From positions 21,195 to 85,194 of the forward strand of contig NZ_CBFHLV010000006.1 in NCBI RefSeq assembly GCF_965656765.1: a stretch of 64,000 nucleotides of DNA, read 5' to 3'. A program made the position numbers and the translations under genes. Positions within the stretch are counted from its first letter, which is position 1, and the number at the start of each line of letters is the position of its first letter. Shown here in pieces: positions 1 to 64,000 of the stretch. Below the pieces are notes generated by a model. It made no database searches. It was given only the letters and a program-made list of their open reading frames with translations, and was not told where the DNA came from. This stretch comes from Marivita sp. (GTDB taxonomy: Bacteria; Pseudomonadota; Alphaproteobacteria; Rhodobacterales; Rhodobacteraceae).

Positions 1-194
1 GGATCCAACCTTGGCAATTTGCAAATCACAACAATTCATACGTCATGTGATGCCAAACGGCAGCAGGAGTGACGCTAAACGGCGTCAGTTGTGGGGTGTG
101 CTGACACAAGAATTTTGCCCGCGATGCACAGTTCAGGATGTCGCAGCATTAAAAAAATTAACACATTAGGGCTCTAAGATGGGGAACCTTTGAT

Positions 195-569
195 ATGAAA
201 CCGCAGAATATGTTCGGTGTGGTGTTGTGGTCAGACGCGGCAGCGCAAAAGGCTGTTATTTGGTGCGAAGACCAAGGCGAACTTGCATATTACACACCAG
301 GTGACGGAAGCATTCATGACGCGCCTGCGCTAGATGCAGGTGATCTCATCCAATTTGATGTGGTCGTGCAAGAAAACGTTCGAAAAGCCCGTAATCCGCA
401 GGTGCTGATGCCATCGCATTCGCCTGACTTACCGGAGAAACTGCGCGCAGGTCAGCCGGATGTTGCGCACAAAGCGGCTGTTACGCCCGTTAAAAGCTCA
501 CCAAAGGTCGTTGAATTGTCTCAGTATTTTGACATTTCTGCACAGCCAAAACTGGCGTGCTCCGGGTAA
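195..569 (+). CDS. Hypothetical protein, N-terminal cold-shock/OB-fold-like domain
   Basis: 124-aa ORF; GVVLWSD..KAVIWCED..LAY and GDLIQFDV..ENVRKARNP resemble a CSD-like beta-barrel; start could be M at 210. Confidence 0.65.
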   Translation: MKPQNMFGVVLWSDAAAQKAVIWCEDQGELAYYTPGDGSIHDAPALDAGDLIQFDVVVQENVRKARNPQVLMPSHSPDLPEKLRAGQPDVAHKAAVTPVKSSPKVVELSQYFDISAQPKLACSG

Positions 570-595
570 CGTTGTCATACCGGGATGATGTGTCG

Positions 596-612
596 GGGGG
601 CTTTCAGCCCCC
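596..612. terminator. Short hairpin between convergent genes
   Basis: GGGGGCT-TTC-AGCCCCC between the 195..569 stop and the ilvH stop; no strong U-tract. Confidence 0.4.
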
Positions 613-630
613 AGTCACTTTCATTTGATG

Positions 631-1191
631 TCAGACGCCGCGGGACAATGCGGCAACGCCGGTGCGCGCCACTTCGACGAGTCCTAACGGACGCATCAGG
701 TCTACAAACGCGTCAACCTTCTCGGGCGTACCGGTGATCTGAAATACAAAGCTCTCCAGCGTGCTGTCCACCACCTGCGCGCGGAAGATGTCAGCAAGGC
801 GCAAGGCTTCGACCCGCTTGTCGCCGGATCCTTCAACCTTGATCAGCGCCAATTCCCGTTCAACTGACCCGCCTTCGACGGTGAGATCATGCACCTCGTG
901 CACAGGTACGATACGGCCAAGCTGTGCTTTGATCTGTTCGATCACCTGCGGCGTTCCAGTTGTCACGATGGTGATGCGGCTGGTGTGTCCGGCGTGATCT
1001 ACTTCGGCAACCGTCAGGCTGTCGATGTTGTAGCCACGACCTGAAAACAGGCCGATCACCCGTGCCAGCACACCTGGCTCATTGTCGACCAGAACGGCAA
1101 GGGTGTGAGTTTCCTGCACATCGGAAAACGTTGGGCGCAGATTGTAGGCTGAATGCTTGGTCGAGCCTTTTTTGATGTTCAGTGGAGACAT
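631..1191 (-). CDS. ilvH: Acetolactate synthase small (regulatory) subunit
   Basis: ACT domain LAVLVDNEPGVLARVIGLFSGRGYNIDSL; directly downstream of the large subunit. Confidence 0.97.
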   Translation of the reverse strand: MSPLNIKKGSTKHSAYNLRPTFSDVQETHTLAVLVDNEPGVLARVIGLFSGRGYNIDSLTVAEVDHAGHTSRITIVTTGTPQVIEQIKAQLGRIVPVHEVHDLTVEGGSVERELALIKVEGSGDKRVEALRLADIFRAQVVDSTLESFVFQITGTPEKVDAFVDLMRPLGLVEVARTGVAALSRGV

Positions 1192-1194
1192 GAT

Positions 1195-1274
1195 CTTCTT
1201 CTTTTTCCAAATATGCCGGGGGTGTGGGGGCTGGCCCCCACTGAAAGGACGGTGTGTGCGGGCTGGCCCCCCAC
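1195..1274. repeat. REP-like intergenic repeat (copy 1)
   Basis: CTTCTTCTTTTTCCAAATATGCC (1195-1217) matches the reverse complement of 33994-34016 at 22/23; followed by TGGGGG-CTGG-CCCCCA hairpin and a second GGGCTGGCCCC. Confidence 0.6.
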
Positions 1275-1305
1275 GGATCAGGCCGGGCTAAACCGGCCCA
1301 AAGCC

Positions 1306-3060
1306 TTACACCATCACCGCGCCTTTGGTGCCGATAGCATCCTTGGTGCTGGCTTCACCCAGAAGCATCTTGTTGTGTGGCTCGCCCGACGGGATCATCG
1401 GGAAGCAGTTCTCATGTTTTTCGACCAGGCAGTCAAAAATGACCGGTCCGTCGTAGTCCAGCATTTCCATGATTGCATCATCAAGATCTGCCGGATCTTG
1501 GCAAAGGATACCCTTGCACCCAAACGCCTCGGCCAGCTTTACGAAATCGGGCAGGGCTTCTGACCAGGATTGCGAATAGCGTTCGCCGTGCAACAATTCC
1601 TGCCATTGGCGCACCATGCCCAAACGTTCATTGTTCAGGATGAACTGTTTGACTGGCAGGCGGTATTGTACTGCTGTGCCCATCTCTTGCATGTTCATCA
1701 GCCACGACGCTTCACCGGCCACGTTGATGACCAGCGCGTCTGGGTGCGCAACCTGCACGCCAATAGATGCCGGCGTGCCGTATCCCATTGTGCCAAGACC
1801 GCCCGAAGTCATCCAGCGGTTTGGATCTTCAAACCCAAGGTACTGCGCAGCCCACATCTGGTGTTGGCCCACTTCGGTGGTGATGTACCGATCACGGCCC
1901 TTGGTCAGTTGCTCAAGCCGATCAAGCGCATATTGCGGACGGATGGCCTTGCCCGACGGCTTATACTTGAGGCAATCAACTGCGCGCCATTGGTCGATCT
2001 GGGCCCACCATTTGCGCAAGGCTTCGCTGTTGACCTTGCGACCGCGCGCTTTCCAGACCTTGAGGATATCTTCGAGCACATGACCTACATCGCCGATGAT
2101 CGGCATGTCTGTCTTGATGACCTTGTTGATCGAGCTGGGATCAATGTCGATATGCGCCTTCTTTGACTTAGGGCTGAAGGCATCCAGACGCCCGGTGATC
2201 CGGTCGTCAAAACGGGCACCGATATTGATCATCAGATCGCATCCATGCATCGCAAGGTTGGCCTCGTAAAGGCCATGCATCCCCAGCATGCCCAACCAAT
2301 GCTTGCCCGACGCTGGATATGCGCCAAGGCCCATCAGGGTCGAGGTGATTGGCATGCCTGTCGCTTCGACCAATTCACGCAGCAACTGGCTTGCGCCAGG
2401 GCCCGAATTGATGACGCCGCCGCCTGTATAGAAGACCGGACGCTCGGCTGTCTCGATCGCTTCGACCAGCTGAGTGATGGTCTCCATGTCGCCTTTGACC
2501 TGTGGCTGGTAATGGCTGACTTTGGCTTTGGTCTTTTCAGTGTATTCGCCTGTCGCGAATTGAACATCCTTTGGAATGTCCACCAGAACAGGGCCTGGGC
2601 GGCCGGTTGTGGCCACATGAAAGGCTTCGTGGAGAACGCCTGACAGAGCGTCGGTGTCTTTGACCAGCCAGTTGTGCTTGGTGCAGGGGCGCGTGATGCC
2701 TACAGTGTCGGCTTCCTGAAACGCGTCCGAGCCGATCATAAAGGTCGGAACCTGTCCTGTAAGGACAACAATCGGGATGCTGTCCATCAACGCATCGGTC
2801 AATCCGGTCACTGCGTTTGTCGCACCGGGGCCAGAGGTTACCAGAACCACACCGGGCTTGCCGGTTGCGCGGGCATAGCCCTCGGCGGCGTGCACCGCGC
2901 CTTGTTCGTGACGAACAAGGTAATGGCGAATGCCATTCTGTTGAAAAATCTCGTCGTAAATCGGTAGCACAGCGCCACCGGGATACCCGAATACTGTGTC
3001 CACACCCTGATCCTTCAGGGCTTGAACTACCATTTTCGCTCCGGTCATTTGACGTGTCAT
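1306..3060 (-). CDS. ilvI: Acetolactate synthase 3 large subunit
   Basis: FGYPGGAVLPIYD, RHEQGAVHAAEGYAR, TSGPGATN, SGGLGTMGYG and TPP-binding motif region. Confidence 0.97.
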   Translation of the reverse strand: MTRQMTGAKMVVQALKDQGVDTVFGYPGGAVLPIYDEIFQQNGIRHYLVRHEQGAVHAAEGYARATGKPGVVLVTSGPGATNAVTGLTDALMDSIPIVVLTGQVPTFMIGSDAFQEADTVGITRPCTKHNWLVKDTDALSGVLHEAFHVATTGRPGPVLVDIPKDVQFATGEYTEKTKAKVSHYQPQVKGDMETITQLVEAIETAERPVFYTGGGVINSGPGASQLLRELVEATGMPITSTLMGLGAYPASGKHWLGMLGMHGLYEANLAMHGCDLMINIGARFDDRITGRLDAFSPKSKKAHIDIDPSSINKVIKTDMPIIGDVGHVLEDILKVWKARGRKVNSEALRKWWAQIDQWRAVDCLKYKPSGKAIRPQYALDRLEQLTKGRDRYITTEVGQHQMWAAQYLGFEDPNRWMTSGGLGTMGYGTPASIGVQVAHPDALVINVAGEASWLMNMQEMGTAVQYRLPVKQFILNNERLGMVRQWQELLHGERYSQSWSEALPDFVKLAEAFGCKGILCQDPADLDDAIMEMLDYDGPVIFDCLVEKHENCFPMIPSGEPHNKMLLGEASTKDAIGTKGAVMV

Positions 3061-3099
3061 CGCTTTGCTCCGTTTACAGACACTTCTGTTCGTTACGCG

Positions 3100-3128
3100 A
3101 AAAAAAACCCCCGCTTTTCAGTCGGGGG
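3100..3128 (-). terminator. Attenuator (intrinsic) terminator upstream of ilvI
   Basis: Minus strand CCCCCG-ACUGAAAAG-CGGGGG followed by 8 U, about 40 nt upstream of the ilvI start. Confidence 0.9.
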
Positions 3129-3152
3129 CGCATGGGATCGTATTTGGTTCCG

Positions 3153-3200
3153 TTACCGGCCCATGCGCGCTTTCTCTACAATGACTAGGACGTGTGCCAT
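3153..3200 (-). CDS. ilvL: ilvIH leader peptide MAHVLVIVEKARMGR
   Basis: ATG GCA CAC GTC CTA GTC ATT GTA ... CGG TAA; Val-Leu-Val-Ile-Val run; leader 3' end GCGCAUGGG (3168-3160) is complementary to CCCAUGCGC (3136-3128), which overlaps the terminator 5' arm. Confidence 0.88.
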   Translation of the reverse strand: MAHVLVIVEKARMGR

Positions 3201-3224
3201 GTTGGCTCATTTTCGCGTGGCGGG

Positions 3225-3253
3225 ACATTATGGCGGCCAAACGGGGGCGTCAA
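3225..3253 (-). promoter_or_regulatory. Putative sigma70 promoter for ilvL-ilvIH
   Basis: Minus strand TTGACG-N17-TAATGT upstream of the leader ATG. Confidence 0.6.
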
Positions 3254-3494
3254 CATCGAAAACCAAGAAAAAAGTACTTCAAAGCAAGATTTTCTTGTCA
3301 CTTATTACCATTTATAGCTGTCGAATTGAAATTTCCGGAAAATCACCAGCGTTTTGTGCCGCTTTTTTGCTGATTCACCGTGATGCAAACACATTGGATG
3401 TGCGTTCGCGCGCGAAGATGAGAATTGCATGTGACGTAAGGCGCTCCTTAAAGTGAACCAATCAGTTCACCTATTGCGCCGACCGGAGGCATTG

Positions 3495-3788
3495 ATGCTG
3501 GGAAAACGAAATATGCGGGCGCGGGCCTTTTCGACATGCCACGCGGCGATATTGGCGGGCTTTATCGTTGTTGCGCACATCATGGGCTTTTCCAAGTCCG
3601 GGGATGACATGCACCTCTCGGACCAAAACGTTGTTTCGCCCATTTATGATGGCGCACCTCTCATCTGTATGGCGTCTGAGAATGCATCATCCGGTCATCA
3701 TACATGCGCTTTATTTGTAAAGACCGACGCGCACCAAGGATCAGCTAGCGCCGCAACCTTCATTTGGCGCTTTGGTGTTCGCCTTTAG
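3495..3788 (+). CDS. Hypothetical protein with N-terminal hydrophobic segment
   Basis: GGAGG 5 nt before ATG 3495; 97 aa; AAILAGFIVVAHIMG hydrophobic stretch; fills an otherwise empty intergenic region; no recognisable family. Confidence 0.5.
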   Translation: MLGKRNMRARAFSTCHAAILAGFIVVAHIMGFSKSGDDMHLSDQNVVSPIYDGAPLICMASENASSGHHTCALFVKTDAHQGSASAATFIWRFGVRL

Positions 3789-4082
3789 CGCGAATTGGGT
3801 TATTCAGGATCACCCGTTTTGCGGCGAACCATTTGCAATGCGTGAACCAACCGCCAAGAATTAAGGTGTTCTGCTGCTTCATCAAGTCTTAAGGTGTGTA
3901 ATCAGAAGAAGCCGGAAAAATAGAAGAAAATCTGCTATTTGTGCCTAAAATTTATACGCATGTAAGCGCAGTTAATTATTTGCATTCAAAATTTTTTCTG
4001 ATTACCGTCCGTCCCACTAAATGATCCGCGCAAACAGCGGACTGGCTGTTTTTGTGCATCCAAAACTCAGGGGAGGAAATAC

Positions 4083-5168
4083 ATGGATCGTCGTTCATTC
4101 TTGCGGACGTCTACTGTTGGCGCAGGGGCCGCGGCAGCGACCACGCTGGCTGCACCAGCAATTGCTCAAGGCAACCGTACACTGACATTGGTCACTTCGG
4201 TGCCTGACGGCTTTGCGATCTTCGATGACGCGGCACAGCTCGCAATCGACTACATCACAACGATGACGGACGGCGCTTTGTCGTTCAACAAAATGTCCGC
4301 AGGCTCGCTCGTTGGCGCGTTCGAAGTGTTCGACGCCGTGTCCTCGGGGCAGGCCGACGTGTATCACTCGGCAGAATATTACTTCCTCAACCAGCACCCG
4401 GCTTTCGCATTCTTCACATCCGTGCCGTTCGGCATGACTGCGCAGGAAATGGCGAACTGGTATTATCGTCGTGGCGGTCAGGAACTGCATGACGAGCTGT
4501 CCGGTCTCTTTGGCCTCAAGCCTTTGATGGTTGGTCAGACAGCCATGCAGCCGGGCGGTTGGTTCAACAAAGAAATCAACTCGGTCGAAGACCTGCAGGG
4601 TTTGCGTTTCCGCATGCCGGGTCAAGGTGGTCAGGTGCTTGGTCGCCTCGGCGCATCCGTTCAGAACATTCCAGGCGGCGAAATCTACCAGGCGCTTGCG
4701 TCCGGCCAGATCGACGGTGCGGAATGGATCGGACCTTACGCAGACGAGCGTATGGGCTTCCAGGAAGTGACCAACCTTTACTACACATCGGGCTTCCACG
4801 AGCCGGGCTCGACCCTGTCGATGGTGTTCAACCAAGAGATCTGGGACTCGCTTTCGCCGTTGCACCAGAACATCTGTAAGATCGCATGTGAGGCTGCACA
4901 CGCGCAGAACACAGCACTGACACTTGCTGAAAACGGCGCGGCGCTGGCTCGTTTGCAGGCTGGCGGCGTTCAGACACGCGAATTCCCGGATGAAGTCTGG
5001 GATGCGTTTGGTTCTGCTGCGGCAGAGGTTCGCGAAGAGAACATGAGCGATCCAATGTATGCGAAAATCGCTGAGAGCTATTTTGCGTCGATGGCAGAAT
5101 CGGCCGGATGGTACGAGATTGCCGATGGCGAATTCATGCGTCAGCGTAACCGCGTAAACGCGGGCTAA
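4083..5168 (+). CDS. TRAP transporter substrate-binding protein (DctP/TakP-like), Tat signal
   Basis: MDRRSFLR twin-arginine motif; GGWFNKEINSVEDLQGLRFRMPG, GQIDGAEWIGP; strong GGGAGGA SD. Confidence 0.93.
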   Translation: MDRRSFLRTSTVGAGAAAATTLAAPAIAQGNRTLTLVTSVPDGFAIFDDAAQLAIDYITTMTDGALSFNKMSAGSLVGAFEVFDAVSSGQADVYHSAEYYFLNQHPAFAFFTSVPFGMTAQEMANWYYRRGGQELHDELSGLFGLKPLMVGQTAMQPGGWFNKEINSVEDLQGLRFRMPGQGGQVLGRLGASVQNIPGGEIYQALASGQIDGAEWIGPYADERMGFQEVTNLYYTSGFHEPGSTLSMVFNQEIWDSLSPLHQNICKIACEAAHAQNTALTLAENGAALARLQAGGVQTREFPDEVWDAFGSAAAEVREENMSDPMYAKIAESYFASMAESAGWYEIADGEFMRQRNRVNAG

Positions 5169-5192
5169 TCTGCCACTTGCAGAAATGATACT

Positions 5193-5228
5193 GGCCTCGC
5201 CCGCCCCAATATCGGGGCGGGCGGGGCC
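5193..5228 (+). terminator. GC-rich stem-loop after the TRAP SBP gene (stabiliser/partial terminator)
   Basis: GGCCTCGCCCGCCCC-AATATC-GGGGCGGGCGGGGCC, then TTT. Confidence 0.7.
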
Positions 5229-5294
5229 TTTCGACCAAAGTGACCATGATCGCCGTGTCCGTAGTGCGGGCCGCGTGTCGGGGGGACAATCCGA

Positions 5295-6206
5295 ATGATC
5301 GATTCCATTTTATGGGTGCTGCAGAATATAGCGCTGGCCCCTTATCACTTGCTTCTCGCGATCACCAATCCGGGCGCGTGGCTCAATTGGTCCAATCCCG
5401 AAGCTGTGATGCGGTTCATCTATTACGGCGCGTCCGTTGAGCTTTTCTTTGTCGTTATCGTCACCTTCTTTGTGATCACTGCGCTCGGCTTGTTCTGGAA
5501 GCGCGACATCCTTTGGTACTGTGTGCGCGTACTCGAAGGCATTGCCAATGCCGTCGGTCGAACCGCCGCATGGGCAGGGGTGTTGATGATCCTGATCCAG
5601 GTCATGATTGTTTTCCTGCAGCGCATCTTCCGCGTCGCTGAAATCCAGATTGGGCCGCTCGGAACGGCTTTGGCCTATGACCTCAGCTGGTGGGCGGAAG
5701 GTCTGAAGTTCTGGAACGCGATCGTCGTCTGCCTGTGCGTGTCCTACACGTTTGTTCAGGGCAGCCACGTCCGCGTCGACCTTGTGTATTCGGCCGTAAA
5801 GCACCGGACACGCCGCGCCATCGACATGTTTGGCAGCCTGTTCTTTATGATCCCGGCTGTCACGATCACCTACCTCTACGCATGGTTCTTCATGTGGCGT
5901 CACCTGATGACACCCACAGTAACCGCAAGCGGCGATCTTGACCGCATGTTGATGCAAAGCCGGATTTTCCGGTGGAACGTAGAGACCATCGGCTTCAGCC
6001 CTAACGGGTTCAACGCCTACTTCCTTTTCAAGATCCTGATCGTTCTTTTCTGCGTGATGGTTTTCATGCAGGCGTTTGCCTTCTTCTGGCGGTCGCTGCT
6101 TGAATTCATCGAAGGCGAAGAGAGCATTGGCAAATACTTCGACAAAGACTCGATTGGCGACGAAGCCGAAGAACTCGAGCATGCCATTCACTCTGGATCG
6201 ACCTGA
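5295..6206 (+). CDS. TRAP transporter small permease (DctQ)
   Basis: SYTFVQGSHVRVDLVY DctQ motif; multiple TM segments; between SBP and DctM. Confidence 0.9.
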   Translation: MIDSILWVLQNIALAPYHLLLAITNPGAWLNWSNPEAVMRFIYYGASVELFFVVIVTFFVITALGLFWKRDILWYCVRVLEGIANAVGRTAAWAGVLMILIQVMIVFLQRIFRVAEIQIGPLGTALAYDLSWWAEGLKFWNAIVVCLCVSYTFVQGSHVRVDLVYSAVKHRTRRAIDMFGSLFFMIPAVTITYLYAWFFMWRHLMTPTVTASGDLDRMLMQSRIFRWNVETIGFSPNGFNAYFLFKILIVLFCVMVFMQAFAFFWRSLLEFIEGEESIGKYFDKDSIGDEAEELEHAIHSGST

Positions 6207-6269
6207 GACTCATGACATTACAACGAACAACGACGCTGCAACCGGCGCGAAACTGGGGGTCTAACTAAG

Positions 6270-8624
6270 ATGCTTTTCGGACTGGACGGAGTCGAGGTCG
6301 GTATCCTCATTGTCTTCCTGACGCTCTTTGCCGGGATCATGACAGGCTTTCCGGTGGCTTTTGCCATCGCGGGGGCGGGTATGATTTCTTTCGCCATCAT
6401 TGCAGCTCTGGACTCGGCTGGGTTGCTGATCCACCAAGCCATTGACAAGGGATCACCTGAATTCGCTGCATTGGTAGCAGAAGGCATCGCCCGAGATGCC
6501 ATATCCGTGTTCCGATACCCGGACTTACCGCGTATCGAAGAACCTGTGTTTCCCGGTGGCTGGGAACAGGCGATGGACCGGAATATCTCTTTCATCGTGA
6601 ACCGGATCAACGAACGCGTTATCGCGGGGCAGTCCATCGAGACCCTGCTGGCAGTCCTGATGTTCGTTATGATGGGCATCACGCTTGAACGGTCACGCAT
6701 CGCCGAAGACCTGCTGACATCAATGGCACGCGTCTTTGGCCCGTTGCCGGGTGGCTTGGCGGTATCCATCGTCATCGTGGGCGCGTTTCTTGCAGCCTCC
6801 ACCGGCATCGTGGGTGCAACTGTTGTGACAATGGGCTTGCTGGCCTTGCCGACCATGTTGCGCAACAATTATTCGCCGGAACTGGCAACAGGAGTGATTG
6901 CGGCATCCGGCACGTTGGGGCAGATCATTCCGCCGTCCATCGTGATCGTTCTTCTCGGCACGCTGGTGGGTGACCTCTACGCAACGGGTCAAGAGACACG
7001 CGCGCAGCTCGTTGGTTGTGGCGATGCTCTGACTTTCCTTGGACAACCGGCGGTTCTGTCGGTCGGCACCTTGTTCCAGGCGGCACTCCTGCCGGGCCTG
7101 TTCCTTGCATTCCTTTACGGTCTATATGCTTTTGTCTTTGCGCTAATCCGTCCGTCCAGTGCACCGCCTGTGCAGATGGCGGGGGAAACCGGTGAAGTGA
7201 TCACCCGTAATGAAGCGTTGACTTGGTATCTTGCTGCGCCGGTGGGCCTCATTTTGGCTATTGTCATTGGCTTTAGCTCTGGTCTTATCGGCAGCCAGAC
7301 GATCTCCGTGTCTGACTATGCCGAACGCGAAGATGGGCCAAGCCTTCGGACCAACGTGTCTGAACAGTGCCAAGTGGCGATGATCGATTTGCACGGTCAA
7401 GAGGCATGGGACGAAGCCGTGGCTCAGCGTGCCGCGATGACCGAAGCTGGTGATACGGGCGAAGTCGTCGAGCTGACCGAGGAAGAGCGCACTGCAGCAC
7501 TGATCGCAGCCCGAGACAACGCAGCTCCGATTGGCTCTGGCGTTGCCACTGTATTCACATTGCTGGCGCTGGTTCTGATCCTTGCCCGTGGCGTGTCACC
7601 GTCATCTGTACCACTTCCGTTGATTGTGGGTGGCATTGGCGTGGTTCTGGCCTTCCTGTGCGACGTGATGTTCATCACGCCGCTAACGGGGTCTGGCGCG
7701 AGCTTTATGATCCTCGCGATCCCGATGGTGCTGACGATGTATGGCGTCTGGGCAGCGATGGGACGACTGTCCAAGAATGAACTGCTGCGCGTGGTCTTCC
7801 CGCCGCTTGTTCTGATCGTGGCCGTTCTGGGTTCCATCCTTGGTGGTATCACCAACCCGACCCCAGCCGCCGCCTTGGGCGCCGCTGGCGCGATAATGCT
7901 TGCCGCGTACCGCAAGCTTAGCGAAGAACAGGGCGCGTCCAAGATCGTTATCTGGGCGTCTCTGGCGCTGGTGATCATGATCCTTCTGGGCGTGAACTTT
8001 GACCTGCGCATCACGCGAGAGGTTGTCCCGGTTGAAGACTGGGTCGCGTTCGTGATCGCACAGATCGCCTATCACTTTGCGTTCTTCGGGCTGCTTTACA
8101 GTTGCTGGGTGCTGTATCGAACCAACATTCTTGGACCGGTGGTGCGGGAAACCGCGAAGGTGACGTCGATGGTGTTCACCATCTTGATCGGTTCGCAGCT
8201 TTTGAACCTCGTGCTGATCTCGTTTGGTGGCGAACATTACATTCAGGACTTCCTGCGGTCTTTTGACAATGAAACCATCGTTTTCCTTGTTGTGATGCTT
8301 ATCCTGTTCGTTCTGGGCTTTGTCTTGGACTTCCTCGAGATCATTTACATCGTGGTGCCCATCGTCGGTCCTGTGATCTACGGCGGAACGCTGGATCCGG
8401 CATGGGTCACGATCATGATCGCGATCAACCTGCAAACCTCGTTCCTGACACCACCCTTCGGATTTGCGCTGTTCTACCTCAGAGGGGTCGCCCCGAAAGA
8501 GGTGACGACCGGGCACATCTACCGTGGCGTTATCCCGTTTGTGGGCATTCAGGTGTTGGGGCTGGCCTTGCTCTGGTTCTTCCCGGGGATCGTCACGATC
8601 TTGCCGGACTTGATCCAGAACTGA
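6270..8624 (+). CDS. TRAP transporter large permease (DctM) with long central insertion
   Basis: GFPVAF, LERSRIAEDLL, ASGTLGQIIPPSI, NLQTSFLTPPFGFALFYLRG motifs; 784 aa. Confidence 0.93.
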   Translation: MLFGLDGVEVGILIVFLTLFAGIMTGFPVAFAIAGAGMISFAIIAALDSAGLLIHQAIDKGSPEFAALVAEGIARDAISVFRYPDLPRIEEPVFPGGWEQAMDRNISFIVNRINERVIAGQSIETLLAVLMFVMMGITLERSRIAEDLLTSMARVFGPLPGGLAVSIVIVGAFLAASTGIVGATVVTMGLLALPTMLRNNYSPELATGVIAASGTLGQIIPPSIVIVLLGTLVGDLYATGQETRAQLVGCGDALTFLGQPAVLSVGTLFQAALLPGLFLAFLYGLYAFVFALIRPSSAPPVQMAGETGEVITRNEALTWYLAAPVGLILAIVIGFSSGLIGSQTISVSDYAEREDGPSLRTNVSEQCQVAMIDLHGQEAWDEAVAQRAAMTEAGDTGEVVELTEEERTAALIAARDNAAPIGSGVATVFTLLALVLILARGVSPSSVPLPLIVGGIGVVLAFLCDVMFITPLTGSGASFMILAIPMVLTMYGVWAAMGRLSKNELLRVVFPPLVLIVAVLGSILGGITNPTPAAALGAAGAIMLAAYRKLSEEQGASKIVIWASLALVIMILLGVNFDLRITREVVPVEDWVAFVIAQIAYHFAFFGLLYSCWVLYRTNILGPVVRETAKVTSMVFTILIGSQLLNLVLISFGGEHYIQDFLRSFDNETIVFLVVMLILFVLGFVLDFLEIIYIVVPIVGPVIYGGTLDPAWVTIMIAINLQTSFLTPPFGFALFYLRGVAPKEVTTGHIYRGVIPFVGIQVLGLALLWFFPGIVTILPDLIQN

Positions 8625-8644
8625 TCTGACCGCAGCTAAACGTC

Positions 8645-8675
8645 AAAGGCCGCCCCGATATAGGGCGGCCTTTTT
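8645..8675. terminator. Bidirectional intrinsic terminator
   Basis: AAAGGCCGCCC-CGATATA-GGGCGGCCTTTTT between convergent dctM and cupin genes. Confidence 0.85.
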
Positions 8676-8696
8676 GGTTCACCAGACTGCTGATGT

Positions 8697-9083
8697 TTAA
8701 TCCTCGTTCGGATCGGCCTCGGCATCAGCTTTGTTCTCATGCTCCGTGCCCGGCGCATGTTCGGGTGGGGAATACGTGGTGTAGAGGCGCATCATGCCGG
8801 TGCCGGTGTTTTTAAAGTTGTGGTACTTACCCGAAGGTACAATCGCCACATCGCCCGCCGAAATGGCCATCTCGGTCTCGCCAATCTTGGCTTTGCCCAT
8901 GCCGTCCACAAAATACAAAAGCTGGTCATGGCCCTCGTGTGTTTCGCCGCCGATTTCGCCACCTTCGGGGATGGCCATCAGAACAAGCTGTGTCTTGTCA
9001 CCGGTCCAGACCACGTCACGGAATTTGTCATTGCTCCGCGCCATTTTTGCGATGGGCATTACGAGAGTGTCATGTTCAGCCAT
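8697..9083 (-). CDS. Cupin domain protein
   Basis: GGETHEGHDQLLYFVDG and GDVAIVPSGKYHNFKN cupin motifs 1 and 2. Confidence 0.9.
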   Translation of the reverse strand: MAEHDTLVMPIAKMARSNDKFRDVVWTGDKTQLVLMAIPEGGEIGGETHEGHDQLLYFVDGMGKAKIGETEMAISAGDVAIVPSGKYHNFKNTGTGMMRLYTTYSPPEHAPGTEHENKADAEADPNED

Positions 9084-9170
9084 TGTCTGTCGCTCCTTTG
9101 TATTTGCGACAAAGGAACGTACAACCGGATGTTCTGTTCCAAGAGAGTGGCCCAGGCACGCAGCCCTGAG

Positions 9171-9983
9171 TTAGCTGCGCAGGTCGGGCAACGAGATATT
9201 GGCAACCTGTTCGGCAATCGGGTCGGTCGACATCGGATGAGTGTCGGCTGAATAGCTGTCAGGCTTTTGGAACGGCTCCCAGCCTCCGTGGCGATACAGC
9301 TCTAGCCCCGAAAAGGACGCTTTATATCCCATCTTGGCACTGCCGGGCACCCAATACCCAAGATAGACATAGGGCAGGCCAGCTTCGCGGGCGATCTCAA
9401 TATGATCAAGGATCATGTAAGTGCCAAGGCTTTGCGCCGGGACATCCGGGGAATAGAACGAATAGACCATGCTCAACCCATCATCGAGCACATCCGTCAG
9501 GCATACCGCATCAAGCTGCTTGGTTTCGTCATTGGTGTATTCAATCACCCGTGACCGTATCGGCGTTTCCTCGACCATCGCGGCAAAATCAAACACATCC
9601 ATGTCCGCCATACCGCCATCGGCATGTCTGGCATCCAGATAGGTGCGGAACAAATCATACTGATCTTCAGTGGCCCAGGCGCTGGTGGCGTGCCGCCGGA
9701 GATGTGCGTTACGTTTGATCGTCCGCTTCTGGCTGCGCGATGGACGGAAATGTGCGACCGAAATACGCGCCGACAGGCAGGCCGAACAATCCGAACACGA
9801 CGGACGGTACAACACGTTTTGTGACCGGCGGAATCCCTGTTTGGACAGGCTATTGTTCAGCTTGTCCGCAGCCTCGCCCTGCAACGCGGTAAATAGCTTC
9901 CGCTCCATCCGGCCCGGAAGATACGGGCACGGCTGTGGTGCGGTAACATAGAACTGCGGCGCGAGTGGCAGCGAGTGGCGCAT
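9171..9983 (-). CDS. bpt: Arginyl-tRNA-protein transferase family (aspartate/glutamate leucyltransferase, Bpt/ATE)
   Basis: [57 protein letters not shown]; start trimmed to MRHSLP. Confidence 0.9.
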
Positions 9984-10060
9984 GGATAACTCTTCGTCAG
10001 TACAGGTGGGACCGTAGCCCAAGCTTTTGCAGCAGCCAACCCCCCAGAAAAAGCGGCGCG

Positions 10061-10642
10061 CTAACGTTCCAGTATGAGGCGGCCGTTGTTGATTTCCAAC
10101 CGTGCGAAACGATTGAGATACTCCATACCCAAAAGAGATTTGGTCATCTCTCCTTCGTTCACAAAAGCCCGCACATCGCGATCATGGAACGGTCCAAGTG
10201 CCACATCCTCAAGCCGAACCGGGGCGGTGCGCACTGGGCCATTGGCTGTCATCGCCTCAGAGTAAAAGATCACGTCCTCATCGCGCAGCCCGACACGTGC
10301 TGCATCGGCTTGCGTCAACACCATACTGGTCGCGCCCGTATCGACCACAAACCGTACCGGTGCATCGTTGATGTCGAGTGTCAGGTAATAATGCCCATCC
10401 GGCCCGCGCGGCACCTCGATCCGGCCAGCATCTTCCATGACAAGCTGTTGCGGCTGCACGGTTTGACGGATGTCACCCCACAGACCCACGGCAGCAATCA
10501 CGCCCAGAAAGATCAGCCCCCAAACCGCGCCTTGCTGCAAGGTCTTGTTCAGGCTTTGCCGGTTCTGGACGAAAAACCAAAAGACCAGCACCGCCCCAAG
10601 CAGCACAAGATAGGCCAGATTGCCGTACTCCATTTCGGTCAT
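10061..10642 (-). CDS. Clan AA (retropepsin-like) aspartic protease, TIGR02281-like, membrane anchored
   Basis: [24 protein letters not shown] and SLLGMEYL; two N-terminal TM helices. Confidence 0.9.
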
Positions 10643-10706
10643 TGTCGCTCCTTAACACCACTGAAGTGTATGTAGGTCGGCGCGTTGCGATTGTGTAGGG
10701 TAGGGC

Positions 10707-11330
10707 TCAACCGCCCAAGGCAAGTCCGAACCCGCGAATTCCGTCCAGAACAAACTGAACCGACAGCGCGGCCAGCAGCATGCCCAGCAGCCGTGTCACA
10801 ACCACGATCCCGGTCTTACCAAGCGCGCGTTCGATCAAAGAAGCGCTCAGGAACAGCAGGAAGACGATCGACAGAACGCAGACCATGACACCAAGGACCG
10901 AAGCCATGCCCAGTGGGCCCTCAGCCTGACCCACCAGCAGTATGATCGATGCAATCGCGCCCGGTCCGGCAATTAGCGGAATGGCGATGGGAAAGACCGA
11001 TGGATCGGGCACATCATCCACATCAACTTTGTCCTCACGCCGCTTGGTACGCCGTTCGAACAGCATGTCCAGCGCCGTCAGGAACAACAAGATACCGCCG
11101 GCGATACGAAACGCGGGCATTGAAATTCCGATGAAGCCCAGCACCTGTTCTCCGAGAAACGCAAAGAGAAACAGCAACCCTGCCGCGATGACCGTCGCCC
11201 GGATCGCAATTGCGCGCCGTTGCTTCACCGTCAGACCGGGTGTCAACGCGATGAACACCGGTGTCAGGCCAATTGGATCGATGACAACGAAAAGCGTCAC
11301 AAACGCGGATATGAGAAATGCTGTGTCCAT
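10707..11330 (-). CDS. MarC family membrane protein
   Basis: LFVVIDPIG, AFRIAGGILLF, VFPIAIPLIAGPGAI, TRLLGMLLAALSVQF. Confidence 0.93.
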   Translation of the reverse strand: MDTAFLISAFVTLFVVIDPIGLTPVFIALTPGLTVKQRRAIAIRATVIAAGLLFLFAFLGEQVLGFIGISMPAFRIAGGILLFLTALDMLFERRTKRREDKVDVDDVPDPSVFPIAIPLIAGPGAIASIILLVGQAEGPLGMASVLGVMVCVLSIVFLLFLSASLIERALGKTGIVVVTRLLGMLLAALSVQFVLDGIRGFGLALGG

Positions 11331-11378
11331 GCCCATGGCTCAACCATGTTTGGCCAAGCCGCGCAAGCCCAGTACGTA

Positions 11379-13232
11379 TTAGCCGTTCTGAGCCGTATCC
11401 AGCTTTTCCAATGCGGCTTCCCAAAGCGTTTCGGCGCGGTGCAGGCCGTCCATCACCTCGGCGTATTTCTTGTTCCAGGTGTCAAGCTCACCCTTGCGAG
11501 CAGTTTCGTACAGTGCCGGATCGGCAAGCTTTTTGGCCAGTGTTTCGCGCATGGTTTCGATCTTTTCGACCCGCGCCTCGCATTTGCGAACTTTGGCCTT
11601 GAGCGCCAGAATCGCGTCACGGTCGGGCCGGGCAGGGCGCGCTGGTTTGGGTTTTTCCGCCTTGGCCGGCTTATCCGAGGCCAAAAGCATGGCGCGGTAA
11701 TCGTCCAGATCATCCTCATAAGGCGTAACGTTGCCATCCTTGACCAGCCACAACCGGTCGGCCACCATCGACAATAGATGCATGTCGTGGCTTACCAGAA
11801 TGACTGCGCCAGAATAGGCGGTCAGCGCTTCGACCAACGCTTCACGGCTTTCGATATCGAGGTGGTTCGTCGGCTCGTCAAGAATCAGCAAATGCGGCGC
11901 GTCCAGCGTGGCCAACAAAAGCGACAGGCGCGCCTTTTGCCCACCAGACAGTTTGCCCACAACAGTATCCGCTTGTGCTGCCATCAGACCAAAGCCAGCC
12001 AGCCGTGCCCGGTGCCGTGTCGGCATCTCGTTGGGCCGCGCCCGCCGCAAGTGGTCCAACGGTGTCTCGTCGACATGGAGCTCGTCCACCTGATGCTGTG
12101 CAAAGAACCCGATGCGCAGCTTGGACGACCGCGTAATCCGCCCCGCCATCAAAGGCAGACGGTCTGAAAGCAACTTGGCTAAAGTCGATTTGCCCTGACC
12201 ATTCTTACCCAAAAGCGCGATGCGATCGTCCTGGTCGATCCTCAAGTCCAGCTTGCGTAACACTTCGGTCTCACCATAACCGGTAACGCCGTTCTCGACC
12301 CGGATGATCGGCGGCGATAATTCGTCAGGTTGTGGAAAGGTGAAAATCCGCTTGGCGATCTCTTCGGGGGCACTGACCATGTCCATCCGTTCGATCATCT
12401 TGAGGCGCGATTGCGCCTGTTTGGCCTTGCTGGCCTTTGCGCGGAACCGGTCGACAAAGCTCTGAAGATGCGCGACGCGCGCCTGCTGCTTTTTGGCAAC
12501 CGCCGCCGCTTGTGCCCGCCGTTCGGCACGCTGCCGCGCGAACTGGTCGTATGGGCCCTGGTAATAGGTCAGTTGCCGCTCTTCGAGATGCAGGATCGAC
12601 CCTACGGCGCGATTCAAAAGCCCCCGGTCGTGGCTGATCACAATCACCGTATAAGGGTATTTCGCCAGATAGCTTTCCAGCCAAAGCGCACCTTCAAGGT
12701 CAAGATAGTTGGTCGGCTCATCCAGCAGCAACAGGTCAGGCTGCGAAAACAGTACGCCGGCCAATGCCACCCGCATCCGCCAGCCACCTGAAAATGCCGA
12801 ACAGGGCATCTGCTGCTCTGCATCGTCAAATCCCAAACCCTTTAGGATGGCAGCCGCCCGTGCCTCGGCCGACCATGCGTCGATATCGGCCAATCGCGTC
12901 TGCACTTCCGCAATCCGCGCACCATCGGTCGCGGTTTCGGCCTCGGCCATCAGGGCCGCGCGCTCGGTATCAGCTTCCAGAACAGTGTCGATCAGCGACA
13001 CTGACGATCCCGGCACTTCCTGGCTCACTCCGCCAATCCGCGCACCGCGCGGCACCGAAATAGCGCCGCCCTCCAAAGCAAGCTCGCCCCGGATCAATCG
13101 AAAGAGCGTGGTCTTGCCAGCGCCGTTCGGCCCAACCAAACCAACCTTGTGCCCATCGGGAATGGTCGCGGATGCGCCCTCGAACAATGCGCGTCCATCG
13201 ACGGCGTAAGTGATATCTTCAATCTTCAACAT
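11379..13232 (-). CDS. ABC-F family ATP-binding protein
   Basis: Two ABC domains (GPNGAGKT/FSGGWRMR/LLLDEPTNYLD and GKNGQGKS/LSGGQKAR/LILDEPTNHLD), no TM, C-terminal coiled coil. Confidence 0.95.
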   Translation of the reverse strand: MLKIEDITYAVDGRALFEGASATIPDGHKVGLVGPNGAGKTTLFRLIRGELALEGGAISVPRGARIGGVSQEVPGSSVSLIDTVLEADTERAALMAEAETATDGARIAEVQTRLADIDAWSAEARAAAILKGLGFDDAEQQMPCSAFSGGWRMRVALAGVLFSQPDLLLLDEPTNYLDLEGALWLESYLAKYPYTVIVISHDRGLLNRAVGSILHLEERQLTYYQGPYDQFARQRAERRAQAAAVAKKQQARVAHLQSFVDRFRAKASKAKQAQSRLKMIERMDMVSAPEEIAKRIFTFPQPDELSPPIIRVENGVTGYGETEVLRKLDLRIDQDDRIALLGKNGQGKSTLAKLLSDRLPLMAGRITRSSKLRIGFFAQHQVDELHVDETPLDHLRRARPNEMPTRHRARLAGFGLMAAQADTVVGKLSGGQKARLSLLLATLDAPHLLILDEPTNHLDIESREALVEALTAYSGAVILVSHDMHLLSMVADRLWLVKDGNVTPYEDDLDDYRAMLLASDKPAKAEKPKPARPARPDRDAILALKAKVRKCEARVEKIETMRETLAKKLADPALYETARKGELDTWNKKYAEVMDGLHRAETLWEAALEKLDTAQNG

Positions 13233-13276
13233 GGCACGCCCTTACCAACGCCCAAGGCAACAGACCAGCGCTCTTG

Positions 13277-13325
13277 GTTTCTTTGGGCAAAAAATACTTT
13301 GGGGGTTTTAGGGTGGAACCCTCAA
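13277..13325. repeat. Degenerate copy of the REP-like repeat
   Basis: TTTCTTTGGGCAAAAAATACTTTGGGGGTTTTAGGGTGGAACCCTC has the same architecture as copy 1 (pyrimidine tract, AAATA, GGGGG, GGG-loop-CCC). Confidence 0.35.
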
Positions 13326-13429
13326 ATGCCTGCGCAGCACGGATACGAAAGGCCTTCCAAGGGCTTTCCAACGACAGAACCCCATGCTAACCGGCGCTCC
13401 AAACACAAACCAAACCACGGAGCGACCAA

Positions 13430-13852
13430 ATGGCCCTCGAACGCACATTCTCGATCATCAAACCTGACGCCACCCGCCGCAACCTGACTGGCAAGATCAA
13501 CGCCAAGTTCGAAGACGCGGGCCTGCGCATCGTCGCACAAAAGCGCATCCACCTGACAAAGGCACAGGCGGGCCAGTTCTATGCTGTGCACGCTGAACGC
13601 CCGTTCTATGACGAACTGTGCGAATTCATGGCATCCGAGCCAGTTGTCGTTCAGGTGCTCGAAGGTGAAGGCGCAATTGCCAAGAACCGCGAAGTCATGG
13701 GCGCAACCAACCCTGCAGACGCAGCACCGGGCACCATCCGTGCTGAGTTCGCTGAATCCGTCGGCGAGAACTCGGTTCACGGCTCTGATGCACCGGAAAC
13801 AGCTGCTGAAGAAATTGCGTTCTTTTTCTCGGGTCTTGAACTGGTCGGCTAA
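13430..13852 (+). CDS. ndk: Nucleoside diphosphate kinase
   Basis: [29 protein letters not shown] catalytic His motif. Confidence 0.99.
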
Positions 13853-13879
13853 GCCGCCGTTCCATGACTGACACGTGTT

Positions 13880-13910
13880 TAGGCCGGGCATTTGCCCGGC
13901 CTATCTTTTT
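13880..13910 (+). terminator. Intrinsic terminator of ndk
   Basis: TAGGCCGGGCA-TT-TGCCCGGCCTA followed by TCTTTTT. Confidence 0.8.
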
Positions 13911-14239
13911 GTCCCAACCCCGATCTCGTCCAGAAACCGTTCGATCCCGGCTGGTGCCGCATCGGCGCAGCTGGCGATCTCGGCCTTGATCGCGTCGAAT
14001 TTCAAGCGCAGCGCTTTTTTCTCTTCGCCCTTGCAGTCGTTCCACGGGCGTCCCTGCAATCCCATAACCAGCACATAGTAGCCGATGAAATGCGGTCGCA
14101 TGCCTGACAGCAACAACTGGCGATATGCCTCGTCCGCGCCCAGCGCCCGAAGAGCGTCTGCCGATCCAATGCCTGCTTTGGCGCAAGCGTCATCCATCGC
14201 CGGTCCAAGGTTGCGAATAGATGAGACCGGCTCGGCCAT
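13901..14239 (-). CDS. TfoX/Sxy C-terminal domain protein
   Basis: SIRNLGPAM...AGIGSADALRALGADEAY...HFIGYYVLVMGLQGRPW; ATG overlaps the aminotransferase stop (TAATG). Confidence 0.85.
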   Translation of the reverse strand: MAEPVSSIRNLGPAMDDACAKAGIGSADALRALGADEAYRQLLLSGMRPHFIGYYVLVMGLQGRPWNDCKGEEKKALRLKFDAIKAEIASCADAAPAGIERFLDEIGVGTKR

Positions 14240-15420
14240 TACGCAGCCGTCGCAAGCCCGGCTGCAAAGCCACACAGCGTCCGCAACGCCGCCTCAAAGC
14301 GGTCATCGCTGACGGTCATTGCGACACGGATGTGCCCAGCTGCCGACGCACCAAAGCTTTCGCCGGGCATCACGGCAATCCGTTCCGCATCAAGCAGCGC
14401 ATTGGCGAACGCTTCGCCCGATAGTCCCGTGTCCCGAACATCCAGCATGACGTACATCGCCCCTTGCGCAGGGATCATGCGGACCACGTGTTGCGTGGCC
14501 AAAACCGTTTCGGCAATTGCCCGCCGCCGCAGGAAAGGGGCTGCGACCTCGGACTCCAATTCCGCTCCGGCCTGTAGACCAAACAGGGCGGCATCCTGAA
14601 TGTATCCGGGCACGCCATAGGTGGTGTTGGTCGCCAAATCGACCAGGGCTTCGATGGCCGACTCAGGCCCGATGATCCAGCCTATCCGGCTTCCGGTCAT
14701 CGCGTGGCTCTTGGACATGGACCCGATCACCAAAGTGCGCTCAACCATGCCGGGCAGGGCGCGCGGCGACACATGGGCACCGTCCCAAATCTGCGTATCA
14801 TACACCTCGTCTGAGATCAGCCACATGTCATGTGCCGTCACTACGTCTGCGATGGTCTGCAAGGTGTCACGTGGATAGACCGCGCCAGTTGGATTGTTCG
14901 GTGTGTTGATCAAAAGCGATGCCGCTCCATCACACGCGGCTTCGAGTGCGTCCCGCTCTGGCAGAAACCCGTTCGAAGACCGTGTGGCCACCGTGCGCGG
15001 CACCGCACCTGCAGACCGTACAAGGCCGGGATAGGTCGCGTAATAGGGATCAATGTACAGTGCCACATCGCCGGGTTCGCAGACCGCCATATGCGCCGCG
15101 AACAAGCCTGCCTGACCGCCGGGGGTGATCAACACGTTCTCACGCCGTGTCGGCACACCAGACTGCGCCTGAACCCGTGCCGCAACCTCGTCGCGCAAGG
15201 CGTTCACTCCGGGCACCATGGCATAGCCGGTATGTCCACCCATGGCGCTTTGGTACATCGCTTTCAGGATCGATGGATCGGTGCCTATGTCATGCTCACC
15301 GATGGTCAGCTCGATCACGTCCTGTCCGGCCTCGACCATGGCGCGGGCACGGTAGAACACGTCCCAGCCGTCTGATCCGTCTCCATTGAGGGTCGTGATG
15401 CGATGTGACAAGGCTGGCAT
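14239..15420 (-). CDS. PLP-dependent class I/II aminotransferase
   Basis: LINTPNNPTGAVY, ISDEVY, SMSKSHAMTGSRIGW (PLP lysine); start trimmed to MPALS. Confidence 0.93.
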   Translation of the reverse strand: MPALSHRITTLNGDGSDGWDVFYRARAMVEAGQDVIELTIGEHDIGTDPSILKAMYQSAMGGHTGYAMVPGVNALRDEVAARVQAQSGVPTRRENVLITPGGQAGLFAAHMAVCEPGDVALYIDPYYATYPGLVRSAGAVPRTVATRSSNGFLPERDALEAACDGAASLLINTPNNPTGAVYPRDTLQTIADVVTAHDMWLISDEVYDTQIWDGAHVSPRALPGMVERTLVIGSMSKSHAMTGSRIGWIIGPESAIEALVDLATNTTYGVPGYIQDAALFGLQAGAELESEVAAPFLRRRAIAETVLATQHVVRMIPAQGAMYVMLDVRDTGLSGEAFANALLDAERIAVMPGESFGASAAGHIRVAMTVSDDRFEAALRTLCGFAAGLATAA

Positions 15421-15526
15421 GGGTCTCTCCGATAATTGTGCTTCCGTCCTGCCAGAGCGGGTGCCCGAAAGTCCAGATCGAACCGCTGTGACGCAAGATG
15501 TTTCGAAACGGCTTGGCGCAAAATTC

Positions 15527-15555
15527 TTGACCGTTTGCACACGCGCCAGCTAAGC
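15527..15555 (+). promoter_or_regulatory. Putative sigma70 promoter of the leader-cysS-cimA transcript
   Basis: TTGACC-N16-GCTAAGC resembles alphaproteobacterial housekeeping promoters; would put the start site a few nt before the leader ATG. Confidence 0.55.
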
Positions 15556-15562
15556 AGGCCTC

Positions 15563-15604
15563 ATGAGCCGTATCTCAACATCCATTTGCTGCATTATCCG
15601 CTAA
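15563..15604 (+). CDS. Putative leader peptide MSRISTSICCIIR (Cys/Ile rich) upstream of cysS-cimA
   Basis: ATG AGC CGT ATC TCA ACA TCC ATT TGC TGC ATT ATC CGC TAA, 83 nt before the cysS ATG. Confidence 0.75.
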   Translation: MSRISTSICCIIR

Positions 15605-15612
15605 TCCATTTG

Positions 15613-15682
15613 GTGGGCCGGTCTTCTATTCCAATCATGAGATGAAGTTGCTACTCCCGCCGCAATCCCGGCCCGCGAGGAG
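15613..15682 (+). promoter_or_regulatory. Alternative RNA helices gating the cysS Shine-Dalgarno
   Basis: GUGGGCCGG (15613-21) pairs with CCGGCCCGC (15668-76); alternatively CUCC-CGC (15654-60) pairs with GCG-A-GGAG (15675-82), which contains the SD. Confidence 0.6.
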
Positions 15683-15687
15683 CATCC

Positions 15688-17121
<1,434 letters not shown>

Positions 17122-17144
17122 ATGCACTCCAGTGGAACCACTCA

Positions 17145-17285
17145 GCCCGGCGGCACGCCGGGCCGCGCCCGACCCTCCCCACGGGAGGGCGCCTTGGCTA
17201 CCGGCTCGCACCGAACCAGCGGAATGCGTGTGACGCTGCCTCGTACCGCTCGAACGACAGATGCGCCCACCCAGGGTCGGGCGCG
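17145..17285. repeat. MITE/REP-like palindromic element between cysS and cimA
   Basis: 13-bp perfect inverted repeat CGCGCCCGACCCT (17164-76)/AGGGTCGGGCGCG (17273-85); internal CCCTCCC-CAC-GGGAGGG hairpin; preceding GCCCGGCG-GCA-CGCCGGGC hairpin. Confidence 0.7.
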
Positions 17286-17308
17286 CCCCTTATCGCCCGG
17301 ATACCCCG

Positions 17309-18928
17309 ATGACCAAAACCAGCCTGACCCTATACGACACCACGCTGCGCGACGGGCAGCAGACGCAGGGCGTGCAATTCTCGACGCCCGAGAAACACCG
17401 CATCGTTGAGGCGCTTGACGCCATTGGCATCGACTATATCGAAGGTGGCTGGCCTGGGGCAAATCCCACTGACAGCGCCTTTTTCGATGAAGTTGGACAT
17501 ACCAAAGCCACCGTTACCGCATTTGGCATGACCAAACGCGTGGGCCGCTCGGCAGAAAATGACGACGTACTGGCCGCCGTGATGAACGCGGACACCAAGG
17601 CGGTCTGTCTGGTGGGCAAAACCCATGATTTCCATGTGACCGCCGCGCTTGGCATCACCCTCGACGAAAACGTCCAGAACATTCGCGCCTCGATAGCGCA
17701 TATCGTGACGCAGGGTCGCGAGGCGCTCTTTGACGCCGAACACTTTTTCGACGGCTACAAGGCCAATCCCGACTATGCGTTAACCTGTTTGCACGCTGCC
17801 TATGACGCTGGAGCGCGGTGGGTCGTTCTGTGCGACACCAACGGGGGGGCACTGCCGTCGGAAGTGAGCCAGATCACCAGAACTGTGATCGAAAGTGGCA
17901 TCCCCGGCGACCATGTCGGTATCCATACCCACAATGATACCGAAATGGCTGTCGCCGCCACATTGGCCGCTGTCGATGCCGGGGCGTGTCAGATTCAGGG
18001 CACGCTTAACGGGCTGGGCGAACGCTGCGGCAACGCGAACCTGACCGCACTGATCCCGACATTGCTGCTCAAGGAACCTTACGCCAGCCGCTATGAAACG
18101 GGTGTGACGCAAGATGCGCTTGAAGGAATGACCCAGATCAGCCGCATGCTGGATGAAATCCTCAACCGTGTGCCATTGAAACAAGCGGCCTATGTTGGAT
18201 CGTCTGCCTTTGCGCACAAGGCCGGATTACACGCCAGCGCGATCCTCAAGGATCCCACGACCTACGAACATATTGACCCGGCGCAAGTGGGCAATCGCCG
18301 GGTGATCCCGATGTCCAATCAGGCGGGCCAGTCCAATCTGCGCCGCCGTCTGTCTGAAGCAGGGATCACCATCGCGGATAAAGACCCGGCGCTGGCCCGT
18401 ATTCTTGACCGGATCAAGGCGCGGGAATCCGAAGGCTATTCCTACGATACCGCGCAGGCGAGTTTTGAGCTGTTGGCACGTGATGAATTGGGGCAACTGC
18501 CTGAATTCTTCGAGGTCAAACGCTACCGGGTGACGGTGGAGCGGCGGAAAAACAAATACAACAAGATGATTTCGCATTCCGAGGCAGTTGTCGTGGTCAA
18601 GGTCGGCACCGAAAAGAAGCTGTCGGTCAGTGAATCAATGGACGATCTGGGCAACGACCGTGGCCCGGTAAACGCGCTTTTCAAGGCGCTGGCCAAAGAC
18701 CTTGGTCCCTATCAGGACATGATCGACGACATGCGGCTTGTCGACTTCAAGGTGCGCATCACCCAAGGCGGAACCGAGGCCGTGACCCGCGTCATCATCG
18801 ACAGCGAGGACGGGCAGGGACGGCGTTGGTCCACCGTTGGTGTCAGCGCAAATATCATCGACGCCTCGTTCGAGGCGCTGCTGGATGCAGTGCGCTGGAA
18901 ACTGGTGCGGGATGCGCAGTCTGCATGA
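17309..18928 (+). CDS. cimA: Citramalate synthase (LeuA/CimA family)
   Basis: YDTTLRDGQQTQG, IDYIEGGWPGANP, FDAEHFFDGY, GIHTHND, GERCGNANL, AHKAGLH; the DAEHFFDGY subfamily is CimA-type. Confidence 0.92.
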   Translation: MTKTSLTLYDTTLRDGQQTQGVQFSTPEKHRIVEALDAIGIDYIEGGWPGANPTDSAFFDEVGHTKATVTAFGMTKRVGRSAENDDVLAAVMNADTKAVCLVGKTHDFHVTAALGITLDENVQNIRASIAHIVTQGREALFDAEHFFDGYKANPDYALTCLHAAYDAGARWVVLCDTNGGALPSEVSQITRTVIESGIPGDHVGIHTHNDTEMAVAATLAAVDAGACQIQGTLNGLGERCGNANLTALIPTLLLKEPYASRYETGVTQDALEGMTQISRMLDEILNRVPLKQAAYVGSSAFAHKAGLHASAILKDPTTYEHIDPAQVGNRRVIPMSNQAGQSNLRRRLSEAGITIADKDPALARILDRIKARESEGYSYDTAQASFELLARDELGQLPEFFEVKRYRVTVERRKNKYNKMISHSEAVVVVKVGTEKKLSVSESMDDLGNDRGPVNALFKALAKDLGPYQDMIDDMRLVDFKVRITQGGTEAVTRVIIDSEDGQGRRWSTVGVSANIIDASFEALLDAVRWKLVRDAQSA

Positions 18929-19701
18929 GCTTTGACGCCGATCTGATCGCTTGTGCGCAATTGGTCGAACGGGGTGATCCCGACAGGTTCGCAGCGACGA
19001 TGGCTGCCCCGGTTGAGGTGCGTAAAGTGCTGTTTCCGATTTATGCCTTCAACGTCGAAGTGTCCCGTGCGCCATGGGTGACACAGGAAGCCATCATCGC
19101 CGAGATGCGATTGCAGTGGTGGACCGACGCTTTGGACGAGATTGCAACAGGCGGTCTTGTGCGGCGGCACGAGGTTGTAACCTCGCTTGCGCATGTGCTG
19201 GATGCGACGGCTGCGCGGCAGTTGCAAAAGGCTGTGCAGGCGCGGCTGTGGGACGTTTATCGCGATCCGTTTGAAGATCATGCGGCATTTTCAAAATATA
19301 TCGAAGACACGGCGGCGTCCTTGCTGCGCGCCGCGTCCCAAGCCCTGAGCGGGTCAATGCCGGATGCGCTGACAGATCTTGGCTATGCGGCTGGTCTGGC
19401 CCAGTTCCTGCGGGCTGTGCCAGAGTTGGAACGGCAGGGGCGTTGGCCCTTGGTGGATGGTAGACCAGAGGCGGTGCGTGATCTGGCTGCGACCGGATTT
19501 GACCGTTTGGTAAAATCCCGGCGCGCGCGTGCAAGTGTCCCGACACAGGCACGCCCCATCGCGTTGGCAGCATGGCAGGCGGGACCGATCCTTAAACAGG
19601 CGAAATCCGATCCGCGGCGCGTGGTAGACGGCACGCTGGGCACATCAGAGGCTGCCAAGAAAGCGCGTCTGATGTGGCAGGCCGCGACAGGGTGGTGGTA
19701 A
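18925..19701 (+). CDS. Squalene/phytoene synthase family protein (NDUFAF6-like)
   Basis: DPDRFAATM...LFPIYAFNVEVSRAPW..QEAIIAEMRLQWW; ATGA overlap with cimA. Confidence 0.88.
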   Translation: MSFDADLIACAQLVERGDPDRFAATMAAPVEVRKVLFPIYAFNVEVSRAPWVTQEAIIAEMRLQWWTDALDEIATGGLVRRHEVVTSLAHVLDATAARQLQKAVQARLWDVYRDPFEDHAAFSKYIEDTAASLLRAASQALSGSMPDALTDLGYAAGLAQFLRAVPELERQGRWPLVDGRPEAVRDLAATGFDRLVKSRRARASVPTQARPIALAAWQAGPILKQAKSDPRRVVDGTLGTSEAAKKARLMWQAATGWW

Positions 19702-19702
19702 G

Positions 19703-19951
19703 CTAAAACGCCAAACCAAAGCTGCATCCCACCCCTGTGGCCAACACATCGGCCGGGTCGGCGACGTCATCGACAAGCTCTTTTGAGACACCGATACCAA
19801 TCGCGGCCAGACAGCCTGCGGCCGGATTGCCGGTTTCTTGCGTCACGATATGCGAAACCATTGCGCCGGCAGTGAAATGTGCGGCTTTGTCATAGTGTTG
19901 GCAGCCTGCAGAAAGCGGAAAGAGCAGGAAAAGAAAAAGGTTTCGAACCAT
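19703..19951 (-). CDS. Small putative lipoprotein (YfiM-like DK..HF motif)
   Basis: Lipobox-like LSAGC; DKAAHFTAG...GVSKELVD...D.LAT..G pattern. Confidence 0.65.
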   Translation of the reverse strand: MVRNLFLFLLFPLSAGCQHYDKAAHFTAGAMVSHIVTQETGNPAAGCLAAIGIGVSKELVDDVADPADVLATGVGCSFGLAF

Positions 19952-20049
19952 GGCAGACACCATTCTGGTGGAGGGTGCCTGCCGTAATGAGACAAATCCG
20001 TAAATGATTCGTTACAGCTTGTTGTCCAAAATAGCTTGCTTTTTAGCGG

Positions 20050-21288
20050 TCAGACGGTTTCTTCCTTGGGTCGCAGCATCAGCCAGATCAATGCGCCACC
20101 GGCGAGCATCAGGAACGGGGCCATTGCCATGTTCACCGCGCTCCAGCCTTCGACCGGGGTGCCGCCGGAGCAATTGAGCAGGCCGCCCGAGGCTAGCGAG
20201 GCTACGGTCACGCCACCAAAGACCAACACATCGTTCATGCCCTGCACGCGGCCGCGCTCGTGCGGCTCGTGGGCTGCGGTCAGCATTGCGGTTGCGCCGA
20301 TAAAGCCAAAGTTCCAACCGAAACCAAGTAGGATCAAAGCAACATAAAAGTTCGCGATATCAACTCCTTGCAGAGCGACTGCGCCAGCCGCGGCCAGAAT
20401 GAGCAGCCCGGTCGCGACGATCTTTTCGACGCCGAAGCGTACGATCAAATGGCCTGTAAAGAAGGATGGAATGAACATCGCCAAAACATGCGCTGACACG
20501 ATGTCAGCGGCCGTGTTGGCTGTAAACCCGCACCCAACTACGGCCAGCGGAGTGGAGGTCATGACGAGGTTCATAAGCGCATAGGTGACCATCGCACAAA
20601 TGATCGCGACAGCGATGCGCGGGGTCTTCAACAGCTCTAACCGGGTGCGGCCCTTTGGGTCGTCTGCGTGCGGAGCTTTGGGCTTTGGGATATCGAGGAA
20701 CAGAAACAGCGCGGAGCCGACGATATTCAGTATGATCACCGCGAAATAGGTGCCCAAGAACGGAACCACATAGGAATCTGCAGTTGCCTTGACCAACTGT
20801 GGCCCGATCACCGCGGCGGCCAATCCGCCCGCCATCACATAAGAAATCGCTTTGGGGCGGAATTCATCCGTGGCAGTATCGGCGGCGGCAAAGCGGTAAA
20901 ACCCTTGCGCCGACATATAGATGCCGGTCAAAAAGCTGCCGACAAGGAAGACCGGGAACGACGCGATATAAAGACCGTAAGCACCAATCGCGCCGCCCAG
21001 CGCGCCGCCCATCGCACCCACAGCAAACCCGGCGCGCCGTCCGAATTTCTGCATGAAGGCGGAAATCGGCGTGGCCGTTGTCATCGACCCAAGTACGATC
21101 AGGGAAATCGGCAAGGTGGCGAAACAGATGTTTGAGGCCAATGACTGCCCGGCCAAGCCGCCAACTGTAAACAGCATCGGCATTTGTGAGCCTAGAATGG
21201 CTTGGGCGAGAACCAGAACGAAGACGTTGCGCTTGGCGCGTCGATTTTCTGTGGCGTCGTCGGGTGTGGCGTGGTCAATTGTGCTCAT
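20050..21288 (-). CDS. MFS transporter
   Basis: About 12 TM; FMQKFGRR loop motif; FYRFAAADTA; start trimmed to MSTIDH. Confidence 0.92.
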   Translation of the reverse strand: MSTIDHATPDDATENRRAKRNVFVLVLAQAILGSQMPMLFTVGGLAGQSLASNICFATLPISLIVLGSMTTATPISAFMQKFGRRAGFAVGAMGGALGGAIGAYGLYIASFPVFLVGSFLTGIYMSAQGFYRFAAADTATDEFRPKAISYVMAGGLAAAVIGPQLVKATADSYVVPFLGTYFAVIILNIVGSALFLFLDIPKPKAPHADDPKGRTRLELLKTPRIAVAIICAMVTYALMNLVMTSTPLAVVGCGFTANTAADIVSAHVLAMFIPSFFTGHLIVRFGVEKIVATGLLILAAAGAVALQGVDIANFYVALILLGFGWNFGFIGATAMLTAAHEPHERGRVQGMNDVLVFGGVTVASLASGGLLNCSGGTPVEGWSAVNMAMAPFLMLAGGALIWLMLRPKEETV

Positions 21289-21374
21289 GAAAGCAGCGTT
21301 AGGTCCAAATTCCATTTCCTGCAAGTGTGACCGCGCACGCGTGGCGCTTTGCCTCGCGAATTTCTGAGCGATTG

Positions 21375-22118
21375 ATGATGCGGGATTTCGACGGCTCGAA
21401 TTCGGCTGGTTCCAGAACAGTGACGATCCTTGGTGGGTCGGCTGAAGCGCGCGATTTGGCTGCGCGGCTGGGGGATTGGGCTCAGCTTTGGTTGCCGGCA
21501 AAAGATCGCGTGACCGGACAGGGTGGATCGGATCCGATGCGTCTGGACGAGGCAATGGGAACTGCGTCTGCGCTGGTGGTGGCTCCGCATCCCTGCGATG
21601 TGGACACGTTAAACTTGGGCTCGCGGATAGCTGCAAAGACGGGCCTTGCGCATTTGACATTGGCGCGCCCCGAATGGCGTCCGACGCGTCAGGATCAATG
21701 GATTGATCTGCGGTTTGTGCGTGATGCGGCGCATGCCATTCCTGCAGGGGCCAAGGTTCTGGTCACGCTGGGACGGCCTGCGTTGCAAGAGTTAAAGGCG
21801 CTGCGCCATGCCTATCTATTCGTTCGTCAGTTGACTGAACATAACGACGCCTGTCCACTGAAATACGGTCGCTTTTTGCATGGCACAGCGCCTTTCACCG
21901 TCAGGCAGGAAATCGCTCTTATGCGCAAGTTTCGGATCGACGCGGTGCTCACCCGCAATGCAGGTGGGCCGGGTGGTTGGCCCAAGATCGCAGCTGCTCG
22001 TGCATTGGGATTGCCGGTTTACATGGTGGCGCGACCGCGTTTTGTGTCGGGACCCGTGGTCACGTCAGTCGCGGCCGCAATGGATTGGATTGAGGAACTT
22101 CTGTGGTTGGACGCCTGA
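21375..22118 (+). CDS. cobK: Precorrin-6A reductase (CobK/CbiJ)-like protein
   Basis: ILGGSAEARDLA, RPEWRP..QDQW, VLVTLGR, PFTVRQEIALMRKFRIDAVLTRNAGG, KIAAARALGLPVYMVARP; divergent paralog-like. Confidence 0.75.
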   Translation: MMRDFDGSNSAGSRTVTILGGSAEARDLAARLGDWAQLWLPAKDRVTGQGGSDPMRLDEAMGTASALVVAPHPCDVDTLNLGSRIAAKTGLAHLTLARPEWRPTRQDQWIDLRFVRDAAHAIPAGAKVLVTLGRPALQELKALRHAYLFVRQLTEHNDACPLKYGRFLHGTAPFTVRQEIALMRKFRIDAVLTRNAGGPGGWPKIAAARALGLPVYMVARPRFVSGPVVTSVAAAMDWIEELLWLDA

Positions 22119-22732
22119 TCGAAACGGACGACTGCGTGCTGGAAGGTGCGGAGTGGCTGGCCAAAGCCGAACCGCGATTTGCCGACGTATTGGAGCAGAC
22201 CGGTCCGTTGCCGTTACGGCGCAGGCCGGATGGGTTCGCGCAATTGCTGAGTGCGATTGTCAGTCAGCAGGTCAGTGTCGCGTCAGCGCGGGCCATCTGG
22301 GCAAAGCTTGAGACCGCTGGTGCGGTAACGCCAGACGCCGTGTTGCGCTTTGATCAGGACGGGCTGCGCGAGCTGGGTCTTAGCCGTCAGAAGGCGCGTT
22401 ATGCCTGTGCATTGGCCGAGGCGGGCATCGACTATGACGCGCTGCGCCACGCGCCGAATGACGAGGTGATCAAGACACTGACTGCCGTAACCGGGATCGG
22501 TGTCTGGACCGCCGAGATCTACGCGATGTTTTCATTGGGGCGGGCAGATGTCTTTGCGCCGGGTGATCTGGCCTTGCAGGAAAGCGCTCGAATGCTGTTC
22601 GATCTGCCAGAACGCCCCAAGGAGAAACTGCTGCGGACAATGGCCGAGGCCTGGAGCCCATGGAGATCGGTTGCGGCGCGCGCGCTCTGGGCCTACTACC
22701 ACGTTGCAAAAGACCGAGAGGGGATCGCATGA
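22103..22732 (+). CDS. DNA-3-methyladenine glycosylase II family (HhH-GPD, AlkA-like)
   Basis: AIVSQQVSVASARAI, GLSRQKARY, VTGIGVWTAEIY, FAPGDLALQE, WSPWRSVAARALW. Confidence 0.93.
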   Translation: MVGRLIETDDCVLEGAEWLAKAEPRFADVLEQTGPLPLRRRPDGFAQLLSAIVSQQVSVASARAIWAKLETAGAVTPDAVLRFDQDGLRELGLSRQKARYACALAEAGIDYDALRHAPNDEVIKTLTAVTGIGVWTAEIYAMFSLGRADVFAPGDLALQESARMLFDLPERPKEKLLRTMAEAWSPWRSVAARALWAYYHVAKDREGIA

Positions 22733-23394
22733 CACGGGTTTTGAACGCCGAACGCAAGGAACCGGTATCCGGTGAAACCCGCTCTGCGGTGGTGTTCTTG
22801 CATGGCTATGGGGCCAATGGCGCCGACCTTTTGGGGCTCGCCGATCCGTTGGGCGAACATCTGCCGGATACTCTGTTCGTGGCACCCGATGCGCCCGAAG
22901 CCTGTGCCGGGGCGCCGTTTGGATTTCAATGGTTCCCAATCCCTTGGATTGATGGGTCGTCCGAAGAAGAATCGATGTCCGGAATGGCCAGTGCAGTCAA
23001 TGACTTGAACGCCTTTCTTGATGCGTTAATGGTGGATGAGGACTTGCTGCCGGAACAGGTTGTGCTGTTTGGTTTCAGCCAAGGTACGATGATGGGTCTT
23101 CATGTGGCGCCACGCCGCGAAGATCCGATTGCCGGGATGGTGGCGTTTTCGGGACGGTTGCTTGAGCCAGAGCTACTGGTCGATGAGGTGGTCAGCCGCT
23201 TTCCGATCCTTCTGGTGCACGGCGACCAAGACGATGTCGTGCCTCCTCAATCGCTGCCCGAGGCAGCCGAGGCGTTGCAGAACGCAGGGTGGGAAGACGT
23301 GTTTGCCCATATCATGAAGGGCACGGCGCATGGCATTGCACCAGACGGGTTGCAGGTGGCATTGGCCTTTATGCGGGACAAGTGCAACCTGTGA
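22729..23394 (+). CDS. Phospholipase/carboxylesterase family alpha/beta hydrolase
   Basis: FLHGYGANGADL, GFSQG nucleophile, LVHGDQDDVV, HGI triad residues. Confidence 0.93.
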   Translation: MTRVLNAERKEPVSGETRSAVVFLHGYGANGADLLGLADPLGEHLPDTLFVAPDAPEACAGAPFGFQWFPIPWIDGSSEEESMSGMASAVNDLNAFLDALMVDEDLLPEQVVLFGFSQGTMMGLHVAPRREDPIAGMVAFSGRLLEPELLVDEVVSRFPILLVHGDQDDVVPPQSLPEAAEALQNAGWEDVFAHIMKGTAHGIAPDGLQVALAFMRDKCNL

Positions 23395-23416
23395 TGGCTC
23401 ACCAGATGGGTTGCGC

Positions 23417-25219
23417 TTAGGCCAGCCCGTCGACCGCATCCGCGAGTTCAAGGAAATCCGGATATTGCGTTATGAATTGTGCATGATGGTTCGGGAACCG
23501 TTGCGCAAAACGATCCAGAAGTGCGCGGCACTCGGTTAATCGCCCCAACCTTCGGCTAAGCCAAATGCAGCGGATCACCGGGCGCTGGTCTTTGGGATGC
23601 ATCGTGATCTTTTGCTGAAAGCCGTCATACATCCCGCCCAAATCGCGGTTGTGGTGACATTGGTGTATATAGAGATCCAGCAACCTGTCCCGATACTGCG
23701 GCGGGGCCTTTTCGAGCGCCCGCAGGGTTTCGGCCTTGAGGTCACGTGCGGTGATATCAAACGAAAACCGGTTCATCTCTAGATCATCGATCAGCTTGAA
23801 ATAGCGCGATTTGTAGGTGTCAAAGGAATAGTCTTTAACCGAAGCTTGGCTTGCCCCTGCATAACGGTTGCGGTCGGTGTGCACCTTGAGGATGGCCGCT
23901 GCTATGGCGTCGATATCGCCGGGTTGCACCAGTTCGCCATTGTGTCCGGGTGTGATCATTTCACGGGGGCCATAGTCGACGTCATAGCTGATCACCGGGC
24001 AGCCGCAGGTCAGCGCTTCGAGCAGTGCAAGGCCAAAGCCTTCGGTCAATGTTGGGGCCAGCGAAAACAGTGATTGGCTGAACACTTGCGCCGGGTTTGC
24101 CGTGTGGCCCATCAGCATGACACGGTCGCCGCAATTATGGTGGTCGATCAACTGCTGCAACCGCGCTTGGCCAAGACCTGACCCGTAGATCAAGTAATTG
24201 CAGTCCGGGATCTGGTGCATGATGCGGGTAAAGGCTTCAATGCATTGGTGGATCGGCTTTCCCGTCAACTCAAGCCGCGACACGGTGCAGATGTGGGCCG
24301 GTTTCTCGCAGTTGGTATTGGTCACTTCGGTGTAATGCGGGATCACCCGGATCGGCGCGCGGTTGTTGATGTCTTCTTCAAGCCGTTCCTTATGTGCCCG
24401 GGTCGCGGTTACAATCGCGTCGCCGTCGAACGCTTCAATCAAACTGCGCGACCGCGGTACGATTTTGCCGGATGGGTTGCGATGATCGGCATGCAGAAAC
24501 AAAACCTTTTTCGCCTTGATCGGTCTTTGCAGATAAGCTGAAGTGACACCGTCTATGAACACGATACTGTCTTCGGGAAAGAACTGCGCAACCAGCATTC
24601 GGTGATGTGCAGTGTCGTCATTAAACGTTCGATCAAGCCCAAAATCCCGAATCCAGAGCAAAGCACCATGTTCGCGCCGGGTCCGGCACCGGGGCGCGCC
24701 ATCAGAAAACGCAGTCTTTTCAACCAGACCTTCGCCAAGTTGTACGCGGGATTCGACAAGATCATCGTTTAGATATTTCAGCCGGATGTCCTGATCCGTG
24801 TCTCCGAGAATACGCCGCACCGTCAGGGTGCCGGCGACAGTGGGTTCGAGACTGTCACGCATCACCGGTGTGCCGTGTTTGAAATAGGTGATCCGTGTTT
24901 TCTTACCTTCAGCGGTTTTCTGATCGTCCCAGCTGGGTAGGGTGGTTTCGGCCACGGCAGTAACACTGCTTTCTGGCACACAAAGTTCGTGGATGGAGCG
25001 ATGTGCGATACGGTCGGAAAGCAACCCGCTGTGCACCAGATCGGCAAAGGCGATCTTTTGATTGCAGCTGTGTTGCAGGTTGAGCAACGTCACTCGCGTG
25101 TTTGGGCGATCTGCCAGCAGGTTCATGCGTTTGAACACTGCATTGACCTTCCCACCCCCAACATTCGCACCAAGCTTTGGCACGATACACATGATGTGGC
25201 TGGGATCGGCTGGCGGCAT
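23417..25219 (-). CDS. GT4 glycosyltransferase (TagE/GtfA-like) with C-terminal helical extension
   Basis: VSRLELTGKPIH, TEGFGLALLEALTCGCPVISYDVDYGPREMI..G.NG.LV; start taken as MPPADP. Confidence 0.85.
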   Translation of the reverse strand: MPPADPSHIMCIVPKLGANVGGGKVNAVFKRMNLLADRPNTRVTLLNLQHSCNQKIAFADLVHSGLLSDRIAHRSIHELCVPESSVTAVAETTLPSWDDQKTAEGKKTRITYFKHGTPVMRDSLEPTVAGTLTVRRILGDTDQDIRLKYLNDDLVESRVQLGEGLVEKTAFSDGAPRCRTRREHGALLWIRDFGLDRTFNDDTAHHRMLVAQFFPEDSIVFIDGVTSAYLQRPIKAKKVLFLHADHRNPSGKIVPRSRSLIEAFDGDAIVTATRAHKERLEEDINNRAPIRVIPHYTEVTNTNCEKPAHICTVSRLELTGKPIHQCIEAFTRIMHQIPDCNYLIYGSGLGQARLQQLIDHHNCGDRVMLMGHTANPAQVFSQSLFSLAPTLTEGFGLALLEALTCGCPVISYDVDYGPREMITPGHNGELVQPGDIDAIAAAILKVHTDRNRYAGASQASVKDYSFDTYKSRYFKLIDDLEMNRFSFDITARDLKAETLRALEKAPPQYRDRLLDLYIHQCHHNRDLGGMYDGFQQKITMHPKDQRPVIRCIWLSRRLGRLTECRALLDRFAQRFPNHHAQFITQYPDFLELADAVDGLA

Positions 25220-25400
25220 ACGAGATCGGTTCAAGGACAGATGTGATCTCACTCTCTGCGAAACGTCAGCCGGACGCAATGAAAAGCCCTCTGATGAATG
25301 TCTCGACGGATCAGCTTGTGAACAGTAGCATCTTTCAACACGATCTTGCGGCGGCTCCACAAGGCGTGGCGCCCCCCGATTTCAAAAAAGGAGATCTGCC

Positions 25401-25940
25401 ATGCCCAGCCTTCTTGCAACCTCTACCGTTCACCCCGTTTGGCGCGATCAGGATGTCGGTGCTTTGATGCCTGCCGCGGTTCCATCGACGAGGCTTGATG
25501 ATGCGGTTGGGTTGGCTTTGGTCCAATGCGCAAAGAAACGCATGGATAGTGCAATGGGCTGTGGCGGAGGCACGGATTACGCGCGTCTCACATTCGATAC
25601 AGGTGGTTTGCGCGGTCTGTGTTTCGTCGCCGCTGATGAAGTGGCCCGCTATCTCGTTGCCCAAGGTGAGAACGCCAAAGCTGTCATGGTGAAACCAGCG
25701 GGGGGAAGCGATCACTATTTTACGATCGTGAACAACGGAAACGCCCAGAATTCCGTGGTCATCGACGCCACGTGGAAGCAATTTCAGGAAGGTACGGCGG
25801 ACAAACCGTTTTGCATCGCCGGAAAGCTAGGGTCTATCCGCTTTGTCTTTGGCCGCGATTCCGAGATCGTTGATATCTATGAGACCGGCATGACTGTTTT
25901 GGGCCAGTGGGACACCTACCAGTGTTTCCCTGATCCCTGA
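25401..25940 (+). CDS. Hypothetical protein with putative Cys-His-Asp papain/transglutaminase-like triad
   Basis: Strong AAAGGAG SD; GLC74 at start of a helix, SDH105YFTIV strand, VID122ATWKQF strand. Confidence 0.7.
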   Translation: MPSLLATSTVHPVWRDQDVGALMPAAVPSTRLDDAVGLALVQCAKKRMDSAMGCGGGTDYARLTFDTGGLRGLCFVAADEVARYLVAQGENAKAVMVKPAGGSDHYFTIVNNGNAQNSVVIDATWKQFQEGTADKPFCIAGKLGSIRFVFGRDSEIVDIYETGMTVLGQWDTYQCFPDP

Positions 25941-25946
25941 CGCGGT

Positions 25947-27086
25947 TCAGCCGCGCCAGATCCAGCCACCGCCCAGGATACGGCTTCCTTCAGTTTGGTA
26001 GAACACGCAGGCTTGACCGGGTGACACGCCTTCTTCGGGTGTCAGCAATTCGACCTCGGCTTCGGTTTCCGAAAGCGGTCGAATGATAGCCTCGCGCGGT
26101 GGGCGGGTAGACCGCACTTTGACCGACACATGCCACTCGGGCTGGCTGGTAAAGTCAACATCACCAAGCCAATTGATCTCGCGCACTGGGATGGTACGGG
26201 TGGACAGCATGTCTTTGGGGCCGACGATCACCTGCTTGGTATCCACATCCAGCTTGACCACGTAGAGCGGATCGCTCAGCCCGCCGATACCAAGACCGCG
26301 CCGCTGCCCGATAGTGTAATGGATCACACCGTCATGCGTGCCCAGAACGCGGCCATCAGCATGCACGATCTCGCCCGGTTCCGCAGCGCCGGGGCGCAGC
26401 TTTTCGATTACGCTGGCATAGTTGCCATTCGGCACGAAACAGATGTCCTGACTGTCGGGTTTGTCCGCCACTTGCAAACCATAGCGCGCCGCCAATTCGC
26501 GGGTGGCGTCCTTGGACGGCAAATGGCCCAGAGGAAAGCGCAGGTAATTCAACTGTTCGGGTGTGGTCGAGAACAGGAAATAGCTTTGATCGCGATTTGC
26601 ATCTTCGGCGCTATGCAACTCGGGTCCGTACTCACCCATTTTGCGCTGGATGTAATGTCCGGTCGCCATGCAATCGGCCTCAAGGTCTTTGGCGGTTTCC
26701 AGCAGATCTTTGAACTTCACCCGCTCATTGCAACGAATGCAGGGCACAGGTGTTGCGCCGGCAAGGTAGCTGTCGGCAAATTCGTCAATCACGGCGTCCT
26801 TGAAGATGTTCTCGTAGTCCAGCACGTAATGGGGGAAACCCATATCCTCGGCCACGCGGCGCGCATCGTGAATGTCGATCCCGGCGCAGCAAGCGCCTTT
26901 TTTGGCCAGGGCCGCCCCGTGATCATAAAGCTGCAGCGTCACACCGACCACGTCATAGCCTTCTTCGGCCAATTGAGCGGCCACCACGGAACTGTCCACG
27001 CCACCCGACATCGCCACAACCACGCGGGTCTCCGAGGGCGGCTTAGCAAAACCAAGCGAATTGAGGATCGGCGCATCGAGGGCCAT
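25947..27086 (-). CDS. mnmA: tRNA 2-thiouridine(34) synthase
   Basis: [14 protein letters not shown]-loop, [38 protein letters not shown]. Confidence 0.98.
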
Positions 27087-27232
27087 TGGGGTGTCTCCGG
27101 ACAGGGTAGGGGTGATCGCGCAAAATATAGGTAAATCCGACATACTCTCAACCCTTGGCTTCACGTCACATTAAGGGTGATGTCGCAAAGGTGCCCATAA
27201 GCAGGAATTCAGGGCTTGGAAAGGGCTGGAAC

Positions 27233-27505
27233 ATGTATCTGAAAAAAGCGAACGGCCCCCGCACGGTCACTTTGACGGATGGCACAATTCTGTCGCATGC
27301 CGATCTGCCACCGCCCAACACCTATCGCTGGGTTGCCTCGCGCAAGGCGGTGGTGGTGGATGCGGTGTTGCACCACCTTATCTCGAAGCAAGAGGCGCTT
27401 TCTCGGTATGAGCTGAGCGAAGAAGAACTTGATGCCTGGATCGCCGCTTCGATGTTGCACGGCCGCGACGCTCTAAAAGCAACAGCGGTACAGCGATACC
27501 GGTGA
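27233..27505 (+). CDS. sciP: CtrA inhibitor SciP (DUF1153)
   Basis: DLPPPNTYRWVASRKAVVV..V...LIS..EA..RY.LS.EE...W...HG..ALKAT..QRYR; upstream of ctrA. Confidence 0.93.
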   Translation: MYLKKANGPRTVTLTDGTILSHADLPPPNTYRWVASRKAVVVDAVLHHLISKQEALSRYELSEEELDAWIAASMLHGRDALKATAVQRYR

Positions 27506-27515
27506 GGGCAGCGCG

Positions 27516-27570
27516 TTAATTCAATCTTAAGTTGTTTGCAGTCAATCTGCCATGCTAACGTAAGGTTAAC
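27516..27570 (+). promoter_or_regulatory. Two CtrA boxes in the ctrA promoter
   Basis: TTAA-TTCAATC-TTAA (27516-30) and CTAA-CGTAAGG-TTAAC (27555-70) versus consensus TTAA-N7-TTAAC. Confidence 0.85.
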
Positions 27571-27622
27571 CTTTTCACGCCAGTGTCCCGATTGCCGGAC
27601 ACTGACATTGCGGAGAAACTTG

Positions 27623-28333
27623 ATGCGCGTACTCTTGGTCGAAGACGACCCGACGACGTCGAAAAGCATCGAATTGATGTTGGGCAATGCCAATTTGAAT
27701 GTCTATTCCACCGATCTTGGGGAAGAAGGCATCGATCTGGCCAAGCTGTATGACTACGATTTGATCCTTCTTGATTTGAACTTGCCAGATATGAATGGCT
27801 TGGATGTTTTGCGGCAATTGCGGCTCGCGCGTATCGAAACGCCGATCCTGATCCTTTCGGGCAACGATGCCAGCGAAGACAAGATCAGGGGCTTTGGTTT
27901 TGGGGCAGATGATTATCTGACCAAACCGTTCCATCGCGAAGAACTGATCGCGCGGATCCACGCGATTATCCGGCGTTCCAAGGGGCATTCCCAGTCGATC
28001 ATCCGCACCGGGAAGGTTGAGGTCAATCTCGACGCAAAAACCGTGCAGGTCCGCGGCAACACGGTGCACCTGACGGGTAAGGAATACCAAATGCTCGAAC
28101 TGCTTAGCCTGCGGAAAGGGACAACCCTGACGAAAGAAATGTTTCTGAACCATCTCTATGGCGGCATGGATGAACCAGAACTCAAGATCATTGACGTGTT
28201 CATTTGTAAATTGCGCAAGAAACTCTCTGAAGCGACCGGCGATGGCAGCCATATCGAGACCGTTTGGGGCCGTGGTTACGTGCTGCGCGATCCCGAAGTG
28301 GATGAAGACGCGCGCATTGCCATTGGCGCGTAG
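27623..28333 (+). CDS. ctrA: Response regulator CtrA
   Basis: [83 protein letters not shown]. Confidence 0.98.
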
Positions 28334-28478
28334 CAGCGTGTGTGATTGACGGCTTGTCTCTGTTGATTGGGGGCTTGCCGCTGCCTTGCTGACGTCAAGT
28401 TGCAGGTTCTGCACAGAATCGTCTTTTCAAATCTGGACGCTGTGCACCCCCGGGCCTATCACTCTGTCCAAGACTTGA

Positions 28479-32704
<4,226 letters not shown>

Positions 32705-32712
32705 CCGCTTTT

Positions 32713-32775
32713 GTTCTCAAATGTTCTCATAAAGTTCTTTACAGATTGTTCTGAATGTGAGAACAAAGGAGCAAC
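32713..32775 (+). promoter_or_regulatory. Alphaproteobacterial LexA (SOS) boxes
   Basis: Exact GTTC-N7-GTTC (32723-37), near-match GAAC-N7-CAAC (32761-75), extra GTTC half-sites at 32713 and 32748. Confidence 0.8.
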
Positions 32776-32790
32776 AAGGAGGACATCATC

Positions 32791-32925
32791 ATGATGCAGC
32801 GGATCAAAACCACGCTTCACACGGCCAAGGCCCAAACCAATACAGCGCTTCTTCAGGATGCGCTTGGTGCCATGTCTTTGATCGTGATGCTGGTCGCAGC
32901 GCTGCATCTGCCGGTGCTTGTCTGA
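32791..32925 (+). CDS. 44-aa putative SOS-induced membrane microprotein
   Basis: AAGGAGG SD 8 nt before ATG; MMQRIKTTLHTAKAQTNTALLQDALGAMSLIVMLVAALHLPVLV; hydrophobic C-terminal half. Confidence 0.78.
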   Translation: MMQRIKTTLHTAKAQTNTALLQDALGAMSLIVMLVAALHLPVLV

Positions 32926-33048
32926 CTTTGTTTTCTGCCTGCGTGTTTTGCCTGAACGCTCATTCGCATCCTGTCCCAACTGATGCACCTGTTCCAGAAG
33001 GTTGCCTGCCTTCAGAGCGATGACGGCCCCCAACGAACACGTCACTTT

Positions 33049-33084
33049 ACCGCCGCCTTCTTTTGAAGTGCGGCGGTTTTTTTA
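33049..33084 (+). terminator. Intrinsic terminator
   Basis: ACCGCCGC-CTTC-TTTT-GAAG-T-GCGGCGGT followed by a T run. Confidence 0.85.
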
Positions 33085-33105
33085 TTAGATGGTAAAATTC
33101 TGGGA

Positions 33106-33558
33106 TCAGGCGGTTTGCGTTTCCGCAAGCTGGACCACGGCGTCAGATGCGGCCTCGAGCGTTAGTAGGATCGAGGCATGGCGGTTTTTGAACGCCACGG
33201 CCGGGCGCAAAACCTCTAACCCGTCGAACGGCGCCGCAGGTGTTGGGCCGTCTTCTTTCAGCATGACGCGCAATTCATCCCGCGCTTGCGTGATTTGATC
33301 GGGCGTACAGCCCATAATCGCGCTGCCCACAACCGATGCTGCGGCCTGGCCCAAAGCGCAAGCTTTGACGTCCTGACCAAAGTCGCTGACTTTGCCGTTC
33401 TCCATTGTCAGATCGACGGTCACTGTCGATCCGCACAAAGGCGAGCGTTTCTTGACCGTCGCACCGGGCGCGTCGAGCCGGGTGTGATGGGGAATGTCCG
33501 CAGCCAATTCGAGGATGCGCGCGGAATAAAGCTTGATCAGATCGGTGTCGCCGGACAT
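33106..33558 (-). CDS. IscU/NifU-like Fe-S scaffold family protein
   Basis: SPLCGSTVTVDL, QDVKACALGQAAA, RHASILL; start trimmed to MSGDTD. Confidence 0.88.
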   Translation of the reverse strand: MSGDTDLIKLYSARILELAADIPHHTRLDAPGATVKKRSPLCGSTVTVDLTMENGKVSDFGQDVKACALGQAAASVVGSAIMGCTPDQITQARDELRVMLKEDGPTPAAPFDGLEVLRPAVAFKNRHASILLTLEAASDAVVQLAETQTA

Positions 33559-33626
33559 GGCTTTCCCTTTCGCCGTTCCACCCATAGATAGGGGACCAAA
33601 CGGCGGATGCAAAAAGGTTTTTCCCC

Positions 33627-33989
33627 ATGAGCTTTGATCCTGCGACTTTGGTCTATAACGAGGCAGGCCTGATCCCGGCGATCGCACAGGACGCGGTGTC
33701 GGGTGAAGTGCTGATGATGGCGTGGATGAATGCCGAGGCGGTGGCGAAAACGCTGGAGACTGGTCGCGTCACCTATTGGTCACGCTCGCGGGCCGCATTT
33801 TGGGTCAAAGGTGAAAGTTCGGGCCATGTTCAGGAATTGATCGCGTTTCGCGTGGATTGTGACCGGGATTGTGTGTTGGTGAGTGTCAATCAAACTGGGC
33901 CGGCTTGTCATACCAATCGCAGGTCGTGTTTCTACACCGAGGTGCAGGACGGCGCGGAAGCGGAGATATTGGCGCCGATGCGGCCGTAG
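33627..33989 (+). CDS. hisI: Phosphoribosyl-AMP cyclohydrolase
   Basis: GEVLMMAWMN, YWSRSR..W.KGESSG, DCDRD, ACHTNRRSCF. Confidence 0.97.
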   Translation: MSFDPATLVYNEAGLIPAIAQDAVSGEVLMMAWMNAEAVAKTLETGRVTYWSRSRAAFWVKGESSGHVQELIAFRVDCDRDCVLVSVNQTGPACHTNRRSCFYTEVQDGAEAEILAPMRP

Positions 33990-33993
33990 TTTT

Positions 33994-34016
33994 GGCATAT
34001 TTGCAAAAAGAAGAAG
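33994..34016. repeat. REP-like repeat (inverted partial copy of 1195-1217)
   Basis: GGCATATTTGCAAAAAGAAGAAG; 22/23 identity to copy 1 on the opposite strand; between convergent hisI and gluQ. Confidence 0.6.
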
Positions 34017-34029
34017 TAGGACAAAGCGC

Positions 34030-34875
34030 TTAAAGCCCAACCATCCGCCTGATATCCCGAGGCGTGGCGCCTTCGCTGCGATAGTGCGCGATCGCCCTTG
34101 CATCATCGCGTTTGGCAAGCCGTTTGCCGTGATCGTCCCGGATCAGTCGGTGATGATGGTACATGGGGATCGGCAAGCCAAGTAGCGTTTGCAAGAGCAC
34201 ATGGATCGCGGTCGCGGTGGCAAGGTCTTCGCCCCGTATCACATGCGTGATACCTTGGGCGCCGTCATCGACGACGACACTGAGGTGATAGGAGGCGGTC
34301 TTCGTATCTCGTCGAGCCAGCACCACATCGCCGACCGCGTTCACAAAATGATCGCGCGTTAACCTTATTGCTGGGTGAAGGCCGGTGTCGGTGTAGAGCG
34401 GCAAAGTCGTGAGGCTGTCGATGGCTTTTTTCATGTTGAGGCGCACAGCGTCGGTGTCTGTACGATCGCCCCATACGCGATGACGGCAGGTGCCGGGATA
34501 GATCAAACCATCAGGCCCATGCATTGGCGCGCCCTCTTGCGGGGCAGACATGGCGCGCCGGATGTCGCCACGTGTGCAGGAACAGGGGTAAAGCAGCCCC
34601 ATGTCGCCGAGCTGCGTTAGTGCTGTTTCATATGCAGACGTGTTGTCCGACTGGCGCAGTACCGGTGTTTCCCATGTCAGGCCAAGCCACGTGAGGTCTT
34701 CGTAGATTTGTGCCTCAAACGCAGGTGTGCAGCGGGCGGTGTCGGTGTCTTCGATCCGGAGCAGAAAGCGGCCTTGCGCCTCTTGCGCCATGTCGAACGC
34801 CAAGAGCGCAGAAAATGCGTGGCCAAGGTGGAGTTGGCCCGTTGGGCTGGGTGCAAAACGGGTCGTGAAACCCAC
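34030..34875 (-). CDS. gluQ: tRNA glutamyl-Q(34) synthetase GluQRS
   Basis: TRFAPSPTGQLHLGH, LRIEDTD, YHLSVVVDD..QGITHVIRGEDL, RLAKRD; no anticodon domain; GTG start overlaps the trmFO stop. Confidence 0.95.
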   Translation of the reverse strand: MGFTTRFAPSPTGQLHLGHAFSALLAFDMAQEAQGRFLLRIEDTDTARCTPAFEAQIYEDLTWLGLTWETPVLRQSDNTSAYETALTQLGDMGLLYPCSCTRGDIRRAMSAPQEGAPMHGPDGLIYPGTCRHRVWGDRTDTDAVRLNMKKAIDSLTTLPLYTDTGLHPAIRLTRDHFVNAVGDVVLARRDTKTASYHLSVVVDDGAQGITHVIRGEDLATATAIHVLLQTLLGLPIPMYHHHRLIRDDHGKRLAKRDDARAIAHYRSEGATPRDIRRMVGL

Positions 34876-36239
34876 TATTCCGCTGCGGATTTGGCGGGGT
34901 CCTGGGCGGCGAGCCAGTCTGACCATGCGGTTTTGGCACGGTCGGTGTAAGCTTTGTAGCGATCCTTGCGACCGCGGCGTCCGCCTTTAAGCCCGTCAAC
35001 CGGGCGGAAGAGGCCGAAATTGACATTCATTGGTTGAAAGGTTTTTGCCTCGGCGCCGCCAGTTATGTGGTGGATCAGCGCACCGTGCGCGCTGTCCTGC
35101 GGCACAGTCGGGATTGGTTGGCCGGTCATTTCGGCAGCGGCCATGCGACCGGCCAAAAGGCCCATGGCCGAGGATTCGACATAGCCTTCGACACCGGTGA
35201 CCTGACCGGCAAAACGGATATTCGGCTTGGAACGCAGGCGCATTTGGTCGTCAAGCAGCGTTGGGCTGTTAAGAAACGTGTTGCGATGAATGCCGCCAAG
35301 GCGGGCAAATTTAGCGTTTTCAAGGCCGGGAATCATTTTGAAAACATCGGCTTGCGCGCCGTACTTCATCTTGGTTTGGAAGCCGACGATATTATAGAGT
35401 GTCCCCAGCGCATTGTCGCGGCGTAGCTGAACGACGGCCCATGGTTTGACATCTGGTTGGTGAGGGTTGGTCAGGCCTACAGGTTTCATCGGTCCGTGGC
35501 GCAGTGTTTCACGACCGCGTTCAGACATCACTTCAATAGGCAGGCAACCGTCAAAATAACCAGCGGTTTCACCTTCGTGGAACTCTGTCTTGTCGGCGGC
35601 CAGAAGCGCGTCGATGAACGCATCGTACTGCGCCTTGTCCATCGGGCAGTTGATGTAGGCGCGCTGCTCTTCCTCGGTTTCGCCTTTGTCATAGCGTGAC
35701 TGAAGCCAGGCTTTGGACATGTCGATGCTGTCAAAATAGACGATGGGCGCGATCGCGTCGAAAAAGGCCAGTCGGTCGGTGCCGGTTTCAGCCTGGATTG
35801 CTTGGCCCAAGGCCGCGCTGGTCAGCGGGCCGGTGGCAAAAATCCAATGGCCTTCGTTGGGCAGATCGGTGATTTCTTCGTGGCTGACGCGCACATTCGG
35901 ATGCGCATGCAGGCGGCGGGTGATTTCAGCACTGAAGGCATCGCGGTCCACGGCAAGCGCTCCGCCAGCGGGCAGGCGGTGTTGGTGCGCGGTGTCGATG
36001 ATCAGGCCACCAGCCTCGCGCATTTCCCAGTGCAGCAGTCCCACCGCGTTCTGTTCATGATCGTCAGACCGGAATGAATTGGAGCAGACCATCTCGCCCA
36101 GATCGCCAGTTTTGTGGGCGAAGGTTTCGACCTTGGGGCGCATTTCGTGAATCACGACCTGAACGCCGCGATGTGCGGCTTGCCATGCTGCTTCGGATCC
36201 GGCCATTCCGCCGCCGACGATGTGGAGTTCTTGTGTCAT
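34875..36239 (-). CDS. trmFO: tRNA (uracil-54-C5)-methyltransferase TrmFO
   Basis: [55 protein letters not shown]. Confidence 0.97.
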
Positions 36240-36275
36240 GGGGCGCATGTAATCCGTTGTAGAGTGTTTGTCACG

Positions 36276-36893
36276 TCACTGATCAGGGCTGATGAGACCC
36301 AAGCCGCGCAGGTAAATGCCGATACCGGACTCGAGCAGTTCTTCAGGTGGGAATGGCGATGTTGTGCCTGGCGAATTGCGGGCGAAAAGTTCGACCACGC
36401 CGTGGCTCAGCGCCCAAACATGCGCGGAAAACATGGATGCAGGAGGGCGTTTCTCTGGCGGGATATGTTGAGACAATTCCTCGGCGGCGCGTTCCAGCAC
36501 GGAACGGGCGCGGGCGGACACGGCAGCGAGTTCGGGCGTTCGATTCACCGAAATGCCACTCTCGAACATTGCAATGTAATGACCTGGGTATTTTCGCGCA
36601 AACGCCAGATAGGCGCGGCCCGTTGCCTCGAACGCGGCAAGAGCCGAGGGTTGACCGCTGTCATAGGCGTATTGCATCACGTCGGCGAAGATTTCGTATC
36701 CTTGAAGGGCCGCTTCAGCGATCAGGTCTTCGCGGCCTTCGAAATGGCGATACACGGCGGCGGGGGTTACGCCCGCCTGTTTTGCGGCCTCCGACAGGGT
36801 AAAGCCGGTCGGGCCTTTTTCGGTGATCAGCTGGAGCGCCGCATCAACGAGGGCTTGCCGCAAATTGCCGTGATGGTAACCGCGTTTAGCCAT
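36276..36893 (-). CDS. TetR/AcrR family regulator
   Basis: [16 protein letters not shown]...[25 protein letters not shown]; overlaps the ppk2 stop. Confidence 0.95.
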
Positions 36894-37755
36894 CCCAGAT
36901 GTCCGGCCCGCCACAGACCTTGGAATCAACCTGGCCCAGTGCTTTGAAGTCTTTGCGTGTGTAATCCAGCTGCGTCAGAACGCTTCGGATTGCGTTAATC
37001 CGCGCGCGGCGTTTGTCATCGGACCGCACGATGGTCCAGGGTGCGTGATCGGTATGGGTCTTGGCAAAGGTTTCCTTGATCGCATCGCTGTAAGCGTCCC
37101 ATCTTTTCAGGCCTTCAACGTCGATCCATGAGAGTTTCCATTGCTTTAGCGGGTCTTTCTCACGCGATAGAAAGCGCCGCAGCTGTTCGGCGCGACCAAC
37201 ATTAAGCCAAATCTTGAAAAGCTTGATACCGTCATCGACCAGCATGCGTTCAAAATCAGGCACTTGGCGGAAAAAGTGCATGCGCTGCTCGGGAGTGCAA
37301 AATTCGAACACATGCTCGACCACAGCCCGGTTGTACCAGCTTCGATCGAAGAAGGTCACTTCTCCGGCGGCAGGCAGATGATCGATATAGCGTTGGAAAT
37401 ACCATTGGCTGGCTTCGGTTTCTGTCGGCTTGGAAAGCGCTACAACATGCGCGCCGCGAGGGTTAAGGTTTTCTCGGAAACGTTTGATTGTGCCGCCTTT
37501 TCCAGCGGCATCGCGCCCTTCGAATACGATTGCGATGCGGGTGCCAGTGTCGCGCGCCCAGGTCTTCATCTTGACCAGTTCGATTTGAAGCGCATCAAGA
37601 TCTTTCTGATACGCCTTGCGTGGCATCCGTTCTGAATACGGGTAATCAGGATTGATTATATCGTCTTTGTCCGCGCGTTTGATCGCGTCGCGAATGTCCT
37701 TGGGCGCATCGTTTTTGAAGAAGGCGCTGATCGCACCATCAAAGGGAAGGTCCAT
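36886..37755 (-). CDS. ppk2: Polyphosphate kinase 2
   Basis: [41 protein letters not shown]. Confidence 0.97.
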
Positions 37756-37807
37756 CTCCGGCCCTTTCTATCATCTGCTCTGACTTGAATATGGGATGTT
37801 AATGCGA

Positions 37808-38761
37808 TTAACGCAAACCCGCACGTTGTGCAGCACGGTCGATCGCGTCGATGACTTCGGGTTCAGCGGCGTGGTGTGGCATGTGACCAATGCCTTCAAG
37901 CACGGTCAGATTGGCGCTTGCAATTTGATTGGACAGTGGGATCGAGTGGATCGACAGGCCGACAGTCGTGTCGGCATCCCCGTGAATGATTTCGGTCGGC
38001 ACAGTGATTGCGCCATAGCGCGTGTACAGCGCCTTGATTTCATCTAGCAAATTGGCCCGCTGCATCGCGTTGGCGCGCATGGTGTCGCGGCGAAGGGTCA
38101 AAGGTGCGCCAATGTGCTTTGCATACCCTTCTGGTTCGCTTTGGGGCGCAAAGACGCCTTCGATGGCGCTATCGACAACGGGGTTTGGCACAAACGCGGT
38201 GAGGGCGGGCACGACAATGGCGCTGCCCAAATCGCTTGAGGTCACTTTGTAAAAGGTGCTTAGATCGCTGTTCCACGGGTTCGACGCGGCAGCGACGAGG
38301 ATCAGAGCAGACAGGCTTTCGGGACGTTCCACAGCCCACGCAAGGGCAACAGCCCCGCCGTAGCTTTGGCCCAGAACCATGGGGTTTTGTAAGCCAAGTT
38401 GGTCTGATGCGTCCGCCAAAAGCGTCGCTTGCTCGATCAATGTGGTGCCTTCAGGATTGACCCGTTCTGTATAACCCAGACCGGGGCGGTCAAAGGCCGT
38501 TACGCGATATCGGTCCGCCAGTTTGTCGACCAAGGAAAACGTGAAATCACGCAGGTTGCCGCTGGCCCCATGGATCAGAACAATATCGGGGCCTTCGCCT
38601 TTGGTGACGTAATGCACTTGTGTGCCATTGACGATCAGGAACTGGCCTTCAGGGGGGAAACGGTTTTCCGCCACGTTTTCGCGGTAAGAGGCTGTACAGG
38701 CTGTCGTCAAAACCAAAGCCGCCGCACACCCAAGCAGCACGCCAATCCCTTTTACAGCCAA
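37808..38761 (-). CDS. Alpha/beta hydrolase, exported or membrane anchored
   Basis: LIHGASGN, GQSYGG nucleophile, HGDAD, GHMPHH; TTG start with AGGAGG SD; hydrophobic N-terminus with LTTAC. Confidence 0.9.
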   Translation of the reverse strand: MAVKGIGVLLGCAAALVLTTACTASYRENVAENRFPPEGQFLIVNGTQVHYVTKGEGPDIVLIHGASGNLRDFTFSLVDKLADRYRVTAFDRPGLGYTERVNPEGTTLIEQATLLADASDQLGLQNPMVLGQSYGGAVALAWAVERPESLSALILVAAASNPWNSDLSTFYKVTSSDLGSAIVVPALTAFVPNPVVDSAIEGVFAPQSEPEGYAKHIGAPLTLRRDTMRANAMQRANLLDEIKALYTRYGAITVPTEIIHGDADTTVGLSIHSIPLSNQIASANLTVLEGIGHMPHHAAEPEVIDAIDRAAQRAGLR

Positions 38762-38770
38762 AACCGCCTC

Positions 38771-39715
38771 CTATCTGTTGCGCAGATCCGTGCTGGCTGC
38801 GCCGATCTGCTCTATGTCGAACGGAGTGGTAAGGTAGATCTCTGACACCCAGTTGCCATAGAGAAGATGCGCGTGGCTGCGCCAGCGGTTCTGCGGCGGC
38901 TGTGATGGGTCGTCATTGGGATAGTAGTTGGCTGGCACATTGATTGGCGTGTCGTTGGCAACATCGCGGTCGTACTCATCCTTGAGAGTGTTGCTGTCAT
39001 ATTCGAAATGGTTGAACACATAGAGCGCGCGATGGTCTGGGTCTTCAACAAGACAGGGGCCGGTTTCGGGGCTGTCGATCAGAATACTCAATCCTGCATT
39101 GTCGACGTCGTCGCGCCTGATCTCTGTCCAGCGGCTGACAGGGATCACCATGTCATCAGAGAACCCGCGCAGATACGGTGATGCAGGCGCAAGGTTTCGA
39201 TGTCGGACACATCCGAACGCCTTTTGTGCCAGCGCAATCTTGGGCACGTTATGGAAATGGTTGATCATCGCCATACCGCCCCAGCACACACCAAAGGTCG
39301 AGTGAACATTGGTCTGGGTCCAGTCCATGACCTGCTCCAGCTCGTCCCAATACGTGACCTCGTCAAACGGTAGGTGTTCAATTGGCGCGCCTGTGATGAT
39401 CAGGCCGTCGAATTTTTCACCGCTGTCTGCGACTTCGGAAAATGGGCGGTAAAAGCTTTCCATGTGTTCGGCTGCGGTGTTGCGCGTTTGGTGTTCGGAC
39501 ATACGGATCAGGTTAAATTCGATCTGCAATGGGGTCGCGCCAATCAGCCGGGCAAACTGGTTCTCGGTTTGAATCTTCTTGGGCATCAGGTTCAGCAAGG
39601 CAATCCGCAGCGGGCGGATGTCCTGTTCGCTGGCCAGTTCATCGGGAATGACCATCACGCCTTCGCGCTTGAGCACGTCATAGGCGGGCAGGTTGTTTGG
39701 CAGTTTGATGGGCAT
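38771..39715 (-). CDS. metA: Homoserine O-acyltransferase MetA (likely acetyl-specific)
   Basis: [29 protein letters not shown]; Glu at the specificity position (GAPIE) is the acetyl-CoA signature. Confidence 0.95.
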
Positions 39716-39718
39716 GTC

Positions 39719-40585
39719 TTACGGTCTTTTCTGGTCTAGCGCGCTTGCGATCAACATATCAAAGTTCGGTGGCGTGGCGTCTGCCATCAGATCATGGGCG
39801 TCAATGGTGACGCCCCAATGATCCGCCATCATCTGATAGCGCGGCTGGCGGTGTGCCAGGGCTTGCGCATAGGTCCATCGGATGAATGTATCTGGGTCAA
39901 CTGTGTCTTCTTTGGCGTTGTTTTCGCTCAGATACTGCTGCCAAACACGGCTCAGGAATTCTGGCTGGTAGGCCATTGGTTTAGGCGCCTTGTCGAAGCG
40001 ACGGATAAGTTCCTGCGTGTGGGCCTCGTCACCTTTGATCCAGACCAGCAAGGCGTGTTTCGACAGTTCGGTCAGGATCGGATCGTTGGGGTCTTCCGGA
40101 TCAACCCATTCGCAGATCGACCCGCCGGTATCGCAGACGAAATGAGGATAGCCATAGATGTCCATGGACCGGTCAATGAAATAGCCTGTGTCCAGCAATG
40201 CGGCCATTTCTGCGCGGCGGAACTGGTCTTGGCGCTTGCGGTATTCAGCCATTGGCACACCGCCCTTGGCTGGATCACCTGGCTTGCCCAGGTAGGCGGC
40301 AACGGGAGCCAGATTGTCAAAGGTAAGGTTAGAGCCGATATAGATCGAGTCCGACATCAACAGGTCGCGCAGGAACGGCACTTTCATTGCTTCGCGCTTG
40401 GCGTTGTCGGCGATGTATTCGCCCATGTACCGGGTGCCGATGCGGTAATCGATGGAGTAGTGGAACCAATCACCACTGTCGCGCAACAGGTTCGAAATAT
40501 GGGTCTTGCCCAAGCCCGACATCGCAAAGAGCACAACGCGCTTTTGCGGCGCGTTCAGCCAGTCCTGTCCAGTTTCGTAGATCAT
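39719..40585 (-). CDS. Uncharacterised P-loop NTPase/kinase-like protein upstream of metA
   Basis: FAMSGLGKT Walker A; FRRAE and VCDTGGS segments; 3 nt from the metA start. Confidence 0.8.
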   Translation of the reverse strand: MIYETGQDWLNAPQKRVVLFAMSGLGKTHISNLLRDSGDWFHYSIDYRIGTRYMGEYIADNAKREAMKVPFLRDLLMSDSIYIGSNLTFDNLAPVAAYLGKPGDPAKGGVPMAEYRKRQDQFRRAEMAALLDTGYFIDRSMDIYGYPHFVCDTGGSICEWVDPEDPNDPILTELSKHALLVWIKGDEAHTQELIRRFDKAPKPMAYQPEFLSRVWQQYLSENNAKEDTVDPDTFIRWTYAQALAHRQPRYQMMADHWGVTIDAHDLMADATPPNFDMLIASALDQKRP

Positions 40586-40643
40586 TGTGACGTCCCGTGC
40601 CCGTAAACCCGTCGTTTGGGATTAGCGATGCGGCGCGGGGGCG

Positions 40644-41555
40644 TCAAACGGTTGTGACCCTGCGCTTCCAAAGTCGCCCGTCGATGATGCTTAGGCCAAG
40701 GGCGAGCAGGGCAAAGCCCAGATACTCGCCCGGGTGCAGCGTTTCGTTGCGCACGAGCGCCCCTAGCGTGATTGCGATCGGCGGAATGAGAAGGGTGACC
40801 AGCATAAGGTTTCCGCTGCCCGCCATGGCCAGCACGCGGTAGTAAAGAAGGTAGGCCAGCGCGGTGGCGATGATCGCGTAATATCCAATGGCGGCCAAAG
40901 TTGACGGGGCAAGCGCCAGAGACGGCAAGCCTTCGACCAGCAGTACCAGCGGGATCATGCACAGCGTTGACCCAGTCAGCATGCCCGCCGCCGCAATAAC
41001 CGGGGGCACCCCACCCAGCATCTTGCGCGCCCACGCGCTGGCGAGCGCGTATGACACTGTACCAGCGACGATGGCCATTTGTGCCAGCGATGTGGTGTCG
41101 AACTGCCGAAGCGCATCCAGCCCGATTGCCAGACAGACGCCGAAGAACCCCAATCCCACACCCAAAGCTTTGCGCAGAGTCAGCTTTTCATCGGCAAAGA
41201 CCAACGCGGCCACGACGATTCCAAAGATTGCCGTTGCCGCATTGAAGATCGAGGTGAGGCCGGTTGGGATGTACAGTTGGCCCCATGCCATCAGGCTAAA
41301 GGGGATGACGTTGTTCAAAACGCCCATGACAAGAAATGCGCCCCAAATCTTGGGGTCTCTGGGCAACGTCAAACGTTTGAGCAGGGCAACACCCCACAGG
41401 ACGAGCATCGCCCATCCAGTGCGGTGCAAAACGGACGTCAGCGGCCCGATTTCGTCAAGTGCGGTGCGAATGGCAAGGAACGACCCTCCCCAGATCACAC
41501 CCAACAGGACAAGTTCGGTCCACGCGCGGGTGGAGAGAGAGGTTTGTGGTGTCAT
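40644..41555 (-). CDS. DMT/EamA family transporter
   Basis: IWGGSF, NNVIPFSL, GLTSIFNA, about 10 TM. Confidence 0.92.
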   Translation of the reverse strand: MTPQTSLSTRAWTELVLLGVIWGGSFLAIRTALDEIGPLTSVLHRTGWAMLVLWGVALLKRLTLPRDPKIWGAFLVMGVLNNVIPFSLMAWGQLYIPTGLTSIFNAATAIFGIVVAALVFADEKLTLRKALGVGLGFFGVCLAIGLDALRQFDTTSLAQMAIVAGTVSYALASAWARKMLGGVPPVIAAAGMLTGSTLCMIPLVLLVEGLPSLALAPSTLAAIGYYAIIATALAYLLYYRVLAMAGSGNLMLVTLLIPPIAITLGALVRNETLHPGEYLGFALLALGLSIIDGRLWKRRVTTV

Positions 41556-41611
41556 GCCAGAGCAGTAGCTGGGGGGCTTTCACGACACGACCCGAAACAT
41601 GCGCAAAACGC

Positions 41612-41640
41612 AAAAGCCCCGCCAGATGCAACCGGCGGGG
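41612..41640 (-). terminator. Probable terminator of the porin gene
   Basis: CCCCGCC-loop-GGCGGGG with an adjacent AAAAG on the plus strand (U-tract on minus). Confidence 0.65.
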
Positions 41641-41663
41641 TCACTCGTTAGGCTTGATACCGC

Positions 41664-42989
41664 TTAAAAGTCAACGGTCAGGGAAACGCCTATTCCGAGG
41701 GCCGTGTTGTCTTCGTATTTGACGCCCGATGCATCCTCGGCATCACCGATCCATGCGTATTCGATGCCGCCGCGCAGGGTCATGTTGTCCATTTTGTACT
41801 GACCGCCAATGCCAAGGCTGACGAATCCATCACGCGGGGCAAGCCGTGATACGGTATCGCCGTTCTGCGCTTCGTAGGTGACCTGCGCAAAACCGGACAG
41901 ATCGTCCGAAAACGCGCGCCCAACGCCAAGCTTCCAAGTGGTGCGATCATTGTCAAAGCCGGTCACAGCACCGCCTGTGGCCGTGTCGTACTGTGGCGTG
42001 CGGACTTCCCATTTGGACCATTCGGTCCATTTGACCTGACCGTACAGCAGCGTGCCTGGCGCGATCCCACTTTGGAAATCAAGCGCAACAACCTGCGGCA
42101 TGGTCACTTTGGTCTCGCCTCCAGAGACGTCGATGCCAAGGCCCGGGATGCTTTCGCTGGTGCCGAAATTATGTTCGATCTCGCTCTGCCATGACAGGGC
42201 CACGCGCAGCGCGATGTCAGGGATTTCGTAAGCAACACCAAGGATTGCGCCCCAGTCGCCGACGCGGTTGCCACTGGCGTTGAATTCCATCGACGTGCCA
42301 AAATCCTGTGCCGCTGCACCAAGTGTCTGTGCTTGTCCACCCAAGGCCTGTGCTTGTGCGCCCAGGGCCTCGGCGCGGGCGCCCAGTTCCTGTGCCGTTG
42401 CCAGATCACCTGCAGCACCCGCCGCCTGCGCTTGTGCACCCAACGCCTGTGCTTCGGCACCCAAGGCTTGTGCCTGTGCGCCAAGGCCCTGAGCGTTGCG
42501 CCCAACCGAGCTTCGGACCAGAAGGTCGGGGATGGTGATATCCGCTTGGCTTTCGACATAGCGTGCGCCGGCAAAGACTGAAACGCGATCAGTGACGCGG
42601 TATTTGCCGACAAGCGCGATTTGGTCGCTGTCCCAATCGGCGGTTAGACCGGCATAGATGCCCTGAGTGTATTCCGCACCAGCCCCGTAAGGGTTGTTGA
42701 CAAACATCCCAAAGGTCAGCTTTTCGGTGAAATCGTTTTTATACGCGAGACTGTAATTGTTGTAATCGGTCAGCATGTTGCCGGTGTCGCCCTCGCCACC
42801 GCCAGCAGCAGTGAGTTCCGGGGTATATTTGCCGGACAGTTCCGGCATGACATGCGAAAAGCTTAGTTGCAGCTGGTCGTTTGTGGTGAACAAAAATCCG
42901 TAATCGTTGTTCGACCGCTCGATCCCGCCTGCGTTCGCCGTGCCTGCTGCCACAGCAAGCGCAAAAGCGCTTGTCATCATTTTTTTCAT
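41664..42989 (-). CDS. FadL/OmpP1/TodX-type outer-membrane protein
   Basis: Signal peptide ending ANA-GGIERS; VNNPYGAGAEY; GVAYEIPDIALRVAL; terminal aromatic (LTVDF). Confidence 0.88.
   Translation of the reverse strand: MKKMMTSAFALAVAAGTANAGGIERSNNDYGFLFTTNDQLQLSFSHVMPELSGKYTPELTAAGGGEGDTGNMLTDYNNYSLAYKNDFTEKLTFGMFVNNPYGAGAEYTQGIYAGLTADWDSDQIALVGKYRVTDRVSVFAGARYVESQADITIPDLLVRSSVGRNAQGLGAQAQALGAEAQALGAQAQAAGAAGDLATAQELGARAEALGAQAQALGGQAQTLGAAAQDFGTSMEFNASGNRVGDWGAILGVAYEIPDIALRVALSWQSEIEHNFGTSESIPGLGIDVSGGETKVTMPQVVALDFQSGIAPGTLLYGQVKWTEWSKWEVRTPQYDTATGGAVTGFDNDRTTWKLGVGRAFSDDLSGFAQVTYEAQNGDTVSRLAPRDGFVSLGIGGQYKMDNMTLRGGIEYAWIGDAEDASGVKYEDNTALGIGVSLTVDF
42306..42494 (-). repeat. Intragenic imperfect 21-nt (7-aa AQALGAQ) tandem repeats
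   Basis: aa 166-228: AQGLGAQ AQALGAE AQALGAQ AQAAGAA GDLATAQ ELGARAE ALGAQAQ ALGGQAQ TLGAAAQ. Confidence 0.85.
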
Positions 42990-43110
42990 TGGACCCTCAT
43001 CCCTTGAGATTGAATTCTCTCATCTGCAAAAAGCGTACCTAGTTGCCTCTTGGTCGGTCAATTTTGACCGTGCGTCACTCCCGGCGTTGTGCCGTAGCGT
43101 CACAAATTTG

Positions 43111-44004
43111 TTACCGGCGGGTGGAAGACCAGATATTGTAGTAATTCGCGCCGAAGATCAGCGCAGCTCCGATTAGGACAAATGGATCAAGCGGTTCAGC
43201 GTATAGCACGACGCCGACAATGGCGATGACCGGCAAGCGGGTGAAGTCGATTGGCATCACGATAGTGGCCGGGGCAAGCGACAGCGCGGTTGTCAGACAG
43301 AAATGCGCAACCAGACCGGCTACGGCGATCACGACCACCCAAGGGAGGTTGGACGCGGTTGGCAGGGCGATATCGCCGTCGAACCCAGCAAATCCCAGAC
43401 CAAGAATCGCCTGCATCACCGTCAGGTAGAACAAGATACAGGTAATGCTTTCGGTGCGGGTCAGTTTGCGGGTGAACACGGCGGATCCCGCGAAGCCGAT
43501 GGCGGCAAGCGCGGCGGTCACAAGGCCGATGTGAAAGGTTTCGGGGCTGGGTCGCGTCACGACAAGGATGCCGATAAACCCGATGACGGCCGCGATGGCT
43601 TGGGGTTTGGTCAACCGTTCCCCCAAAACAAACGGGGCCAGCAACATGACCCACAGCGGAGCGGAAAACTCTAGTGCAAAAACCTGCGCCAATGGGATCA
43701 CGGTGATGGAGTAGAACCACAGATTTTGACCGGCGAAATGGCTGATATTGCGAATGAAATGCAGGCCTAGCTTTTGCGCCCGCACCTCGCGCAAGGTGCC
43801 CGCGACCGAGGCGACAGTGACCACGATAACGATGCCGATCATACTGCGATACATCATGATCTCGAACGTATCGAGATTGAGGCTCACAGCGCGTCCGGCG
43901 ATGGCCATAGACGTAAACGACACAATGGCGCCAATCATCCACAAACAGGCGCGAATTGTGGGCGACAGCGTCACGACGCCTTCGGTGTCTGGCTGCTCAG
44001 ACAT
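43111..44004 (-). CDS. DMT/EamA family transporter
   Basis: EIMMYRS, HFAGQNLWFYSI, VFALEFSAPLW, MPIDFTRLP; start trimmed to MSEQPD. Confidence 0.92.
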   Translation of the reverse strand: MSEQPDTEGVVTLSPTIRACLWMIGAIVSFTSMAIAGRAVSLNLDTFEIMMYRSMIGIVIVVTVASVAGTLREVRAQKLGLHFIRNISHFAGQNLWFYSITVIPLAQVFALEFSAPLWVMLLAPFVLGERLTKPQAIAAVIGFIGILVVTRPSPETFHIGLVTAALAAIGFAGSAVFTRKLTRTESITCILFYLTVMQAILGLGFAGFDGDIALPTASNLPWVVVIAVAGLVAHFCLTTALSLAPATIVMPIDFTRLPVIAIVGVVLYAEPLDPFVLIGAALIFGANYYNIWSSTRR

Positions 44005-44009
44005 GGTTG

Positions 44010-44633
44010 CTAGTCCCGCGGCAAGTGGCAGCAGCCGGTCAGCAACCGCCGTTTGCCCGGTGCGATCAATTGCATGGTCACGGTCCAGCCATAAGACCGA
44101 TCGCTCATTCCGTCCGAACATTCTGCGCCTGACACCGTCGCTTCGATCACCTGTGTGTTCTCGGTCGCCAGAGTAACCAAAGCAGGGCTGCCAAGCCGTC
44201 CTTCGGCAACAGTCACAGAATCGAACGCAAAATCTGTATCGCCATCAACGGGATGCGAATAACGGGCGTCTTCGCCGTACAGACCAAGCGCCCAAAACGG
44301 TTCCGTGCCGCCACAGACCAGCCCCGCAGGCACGCTTGATGCGCCAATCGTGTTCACTTCGTCGCTGGTCAGAAAACGGGTCGCGACCCAGCCGTCGCGT
44401 TCGTTGAGCGCAATTCGTGCCCAGCGGCCCGTGGCGTCGAATTCAAACGCTTCGATCTGGCGGGCATCGTGGGCAAGATCACCGATATCCGCGCTGTTGG
44501 CCGACGGCTCCGCGCGCACATTCAGCGTGTCCGTCGCGGCAACGCCCGTCACGCGATGGTATGTTGGTTCCGCGTAGCCCCAAACGGGCAGGGTGCAGGC
44601 CACCACGATCAGTGTCGCGCGGATCACTCCCAT
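44010..44633 (-). CDS. Exported SH3b + COG3650-like protein
   Basis: Signal peptide; [10 protein letters not shown] and GWVATRFL (SH3b); CGGTEPFW and [10 protein letters not shown] (COG3650-like). Confidence 0.85.
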
Positions 44634-46195
44634 TCGATGGTGCCCGGCGGTTTGCTGGTGATGTCATACGTCACGCGGTTGATACCCTTGACCTCGTTGA
44701 TGATCCGCGTGGCGGTTTCGCCAAGGAAATCATGCTCGAATGGATAGTAATCCGCAGTCATGCCATCCACCGACGTGACCGCGCGCAAAGCACATGCATA
44801 GTCATAGGTGCGCCCATCGCCCATCACGCCAACCGTGCGCACGGGCAGAATGGCGACAAAGGCCTGCCAAATCTCGTCATAGAGCCCGTGTTTGCGGATC
44901 TGGTCGATATAAACCGCATCCGCTTTGCGCAGGATCTCAAGCTTTTCTCGGGTGATCTCGCCGGGGCAGCGGATAGCAAGGCCGGGGCCGGGGAACGGGT
45001 GACGTCCGATAAAGCTGTCCGGTAGTCCCAATTCGCGGCCCAACTCGCGCACTTCGTCTTTGAAAAGCTCGCGTAACGGTTCGACCAGTTTGAGGCCCAT
45101 CTTTTCAGGCAGACCGCCAACATTATGGTGGCTCTTGATGGTCACCGACGGACCACCGCTAAACGACACGGATTCAATCACATCGGGATAGAGCGTCCCT
45201 TGAGCAAGGAATTCCGCGCCTTCGATTTCGTTTGCGTATTTCTGGAACACGTCAATGAAGAGACGACCAATGATCTTTCTCTTGGTTTCTGGGTCACTTA
45301 CGCCATCAAGCTCACCCAAAAACAACTCCTGCTCCTGCGCGTGGATCACAGACAAGTTCATGTGATCCCGGAACATGGCGACCACTTCTTCTGCCTCATT
45401 CAGGCGCAAAAGGCCGTGATCGACGAATACACAGGTTAGTTGATCGCCAATCGCATCATGCAGAAGTGCCGCCGCAACCGATGAATCTACGCCGCCTGAC
45501 AGGGCACAAATGACCTTTTTGTCGCCAACCTGTTCCTTGATCTTGCGGATTGCCTCCTCGCGGTAGGCGTCCATCGTCCAGTCTCCTTTGAACCCGGCCA
45601 ATTGCACAAAGTTCTGATAGAGCGTTTTACCGTTCGGCGTGTGATGAACCTCTGGATGAAACTGGACTGCATAGAAATGGCGCGACCGGTCTGCCGTAAT
45701 CGCGAAAGGCGCGCCCGGAGATGTGCCTAAAACTTCGAAACCTGGAGCGATTTCAGATACATGGTCGCCGTGGCTCATCCAGACTTGCTCGCGACCCGAC
45801 CCATCCATGAACCAGCCTGCCAAAACGTCGTCACGGGTGTCGGATGGCTTGACCCAAGCCCGGCCGAATTCGGCTGTTGCATGTTCGCCGGCTTCGACCT
45901 TTCCGCCCAGGTCATGCATCATGACCTGTTGGCCGTAACAAATGCCAAGGATCGGTACGCCCAGCTCGTATGCTTTTTTGGGTGGTCGGGGGGATCCGTC
46001 GCGCATCACGCTGTCCGGGCCACCCGAAAAGATGATCGCTTTAGGTGCGAAATCGGTCAGAAACTCATCCGTCACGTTTTGGTAGGGATGAATTTCGCAA
46101 TACACATTCAACTCGCGCAGGCGGCGCGCAATCAGCTGCGTTACCTGGCTGCCGAAGTCGATGATAAGAAGGCGGTCGTGTTCTGTGATGCTCAT
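44624..46195 (-). CDS. guaA: GMP synthase (glutamine-hydrolysing)
   Basis: [55 protein letters not shown]. Confidence 0.99.
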
Positions 46196-46270
46196 GGCTC
46201 CTGATAGGCAGAGCCATAGTAAATGGCAACATTCCCTATGCGTCTTGAGCCGATTGCGCGACGCGCCGCA

Positions 46271-46447
46271 TTAATTGATGCGAAATGCCATGTGCACAAT
46301 GCGCGCCCCGATGATCCAGACCAGAAAACACAGCACAATCGACACACCGAACGAGATAACCTGACCGGAAAAACCAAGCAGGGCGATTCCCAATCCTGCA
46401 ATGAGAACAGCCAGCATAGCGGTGGTCTTTTTTGGGGCGTAATGCAT
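46271..46447 (-). CDS. Small two-TM hypothetical membrane protein (58 aa)
   Basis: AGGAG SD; MHYAPKKTTAMLAVLIAGLGIALLGFSGQVISFGVSIVLCFLVWIIGARIVHMAFRIN. Confidence 0.6.
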   Translation of the reverse strand: MHYAPKKTTAMLAVLIAGLGIALLGFSGQVISFGVSIVLCFLVWIIGARIVHMAFRIN

Positions 46448-46510
46448 CTCAAACTCCTGTGGTGACGCAAAGGCCAAACCACCAAAGCCAACGATTGGTT
46501 CCGGCGGCGC

Positions 46511-46541
46511 TGTCGCTTTGCGGAATGTCGAATGTCGCTTT
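46511..46541 (+). promoter_or_regulatory. Direct repeat TGTCGCTTT with 22-nt period upstream of the MttB-family gene
   Basis: TGTCGCTTT at 46511 and 46533 plus TGTCG at 46526; the spacing suits an AraC-family operator. Confidence 0.45.
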
Positions 46542-46647
46542 CGCAACGCACAAGCCGTTATCCGTCGCTGACGGTGTTCTGTCTCATACTATGGAGTGTC
46601 CACTGGTCACAGCACCGGACCCATTAGTATCCGCATGGAGTCGAATC

Positions 46648-48192
46648 ATGGCAGAGGCAGAAACACGCAGACGGTCACGCGGTGGCGGCGGTGCGGCGCG
46701 ACGGGCAGAGCGCACGGCGGTTTCTGTCGAGACAGCCAAGTACATCCAGCGCAATATCCCGAATTTCGAGATCCTCAACGAAGAAGCGCTTCAGATCATT
46801 GAAACCAATGCTGAAACCGTGCTGGCCGAAATCGGTGTGAACTTTGTCAACAACCCCGTCGCTTTGGACCGCTGGCGCAACGCCGGGGCCGAGGTGACTG
46901 GCGAACGCGTACGAATCCCGCGCGGGTTGGCCCGCAAACTGTGCAGCACGGCACCGTCGACCTTTACCCAACAGGCGCGCAATCCCAACCGTGCCGTTGA
47001 AATCGGCGGGCGGAATCTGGTTCTGGCTCCGGTTTACGGCCCGCCGTTTGTACATGATGCGATGGGTGGCCGTCGTTATGCCACGATGGCTGATTTCGAA
47101 AAATTCGTGAAGCTGGGCTATATGTCCAAATGGCTGCACCACTCGGGCGGTACCGTATGTGAACCAACCGACGTGCCGGTGAACAAACGCCACCTCGACA
47201 TGCTGATGGCGCACATGACCCTGTCGGACAAACCCTTCATGGGCTCCGTCACCGAACCCAGCCGCGCACAAGACAGCGTCGACATGTGCGAGATCTTGTT
47301 CGGTAAGGACTTTGTGCAGGACAACACAGTGATGACGTCGCTCATCAACATCAACTCACCGATGACGTTTGATGACGTGATGATGGGCGCGCTTGAGGTC
47401 TATGCGACAAACAATCAAGCCTGCATAATCAGCCCATTTATCGTCGGCGGTGCAATGGCCCCGGTGTCGGTCATGGGCACGCTGACGCAGGTTTTGGCCG
47501 AAGTGATGGCCGGGATCGCCTACAGTCAGATTCTGCGCCCCGGTGCGCCGGTGATCTTTGGCGCGTTCGTCACGTCTATCGACATGAATTCCGGTGCTCC
47601 GACTTTTGGCACGCCCGAGGCAAGCCAGATCACCTATGGTGCGGGTCAATTGGCACGTCGTCTTGGCCTGCCATTCCGGTCCGCAGGAAGCTTCACCGGC
47701 TCCAAATTGCCCGACGCACAGGCTGCGTACGAGACGGCCAATAGCTTGAACATGGGGCTTATGTCGGGTGTGAACTTTATGCTGCACGCCTGCGGATGGC
47801 TCGAAGGCGGGCTTGTCGCGTCATTCGAAAAGTTTGTTATGGACGCCGACCAGCTTGGTGCGCTGCACAAGATGGCGCAGGGCATCGCCACCGACGAAGA
47901 GGCGCAGGCAATGGGTGCAATTGCCGAAGTGGGGCCGGGCGGGCATTACCTTGGCTGCGAGCATACGCAAGCACATTTCAAATCAGCGTTCTGGCGGTCT
48001 GAAGTGTTCGACTTCAAACCCTACGAAACATGGTCCGAAGAGGGCGCACGCGATACAATGTCTTTGGCGACCGAACGCGTGCAACGCTTAATCGATACCT
48101 ATCAGCAGCCGGTACTCGATCCCGGCATACACGAGGCGTTGACCGAGTACGTGACCAAGAAAAAAGCGTCGATGCCCGACGCTTTCATGTAA
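46648..48192 (+). CDS. Trimethylamine methyltransferase (MttB/MtgB) family protein, no in-frame amber codon
   Basis: LAPVYGPPF, HHSGGTVCEPTDVP, DKPFMGSV, SGAPTFGTPE, KLPDAQAAYE, LHACGWLEGGL. Confidence 0.93.
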   Translation: MAEAETRRRSRGGGGAARRAERTAVSVETAKYIQRNIPNFEILNEEALQIIETNAETVLAEIGVNFVNNPVALDRWRNAGAEVTGERVRIPRGLARKLCSTAPSTFTQQARNPNRAVEIGGRNLVLAPVYGPPFVHDAMGGRRYATMADFEKFVKLGYMSKWLHHSGGTVCEPTDVPVNKRHLDMLMAHMTLSDKPFMGSVTEPSRAQDSVDMCEILFGKDFVQDNTVMTSLININSPMTFDDVMMGALEVYATNNQACIISPFIVGGAMAPVSVMGTLTQVLAEVMAGIAYSQILRPGAPVIFGAFVTSIDMNSGAPTFGTPEASQITYGAGQLARRLGLPFRSAGSFTGSKLPDAQAAYETANSLNMGLMSGVNFMLHACGWLEGGLVASFEKFVMDADQLGALHKMAQGIATDEEAQAMGAIAEVGPGGHYLGCEHTQAHFKSAFWRSEVFDFKPYETWSEEGARDTMSLATERVQRLIDTYQQPVLDPGIHEALTEYVTKKKASMPDAFM

Positions 48193-48496
48193 CCGGCATC
48201 AATTCCGGCGGTTGCGTCTGCGCACGCAACAGCTGGGATTCGCCCATGATCGCAGTCAAAAGTTCGACATGCGCGGCGATGTTGTATCCGGCATCGCCGC
48301 TTTCGCGTTTTTCGTTCATGTCGGCCTCCAGTGTCATCAACTTCACCAACGCAGGTCCGATCCGCAACGTCACACCATAGCCCAGCAAGCGAGGCAGCCG
48401 CGCATCGCGCCGATAGGCCTGCGCGCCGATGCGTGCGGCACGGATTAACAAACGCGGACGACGCAGGTGTGAGATTTGGGTCAGGAGGTCTTGCAT
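48185..48496 (-). CDS. DUF6477-like protein, homolog of the gafA-divergent gene (R. capsulatus rcc01866 type)
   Basis: LRRPRLLIRAARIG...Y.R...L.RLLG...E..R..GDAGY..A.HVELL.A.M.E; divergent from gafA. Confidence 0.8.
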   Translation of the reverse strand: MQDLLTQISHLRRPRLLIRAARIGAQAYRRDARLPRLLGYGVTLRIGPALVKLMTLEADMNEKRESGDAGYNIAAHVELLTAIMGESQLLRAQTQPPELMPVT

Positions 48497-48605
48497 AGTC
48501 TGGTCCTTTTGCATCAAGAGTTCACGACATTAGAGGCATCACCATCACACAACGTTAAAGTGTGTTGCGCGATGGGAAGACCTGCGAACGCACCCCGTTC
48601 AATTT

Positions 48606-48661
48606 GTTTACGATTTAGAAACAGAAGCTTTTCCAGCAGTGAAAGTTAACAAATCAGAAAC
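48606..48661. promoter_or_regulatory. Two similar degenerate CtrA-like sites between the DUF6477 gene and gafA
   Basis: GTTTACGATTTAGAAAC (48606-22) and GTTAACAAATCAGAAAC (48645-61), 13/17 identical; minus strand TTTC-N7-TAAAC and TTTC-N7-TTAAC. Confidence 0.45.
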
Positions 48662-48742
48662 GAATGCAATTTTAGGTTGATTGCTGTTTGTGGATAAATC
48701 TGTGGATGATTTGGCCCAAAATAGTCTGAATGGGGGAATGAC

Positions 48743-49783
48743 ATGACTGATCTTCAACACATCCAAAGCCGTCCGGGCCTAAGCGCACTCTTTCCGGTCG
48801 AGGCACGGCGATACCTTGCGCACACAACCGAGGGGAGACCCCTTCGGGATATTGCCCGAGAGGCAGGATGCCACGCGTCGACGGTTCTGCGGCAGGTGCG
48901 TAAGCTTGAAACGCTGCGGGACGACCCGCTGGTTGATCGGGTTTTAGGGCAGCATAGGGGTGGTGATGCCGATGAGGATCAAGAACTGGTGGGTTTGGAC
49001 GCCGTTACCGATGCGATGCGATACCTATGTCAGTCTGGCGCGATGATGTTGTACCGCGAAGACGTGGCGCAACCGGCTATCGTCAAAACTATGGGTGAGG
49101 GCGACACACTCTTGCTCGGCACAGTTGCTCTTGATGTGGCTGCAGCGTTGATTCTGCGCAACTGGGTAGCTGCACAGGCCGGCGGCTCGATCAAGCGGTA
49201 TCGCATCACCGATGAGGGCCGCAGCGTCGTGCCAAGCCTGATTGCCGAACGCGATGCGCGGGCGGCACAGCGGCAGGACGATGGGTTTAATCTGTTTTCG
49301 TCAGACGGACCAGATCGCCGGTTCCGTAACAGATCAGTCTCGACCGGGCCGGGGTTCGAAAGCCCGCTGACAGCCTTGGCCCGGCGGCGTGGCCCTGATG
49401 GAAAACCGTTTCTTCCGATCGATTTCGTTGCAGCAGGGGATCGGCTGTATGAGGATTACGCGATTGCGGGGTTTGCACCTTCGGATTTGCTAGGCTGGGA
49501 CAGACCTGAAGTTTTGCAACACCTCGAAATATCTGTCGCCAGCATGACCGACACACGCCGCGCCGAGGCGTTCGCCCGTACACTGGACGCGGTCCGTGAT
49601 CTTGGTCCTGGCCTTAGTGAGGTTGTTCTGCGCTGCTGTTGTCTGCGCGAAGGGCTTGAAGCCACGGAAAAGCGGCTTGGTTGGTCGGCGCGGTCCGGCA
49701 AGGTTGTGCTGCGCATCGCTTTGCAGCGCTTGACGCTGTTTTACGGTAGAACTCTCGAAAAAGACGCGGTTCTGATCGGATAG
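48743..49783 (+). CDS. gafA: Gene transfer agent activator GafA homolog (N-terminal HTH + C-terminal DUF6456)
   Basis: RYLAH..EG..LR.IAR..GCHASTVLRQVR..E..RDDPL; ESPL..LARR..PDG.PFL; LGPGL..V.LR.CC..EGLE..EKR.GWSARSGKVVLRIAL.RL; context guaA...lipA. Confidence 0.88.
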   Translation: MTDLQHIQSRPGLSALFPVEARRYLAHTTEGRPLRDIAREAGCHASTVLRQVRKLETLRDDPLVDRVLGQHRGGDADEDQELVGLDAVTDAMRYLCQSGAMMLYREDVAQPAIVKTMGEGDTLLLGTVALDVAAALILRNWVAAQAGGSIKRYRITDEGRSVVPSLIAERDARAAQRQDDGFNLFSSDGPDRRFRNRSVSTGPGFESPLTALARRRGPDGKPFLPIDFVAAGDRLYEDYAIAGFAPSDLLGWDRPEVLQHLEISVASMTDTRRAEAFARTLDAVRDLGPGLSEVVLRCCCLREGLEATEKRLGWSARSGKVVLRIALQRLTLFYGRTLEKDAVLIG

Positions 49784-49853
49784 ACCAACGCACGTCGGGA
49801 CAGATCGACGCAAGCCTGAGGGGCTCTTTGGCCCAAGACAACAGGGGAAAGGC

Positions 49854-49925
49854 GCAGGAGGTACTCGTTACTATTGGGAATTTGAAGCTGCAACGCAGCT
49901 ATGCAACACTGGTACTACCTCCTGC
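49854..49925. other. Inverted-repeat-bounded structured intergenic element
   Basis: GCAGGAGGTA (49854-63)/TACCTCCTGC (49916-25) perfect 10-bp IR enclosing an AGCTGC-AAC-GCAGCT hairpin. Confidence 0.5.
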
Positions 49926-49974
49926 TGGTTTATATGTTAGAGGAGTTATATTCTGAAAGTGCGGGGAAAAACCG

Positions 49975-50925
49975 TTGCGCGACCTCAAGATACCAGAACA
50001 GCGCCATCCGGAAAAAGCCCATCGTCCGGACAACGCCCAACCCAAGAAACCAAGCTGGATCAGGGTAAAGGCTCCGGGTGGCGAGGGCTATAACGAAACC
50101 CGCCGCATCATGCGCGAAAACAACCTCGTGACTGTGTGCGAAGAAGCGGGTTGTCCCAATGCTGGCGAATGCTGGTCGCAGGGTCACGCCACCATGATGA
50201 TAATGGGCGATATCTGTACGCGCGGGTGCACGTTCTGCAATATCGCCACAGGTCGCCCGGACACGCTCGATGCGTTCGAGCCGGGCCGCGTGGCGGATGC
50301 GGTGCAAAAGCTGGGTTTGAACCACGTTGTCATAACGTCGGTGGATCGCGACGACCTCGAAGACGGCGGGGCCGAGCATTTTGCCCAAACCATTCGTGCG
50401 GTGCGCCATCGGTCGCCCAGCACAACGATTGAGATCCTGACACCTGATTTCCTGAAATGTGCGCCCGAGGTTCTGGAAACTGTGGTTGCCGCCAAACCAG
50501 ACGTGTTCAACCACAATCTGGAAACCGTGCCAGGCCTCTATCCCGAAGTGCGTCCCGGTGCGCGTTATTTCCACAGCCTGCGCCTGTTGCAGCGTGTGAA
50601 AGAAATCGATCCGTCGATCTTTACCAAATCGGGCATCATGGTCGGTCTGGGCGAGGATCGTCAGTCGGTAATGCAAGTTATGGACGACATGCGAGCCGCT
50701 GATATCGATTTTCTAACCATCGGCCAGTACCTTCAGCCGACGCCGAAACACCATGCGGTGGACCGGTTCGTGACACCCGAAGAGTTTGCAGGCTACGAAA
50801 AAGCAGCCTACGGCAAGGGGTTCCTGATGGTCTCGGCCACGCCACTGACCCGGTCATCCTACCATGCCGGCGACGATTTTGCCCGCCTACGCAGCAACCG
50901 TGACGCCAAACTGGCCAAGGCATAA
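49975..50925 (+). CDS. lipA: Lipoyl synthase
   Basis: [20 protein letters not shown] radical-SAM motif, RSSYHA; TTG start. Confidence 0.98.
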
Positions 50926-50986
50926 CCGCTTCAACACCCGAACACCGGTAGAAAGTTCCAAACGGAATCACTTTCAGAGGCTTTTG

Positions 50987-51868
50987 CTATGGCAGCGCCT
51001 TGAGATAGGCGGCAACCGCCTCTCGATCGCTTGCGGGCAGTTTGGCGAAATTTTCGATCACAGCCACCATATGCCCACCGGCGCTGTCATAGTCTGGCGT
51101 AAACCCGGTCTCCAGGTAATACGCGATCTCGGTTGGACCCCATGTCAGGTCCTTTGGCGTCAAAGATGGAATTTGCCCGCGGCCGCTCGGGTTGGGTGCA
51201 CCGGCAAGCCATTTGCTGCGGTCCATACCGCCTAGCACTGTTCTTGGGGTGTGGCACTCTCCACAATGCGCCAGGGCTTCGACCAAGTAGCGACCACGCT
51301 CGACCTCGGGAGTGTCGGCCGAAGCCATCACCCACGCGTCTTTCACGTAAAGGTGCTTCCAGACACCAACCGACCTGCGGATGTTGAACGGAAAGCCTAC
51401 ATCATGCGGTTGGCTGGGGGTGGCATCGGCTGGCAAGGTTTGCCAATAGGCCCAAAGGTCGACCACATCCTGATCCGTCATGTGCACATAAGAGGCATAG
51501 GGAAAGGCCGGGTAATAGTGCTGCCCGTCTGGCGACACGCCTTTTTTCACGGCACTTGCAAAATCGCCCAAGCTCCAGCTGCCGATCCCAGCGTCGGGAT
51601 GCGGCGAAATATTGGGCGCGATAAAGGTACCGAAGTCCGAGTCGAATCTCTGACCACCGGCAAGGACAAGTTTGGCATCATCTTCAGCGTCAGGAGCGGC
51701 GTGACAAGACGCGCAACCCGACGCGATGAAAACGGTCTCACCTTTGGCCGGATCGCTGTCGCGCCCGACCAATGGACTGCTGTCGAGCGGCGTGGCGCGG
51801 GTCACGAACAGGCCTGCAGCCGCGAGGGCTGCAAGGCCGAAGGCACCAGCTATCAATCCACGCCGCAT
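50987..51868 (-). CDS. Diheme c-type cytochrome
   Basis: Two CxxCH motifs (CASCH, CGECH); APNISP..DAGIG; HYYPAFPY; N-terminal anchor. Confidence 0.92.
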   Translation of the reverse strand: MRRGLIAGAFGLAALAAAGLFVTRATPLDSSPLVGRDSDPAKGETVFIASGCASCHAAPDAEDDAKLVLAGGQRFDSDFGTFIAPNISPHPDAGIGSWSLGDFASAVKKGVSPDGQHYYPAFPYASYVHMTDQDVVDLWAYWQTLPADATPSQPHDVGFPFNIRRSVGVWKHLYVKDAWVMASADTPEVERGRYLVEALAHCGECHTPRTVLGGMDRSKWLAGAPNPSGRGQIPSLTPKDLTWGPTEIAYYLETGFTPDYDSAGGHMVAVIENFAKLPASDREAVAAYLKALP

Positions 51869-51877
51869 CTTTTCAGA

Positions 51878-52342
51878 TCAGTTTGCGGGTGCGCGATGTG
51901 TGTCGTGGCACGCTTTGCAAGTGCCACCAATCTGCCCCATGACCGGGCCAAGACCTTCGACACCGCCCGATGCTGCAGCTTGGATCGCCTGCGCTGCTGT
52001 GCCGAAATCAGCCCATTTTGCGAGGAAATCATCGTTCTGATCCCAGATCGTCGTCTGGGCGCGGGTGCCGTCGATTGACATATCGTCTGACCCGGCGGGC
52101 CACATCGGCCCTTGCTGGATCATCGACACGGCAACCAGCGTGTCTGCGGCTGATTGCGCAGCGGCTGCATCATAATCCGTTTTGCCCTGCGCCATACCGC
52201 CCAGAATGCCAAGGTTGATCGCCATGATCCGAAACTGACCCTGACGCGCCTTTAACTGCGCCGAGAAATCGTCCTGTGCGTAAGCCGCCGTGCCACAGCC
52301 CAATGCTGCAAACGCGATAGCAAATGTGAGATACTTTTTCAT
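51878..52342 (-). CDS. Cytochrome c'/c556 (class II cytochrome c)
   Basis: Signal peptide; RQGQFRIM; C-terminal CKACH. Confidence 0.92.
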   Translation of the reverse strand: MKKYLTFAIAFAALGCGTAAYAQDDFSAQLKARQGQFRIMAINLGILGGMAQGKTDYDAAAAQSAADTLVAVSMIQQGPMWPAGSDDMSIDGTRAQTTIWDQNDDFLAKWADFGTAAQAIQAAASGGVEGLGPVMGQIGGTCKACHDTHRAPAN

Positions 52343-52439
52343 TAATTTGAACTCCCTGAACTTTATATAGCCTATGAACTAGTATGCCGTGTGCGTTGCA
52401 CAAATTAATTGTTAGAAAATGCAAATGGGGTCGGTATCC

Positions 52440-53309
52440 ATGCACAATCTAAATTGGGACGATCTGCGATTTGTGCTTGCGGTCGCCGATACCGGATCGG
52501 TGAACGCAGCGGCGAAGGTGCTTGGCGTCAACCATGCAACGGTTTTGCGGCGCATCGCGTCGTTCGAGGAAACCTGCGGCGGCCCTGTCTTTGAGCGGGA
52601 TCGTAGCGGCTATCGGCTTCGTCCCAATCGCGCACCTGTGATCGAAGCCGCGCGTCTTGCAGCCCAGCATGTGCAGTCTGCTAAAACATTGATGCAGGGG
52701 CAGTCCGGCGTGGTGGGCAAAACGCTCAAGCTCACATCGACTGATACATTCTGCCAAACAGTGCTTGCATGGATCTACCCCGCGTTGTCTCGGCGTATTC
52801 AGCCGGACCGGCTGGTCTATATGTCGTCCAATGCACATCTTGATATGGCGCGCCTACGGGCCGATATCGCGCTGCGCCCTGCCGTTGCCTTGCCAGATGA
52901 CCTGATCGGCAAAAAAATAGCTCAGATGGGGTTTGCCGTCTATCGACGAGCGACTGTCACGGGTCCGACAAAATGGTTGGGTCTGACAGGGCCATTAGAA
53001 CGCTCAAAGCCGGCACAATGGATGGCTAAAGAAATTGATACGGACGATATTTGTGCCGGTGCCGACAGCTTCAGCATGCTGACCCAGATGATCGCGCGCG
53101 GCAACGCTCAGACCATATTGCCTTGTATCTTGGGGGATGCAGTGCCTGATTTGGTGCGGATCCCTGACGTGGCACCTGAATTTAGTGTTCCTGTTTGGGT
53201 TGCCTGTCATCGTGATCTGGCTGGAAGTGAGCGTTTGCAAAGCCTTATGGAAAGTGTGGAAAAGCTGCTTCAATCGCATCTGTCCGCAATTGCAGGCGCC
53301 CCGGATTAA
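52440..53309 (+). CDS. LysR family regulator
   Basis: LNWDDLRFVLAVADTGSVNAAAKVLGVNHATVLRRI HTH; divergent from the cytochromes. Confidence 0.93.
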   Translation: MHNLNWDDLRFVLAVADTGSVNAAAKVLGVNHATVLRRIASFEETCGGPVFERDRSGYRLRPNRAPVIEAARLAAQHVQSAKTLMQGQSGVVGKTLKLTSTDTFCQTVLAWIYPALSRRIQPDRLVYMSSNAHLDMARLRADIALRPAVALPDDLIGKKIAQMGFAVYRRATVTGPTKWLGLTGPLERSKPAQWMAKEIDTDDICAGADSFSMLTQMIARGNAQTILPCILGDAVPDLVRIPDVAPEFSVPVWVACHRDLAGSERLQSLMESVEKLLQSHLSAIAGAPD

Positions 53310-53319
53310 CCCATCCGGT

Positions 53320-53505
53320 TCAGCGCAGCACCCGGTTTGGCACGCGTTCAGCTTCAAGCGACATCCACTCGGGCCAACCGACCCAACGTTCGATGGAATA
53401 GATTGCAAGGCATAGCGCGATCACACCCAATCCCAACTTGATCTGCGCCGGGCTTGGCGGATGACGTGCCCATTTTGCCATCCGCAACAGATGAAACCAG
53501 TTCAC
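53320..53505 (-). CDS. Small hypothetical membrane protein
   Basis: 61 aa; [13 protein letters not shown] and one TM; overlaps the hpt stop (ATGA). Confidence 0.75.
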
Positions 53506-54044
53506 GCCTCAGGGAACCGCACCTTGCCAATAAAGGGCAGGTTGCGATTGCGCTGTGCATAGTCGATGCCATAGCCGACTACAAATTCATCAGGGATCGA
53601 GAATCCGATCCAATCCGCTGCCACATCGGTTTCGCGCCGCGACGGCTTGTCCAGCAACGCAATGGTCCGCAACCGCCCGGGATTGCGCGACTCGAGCAGA
53701 CCAACCACGTGTTTCAGCGTGTGCCCGGTGTCGACAATATCTTCGACCACCAGCACGTCGCGGCCTTCAATCTGGCCGCGCAAGTCTTTGAGAATCCGCA
53801 CCTCGCGGCTTGATTCCATGCTGTCGCCATAAGACGACGCCTCCAGGAAATCGACCTCCACTGGCAAGTCGAGTTCGCGAACCAGATCGGCGATAAACAC
53901 GAAACTGCCGCGCAGCAGGCCGACGACGACCAGCTTGTTGGTGTCGCGGAATTCTTCTTTGATGGCGTTCGACAATTCCTCGATCCGGGCCGCAATTGCT
54001 TTGGCCGAGATCATTTCGTCGATGACATAAGGACGCTCTGACAT
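53502..54044 (-). CDS. hpt: Hypoxanthine phosphoribosyltransferase
   Basis: [45 protein letters not shown]; start trimmed to MSERPY. Confidence 0.97.
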
Positions 54045-54116
54045 AGGTTTCCCTTGATTTTTCGCGCGCACAATACGACATCCCCCGCCACTGTCACGGT
54101 CAAAACAAAAGAGCAG

Positions 54117-54560
54117 ATGCCAACACATTCCGAAACACGCACCCTGCCGTACACGGCGCAGCAGATGTATGATCTTGTCGCGGACGTTGCGAATTACCCT
54201 AAATTCCTGCCGTGGACAGCGGCGGCGCGCATCCGGTCGCGCGAAGACCGGGGCGATCATGTGGAAATGCTGGCCGATCTGGTGATCAGTTTCAAGGTGT
54301 TCCGCGAACGCTTCGGCAGCCGTGTGGTCCTGTGGCCGGATCAACAGAAGATCGACACCGAATATCTGGATGGACCGTTTCGGCATATGCACTCGAATTG
54401 GGCGTTCAAGGATGTAGAGGACGGAGTCGAGGTGACGTTCTTCGTCGATTTCGAATTCAAGAACCGCATCCTGCAAGGCGCGGCTGGCATGTTCTTTTAC
54501 GAAGCGATGCAGCGCATTGTCCGCGCGTTTGAACGTCGCGCCGCAGAGCTTTACACCTGA
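54117..54560 (+). CDS. RatA/COQ10 (START-fold) family protein
   Basis: [37 protein letters not shown]. Confidence 0.93.
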
Positions 54561-54565
54561 AATGC

Positions 54566-54591
54566 AAAAAGCGGGCCGCTAAGCCCGCTTT
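54566..54591. terminator. Bidirectional terminator
   Basis: AAAAAGCGGGC-CGCTAA-GCCCGCTTT between convergent genes. Confidence 0.8.
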
Positions 54592-54614
54592 CCAATTTCA
54601 TGCGATCCAAACGA

Positions 54615-55802
54615 TCAGGACGCGTGGTCGTAGGCCCGTTCGCCGTGCACCATGATGTCGAGGCCCGAATTCTCGGTTTCATCATCAACCCGTAGCGGCG
54701 TGACCATTTTGACCACAATGATCAAAACGACGGTCACGACGGTTGTGAACACACCGACGATCGCCAACGACCCCAATTGCGCCGCCCAACTGCCGGCGCC
54801 AAACGCTGCTATCATGATCGTGCCGAAAATGCCGCCAACGCCATGCACGGCGAACACATCGAGCGTGTCGTCGATCTTGAGCAAGTTGCGGATCACATTC
54901 ACTGCTTCCTGACACAGGATGCCTGCAATCGCCCCGATGATCAGCGCCTCGACAGGGCCAACAAACCCAGAGGCCGGGGTAATGGACGCGAGGCCCGCAA
55001 TGGTGCCTGTCACCATACCGATCAGCGATGCTTTGCCGAACTTGACCTTTTCCCAAAGCGCCCATGTAAGTGAGGCTGTCGCCGCCGAGATATGCGTAAC
55101 TGTCAGCGCCATCGCGGCTCCGCCGTCTGCTGCCAGTTGTGATCCACCGTTAAAGCCGAACCAGCCAACCCACAGCATCGCTGCACCGATCATCACATAG
55201 CCGGGGTTGTGTGGTGGGGTGGTGTGATTCTTGCGCGGCCCAAGAAAGACGGCGATCAAAAGCGCCGCGATCCCAGCCGTTTCATGCACCACGATGCCGC
55301 CTGCAAAGTCACGCACACCGGTGTCGCCAAAGATGCCGCCATCGGACAGGAACCCTCCGCCCCAAACCCAATGCACCACCGGCGCATAGCAAAGCAGCAT
55401 CCAAAGCCCCGAGAACAGCATAACGAACCCGAAACCAACCCGCTCGACATAAGCACCAACAATCAAGGCTGGGGTGATGATTGCGAATGTCATCTGGAAG
55501 GCAAAGAACAGAATCTCGGGCAGGGTGCCTGCCAAATCATCGGTGCTGACCCCCAAAAGGAACATTTTGCCGAGACCACCCCAGTATGCGTCGCCATCGC
55601 CGAATGCGATGGAATAGCCGAAGGCGAGCCACAGAACGCTCATCAAACAGGCAATTGCATAACAATGCATGAAGACACTCAGCACATTTCGCGCACGTAC
55701 CAGGCCGCCGTAAAACAGGGCAAGCCCTGGTAGTGTCATGAACAACACAAGCGCTGTTGCAACGATTATCCAGGCCGTATCGGCTCCGTTCATCTGTCCC
55801 AT
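54615..55802 (-). CDS. amt: Ammonium transporter (Amt family)
   Basis: TPGLALFYGG-like MTLPGLALFYGG, FQMTFAIIT, DFAGGIVVH, WVGWFGFNGGS, DDTLDVFAVHGVGG; both conserved His present; no adjacent glnK. Confidence 0.96.
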   Translation of the reverse strand: MGQMNGADTAWIIVATALVLFMTLPGLALFYGGLVRARNVLSVFMHCYAIACLMSVLWLAFGYSIAFGDGDAYWGGLGKMFLLGVSTDDLAGTLPEILFFAFQMTFAIITPALIVGAYVERVGFGFVMLFSGLWMLLCYAPVVHWVWGGGFLSDGGIFGDTGVRDFAGGIVVHETAGIAALLIAVFLGPRKNHTTPPHNPGYVMIGAAMLWVGWFGFNGGSQLAADGGAAMALTVTHISAATASLTWALWEKVKFGKASLIGMVTGTIAGLASITPASGFVGPVEALIIGAIAGILCQEAVNVIRNLLKIDDTLDVFAVHGVGGIFGTIMIAAFGAGSWAAQLGSLAIVGVFTTVVTVVLIIVVKMVTPLRVDDETENSGLDIMVHGERAYDHAS

Positions 55803-55878
55803 CCTTTGATTTGACTTTGTTTCGCGCGGTCAAAGCGGAACAGGTTCGCGGAAAAAAGAGGCGATATGCGATTTGCGC

Positions 55879-55895
55879 TGCCCTAAAATCAAGCA
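55879..55895. promoter_or_regulatory. Putative NtrC site upstream of amt
   Basis: TGC-CCTAAAATCAA-GCA (TGC-N11-GCA with AT-rich core). Confidence 0.65.
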
Positions 55896-55950
55896 GACAT
55901 ATAATTGTTTAATTAATGGGCGATTTGGGTGGTTATTGCTGAAAATTAAA

Positions 55951-56430
55951 TCACTTCACGTTTAGCGCGTCGATGATCAATTCAAGTGCCGTGTCACGCG
56001 CTGCCGCTCTGACAGCGGCGCGTCCAAGCGCGCCGAATTCTACCGTTTTGGTCTGTATCGTGTCCGCTGTTGCGATACCAAAGCAGACGCGCCCCTCGGG
56101 TTTGAACTCTGACCCGCCCGGCCCGGCGATCCCGCTGATTGATACCGCCACGGTCGCCTGCGCCGCCGCTCTGGCGCCCAAAGCCATTTCGCGGGCGACC
56201 TCTTCGGACACGGCGCCATGTGCATCCAGTGCAGAGGCTGATACCCCCAGCATATCGATCTTGGCTTGGTTCGAATAGGTGACGAATCCCCGCTCAAAAA
56301 CACTGGATGATCCAGCCACGTCGGTTATGGCCGCCGCTACCATCCCGCCAGTGCAGCTTTCCGCAGTTGTCACTGTGGCGCCAGCCTGCAGCGCCAAACG
56401 CAAAACAGTGTCGGACAGCGCTTCATTCAC
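55951..56430 (-). CDS. CinA C-terminal family protein (NMN deamidase PncC-like)
   Basis: TAESCTGG, GSS.VF..GFVTYSN.AK, GAVS.EVA..MA.GA, SGIAGPGG; GTG start overlaps the pgpA stop. Confidence 0.92.
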   Translation of the reverse strand: MNEALSDTVLRLALQAGATVTTAESCTGGMVAAAITDVAGSSSVFERGFVTYSNQAKIDMLGVSASALDAHGAVSEEVAREMALGARAAAQATVAVSISGIAGPGGSEFKPEGRVCFGIATADTIQTKTVEFGALGRAAVRAAARDTALELIIDALNVK

Positions 56431-56915
56431 ATGAGCACCAAATGGAATAGCGCTGCCAGCGCGATCACGCCAATCGCTGCAAACACGCCTGCGATCACGT
56501 CGTCCAGCATCACACCCAGCGCATCGCCCCGTGCATCCGCTTGGCCGACCAGCCACGGCTTCCAGATGTCAAATAGCCGAAACAAAACAAACGCTGCGAT
56601 CCAGCCGGGGTAAAGCGCCAGCAAATCGGCTGACATCATCGTTGCCCCGTAAGCCACTGGAAACAGGGCGATCCACTGGCCAACCACTTCATCAACCACG
56701 ATATAGGACGGATCGTGATCGTCCTGACCACGGGTCAGTTCGCGCGCGGCGATCCAACCTGACATGAAGACAAAGAAAGTCAGGTTCACCAACAACCAGA
56801 ACCCGCCGATCGACAAGACAGCATAGGCCACGGGCAATGCCGCAAGCGACCCCCAAGTGCCGGGTGCAGGGCGCAGGTATCCAACGCCGAAAAACGTCGC
56901 GATGATCTTGTTCAT
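56427..56915 (-). CDS. pgpA: Phosphatidylglycerophosphatase A
   Basis: [42 protein letters not shown]. Confidence 0.95.
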
Positions 56916-57391
56916 GTCGTCACCAATGCGGCAGTCGCCAGCGCTGCGATTCCTTCACCGCGCCCTGTAAAGCCAAGCTTTTCAGACGTTGTCGCCTTGA
57001 CCGAGATATCTTCGATCGGCAATCCCATGATCGCCGCCAAAGCGGCGCGCATTGCGTCGGCATTTGGCCCGATTTTGGGAAATTCACAAACCAGCGTGCA
57101 GTCCACGTTGCAGATTTCGTACCCGGCATCTCGCGCCATCTGGACGGCGTGTTTCAGGAAGATTTCGCTTGCAGCACCTTTCCACTGCGGATCCGACGGC
57201 GGAAAATGCCGGCCGATGTCACCTGCAGCCAGCGCGCCATACAGCGCATCTGTGATCGCATGCATGCCGACATCCGCATCAGAGTGCCCCATAAGGGCCT
57301 GATCGTGCGGTACGTTCACGCCACACAGCACAACATGGTCGCCGGGACCGAACTTGTGAACATCATAGCCGTTGCCCAGCCGCACTTTCAT
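56912..57391 (-). CDS. ispF: 2-C-methyl-D-erythritol 2,4-cyclodiphosphate synthase (monofunctional)
   Basis: [23 protein letters not shown]...[25 protein letters not shown]; no IspD domain upstream. Confidence 0.96.
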
Positions 57392-57462
57392 ATGCAAACC
57401 CCTTGAATTGCTGTGGCTTGTCTAAGGTTTGTCCGGGGGCTGTGCAATCGTTCGGGTGTGGG

Positions 57463-57479
57463 TGCCTAATAATTAAGCA
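57463..57479. promoter_or_regulatory. Putative NtrC site in the ispF/dusB-ntrBC divergent region
   Basis: TGC-CTAATAATTAA-GCA. Confidence 0.7.
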
Positions 57480-57571
57480 CATGGGTGTCCGCGGTCTGTT
57501 TTTCAGGCGAATACCATTGAATGGCGTGCTGCCACAGCGTAGCTCAAGGGCATCAATCAAGGATTGCATTG

Positions 57572-58555
57572 GTGACTCCGTCAGTTCCAGAAAGCCTCAT
57601 GTCGCCCCCTGTGCTTCTTGCACCGTTGGCAGGGATAACAGACCTTCCGTTCAGGTCATTGGTGTCGCGTTTTGGCGCAGGGCGCGTCGTGTCTGAAATG
57701 ATCGCGAGCGGCGAATTCCTGACAGCGCGGCCCGGAACCCGGGAAAAAGCAGAGCTTGGGGCAGGGATCGGCAATACCTCTGTTCAACTGGCAGGCCGCA
57801 CACCTGACGCGATGGCCGAAGCAGCGCGCATGGTCGAGGGCATGGGCGCACAGGTGATCGACATCAACATGGGCTGCCCGGCGAAAAAGGTTGTTGGCGG
57901 TTATTCCGGGTCAGCGCTGTTGCGCGATCTTGATCATGCCTGTCGCTTGATCGACGCGGTGGTCGCCGCGGTGAATGTACCCGTCACGCTAAAGACCCGG
58001 TTAGGCTGGGATGACGCCTCGCACAATGCGGCAGAGCTTGCACAGCGCGCCGAAACCATCGGCATCGCGATGATTGTGATTCACGGCCGTACCCGGTGCC
58101 AGTTCTACAAAGGCCAAGCCGATTGGCGCGCCATCCGCGAGGTCAAGAACGCGGTGTCGATCCCTGTGGTCGCCAATGGCGATATCGTCGACACCACTTC
58201 CGCCCGCACGGCATTGGATCAAAGCGGCGCTGATGGTGTGATGGTGGGCCGAGGTGCGCAGGGCCGTCCATGGGTTTTGGCGCAGATTGCCGCTGATATC
58301 TTTGACACGCCCGCGCCAACCGTGCCTCGGGGCCAGGCGATGGTTGATATGGTCGCCGAACACTACGACGCGATGCTGTCTTTCTATGGCCGTGACCTCG
58401 GTAGTCGTGTCGCGCGCAAACACCTGGGGTGGTACATGGATGATGCTCAGACTGAAGCCGTTCTGCGCAAGTCGATCCTCACCACCAAAGATCCGGCAAA
58501 CGTGTTTGCATCATTGCCAGATGCGCTTTTGACCGATGCGAGGCAGGCTGCATGA
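57572..58555 (+). CDS. dusB: tRNA-dihydrouridine synthase B (NifR3)
   Basis: [43 protein letters not shown]; start GTG 57572 or ATG 57599. Confidence 0.95.
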
Positions 58556-59661
58556 CAAAAGAAGATCAGGACGTGCCGACTGTGGTGGATGAACGGCTGA
58601 TTTGGTCGTCGCTTCCGGTGCCTGCCATCGTCATAGACAATGATGAAAATATCCTTGACATGAACCCGGCGGCCGAAGGGTTTATGAACAATTCCGCCAA
58701 ATGGTTGCGTGGGCAACCGATCTGGGACCGGTTGACCGTCGATGCCCCAATGGAAAAAAGCCTGATCCGGGCGCGGGCGAACGGAACGCCACTATTCGTC
58801 AACGATGTGGATGTCGGCACAGGGAACCGTCCACCGCTTGTGTGCAATCTGCAATTTGCGCCTGTGCAAGGGCAAGACGGCTGCATGATCCTGCTTATCA
58901 GTCCGCGCGAATTGGCCGGGCGTGTCAATCAAAGCCAGTCTGTCAAATCCGCTGCCAAGTCGGCCATCGGCATGGCGGAAATGCTCGCGCACGAGATCAA
59001 GAACCCCTTGGCTGGGATCACCGGCGCGGCTCAGCTTCTGAGCATGAACCTCACCAACGAGGATCTTGAGCTGACTGACCTGATCGTCGCTGAAACCCGG
59101 CGCATTGTGAAGCTGTTGGAACAGGTCGAACAGTTCGGCAATCTGTCTGCGCCGGAACGCAAACCGGTAAACCTGCATGATGTGCTGGACCGCGCACGCC
59201 GCTCGGCTTTGCTGGGCTTCGGCGCGCATATGAAAATCATCGAAGATTACGACCCCTCGCTGCCCTTGGCGCTGGGGGATTCTGATCAATTGCTTCAGGT
59301 GATTTTGAACCTGATCAAGAACGCGTCCGAGGCGTCGGATCCTAAGGCGGGTGGCACCATTCGCCTGCACACCTATTACGAACACAGCTACAGCCTGCGT
59401 CGCGCTGACGGGTCGGGCCAATCGCTGCCATTGCAAGTCGAGGTGATCGATGATGGCCCCGGGCTGCCGCCCGAAATCAAAGGGGATGTATTCGATCCTT
59501 TTGTGTCGGGCCGTGAGAACGGCACCGGCCTTGGCCTCGCTTTGGTTAGCAAAATTATATCGGATCATGACGGTTGGGTCGCTGTAGACAGCGTCCCGGG
59601 CAAAACCCGCTTTCGCATCTCATTGCCGCAAGCACCGCGCAAACAAAAGGAGTCAAACTGA
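58552..59661 (+). CDS. ntrB: Nitrogen-regulation sensor kinase NtrB
   Basis: PAS-like N-terminus; [19 protein letters not shown]; NLIKNA; DDGPG; GTGLGL. Confidence 0.96.
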
Positions 59662-61031
59662 TGGATGGTACGGTACTTGTCGCGGATGATGATCGCACGA
59701 TCCGCACGGTTCTTACACAGGCGCTGACGCGGGCAGGGTGCAAAGTGCATGCGACTTCGTCGCTCACGACGCTGATGCGCTGGGTCGCCGAAGGCAAAGG
59801 TGATGTCGTGATTTCGGACGTGATCATGCCCGATGGCAACGGGCTCGAAATGCTGCCAAAGATCTCACAAGACCGCCCTGATCTGCCAGTCATCGTGATT
59901 TCCGCTCAGAATACCATCATGACCGCTATTCAGGCCGCCGAGGCCGAAGCCTACGATTACCTGCCCAAACCGTTCGACTTGCCGGATTTGATGAAGCGCA
60001 CCGCCAAGGCGCTTGATTCCCGCAGCCGGGTCGCGCGCCCAACAGCGGAACGCGTGGCCACCGATGCGCCTGACGATCTGCCATTGATTGGCAAGACCCC
60101 GGCAATGCAGGCGTTGTACCGCTTGGTCGCCAAAGTGATGAACACCGATCTGCCTGTGCTGATCTGCGGCGAATCCGGCACCGGAAAATCGCTGATCGCT
60201 CGGGCTTTACACGACTTTTCCGACCGCAGGTCTTTGCCGTTTGTCACTGTCACCGGCAGCGATCTGTCCGATATCGAAGGCCCGGCGCGCATTCTGGCCA
60301 GGGTACGCGGTGGTACGCTCTTGATTGACGAAGTGGCCGATGTCCCCGACGAAGTGCAGGCGCGCATCGTGCGCATGATGGACGGCGCCAGCGACAACGT
60401 TCCGCGCTTTATCGCGACCAGCCAGACGGATCCGGGGCAGGGCATCTCTGACAGTGGCGTGCGCGAAGATCTCTATTACCGCATCAGTGGCGCAACAATC
60501 TCGGTGCCGTCCTTGCGGGAACGCGTGGATGATATCGCGCTGCTCAGTGAGCATTTCCTCGCCAGGGCTGAACGCGATGGCGGTTCGAAACGCTGGCTGT
60601 CTGAAGACGCCGCCGACCTGTTCCGTGCCTACAGTTGGCCGGGCAATGTACGCCAGCTTGAAAACGTCGTTCGCCGCCTCAGCCTTACCTCGCGCGCGGA
60701 CGAGATCACCCGCGCCGAGGTCGAGAACGTTCTGGGCAACCAGCCCGAAACCGGCCCAGTCCTGCGGGGCGGTGACAGCGAGAAACTCAGCACCTCGGTG
60801 GCCCGCCACCTGCGCCGATACTTCGATTTGCACGGCACGATGCTGCCGCCCCCGGGGCTGTATCCGCGAATCTTGCGTGAAATCGAAGCGCCTCTGATCG
60901 AAATCGCACTCGAAGCGACGGGTGGAAATCAGGCCAAGTGTGCGGATTTGCTCGGAATCAACCGTAATACGTTGAGAAAGAAGATCACTGACCTCGATAT
61001 TCAGGTGACACGCCGCCGTAAATTGATGTAA
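59661..61031 (+). CDS. ntrC: Nitrogen-regulation response regulator NtrC (lacks the GAFTGA loop)
   Basis: Receiver DVIMPD; GESGTGKS; [10 protein letters not shown]; Fis-type [23 protein letters not shown]. Confidence 0.95.
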
Positions 61032-61131
61032 AACTGCCACATAATAGTGTTCTGTCGGTGACGCAGTTGGACGGAAGCACAATATATGGCGGTAGCCGGG
61101 CTGCGCGGCACATCTAGGCGAGGGGTTGGCT

Positions 61132-63435
61132 GTGGCCACCTGGGCACGCTCTTGGAACTGGACTCGGCTGAGCCGGATGCGTCGGCAACGGCGCTACCAG
61201 AATGCTATGACCCTTGGTCTGGTGTTGCTTGGTCCAATTCTGGCAATCGCCACGATCCTCGTACTGGGACCCTTGGACACGGGCGCAGGCGCGCAGTTTA
61301 ACCTGCGGCTCGTTCTGTTGGCCGACCTAATCTATGTGCTTCTGCTGGCAGCGCTCGTGCTCAGCCGGGTGGTCAATCTGATCGCTGCGCGCCGCGCAAA
61401 ATCCGCCGGATCACGATTGCATTTGCGTCTTACGGGCGCGTTTGCCCTGATGGCGCTTTTGCCAACGATCACGGTCGCGGTCTTTGCCGTTCTGACGATC
61501 AATATCGGGCTTGAAACGTGGTTTTCCGAACGAGTGCGCAACGTGGTCGGTGCGTCACTGTCCGCCGCCGAAGCTTATGAGCAGGAACACCGCGAAGCAT
61601 TGACCCAAGACGCTGAGGCGCTTGGTGCGTTCCTTGATGCCAACCGTCGCGCTACATTTATCATGGACGATGGCGAATTGCGGCAGGCGTTAAGCCAGGG
61701 TCAGGCGCAAATTCAGCGCGGCTTGCGCGAGGCCTATGTCATCGACGGGGCAGGCGAAATTCGTGCGCGTGGCGAAGGGTCGTACCTTTTTGACTACGAA
61801 CGCCCAACCCCCGAAGTGATCGCCGAAGGCGGAGAGCTGGGCATCGCTTTGGTGCAGGACTGGGACAACAATGAACTGCGCGCGCTTATCCCGCTGCGCG
61901 CGTTCACTGACCGGTATCTTTTCATCACGCGCGAAGTTGATGGTCAGATTCTCAACCTGCTGGACGACACGCAGGAAACTGCACGGTTTTACCAACAACA
62001 AGAAAATGACCGTGGTCGCGTTCTGTTTGATTTTGCTCTGCTTTATCTAGGGTTTGCGTTTCTGCTTATCCTTGCCGCCGTGTGGTTGGGCTTGTGGTTC
62101 GCAGAACGGCTCAGCCGTCCTGTGGGCCGTCTGACCGGTGCTGCACAGCGTGTCGGCTCGGGTGATTTGGATGTAAAAGTTGTCGAGGAAGAGGGCGACG
62201 ATGAAATCGCTATGCTGGGCCGGTACTTCAATCAAATGACCCGGCAATTGAAGGGCCAGCGCGAAACGCTGCTCGACAATACGCGTCAGATCGAACGCCG
62301 ACAGCGCCTGTTCGATTCGGTGCTGACATCCGTCACGTCGGGCGTTGTCGGGCTCGATGCCGATGGGCGGGTGACGTTTGTGAACCGTTCTGCGGAACGG
62401 CTGCTGGCGTGGCATGAAAACCAACGCAGTGTTGAGATTACGATGGCGGTGCCGGAGTTCGGACCGTTGTTCGATCGCTTGCGTGACCAAGGCATTGAAA
62501 CCGCTCAGGAAGAGGTCAAGGTCAGCCGCGAGGGCCGGCTGGAAAATCTGCTGGTGCGCCTGTCCACCCGGCGACGCGAAGACGGCGGTCTAGAAGGCTA
62601 CGTGATCGCGTTCGACGACGTGACCGATCTGGTCAGCGCCCAACGCATGGCCGCTTGGGGGGATGTGGCGCGTCGCATCGCGCATGAGATCAAGAACCCT
62701 CTTACACCAATTCAGCTGTCCGCTGAACGTATCCGCCGCAAGTTTCGGCGTCAGTTGACAGGCGAAGATGCTGAAAGTCTTGAGCAGTTGACAGAAGTTA
62801 TTGTTCGTCAAACCAATGACTTACGGCGTATTGTTGATGAATTTTCCAAATTTGCGCGGATGCCCGAGCCTGAACGCAAACCCGAAGATGTCGTCGATAT
62901 CCTGCGCGGTGTGATCCTGCTGCAAGAAGCCGGGCAGCCCGATGTTCGGATCGTATCCAACATGCCGGGTCATGGCATTCCAGCCGAAATCGACGCGACG
63001 ATGATTGGTCAGGCCTTTACAAATCTTGTGAAGAACGCCGGGGAAGCCATTGAAAGCTTTGTAGAAGCCACTCCAGATGCAGACGTGTCACCCGAGATCA
63101 GGATCGCCTGTCAGCGGAGCGATAACGATGAATTTGCCGAAATTCGCATCTCGGATAACGGGATCGGATTGCCCGAAGATCCGTCACGGCTGTTCGAGCC
63201 ATATGTGACAACACGCGAAAAAGGCACCGGTCTGGGCCTGCCGATCGTGAAAAAGATCATCGAAGAACATGGCGGTACCCTGACCCTCGAACAGGCTGCC
63301 CCCTTCGATGACACAGACCGTTGTGGGGCAATGGCGGTGGTCCGTTTGCCTGTATTGGTGGAAGTTGAAAATGGCACTGTGAATAAGATGTTAGAGGCCG
63401 ATGCTCAGGCAAAGGCAACAGAATCTGAGACGTGA
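61132..63435 (+). CDS. ntrY: Sensor histidine kinase NtrY
   Basis: TM-periplasmic-HAMP-PAS; [27 protein letters not shown]; NLVKNA; KGTGLGL; GTG start with GAGGGG SD. Confidence 0.96.
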   Translation: MATWARSWNWTRLSRMRRQRRYQNAMTLGLVLLGPILAIATILVLGPLDTGAGAQFNLRLVLLADLIYVLLLAALVLSRVVNLIAARRAKSAGSRLHLRLTGAFALMALLPTITVAVFAVLTINIGLETWFSERVRNVVGASLSAAEAYEQEHREALTQDAEALGAFLDANRRATFIMDDGELRQALSQGQAQIQRGLREAYVIDGAGEIRARGEGSYLFDYERPTPEVIAEGGELGIALVQDWDNNELRALIPLRAFTDRYLFITREVDGQILNLLDDTQETARFYQQQENDRGRVLFDFALLYLGFAFLLILAAVWLGLWFAERLSRPVGRLTGAAQRVGSGDLDVKVVEEEGDDEIAMLGRYFNQMTRQLKGQRETLLDNTRQIERRQRLFDSVLTSVTSGVVGLDADGRVTFVNRSAERLLAWHENQRSVEITMAVPEFGPLFDRLRDQGIETAQEEVKVSREGRLENLLVRLSTRRREDGGLEGYVIAFDDVTDLVSAQRMAAWGDVARRIAHEIKNPLTPIQLSAERIRRKFRRQLTGEDAESLEQLTEVIVRQTNDLRRIVDEFSKFARMPEPERKPEDVVDILRGVILLQEAGQPDVRIVSNMPGHGIPAEIDATMIGQAFTNLVKNAGEAIESFVEATPDADVSPEIRIACQRSDNDEFAEIRISDNGIGLPEDPSRLFEPYVTTREKGTGLGLPIVKKIIEEHGGTLTLEQAAPFDDTDRCGAMAVVRLPVLVEVENGTVNKMLEADAQAKATESET

Positions 63436-63458
63436 CGTTCAATGATAAAGGTGAGGTT

Positions 63459-64000
63459 ATGAGCGATATACTGATTGTAGACGATGAGCGCGATATCCGC
63501 GAACTGATCGGCGATATCCTTGAGGACGAAGGCTATACAACGCGGCTTGCGGGCAACTCGTCCGAAGCGATGACCGAAATCAACGCCGAAGAGCCGGCGC
63601 TGCTCATACTCGATATCTGGCTCAAAGACAGCAAGATGGACGGGATCGATATCCTTAAGACCGTCAAACGTGACAATCCGGATGTGCCGGTGGTGATCAT
63701 TTCGGGTCACGGCAATATCGAAATCGCGGTCGCGGCGATCAAGCAAGGTGCGTATGATTTCATCGAAAAACCTTTTAACATCGATCAGTTGCTTGTCGTG
63801 ATCCGGCGCGCGATGGAAACCAGCCGTCTGCGCCGTGAGAACAACAAACTCAAACGTCGCGAAACCGATGTCGCGCAGATGGTTGGCGAATGTGCCTCGT
63901 ATCGTGGTTTGGTTTCGAACCTCGACAAGGTGACAAAATCCAACGGTCGCGTTTTACTATCCGGGCCTGCTGGCAGCGGCAAAGAAGTCGCCGCTCGGTA
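63459..64000 (+). CDS. ntrX: Response regulator NtrX (5' partial, runs off the window)
   Basis: MSDILIVDDERDIRELI...LDIWL..S.MDG...ISGHGNIEIAV...GAYDFIEKPF...GPAGSGKEVAAR. Confidence 0.95.
   Translation, partial: MSDILIVDDERDIRELIGDILEDEGYTTRLAGNSSEAMTEINAEEPALLILDIWLKDSKMDGIDILKTVKRDNPDVPVVIISGHGNIEIAVAAIKQGAYDFIEKPFNIDQLLVVIRRAMETSRLRRENNKLKRRETDVAQMVGECASYRGLVSNLDKVTKSNGRVLLSGPAGSGKEVAAR

Follow-up and report, generated by a model that had tools for sequence, protein, structure and literature searches.

An isoleucine- and cysteine-codon leader conserved before cysS in Rhodobacterales and Hyphomicrobiales: a candidate ribosome-mediated attenuator

The cysS gene, encoding cysteine--tRNA ligase, in a 64,000-nucleotide stretch of the genome of Marivita sp. 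(contig NZ_CBFHLV010000006.1, positions 21,195 to 85,194; hereafter the window) is preceded by a leader element that is real and very widely conserved. It consists of a short upstream open reading frame (uORF) with an isoleucine- and cysteine-rich end and of RNA segments that can pair with each other in competing ways as far as the Shine–Dalgarno (SD) sequence of cysS. The element is the uORFC-8-2 motif, the core of which was already predicted in 2021 (Brewer et al., 2021), and the first-pass annotation of the window, which knew of no description, has to be corrected on this point. The core idea, that a uORF with cysteine codons attenuates cysS, has thus been published as a prediction, and the window is confirmatory, with refinements. 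Judging from the compared sequences, we consider it rather probable that the leader is a four-segment, ribosome-mediated attenuator on a probably leaderless uORF, the third segment of which either masks or frees the SD of cysS; stalled ribosomes would most likely switch on cysS and its downstream neighbor cimA, encoding citramalate synthase. How are genes for aminoacyl-tRNA synthetases controlled in bacteria? The matter is poorly known outside Firmicutes, with their T-boxes, and Escherichia coli, with pheST and thrS, and the cysS genes of two large alphaproteobacterial orders, with model roseobacters, Rhodobacter, rhizobia and Brucella among their members, appear here to be under the control of one short leader.

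Coordinates of the locus are collected in Table 1. The codons of the uORF read ATG AGC CGT ATC TCA ACA TCC ATT TGC TGC ATT ATC CGC TAA, with the tandem TGC at 15587-92 and four isoleucine codons in total, and the genome has one copy of the leader. The closest named loci for cysteinyl-tRNA synthetase are those of Roseicyclus, Sulfitobacter, Roseovarius, Defluviimonas and metagenome-assembled genomes of Rhodobacteraceae/Paracoccaceae. As to cimA, translation may actually start from the ATG at 17309, and the TIGR00977 alignment begins at residue 21.

Table 1. Features of the cysS–cimA leader and its genes (positions in the window)
Feature	Position	Strand	Basis
-35 box TTGACC of leader promoter	15527..15532	+	CTTGAC-like hexamer widespread in family
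Probable -10 box TAAGCA	15551..15556	+	'TA' spacing conserved across genera
Leader uORF MSRISTSICCIIR, 13 codons and UAA	15563..15604	+	Conserved in family
Putative regulatory codon run AUU UGC UGC AUU AUC (Ile-Cys-Cys-Ile-Ile)	15584..15598	+	Residue and codon counts, 99 genera
Segment 1, UCCGCUAA: uORF end and stop, P1 5' arm	15597..15604	+	Minimum free energy (MFE) fold
Segment 2, UUGGUGGGC: P1 3' arm and P2 5' arm	15610..15618	+	Near-invariant GCGGG
Pyrimidine-rich, G-poor tract UCUUCUAUUCCAAUC	15622..15636	+	Family-wide composition
Segment 3, CUCCCGCC: predicted partner of segment 2 or of SD region	15654..15661	+	RNAalifold, covariation
Second CCCGC-like copy CCGGCCCGC, 3' arm of the helix first proposed	15668..15676	+	Genus-specific
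Segment 4, GCG-A-GGAG, cysS Shine-Dalgarno region	15675..15682	+	GCGAGGA invariant in genus
cysS, cysteine--tRNA ligase	15688..17121	+	TIGR00435, 432.5 bits, cutoff 340; ATG at 15688
cimA, citramalate synthase	17261..18928	+	TIGR00977, 590.8 bits, cutoff 450

In the genus, each of the 22 genomes has a homologous Ile/Cys-rich uORF at the corresponding position; in the GTDB family of the window (about 100 genera), one precedes cysS in 129 of the 137 upstream regions, and this is just the conserved short frame with Cys and Ile codons that the first-pass annotation had expected among relatives. Among more distant loci, 33 of 87 have such a uORF, compared with 2 in reverse complements and 2.3 in shuffled sequences; homologous leaders were found in the Hyphomicrobiales Sinorhizobium, Mesorhizobium, Brucella, Bosea and Xanthobacteraceae. 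The N-terminal half of the peptide is freely variable and the C-terminal Ile/Cys run is kept, with synonymous changes. Over the last nine residues in 99 genera, Ile makes up 38.5%, Cys 29.6% and Thr 10%, and Leu, Val, Phe and Met less than 2% each; the Cys codons, written TGC 261 times and TGT 20 times in the family, are the conserved core as had been proposed, and the Ile codons are equally conserved, for Ile specifically and not for hydrophobic residues in general. Ile occupies position -3 in 94 of the 99 genera, with the codon ATT in 88, and the share of ATT is 61% in the leaders vs 22% in cysS ORFs. At positions -7 and -8, ATT and ATC interchange freely, which points to selection for the codon family. 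The final two codons have the form NCC-NGC because of the pairing of this part of the RNA in helix P1, as described below. Is it then possible that the uORF encodes a functional hydrophobic micropeptide, or that it is there by chance? The peptide is indeed hydrophobic with a conserved C-terminus, but its last two residues are set by the RNA pairing, its other half drifts, and it is always joined to the P1/P2 structure before cysS in a single copy, while a chance ORF is excluded by the controls on the distant loci. We regard this explanation as very improbable.

The promoter directly upstream is conserved together with the uORF. Of 97 genera, 76 have a CTTGAC-like hexamer with at least 5 of 6 positions matching, and in 64 of these its first T is at -36/-35 relative to the ATG of the uORF; 'TA' is seen at -13 to -11 relative to the same ATG in 84 of 97 (within GCTAAG at 15549-54 in the window), so the distance of the promoter is fixed. 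With the -10 box at this position, the transcription start would coincide with the AUG of the uORF or precede it by 1-2 nt. An SD-like 4-mer lies upstream of the uORF in 4 of 97 genera vs 79 of 97 for cysS. The uORF is thus probably leaderless. The ORF, the promoter-like boxes and the complementarity in two helices, all of which the first-pass annotation had read from the letters of the window, are correct in every case, and its proposal of a leader-peptide switch before cysS with a promoter directly upstream is supported.

What does the RNA following the uORF do? Two helices compete for it. P1 is formed by the end of the uORF (15597-604) and 15610-17; it is in the MFE fold of the window and is predicted throughout the family leaders examined, with a mean dG of -10.7 kcal/mol. 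Cells of P1 are paired in 85.6% of cases vs 28-47% with a slid partner, and the partner-swap z is -8.8. The core of P2 is made of 15612-17 and 15656-61 (GGUGGG : CCCGCC), is paired in 87.9% and is the sole helix in the RNAalifold consensus. Its flanking pair 15612:15661 covaries, with CG in 18 and GC in 15; within the genus GGCGGAC is answered by GUCCGCC, that is, by compensated G-to-A and C-to-U changes, and the partner-swap z is -7.0 to -7.5. GGUGGG is common to both helices, which are therefore mutually exclusive, and the GCGGG of segment 2 is almost invariant family-wide. Mutually exclusive 1:2 and 2:3 helices next to an ORF with putative regulatory codons are what is found in classical attenuators. 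P1 is the one strong stem at the end of the uORF, and the Cys codons take part in weak 3-bp UGC/GCA pairings only. It is to be noted that the fold of the window as a single sequence is no better than those of its shuffles (z = +1.19), and thus the structural evidence is comparative, not thermodynamic. When 127 leaders were aligned raw with MAFFT (360 columns), column-wise covariation was swamped by Y-G noise, and this approach was dropped; anchor-based counts, partner-swap permutations and a trimmed alignment of 50 genera were used instead. By such permutations neither the upper stem of P2 (z = -0.7) nor a pairing between the conserved GUUGCUAAG and the uORF's 5' part (z = +0.3) showed covariation.

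The competitor originally proposed was a different one. Complementarity of 9 bp exists between GUGGGCCGG (15613-21) and CCGGCCCGC (15668-76), and the first-pass annotation took this helix to be mutually exclusive with the anti-SD helix, the position of the ribosome deciding between the two. Both helices are present in the window, the anti-SD one even in the MFE fold, and the 9-bp helix is found in 16 of 22 genomes of the genus. Nevertheless, it proved to be genus-specific: L007, L013 and L017 lack its 3' arm, changes in segment 2 (L014, L019 and L021) are uncompensated in it, and it shows no family-wide covariation (97 genera, z = +0.9). The exclusion is weak as well, the overlap being two bases, and P2 competes directly for segment 3 with covariation. 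Consequently this exact wiring is improbable, and the real competitors, as the comparison of sequences has it, are P1 and P2.

The anti-SD pairing itself fares better. The helix between CUCC-CGC (15654-60) and GCG-A-GGAG (15675-82) is in the MFE fold of the window, and its complementarity is conserved: 65 of 97 genera have a GCGAGG-like motif (at least 5 of 6), in most cases 4-9 nt ahead of the cysS ATG, a count which is partly circular because the motif includes the SD. Covariation, which had also been expected of this helix, is weak. The region of segment 3 gives a partner-swap z of -4.2 against the RBS region, but the core of segment 3 against the SD gives -1.5, and in most genera just about two G's of the SD are paired; the pairing of segment 3 with the SD is therefore suggested mainly by conservation and weakly by covariation. 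The pyrimidine tract was also considered as a partner of the SD/RBS and was rejected, showing no covariation (z = +0.6). Directly after segment 4 stands CAUCCAUG.

The claim that a stalled ribosome opens the SD did not hold in equilibrium folds with ribosome footprints. SD accessibility over the family stayed at 0.40-0.45, and in the window the SD was paired (0.27) at all stall positions, with slight opening at the stop codon only. The switch would accordingly need to be kinetic, and equilibrium footprint folding neither supports nor excludes a switch of that kind. If P1 or P2 is forced, accessibility is 0.39 with P1 vs 0.535 with P2, and greater with P2 in 61 of 97, a comparison biased since extra masked bases always free the remainder.

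How then might the leader work? Segment 1, the last codons and the stop, can pair with segment 2 to give P1; segment 2 can alternatively pair with segment 3 to give P2; and segment 3 can alternatively pair with the SD region, segment 4. A ribosome that reaches the stop codon would cover part of segment 2, and P1 would form once the ribosome has gone. Either way, segment 3 would be free, the SD masked and expression low. In contrast, a ribosome halted for want of charged tRNA at a Cys or Ile codon (15587-15598) in the A site would cover segment 1 alone, so that segment 2 takes up the nascent segment 3 and the SD is left open for translation of cysS. Both the stalling and the direction of regulation are what we infer from this arrangement. 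Expression of cimA would probably follow by co-transcription, or by translational coupling in genera where the genes overlap. In addition, P1 and the U-rich tail behind it may contribute a transcriptional pause or weak termination, so that output need not be set at translation alone. Two further observations go against the scheme: a ribosome stalled at the Ile codons -7/-8 would be too far upstream to cover segment 1, and the conserved U-rich tract right after P1 fits the published reading as a pause site or terminator. Ribo-seq supplements for Sinorhizobium meliloti have no entry for the homologous peptide, nor for cysS.

That published reading deserves attention. According to it, P1 and the U-rich tract are an intrinsic terminator, and a ribosome stalled on the Cys codons blocks the hairpin and lets the polymerase read through (Brewer et al., 2021; PMC8632094); on this model P2 and the pairing of segment 3 with the SD are irrelevant to the decision. 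No hairpin is better conserved than P1, and the pyrimidine/U-rich tract always comes next; family-wide, 14 nt after segment 2 contain 6.5 T and about 1.5 G, and 16 nt contain 12 pyrimidines. The 8 nt after P1 contain at least 5 T, as a terminator-like rule would ask, in 38% of genera, and at least 4 T in 75%, and a transcriptional switch would govern cimA directly. On the other side, a terminator scan of 15300-15800 found none, in agreement with the first-pass annotation that had seen no U-tract terminator, and the same scan of the Sinorhizobium leader was empty too. The T runs after P1 are 2-4 long at most (2 is the longest U run in the window's tract at 15622-30, UCUUCUAUU) and usually start 3-5 nt beyond the stem. 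The covarying P2 and the conserved GCG before the SD are left unexplained. Moreover, a ribosome at the stop codon also blocks P1, so under the terminator model the replete state is not clearly 'off'. We find this model somewhat unlikely. Could the C/U-rich tract serve instead as a loading site for Rho, exposed by P1 and buried by P2? Leader uORFs that gate the access of Rho are known from mgtA and tna, and the tract is conserved, pyrimidine-rich, G-poor and inside P2. However, it is short, about 15-20 nt, and the upper P2 stem around it does not covary; Rho-dependent attenuation seems to us hardly probable. On the attenuator reading that we prefer, the tract 15622-15636 may mark a pause, supply a weak terminator tail or belong to the upper stem of P2.

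The more difficult question is what the isoleucine codons are for. CimA is the entry enzyme of the threonine-independent route to isoleucine, and in all 28 family genera with enough sequence its gene comes after cysS on the same strand, as it also does wherever this was checked among loci with the Ile/Cys leader. The stop of cysS and the start of cimA overlap or abut in several genera; in four genomes of Sinorhizobium, Ensifer, Mesorhizobium and Aminobacter the gap between the genes is about 3 kb, and that of Sinorhizobium contains inserted genes. The codons of the leader are enriched for two amino acids, each of which is relevant to a gene of the operon, and such multivalent leaders are well established for thr and ilv. 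A search of the window's own genome for a biosynthetic threonine dehydratase (TIGR01124) gave no match above the cutoff; it gave a 409-aa relative at 288 bits. The idea of Ile sensing, a candidate function, gains support from the comparison. As a tentative possibility, we propose that Rhodobacterales and Hyphomicrobiales have in common one ancient, leaderless Ile/Cys leader and that it is a multivalent translational attenuator, in which a lack of charged Cys-tRNA or Ile-tRNA would flip P1 to P2, unmask the SD and raise CimA through coupling. If so, one ribosome sensor would link a tRNA ligase to an enzyme in the biosynthesis of another amino acid, and the reading would exceed the published one, which is Cys-only, terminator-based and restricted to Rhodobacterales. 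With sensory Ile codons the leader would also be a natural two-input sensor that couples tRNA-Cys charging to the citramalate route to isoleucine, and a compact leaderless attenuator useful in synthetic control.

It is quite possible, if short of probable, that only Cys is sensed, that the Ile codons are kept for the slow wobble decoding of AUU, for a nascent-chain effect or for an unstructured stretch, and that the linkage to cimA is inherited synteny. Codon -3 is fixed as nucleotides, with the excess of ATT mentioned above, the Ile codons at -7/-8 are out of reach of segment 1, and in other lineages two leaders (L265 and L267) are Cys-rich and Ile-free in spite of an adjacent cimA. Six genomes searched in which cimA is unlinked from cysS gave no Ile-rich leader, an uninformative null result that leans the same way. 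The Ile/Cys leaders are probably of one origin, so their co-occurrence with cimA counts as a single event. Against sensing of Cys alone speak the specificity of the enrichment, other hydrophobic or AT-rich codons being nearly absent, the free swapping of ATT and ATC at -7/-8, and the fact that cimA stayed downstream on the same strand with the Ile/Cys leader, whereas the Cys-only leaders found are mostly without an adjacent cimA.

How does the leader compare with known systems? In E. coli, pheM-pheST is an aminoacyl-tRNA synthetase operon under a leader peptide, the thr leader has Thr and Ile codons, and that of ilvGMEDA has Ile, Val and Leu codons; pheM, thrL and ilvL all follow a logic of four segments that pair 1:2, 2:3 and 3:4. 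In these, segments 3 and 4 make up a canonical intrinsic terminator, complete with U run, and the leader ORF is preceded by an SD, whereas in the cysS leader segment 4 is the SD, no terminator comes after it, and the uORF is without an SD. In the actinobacterial leuA LEU element and in attenuation of the ermC type, translation of the leader decides whether the downstream SD is sequestered; they differ from the cysS leader in genes, signals and taxa, and stalling at erm is induced by a drug, not by tRNA charging.

The motif to which the leader of the window belongs was described by computational prediction as lying upstream of cysS 'exclusively' in Rhodobacterales, with a conserved AUG, two tandem Cys codons, mostly UGC, read as a Cys-tRNA attenuator, and two stems, the first with the Cys codons, and with a terminator-like U run at the 3' end (Brewer et al., 2021, RNA Biol 18:2417). 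The window has the AUG and the tandem TGC on the same strand directly before cysS in a Rhodobacterales host, the Cys being residues 9-10, where that paper has '14 and 15'. That description names Cys codons and the terminator only; here Ile is as conserved as Cys, P2 and the conserved anti-SD pairing sit downstream of the published motif, the uORF looks leaderless, cimA is linked wherever checked, and homologous leaders extend to Hyphomicrobiales. A search of 14800-16400 against Rfam 15 with E up to 10 returned no family, uORFC-8-2 not being in Rfam 15, and in the literature neither a follow-up of the motif nor anything on cimA leaders was found.

Cysteine codons in leaderless short ORFs are not confined to this group. 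In mycobacteria, leaderless poly-Cys short ORFs have been tested experimentally: an mRNA duplex that would otherwise hide the RBS of the following gene is blocked when ribosomes stall (Canestrari et al., 2020; bioRxiv 10.1101/834739). The leader studied here resembles them as a probably leaderless short ORF with Cys codons and a segment that can pair with the RBS; the mycobacterial ones belong to another phylum, precede operons of cysteine metabolism and not cysS, have Cys runs without Ile, and show no homology in sequence or structure to the cysS-cimA leader. In Deinococcus deserti, cysS itself has a leaderless leader peptide of 10 residues with two Cys, for which the transcription start was mapped and a mechanism merely suggested (de Groot et al., 2014; PMC4007540); that lineage is unrelated, and neither linkage to cimA nor enrichment of Ile was reported. 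Its likeness to the leader of the window, which is probably leaderless as well, lies in the Cys codons, that start and the gene that follows.

The spacer upstream of cysS, 265 nt bounded by a divergent aminotransferase gene and cysS itself, contains the promoter-like boxes, the short upstream ORF (uORF) and both complementarities exactly as the first-pass annotation had listed them (see the table). The uORF is real. The same ORF lies upstream of cysS in 22/22 genomes of the window's genus, with a variable N-terminal half (MTRIATL, MTNTAPI, MIRVASL and others) and a constant end, ..I-C-C-I-I-R-stop. When the window's own GTDB family was surveyed with one genome per genus, a leader of this type was found 50-150 nt 5' of cysS in 129 of the 137 upstream regions (22 of them come from the window's own genus), typical peptides being MKSTCIICCIIIC, MNRICIIICCIAC and MNTTICIICCIITC. 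Among more distant loci, 33/87 carry an Ile/Cys-rich uORF, where the controls gave 2 (reverse complement) and 2.3 (shuffles). Named carriers outside the family include Sinorhizobium and Ensifer (MKTVICIICRKIIR), Mesorhizobium (MKTSFAICGICIIG), and also Brucella, Phyllobacterium, Neorhizobium, Bosea, Pseudolabrys and Xanthobacteraceae. The window's own genome has one copy of the leader. An Rfam search of the leader region matched no family, a consensus scan for a canonical promoter or terminator there scored none, and the single-sequence fold of the leader was no better than its shuffles (z = +1.19).

Features of the cysS-cimA locus (window positions)
Feature	Position	Strand	Remark
Aminotransferase gene	14239-15420	minus	divergent from cysS
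TTGACC	15527-32		promoter-like box
GCTAAG	15549-54		promoter-like box
uORF, 13 codons, MSRISTSICCIIR	15563-15604		ATG AGC CGT ATC TCA ACA TCC ATT TGC TGC ATT ATC CGC TAA
GUGGGCCGG	15613-21		complement of CCGGCCCGC at 15668-76
CUCC-CGC	15654-60		complement of GCG-A-GGAG at 15675-82
cysS	15688-17121	+	TIGR00435
cimA	start 17261 or 17309, end 18928		TIGR00977

The element is already known as a computational prediction. Its earlier reader knew of no description, but the uORFC-8-2 motif describes it: 145 examples, exclusively 5' of cysS in Rhodobacterales, with a conserved AUG, two tandem Cys codons, and two stems plus a 3' U run that were read as an intrinsic terminator overridden by ribosome stalling (Brewer et al., 2021; PMC8632094). 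This motif is absent from Rfam 15, and a literature search for follow-up found none. In Deinococcus deserti, cysS has a leaderless leader peptide that contains two Cys, and mycobacteria have leaderless poly-Cys sORFs that unmask an RBS. What can be added to the published motif are the Ile codons, the covariation of the helix P2 and of an anti-SD helix, a probable leaderless start, the range into Hyphomicrobiales and a possible coupling of cysS with cimA.

Where does the transcript start? In 64/97 genera a CTTGAC-like box stands at -36/-35 relative to the uORF ATG (in 76/97 it is present anywhere in the upstream stretch), and a 'TA' stands at -13 to -11 in 84/97. An SD-like tetramer precedes the uORF in 4/97 genera, as against 79/97 for cysS. 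From this fixed promoter spacing and the near-absence of an SD before the uORF, we infer that the transcript most likely starts at or beside the AUG, so that the uORF would be leaderless.

Of the last nine uORF residues in 99 genera, 38.5% are Ile, 29.6% Cys and 10% Thr, whereas none of Leu, Val, Phe and Met reaches 2%; therefore the enrichment is specific to Ile and not to hydrophobic or AT-rich codons at large. Counted back from the uORF end, positions -4 to -6 are Ile or Cys, and 60-67 of the 99 genera have Ile at positions -7 and -8, with ATT or ATC chosen freely. ATT accounts for 61% of the Ile codons in leaders, whereas the cysS ORFs at those loci use it for 22%. Position -3 (window 15593-15595) is Ile in 94/99 genera and ATT in 88/99, despite the genome preference for ATC (74% in cysS ORFs); this is a constraint at the nucleotide level. 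The last two codons follow NCC-NGC (Thr/Pro/Ile, then Cys/Arg/Gly) because of RNA pairing in the hairpin P1 and not because of the peptide. The stop is UGA in 94/99 genera and UAA in the window.

P1 pairs these last two codons and the stop, which make up segment 1, with the GCGGG of segment 2 (15597-604 : 15610-17). Folding predicts this hairpin throughout the family leaders examined (mean dG -10.7 kcal/mol); it is 85.6% paired, compared with 28-47% for a slid partner. The same GCGGG forms the helix P2 with segment 3, so P1 and P2 are mutually exclusive. P2 (GGCGGG : CCCGCC, 15612-17 : 15656-61) is the only consensus helix that RNAalifold returned for 22 leaders, and it carries compensatory changes. 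Its core is 87.9% paired in a clean 50-genus alignment, compared with 32-49% for a slid partner; in the same alignment, 18 genera have C-G and 15 have G-C at the flanking pair 15612:15661, and within the genus GGCGGAC is matched by GUCCGCC in three loci (L014, L019, L021). The third helix, between segment 3 and the SD region of cysS (segment 4), generalises to CCCGC : GCG-A-GG. A GCGAGG-like motif is found in 65/97 genera, mostly 4-9 nt 5' of the ATG, a count that is partly circular as the SD is part of the motif. Inside the genus this pairing occurs either as CUCC/GGAG or as G(U/C)C/GAC.

Covariation was measured by swapping pairing partners among 97 genera. It gave z = -8.8 for P1, -7.0 to -7.5 for P2, -4.8 for the hairpin between segment 3 and the SD, -4.2 for the segment 3 region against the RBS region, and +0.6 for the pyrimidine tract against the RBS. 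The element class proposed in the first-pass annotation, its anti-SD helix and its attention to Ile and cimA hold, but its competitor helix, 15613-21 : 15668-76, does not: as a general competitor it was rejected, being restricted to the window's genus with z = +0.9 over the 97 genera. Its 3' arm is absent in L007, L013 and L017, and where segment 2 varies within the genus no compensation was found. The 9-mer GTTGCTACT (15647-15655; family consensus GUUGCUAAG), immediately 5' of segment 3 and within an asymmetric P2 internal loop, is almost invariant; its covariation with the start region of cysS is weak (z = -2.1). A window-specific palindrome, AUCAUGAGAUGA (15636-15646), contains a mini-ORF, ATG AGA TGA, and pairs with the sequence GCAUCCAUGA that surrounds the start of cysS (15683-15693), making the RBS hairpin unusually stable in the window's genome.

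How would a stalled ribosome be read out? With a hungry codon (15587-15598) in the A site, its leading edge would lie at about 15599-15610, covering segment 1 and leaving GGUGGG free; at the stop codon it would lie at about 15614, inside segment 2. We tentatively take unmasking of the SD as the main output, at somewhat under an even chance. All three helices of a 1:2 / 2:3 / 3:4 design are present, segment 4 is the SD itself, and no terminator follows. SD accessibility is 0.39 with P1 forced and 0.535 with P2 forced, a comparison biased in that more masked bases free the rest. However, when a 28-nt ribosome footprint was placed on each codon in equilibrium folding, accessibility was unchanged (0.40-0.45), and the window's SD remained paired at every stall position. 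Therefore any switch must be kinetic: segment 2 would capture segment 3 before segment 4 is transcribed. A less likely output is that transcription terminates or pauses at the U-rich tract. In its favour, P1 is always followed by this tract, which is rich in pyrimidines and U and poor in G. Against it, the U runs are just 2-4 long and usually start 3-5 nt past the stem, only 38% of genera have at least 5 T in 8 nt, and a terminator scan of the window leader and of a Sinorhizobium leader gave none; moreover, P2 and the anti-SD pairing are not accounted for by termination alone. That Rho takes part in the output seems very improbable.

cimA lies downstream of cysS on the same strand in 28/28 family genera with enough downstream sequence, and likewise in those leader-bearing Hyphomicrobiales loci amenable to checking. 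In several genera, with L118, L127, L129 and L139 as examples, the stop of cysS abuts the start of cimA or overlaps it (..CTGAAATG, TAATG, ..AAGCTGGAGGCGCTGAAATG, ..GACTAATG), with GGAGG within the cysS end, which suggests that cimA may be translationally coupled to cysS there. In the window's genus, nested REP-like palindromes (17146-17190) separate the two genes; in the window, two strong GC hairpins lacking a U tail stand in the spacer (17122-17308): GCCCGGCGGCACGCCGGGC (17146-64) and CCCTCCCCACGGGAGGG (17174-90). Nested palindromes almost identical to these occupy the same spacer in many other genera (e.g. L003, L008, L112, L120, L126, L134), and look like a REP- or MITE-like insertion into a gene pair that originally overlapped. 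In Sinorhizobium, Ensifer, Mesorhizobium and Aminobacter genomes the gap is about 3 kb; that of Sinorhizobium (L070 4883-7306) holds three genes of the GFA family (Cys-rich zinc proteins) and an alpha/beta hydrolase gene, all on the same strand. The Brucella gap (L074 4667-5520) holds a DUF559 gene and a GFA gene.

Since the Ile/Cys leaders probably arose only once, finding them together with cimA counts as one historical event and is no proof by itself; a stronger argument for Ile sensing is that the enrichment is specific to Ile codons. No Ile leader was found at cimA genes unlinked from cysS in six genomes. In Dongia relatives there are Ile-free, Cys-rich leaders (MTDCCCGCD, MTDCCCVE, MARKCACCSR), with cimA absent from the 1.5 kb downstream examined; in Dongia itself cimA is about 2.5 kb from cysS. 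Two Ile-free leaders do adjoin cimA (L265, L267). Dual sensing of Cys and Ile has roughly an even chance of being correct.

In Dongia relatives (L252, L253, L255, L258 and L265), short Cys-only leaders, the three peptides above and MARNCVCFCP, lie 33-74 nt 5' of cysS; they look like a separate, Ile-free family of alphaproteobacterial cysS leaders. In small-genome alphaproteobacteria (L232, L238, L244), metallothionein-like ORFs (27-32 codons, 9-11 of them Cys; e.g. MTHQSCSCKKCDCHGNCGKNCACGCCK) lie 44-55 nt 5' of cysS, and could be another kind of Cys-sensing leader or true small metal-binding proteins; cimA was not found in the one genome of this group that was searched (G256). In other alphaproteobacteria (L023, L026, L049, L050, L059, L224) a conserved motif, ..LRLALTG..GPE.., closes the ORF that runs into the start of cysS and is probably the C-terminus of glutamyl-tRNA synthetase (gltX); in L224 such an end lies directly 5' of cimA. 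Several tblastn matches of CysRS to relatives end near residue 375-395, so identity falls in the 3' part of cysS (16600-17121).

Follow-up and report, generated by a model that had tools for sequence, protein, structure and literature searches.

The short interval between recG and the next annotated gene in Marivita sp. (Rhodobacteraceae) raises two questions: whether the LexA-type sites and the small open reading frame (ORF) found there form a genuine SOS gene, and what the product of such a gene might do. The interval lies in a stretch of 64,000 nucleotides (contig NZ_CBFHLV010000006.1, positions 21,195 to 85,194), further referred to as the window; all coordinates below are those of the window unless stated otherwise. 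The initial annotation, made from the sequence alone, described an unannotated membrane microprotein of 44 amino acids behind LexA boxes, possibly an SOS division inhibitor. Judged from the sequence comparisons given below, positions 32713–33084, spanning about 370 bp, are best explained as a single small transcription unit, with a predicted transcript of about 310 nt. The unit is conserved across the Rhodobacteraceae and so is no local oddity. The features of the locus are listed in Table 1.

Table 1. Features of the recG-proximal transcription unit and its upstream neighbour (window coordinates)
Feature	Position	Strand	Remarks
recG (696 aa)	30614..32704	+	Pfam RecG_wedge, DEAD, Helicase_C, RecG_dom3_C; upstream neighbour
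First GTTC half-site	32713..32716	+	6 nt before next GTTC; array kept across genera
Exact SOS box GTTC-N7-GTTC	32723..32737	+	abuts putative −35 hexamer
TTTACA, putative −35 hexamer	32738..32743	+	cross-genus conservation
Variable promoter spacer, including fourth GTTC (32748–32751)	32744..32757	+	drifts within genus and family
TG-n-GAACAA (putative extended −10) and second LexA-type site GAAC-N7-CAAC (32761–32775)	32758..32775	+	
Shine-Dalgarno AAGGAGG	32776..32782	+	8 nt before ATG; invariant in genus
44-aa protein ORF	32791..32925	+	basic, polar N-terminal half; C-terminal transmembrane helix
Structured 3' RNA domain	32926..33045	+	fold z, covariance model, covariation
Intrinsic terminator	33051..33084	+	GC-rich stem, one bulge, then run of 7 T

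The small gene and its neighbourhood

The recG stop codon TAA occupies positions 32702–32704, and 86 nt separate the end of recG from the start codon of the small gene. Neither the promoter and terminator scan nor reading of the sequence revealed a terminator in this interval; read-through from recG could thus supply basal expression of the small gene. The start of recG overlaps the stop codon of ligA by 4 nt (ATGA, positions 30614–30617), and therefore ligA and recG probably form a single operon with translational coupling.

The initial annotation suggested conservation downstream of recG as a check on the gene, and the survey of related genomes bears it out. The ORF is intact in all 24 other Marivita genomes searched, with identity of 68–100%. 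Of 401 Rhodobacteraceae genera, 328 gave a hit of the peptide profile in a short open frame; since the compared genomes are related to each other, such counts are not independent. Among 37 related loci examined for synteny, recG is located directly upstream and on the same strand in 35, and in most of them a convergent NifU-like gene follows downstream. A second peptide profile matched none of 298 genomes from other alphaproteobacterial families.

Both the strong Shine-Dalgarno (SD) sequence and the 44-codon ORF (ATG at 32791, TGA at 32923–32925) are present as had been described. In the alignment of 20 Marivita loci the ORF is gap-free, and the variable columns are distributed over the three codon positions as 20/11/38. 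The pN/pS ratio equals 0.185 for the entire ORF and 0.108 for its C-terminal membrane part, and the sense frame has the lowest value of the six frames. The SD sequence and the start codon are invariant in Marivita, and an SD of the GGAG type is present in nearly all other genera. On these comparisons, the ORF is very probably a real translated gene. On account of this lowest ratio a chance ORF was rejected, and the confidence left to it is negligible. The crude gene caller selected another candidate, an antisense ORF of 114 aa (32701–33045). This was rejected as well: its pN/pS is worse than that of the sense frame, and the frame is not kept open in Marivita, where the longest stretch free of stops ranges from 38 aa to 133 aa. 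Indels of the tail, whose lengths are not divisible by three, also speak against it.

The usual form of the peptide in the family has 40 aa, and Marivita carries a four-residue insertion. The residues invariant in the family are D23, G26, L30, L38, H39 and P41 (Marivita numbering). The basic, polar N-terminus and the hydrophobic C-terminal half noted in the initial annotation are confirmed by the translation, where the hydrophobic stretch comprises the C-terminal 24 of the 44 residues. The AlphaFold2 model is a single continuous helix over residues 2–43 (mean pLDDT 76), with its highest confidence in the hydrophobic half. Under the positive-inside rule, R4, K6 and K13 would place the N-terminus in the cytoplasm, with three or four C-terminal residues outside.

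The term "unannotated" applies to the peptide in part. Pfam and NCBIfam yielded nothing meaningful for the peptide and 32 relatives (33 family members), so that it belongs to no family of these collections, but an identical protein is already deposited in the NCBI, UniRef and MGnify collections, its cluster being named "hypothetical protein [Marivita]". The literature on LexA, SOS, sRNAs and small proteins in Rhodobacter, Roseobacter, Dinoroseobacter, Ruegeria and Paracoccus was searched, and no published description of the locus was found.

LexA-type sites and the promoter block

The published LexA-binding motif of alphaproteobacteria is GTTC-N7-GTTC (PMC8565304). In the sequence following recG, GTTC half-sites start at positions 32713, 32723, 32734 and 32748. 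The exact box that had been placed immediately after recG is real, but it starts at 32723, since the half-sites at 32713 and 32723 are separated by N6. As for the extra half-sites claimed at the same time, the one at 32713 is conserved, whereas the one at 32748 falls in the variable spacer. Of 32 genera (one locus per genus), 30 have the triple array GTTC-N6-GTTC-N7-GTTC, and 31 have the exact box, directly adjoining TTTAC; in 20 Marivita genomes the box is invariant. The half-sites are phased at 10–11 bp, and this phasing is kept across genera.

The adjacent hexamer retains TTTAC in 30 of the 31 sites listed across genera, with mostly A as the sixth base, and TTTACA is located 17 nt ahead of GAACAA in 30 of 31 loci. 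The sequence at the latter position, TG-A-GAACAAAGGAGCAAC, includes the second LexA-type site. This site had been reported as a near-match overlapping the SD region; it is indeed present, but it abuts the SD sequence and does not overlap it. The pattern GAAC-N7-(C/T)AAC was found in all 32 genera, its second half-site being always C/TAAC and never perfect. In 30 of 31 scored loci from other genera, the third GTTC and GAAC are 27 bp apart, and the intervening sequence drifts. In the 20 Marivita genomes, only three positions vary within the 35 bp that extend from the first GTTC to TTTACA, whereas the adjoining recG codons are variable. The conservation of the promoter block exceeds that of the ORF.

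The consensus scan detected no σ70-type promoter in the region. From the cross-genus conservation we infer that TTTACA and GAACAA, separated by 17 nt and with TG two bases upstream, may serve as the −35 box and an extended −10 box, respectively; as a −10 box, GAACAA would be weak.

A scan with the promoter-block pattern matched at least 120 genome stretches, with one match per stretch. Among the matches listed, the labelled records come from genera of Rhodobacteraceae, Roseobacteraceae or Paracoccaceae with one exception, a metagenome-assembled genome labelled Abyssibacter (contig CAXPTW010000037.1, locus L104). Abyssibacter is a gammaproteobacterial genus, and the contig is probably mis-binned or mislabelled. 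In several other genera, the 5' UTR following the downstream box contains CAACAAA-n3-TTAAC, a CtrA-like half-site. The TTAAC motif is absent in Marivita, where the SD sequence directly follows the downstream box.

The exact pattern GTTC-N7-GTTC occurs twice in the 64-kb window versus 2.24 occurrences expected by chance, and the triple GTTC array occurs once versus 0.02 expected. A single exact box is thus within chance; the weight of evidence is carried by conservation. The other exact occurrence in the window (33817–33831) is located inside the coding sequence of hisI (PRA-CH), has a G+C-rich spacer and fits chance.

In the same genome, exact GAAC-N7-GAAC boxes with A-rich spacers precede recA, lexA, uvrA, dnaE2 and the imuA-like and imuB-like genes. 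A positional weight matrix (PWM) was built solely from these six boxes, and 6.86 million positions were scored with it. The downstream site TGAGAACAAAGGAGCAACAAG (32758–32778) scores 19.7 bits and ranks 9th of the 6.86 million positions. Eight sites rank above it, the six of the training set and two more exact boxes, which makes it the third best match outside the training set. It resembles the recA and lexA boxes of the genome. The upstream exact box (32723–32737) scores 13.6 bits and ranks 48th genome-wide, because its spacer, read on the GAAC strand, is T-rich, unlike those of the six canonical boxes. Given ranks 9 and 48, the site over the predicted −10 box, formerly a near-match, is therefore more LexA-like than the exact one. 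The two further exact boxes are located outside the window, at G000:C11:14821–14841 (− strand) and G000:C13:8473–8493 (+ strand). They score 26.9 and 26.4 bits, as high as the recA and uvrA boxes, and the crude gene caller places them in coding sequence.

With regard to this conservation and to the matrix scores, we consider it likely that the small gene is controlled by LexA. The points that speak against such control are the weak putative −10 box, the negative promoter scan, the T-rich spacer of the upstream box and the imperfect second half-site of the downstream one. The half-sites and their spacing are the same as in known alphaproteobacterial LexA operators, such as those of the R. sphaeroides recA and lexA promoters. 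The LexA site is reported to be present more than once in the R. sphaeroides recA promoter region, and the site is likewise multiple within one promoter region here. Unlike those operators, the one described here combines three phased half-sites of the same orientation upstream with an imperfect repeat of the opposite orientation over the −10 box, in a fixed 27-bp register. With a site on either side of the promoter, repression could be tight, as expected of a harmful product, and the always imperfect second half-site suggests tuned affinity.

The structured RNA tail

The stretch between the stop codon and the terminator (32926–33084, roughly 150 nt) was missed in the initial annotation. The genus alignment shows conservation of its nucleotide sequence, with visible compensatory changes and with indels whose lengths are not divisible by three. 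The tail begins with single-stranded UUUCUGCCU, followed by a closing helix formed by GCGUG (32941–32945) and CACGU (33039–33043). Inside it are two hairpins, 32966–32986 with the loop CCUGUCCCAAC and 32997–33013 with the loop UUGCCUG. The z-score of the fold equals −4.66.

Single-sequence folding of 36 tails produced one shared architecture for most of them: the single strand UUUCUGCCU, a long closing helix with an internal loop, two or three hairpins, and the GC-rich terminator. The hairpin loops across the tails are CCUGUCCC, CCUGCCUGUCC or CUGCCUCA. In an alignment-free test, the closing-helix duplexes of cognate strands had a mean energy of −21.3 kcal/mol versus −14.4 kcal/mol for non-cognate strands, and none of 10,000 permutations was as good. 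A covariance model constructed from Marivita alone detected the full-length tail directly after the ORF in 31 other genera, with E-values from 1e-15 to 1e-4. In this genome the same model found the tail as a single copy, with no paralogue. On the alignment fitted to the model, the paired cells amount to 95%, compared with at most 48% in slid controls, and compensatory double changes are seen in 28 of 31 pairs; being fitted to the covariance model, this alignment leans towards structure. For the terminator stem (helix 6), the paired fraction is 99%. G-U combinations exceed A-C ones in the tail pairs (44 vs 11), which favours the + strand for the fold.

The family-wide MAFFT alignment analysed with RNAalifold recovered the terminator alone, since the alignment was too ragged. 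The simple terminator scan called nothing at 33051–33084, the bulge and long loop being the probable cause, although the terminator is clear from folding and covariation. A search of Rfam returned noise with E-values of 0.55 and above, far below the gathering scores, so the tail matches no Rfam family. Pairing of the tail with the SD region or with the whole 5' UTR, as in hok- or tisB-like locking, was considered and rejected, as no covariation was observed (p = 0.32 and 0.33, respectively).

The motif CUG[CU]C[CU] (CUGYCY) occurs 3.6 times per tail versus 0.5 expected, and 72% of the motif bases are unpaired. Possible targets of the loops were ranked in one genome with crude gene starts, and the ranking is a lead only. 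At its top are an ABC permease, two TRAP DctM transporters, PntB, an Mrp antiporter, a Band-7 protein, kynureninase and a short-chain dehydrogenase; the best partners are mostly transporters with ribosome-binding sites of the GGGACAGG type. No division or SOS genes are among the top partners in this one-genome ranking with crude gene starts. The leader of a fused TRAP DctQM gene (G000:C47, about 35 nt upstream of the start at 25402, − strand; L180) contains UUUUCUGCCUG followed by GAGGGACAGGAGG, that is, the 5' single-strand motif of the tail and then a near-complement of it at the ribosome-binding site. This leader is possibly a target of the tail or a related regulatory hairpin.

Candidate functions of the unit

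Taken together, these features make the small gene a good candidate for a damage-induced membrane effector of the Rhodobacteraceae, possibly a brake on division. The best explanation that we can offer, by analogy and tentatively, is a LexA-controlled unit whose inner-membrane peptide delays septation via the late divisome. In an undamaged cell, LexA would occupy both sites and keep the promoter tightly shut. Upon DNA damage, RecA-stimulated cleavage of LexA would release the promoter, and a transcript of about 310 nt would be made. The peptide would then insert in the inner membrane, where its invariant D/G/H/P face may bind a late-divisome membrane protein of the FtsW/FtsI/FtsN group, and septation would be held back until repair is done, as with SidA in Caulobacter. 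The tail may stabilise the message or may be cut off as a base-pairing RNA presenting the CUGYCY loops.

A search of this genome (92% complete) for a SulA homologue found none, and hence a yet unrecognised SOS division inhibitor can reasonably be supposed; no description of an SOS division inhibitor was found in the literature on Rhodobacterales. The residue-specific invariance within the helix argues for a defined partner rather than general membrane damage. SidA of Caulobacter crescentus is a 29-aa SOS-induced inhibitor in the inner membrane that blocks division through FtsW/FtsI/FtsN (PMC4211646). Similarly to SidA, the peptide considered here is a very small alphaproteobacterial protein, predicted to cross the inner membrane once and encoded behind a site of the GTTC-N7-GTTC type. 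In contrast to SidA, it has 40–44 aa with a polar N-terminus of 20 residues, and its gene has two operator sites and a conserved structured RNA tail. No sequence relationship was detectable, as the family profile has no match outside Rhodobacteraceae among 298 other alphaproteobacteria. To our knowledge, no SidA-type gene has a structured RNA tail. A role in division is plausible by analogy, and it has to be weighed against the RNA tail, against the failure to find similarity between the peptide and known division inhibitors or Pfam and NCBIfam families, and against the lack of division genes among the best one-genome pairing partners of the RNA loops. The specific claim that the peptide is a division inhibitor, exerting a SidA-like block of late division proteins, is a possibility that we take seriously but would not call probable.

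A small hydrophobic helix encoded behind LexA-type sites that bracket the promoter could also be an SOS-induced toxin of the TisB/DinQ kind. Such a peptide would oligomerise in the inner membrane, lower the proton-motive force and ATP and drive damaged cells into dormancy, with the structured mRNA limiting translation. In Escherichia coli, TisB/IstR-1 and DinQ/AgrB are LexA-controlled type I toxin systems, and TisB forms an antiparallel dimer with a charge zipper. TisB and DinQ share with the Marivita gene the small hydrophobic helix, a few charged or polar residues in the membrane span, a heavily structured mRNA and the LexA-type sites. Moreover, the invariant D23 and H39 are 16 residues apart in the helix and could pair in an antiparallel dimer, and the SD sequence tends to be paired in full-length folds. 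However, no antitoxin RNA comparable to IstR-1 or AgrB was found upstream, antisense or as a second copy of the tail (a distant RNA acting in trans is possible): the gap to recG is just 86 nt, no antisense or neighbouring antitoxin RNA is evident, and the tail is single-copy with a structure specific to the sense strand (G-U 44 vs A-C 11). Covariation between the 5' UTR or SD sequence and the tail is likewise missing here (see the p-values above), unlike in TisB and DinQ. Across the family, the gene is inherited strictly vertically, in one copy and in conserved synteny, which is unusual for type I toxins, and the basic N-terminus of 20 residues argues for a fixed topology. We therefore regard a toxin of this kind as unlikely.

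The tail suggests another reading, in which the main product is a damage-induced 3' UTR RNA that acts in trans through CUGYCY pairing or titrates an RNA-binding protein, and the peptide has a separate or accessory role. There is a precedent in the same family: in the ccaF1-CcsR1-4 locus of Rhodobacter sphaeroides, a stress promoter precedes a small ORF, 3'-UTR-derived "cuckoo" sRNAs whose loops are C-rich, and a terminator (PMC8034643). The Marivita unit has the same composition, with a stress promoter (here predicted), a small ORF, a structured 3' RNA with repeated C-rich loop motifs and a Rho-independent terminator. The differences are that the promoter there is of the RpoHI/HII type whereas LexA-type boxes are found here, that the protein there is a soluble DUF1127 RNA-binder whereas a membrane helix is encoded here, and that the loop motif is CCUCCUCCC there and CUGYCY here, with no Rfam match to that family. 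Conservation of the tail extends as widely as that of the ORF, its covariation is clear, its CUGYCY motifs are in excess and mostly unpaired, and its best pairing partners in one genome, mostly transporters, share a type of ribosome-binding site. On the other hand, this target prediction comes from a single genome with crude gene starts, and the ORF is under clear purifying selection, which implies that the peptide is no by-product. As the principal function, the RNA is rather unlikely; as an additional one, it is compatible with the LexA-controlled membrane peptide and does not exclude it. A combination of both, a dual-effector SOS RNA specific to the Roseobacter/Rhodobacter family, is quite unlikely as a whole: it would encode a divisome-binding membrane peptide and release from its 3' UTR a multi-seed RNA whose CUGYCY loops reprogram the translation of genes of membrane transport and energy during DNA repair. 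The unit may also have nothing to do with SOS. The GTTC repeats and A-tracts would then be an UP-like element, or an element for another factor, in a constitutive or cell-cycle promoter, and the peptide would serve some membrane complex in a housekeeping capacity, as a small subunit or a regulator. In favour of this reading, a single exact box in the window is no more than chance would give, the spacer of the upstream box is atypical, the second half-site of the downstream box is never perfect in 32 genera, read-through from recG is possible with no intervening terminator, and some genera have the TTAAC-containing motif in the 5' UTR. But the half-sites, with their 10–11-bp phasing and 27-bp register, persist across genera in spite of a drifting spacer, the downstream site is the third best non-training match in the genome to the matrix of recA, lexA, uvrA, dnaE2 and imuAB boxes, and the TTAAC motif is absent in Marivita. 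Hence a non-SOS role appears very unlikely.

The Rhodobacteraceae include abundant marine bacteria as well as the models Rhodobacter, Dinoroseobacter, Ruegeria and Paracoccus. For this family, the unit of about 370 bp provides a concrete candidate for the damage-induced division inhibitor. For comparative work, it offers a clean instance of a composite LexA operator and, likewise, of a structured RNA joined to a small protein. Should both parts prove active, a single transcript would connect DNA-damage signalling with the membrane and with post-transcriptional control.
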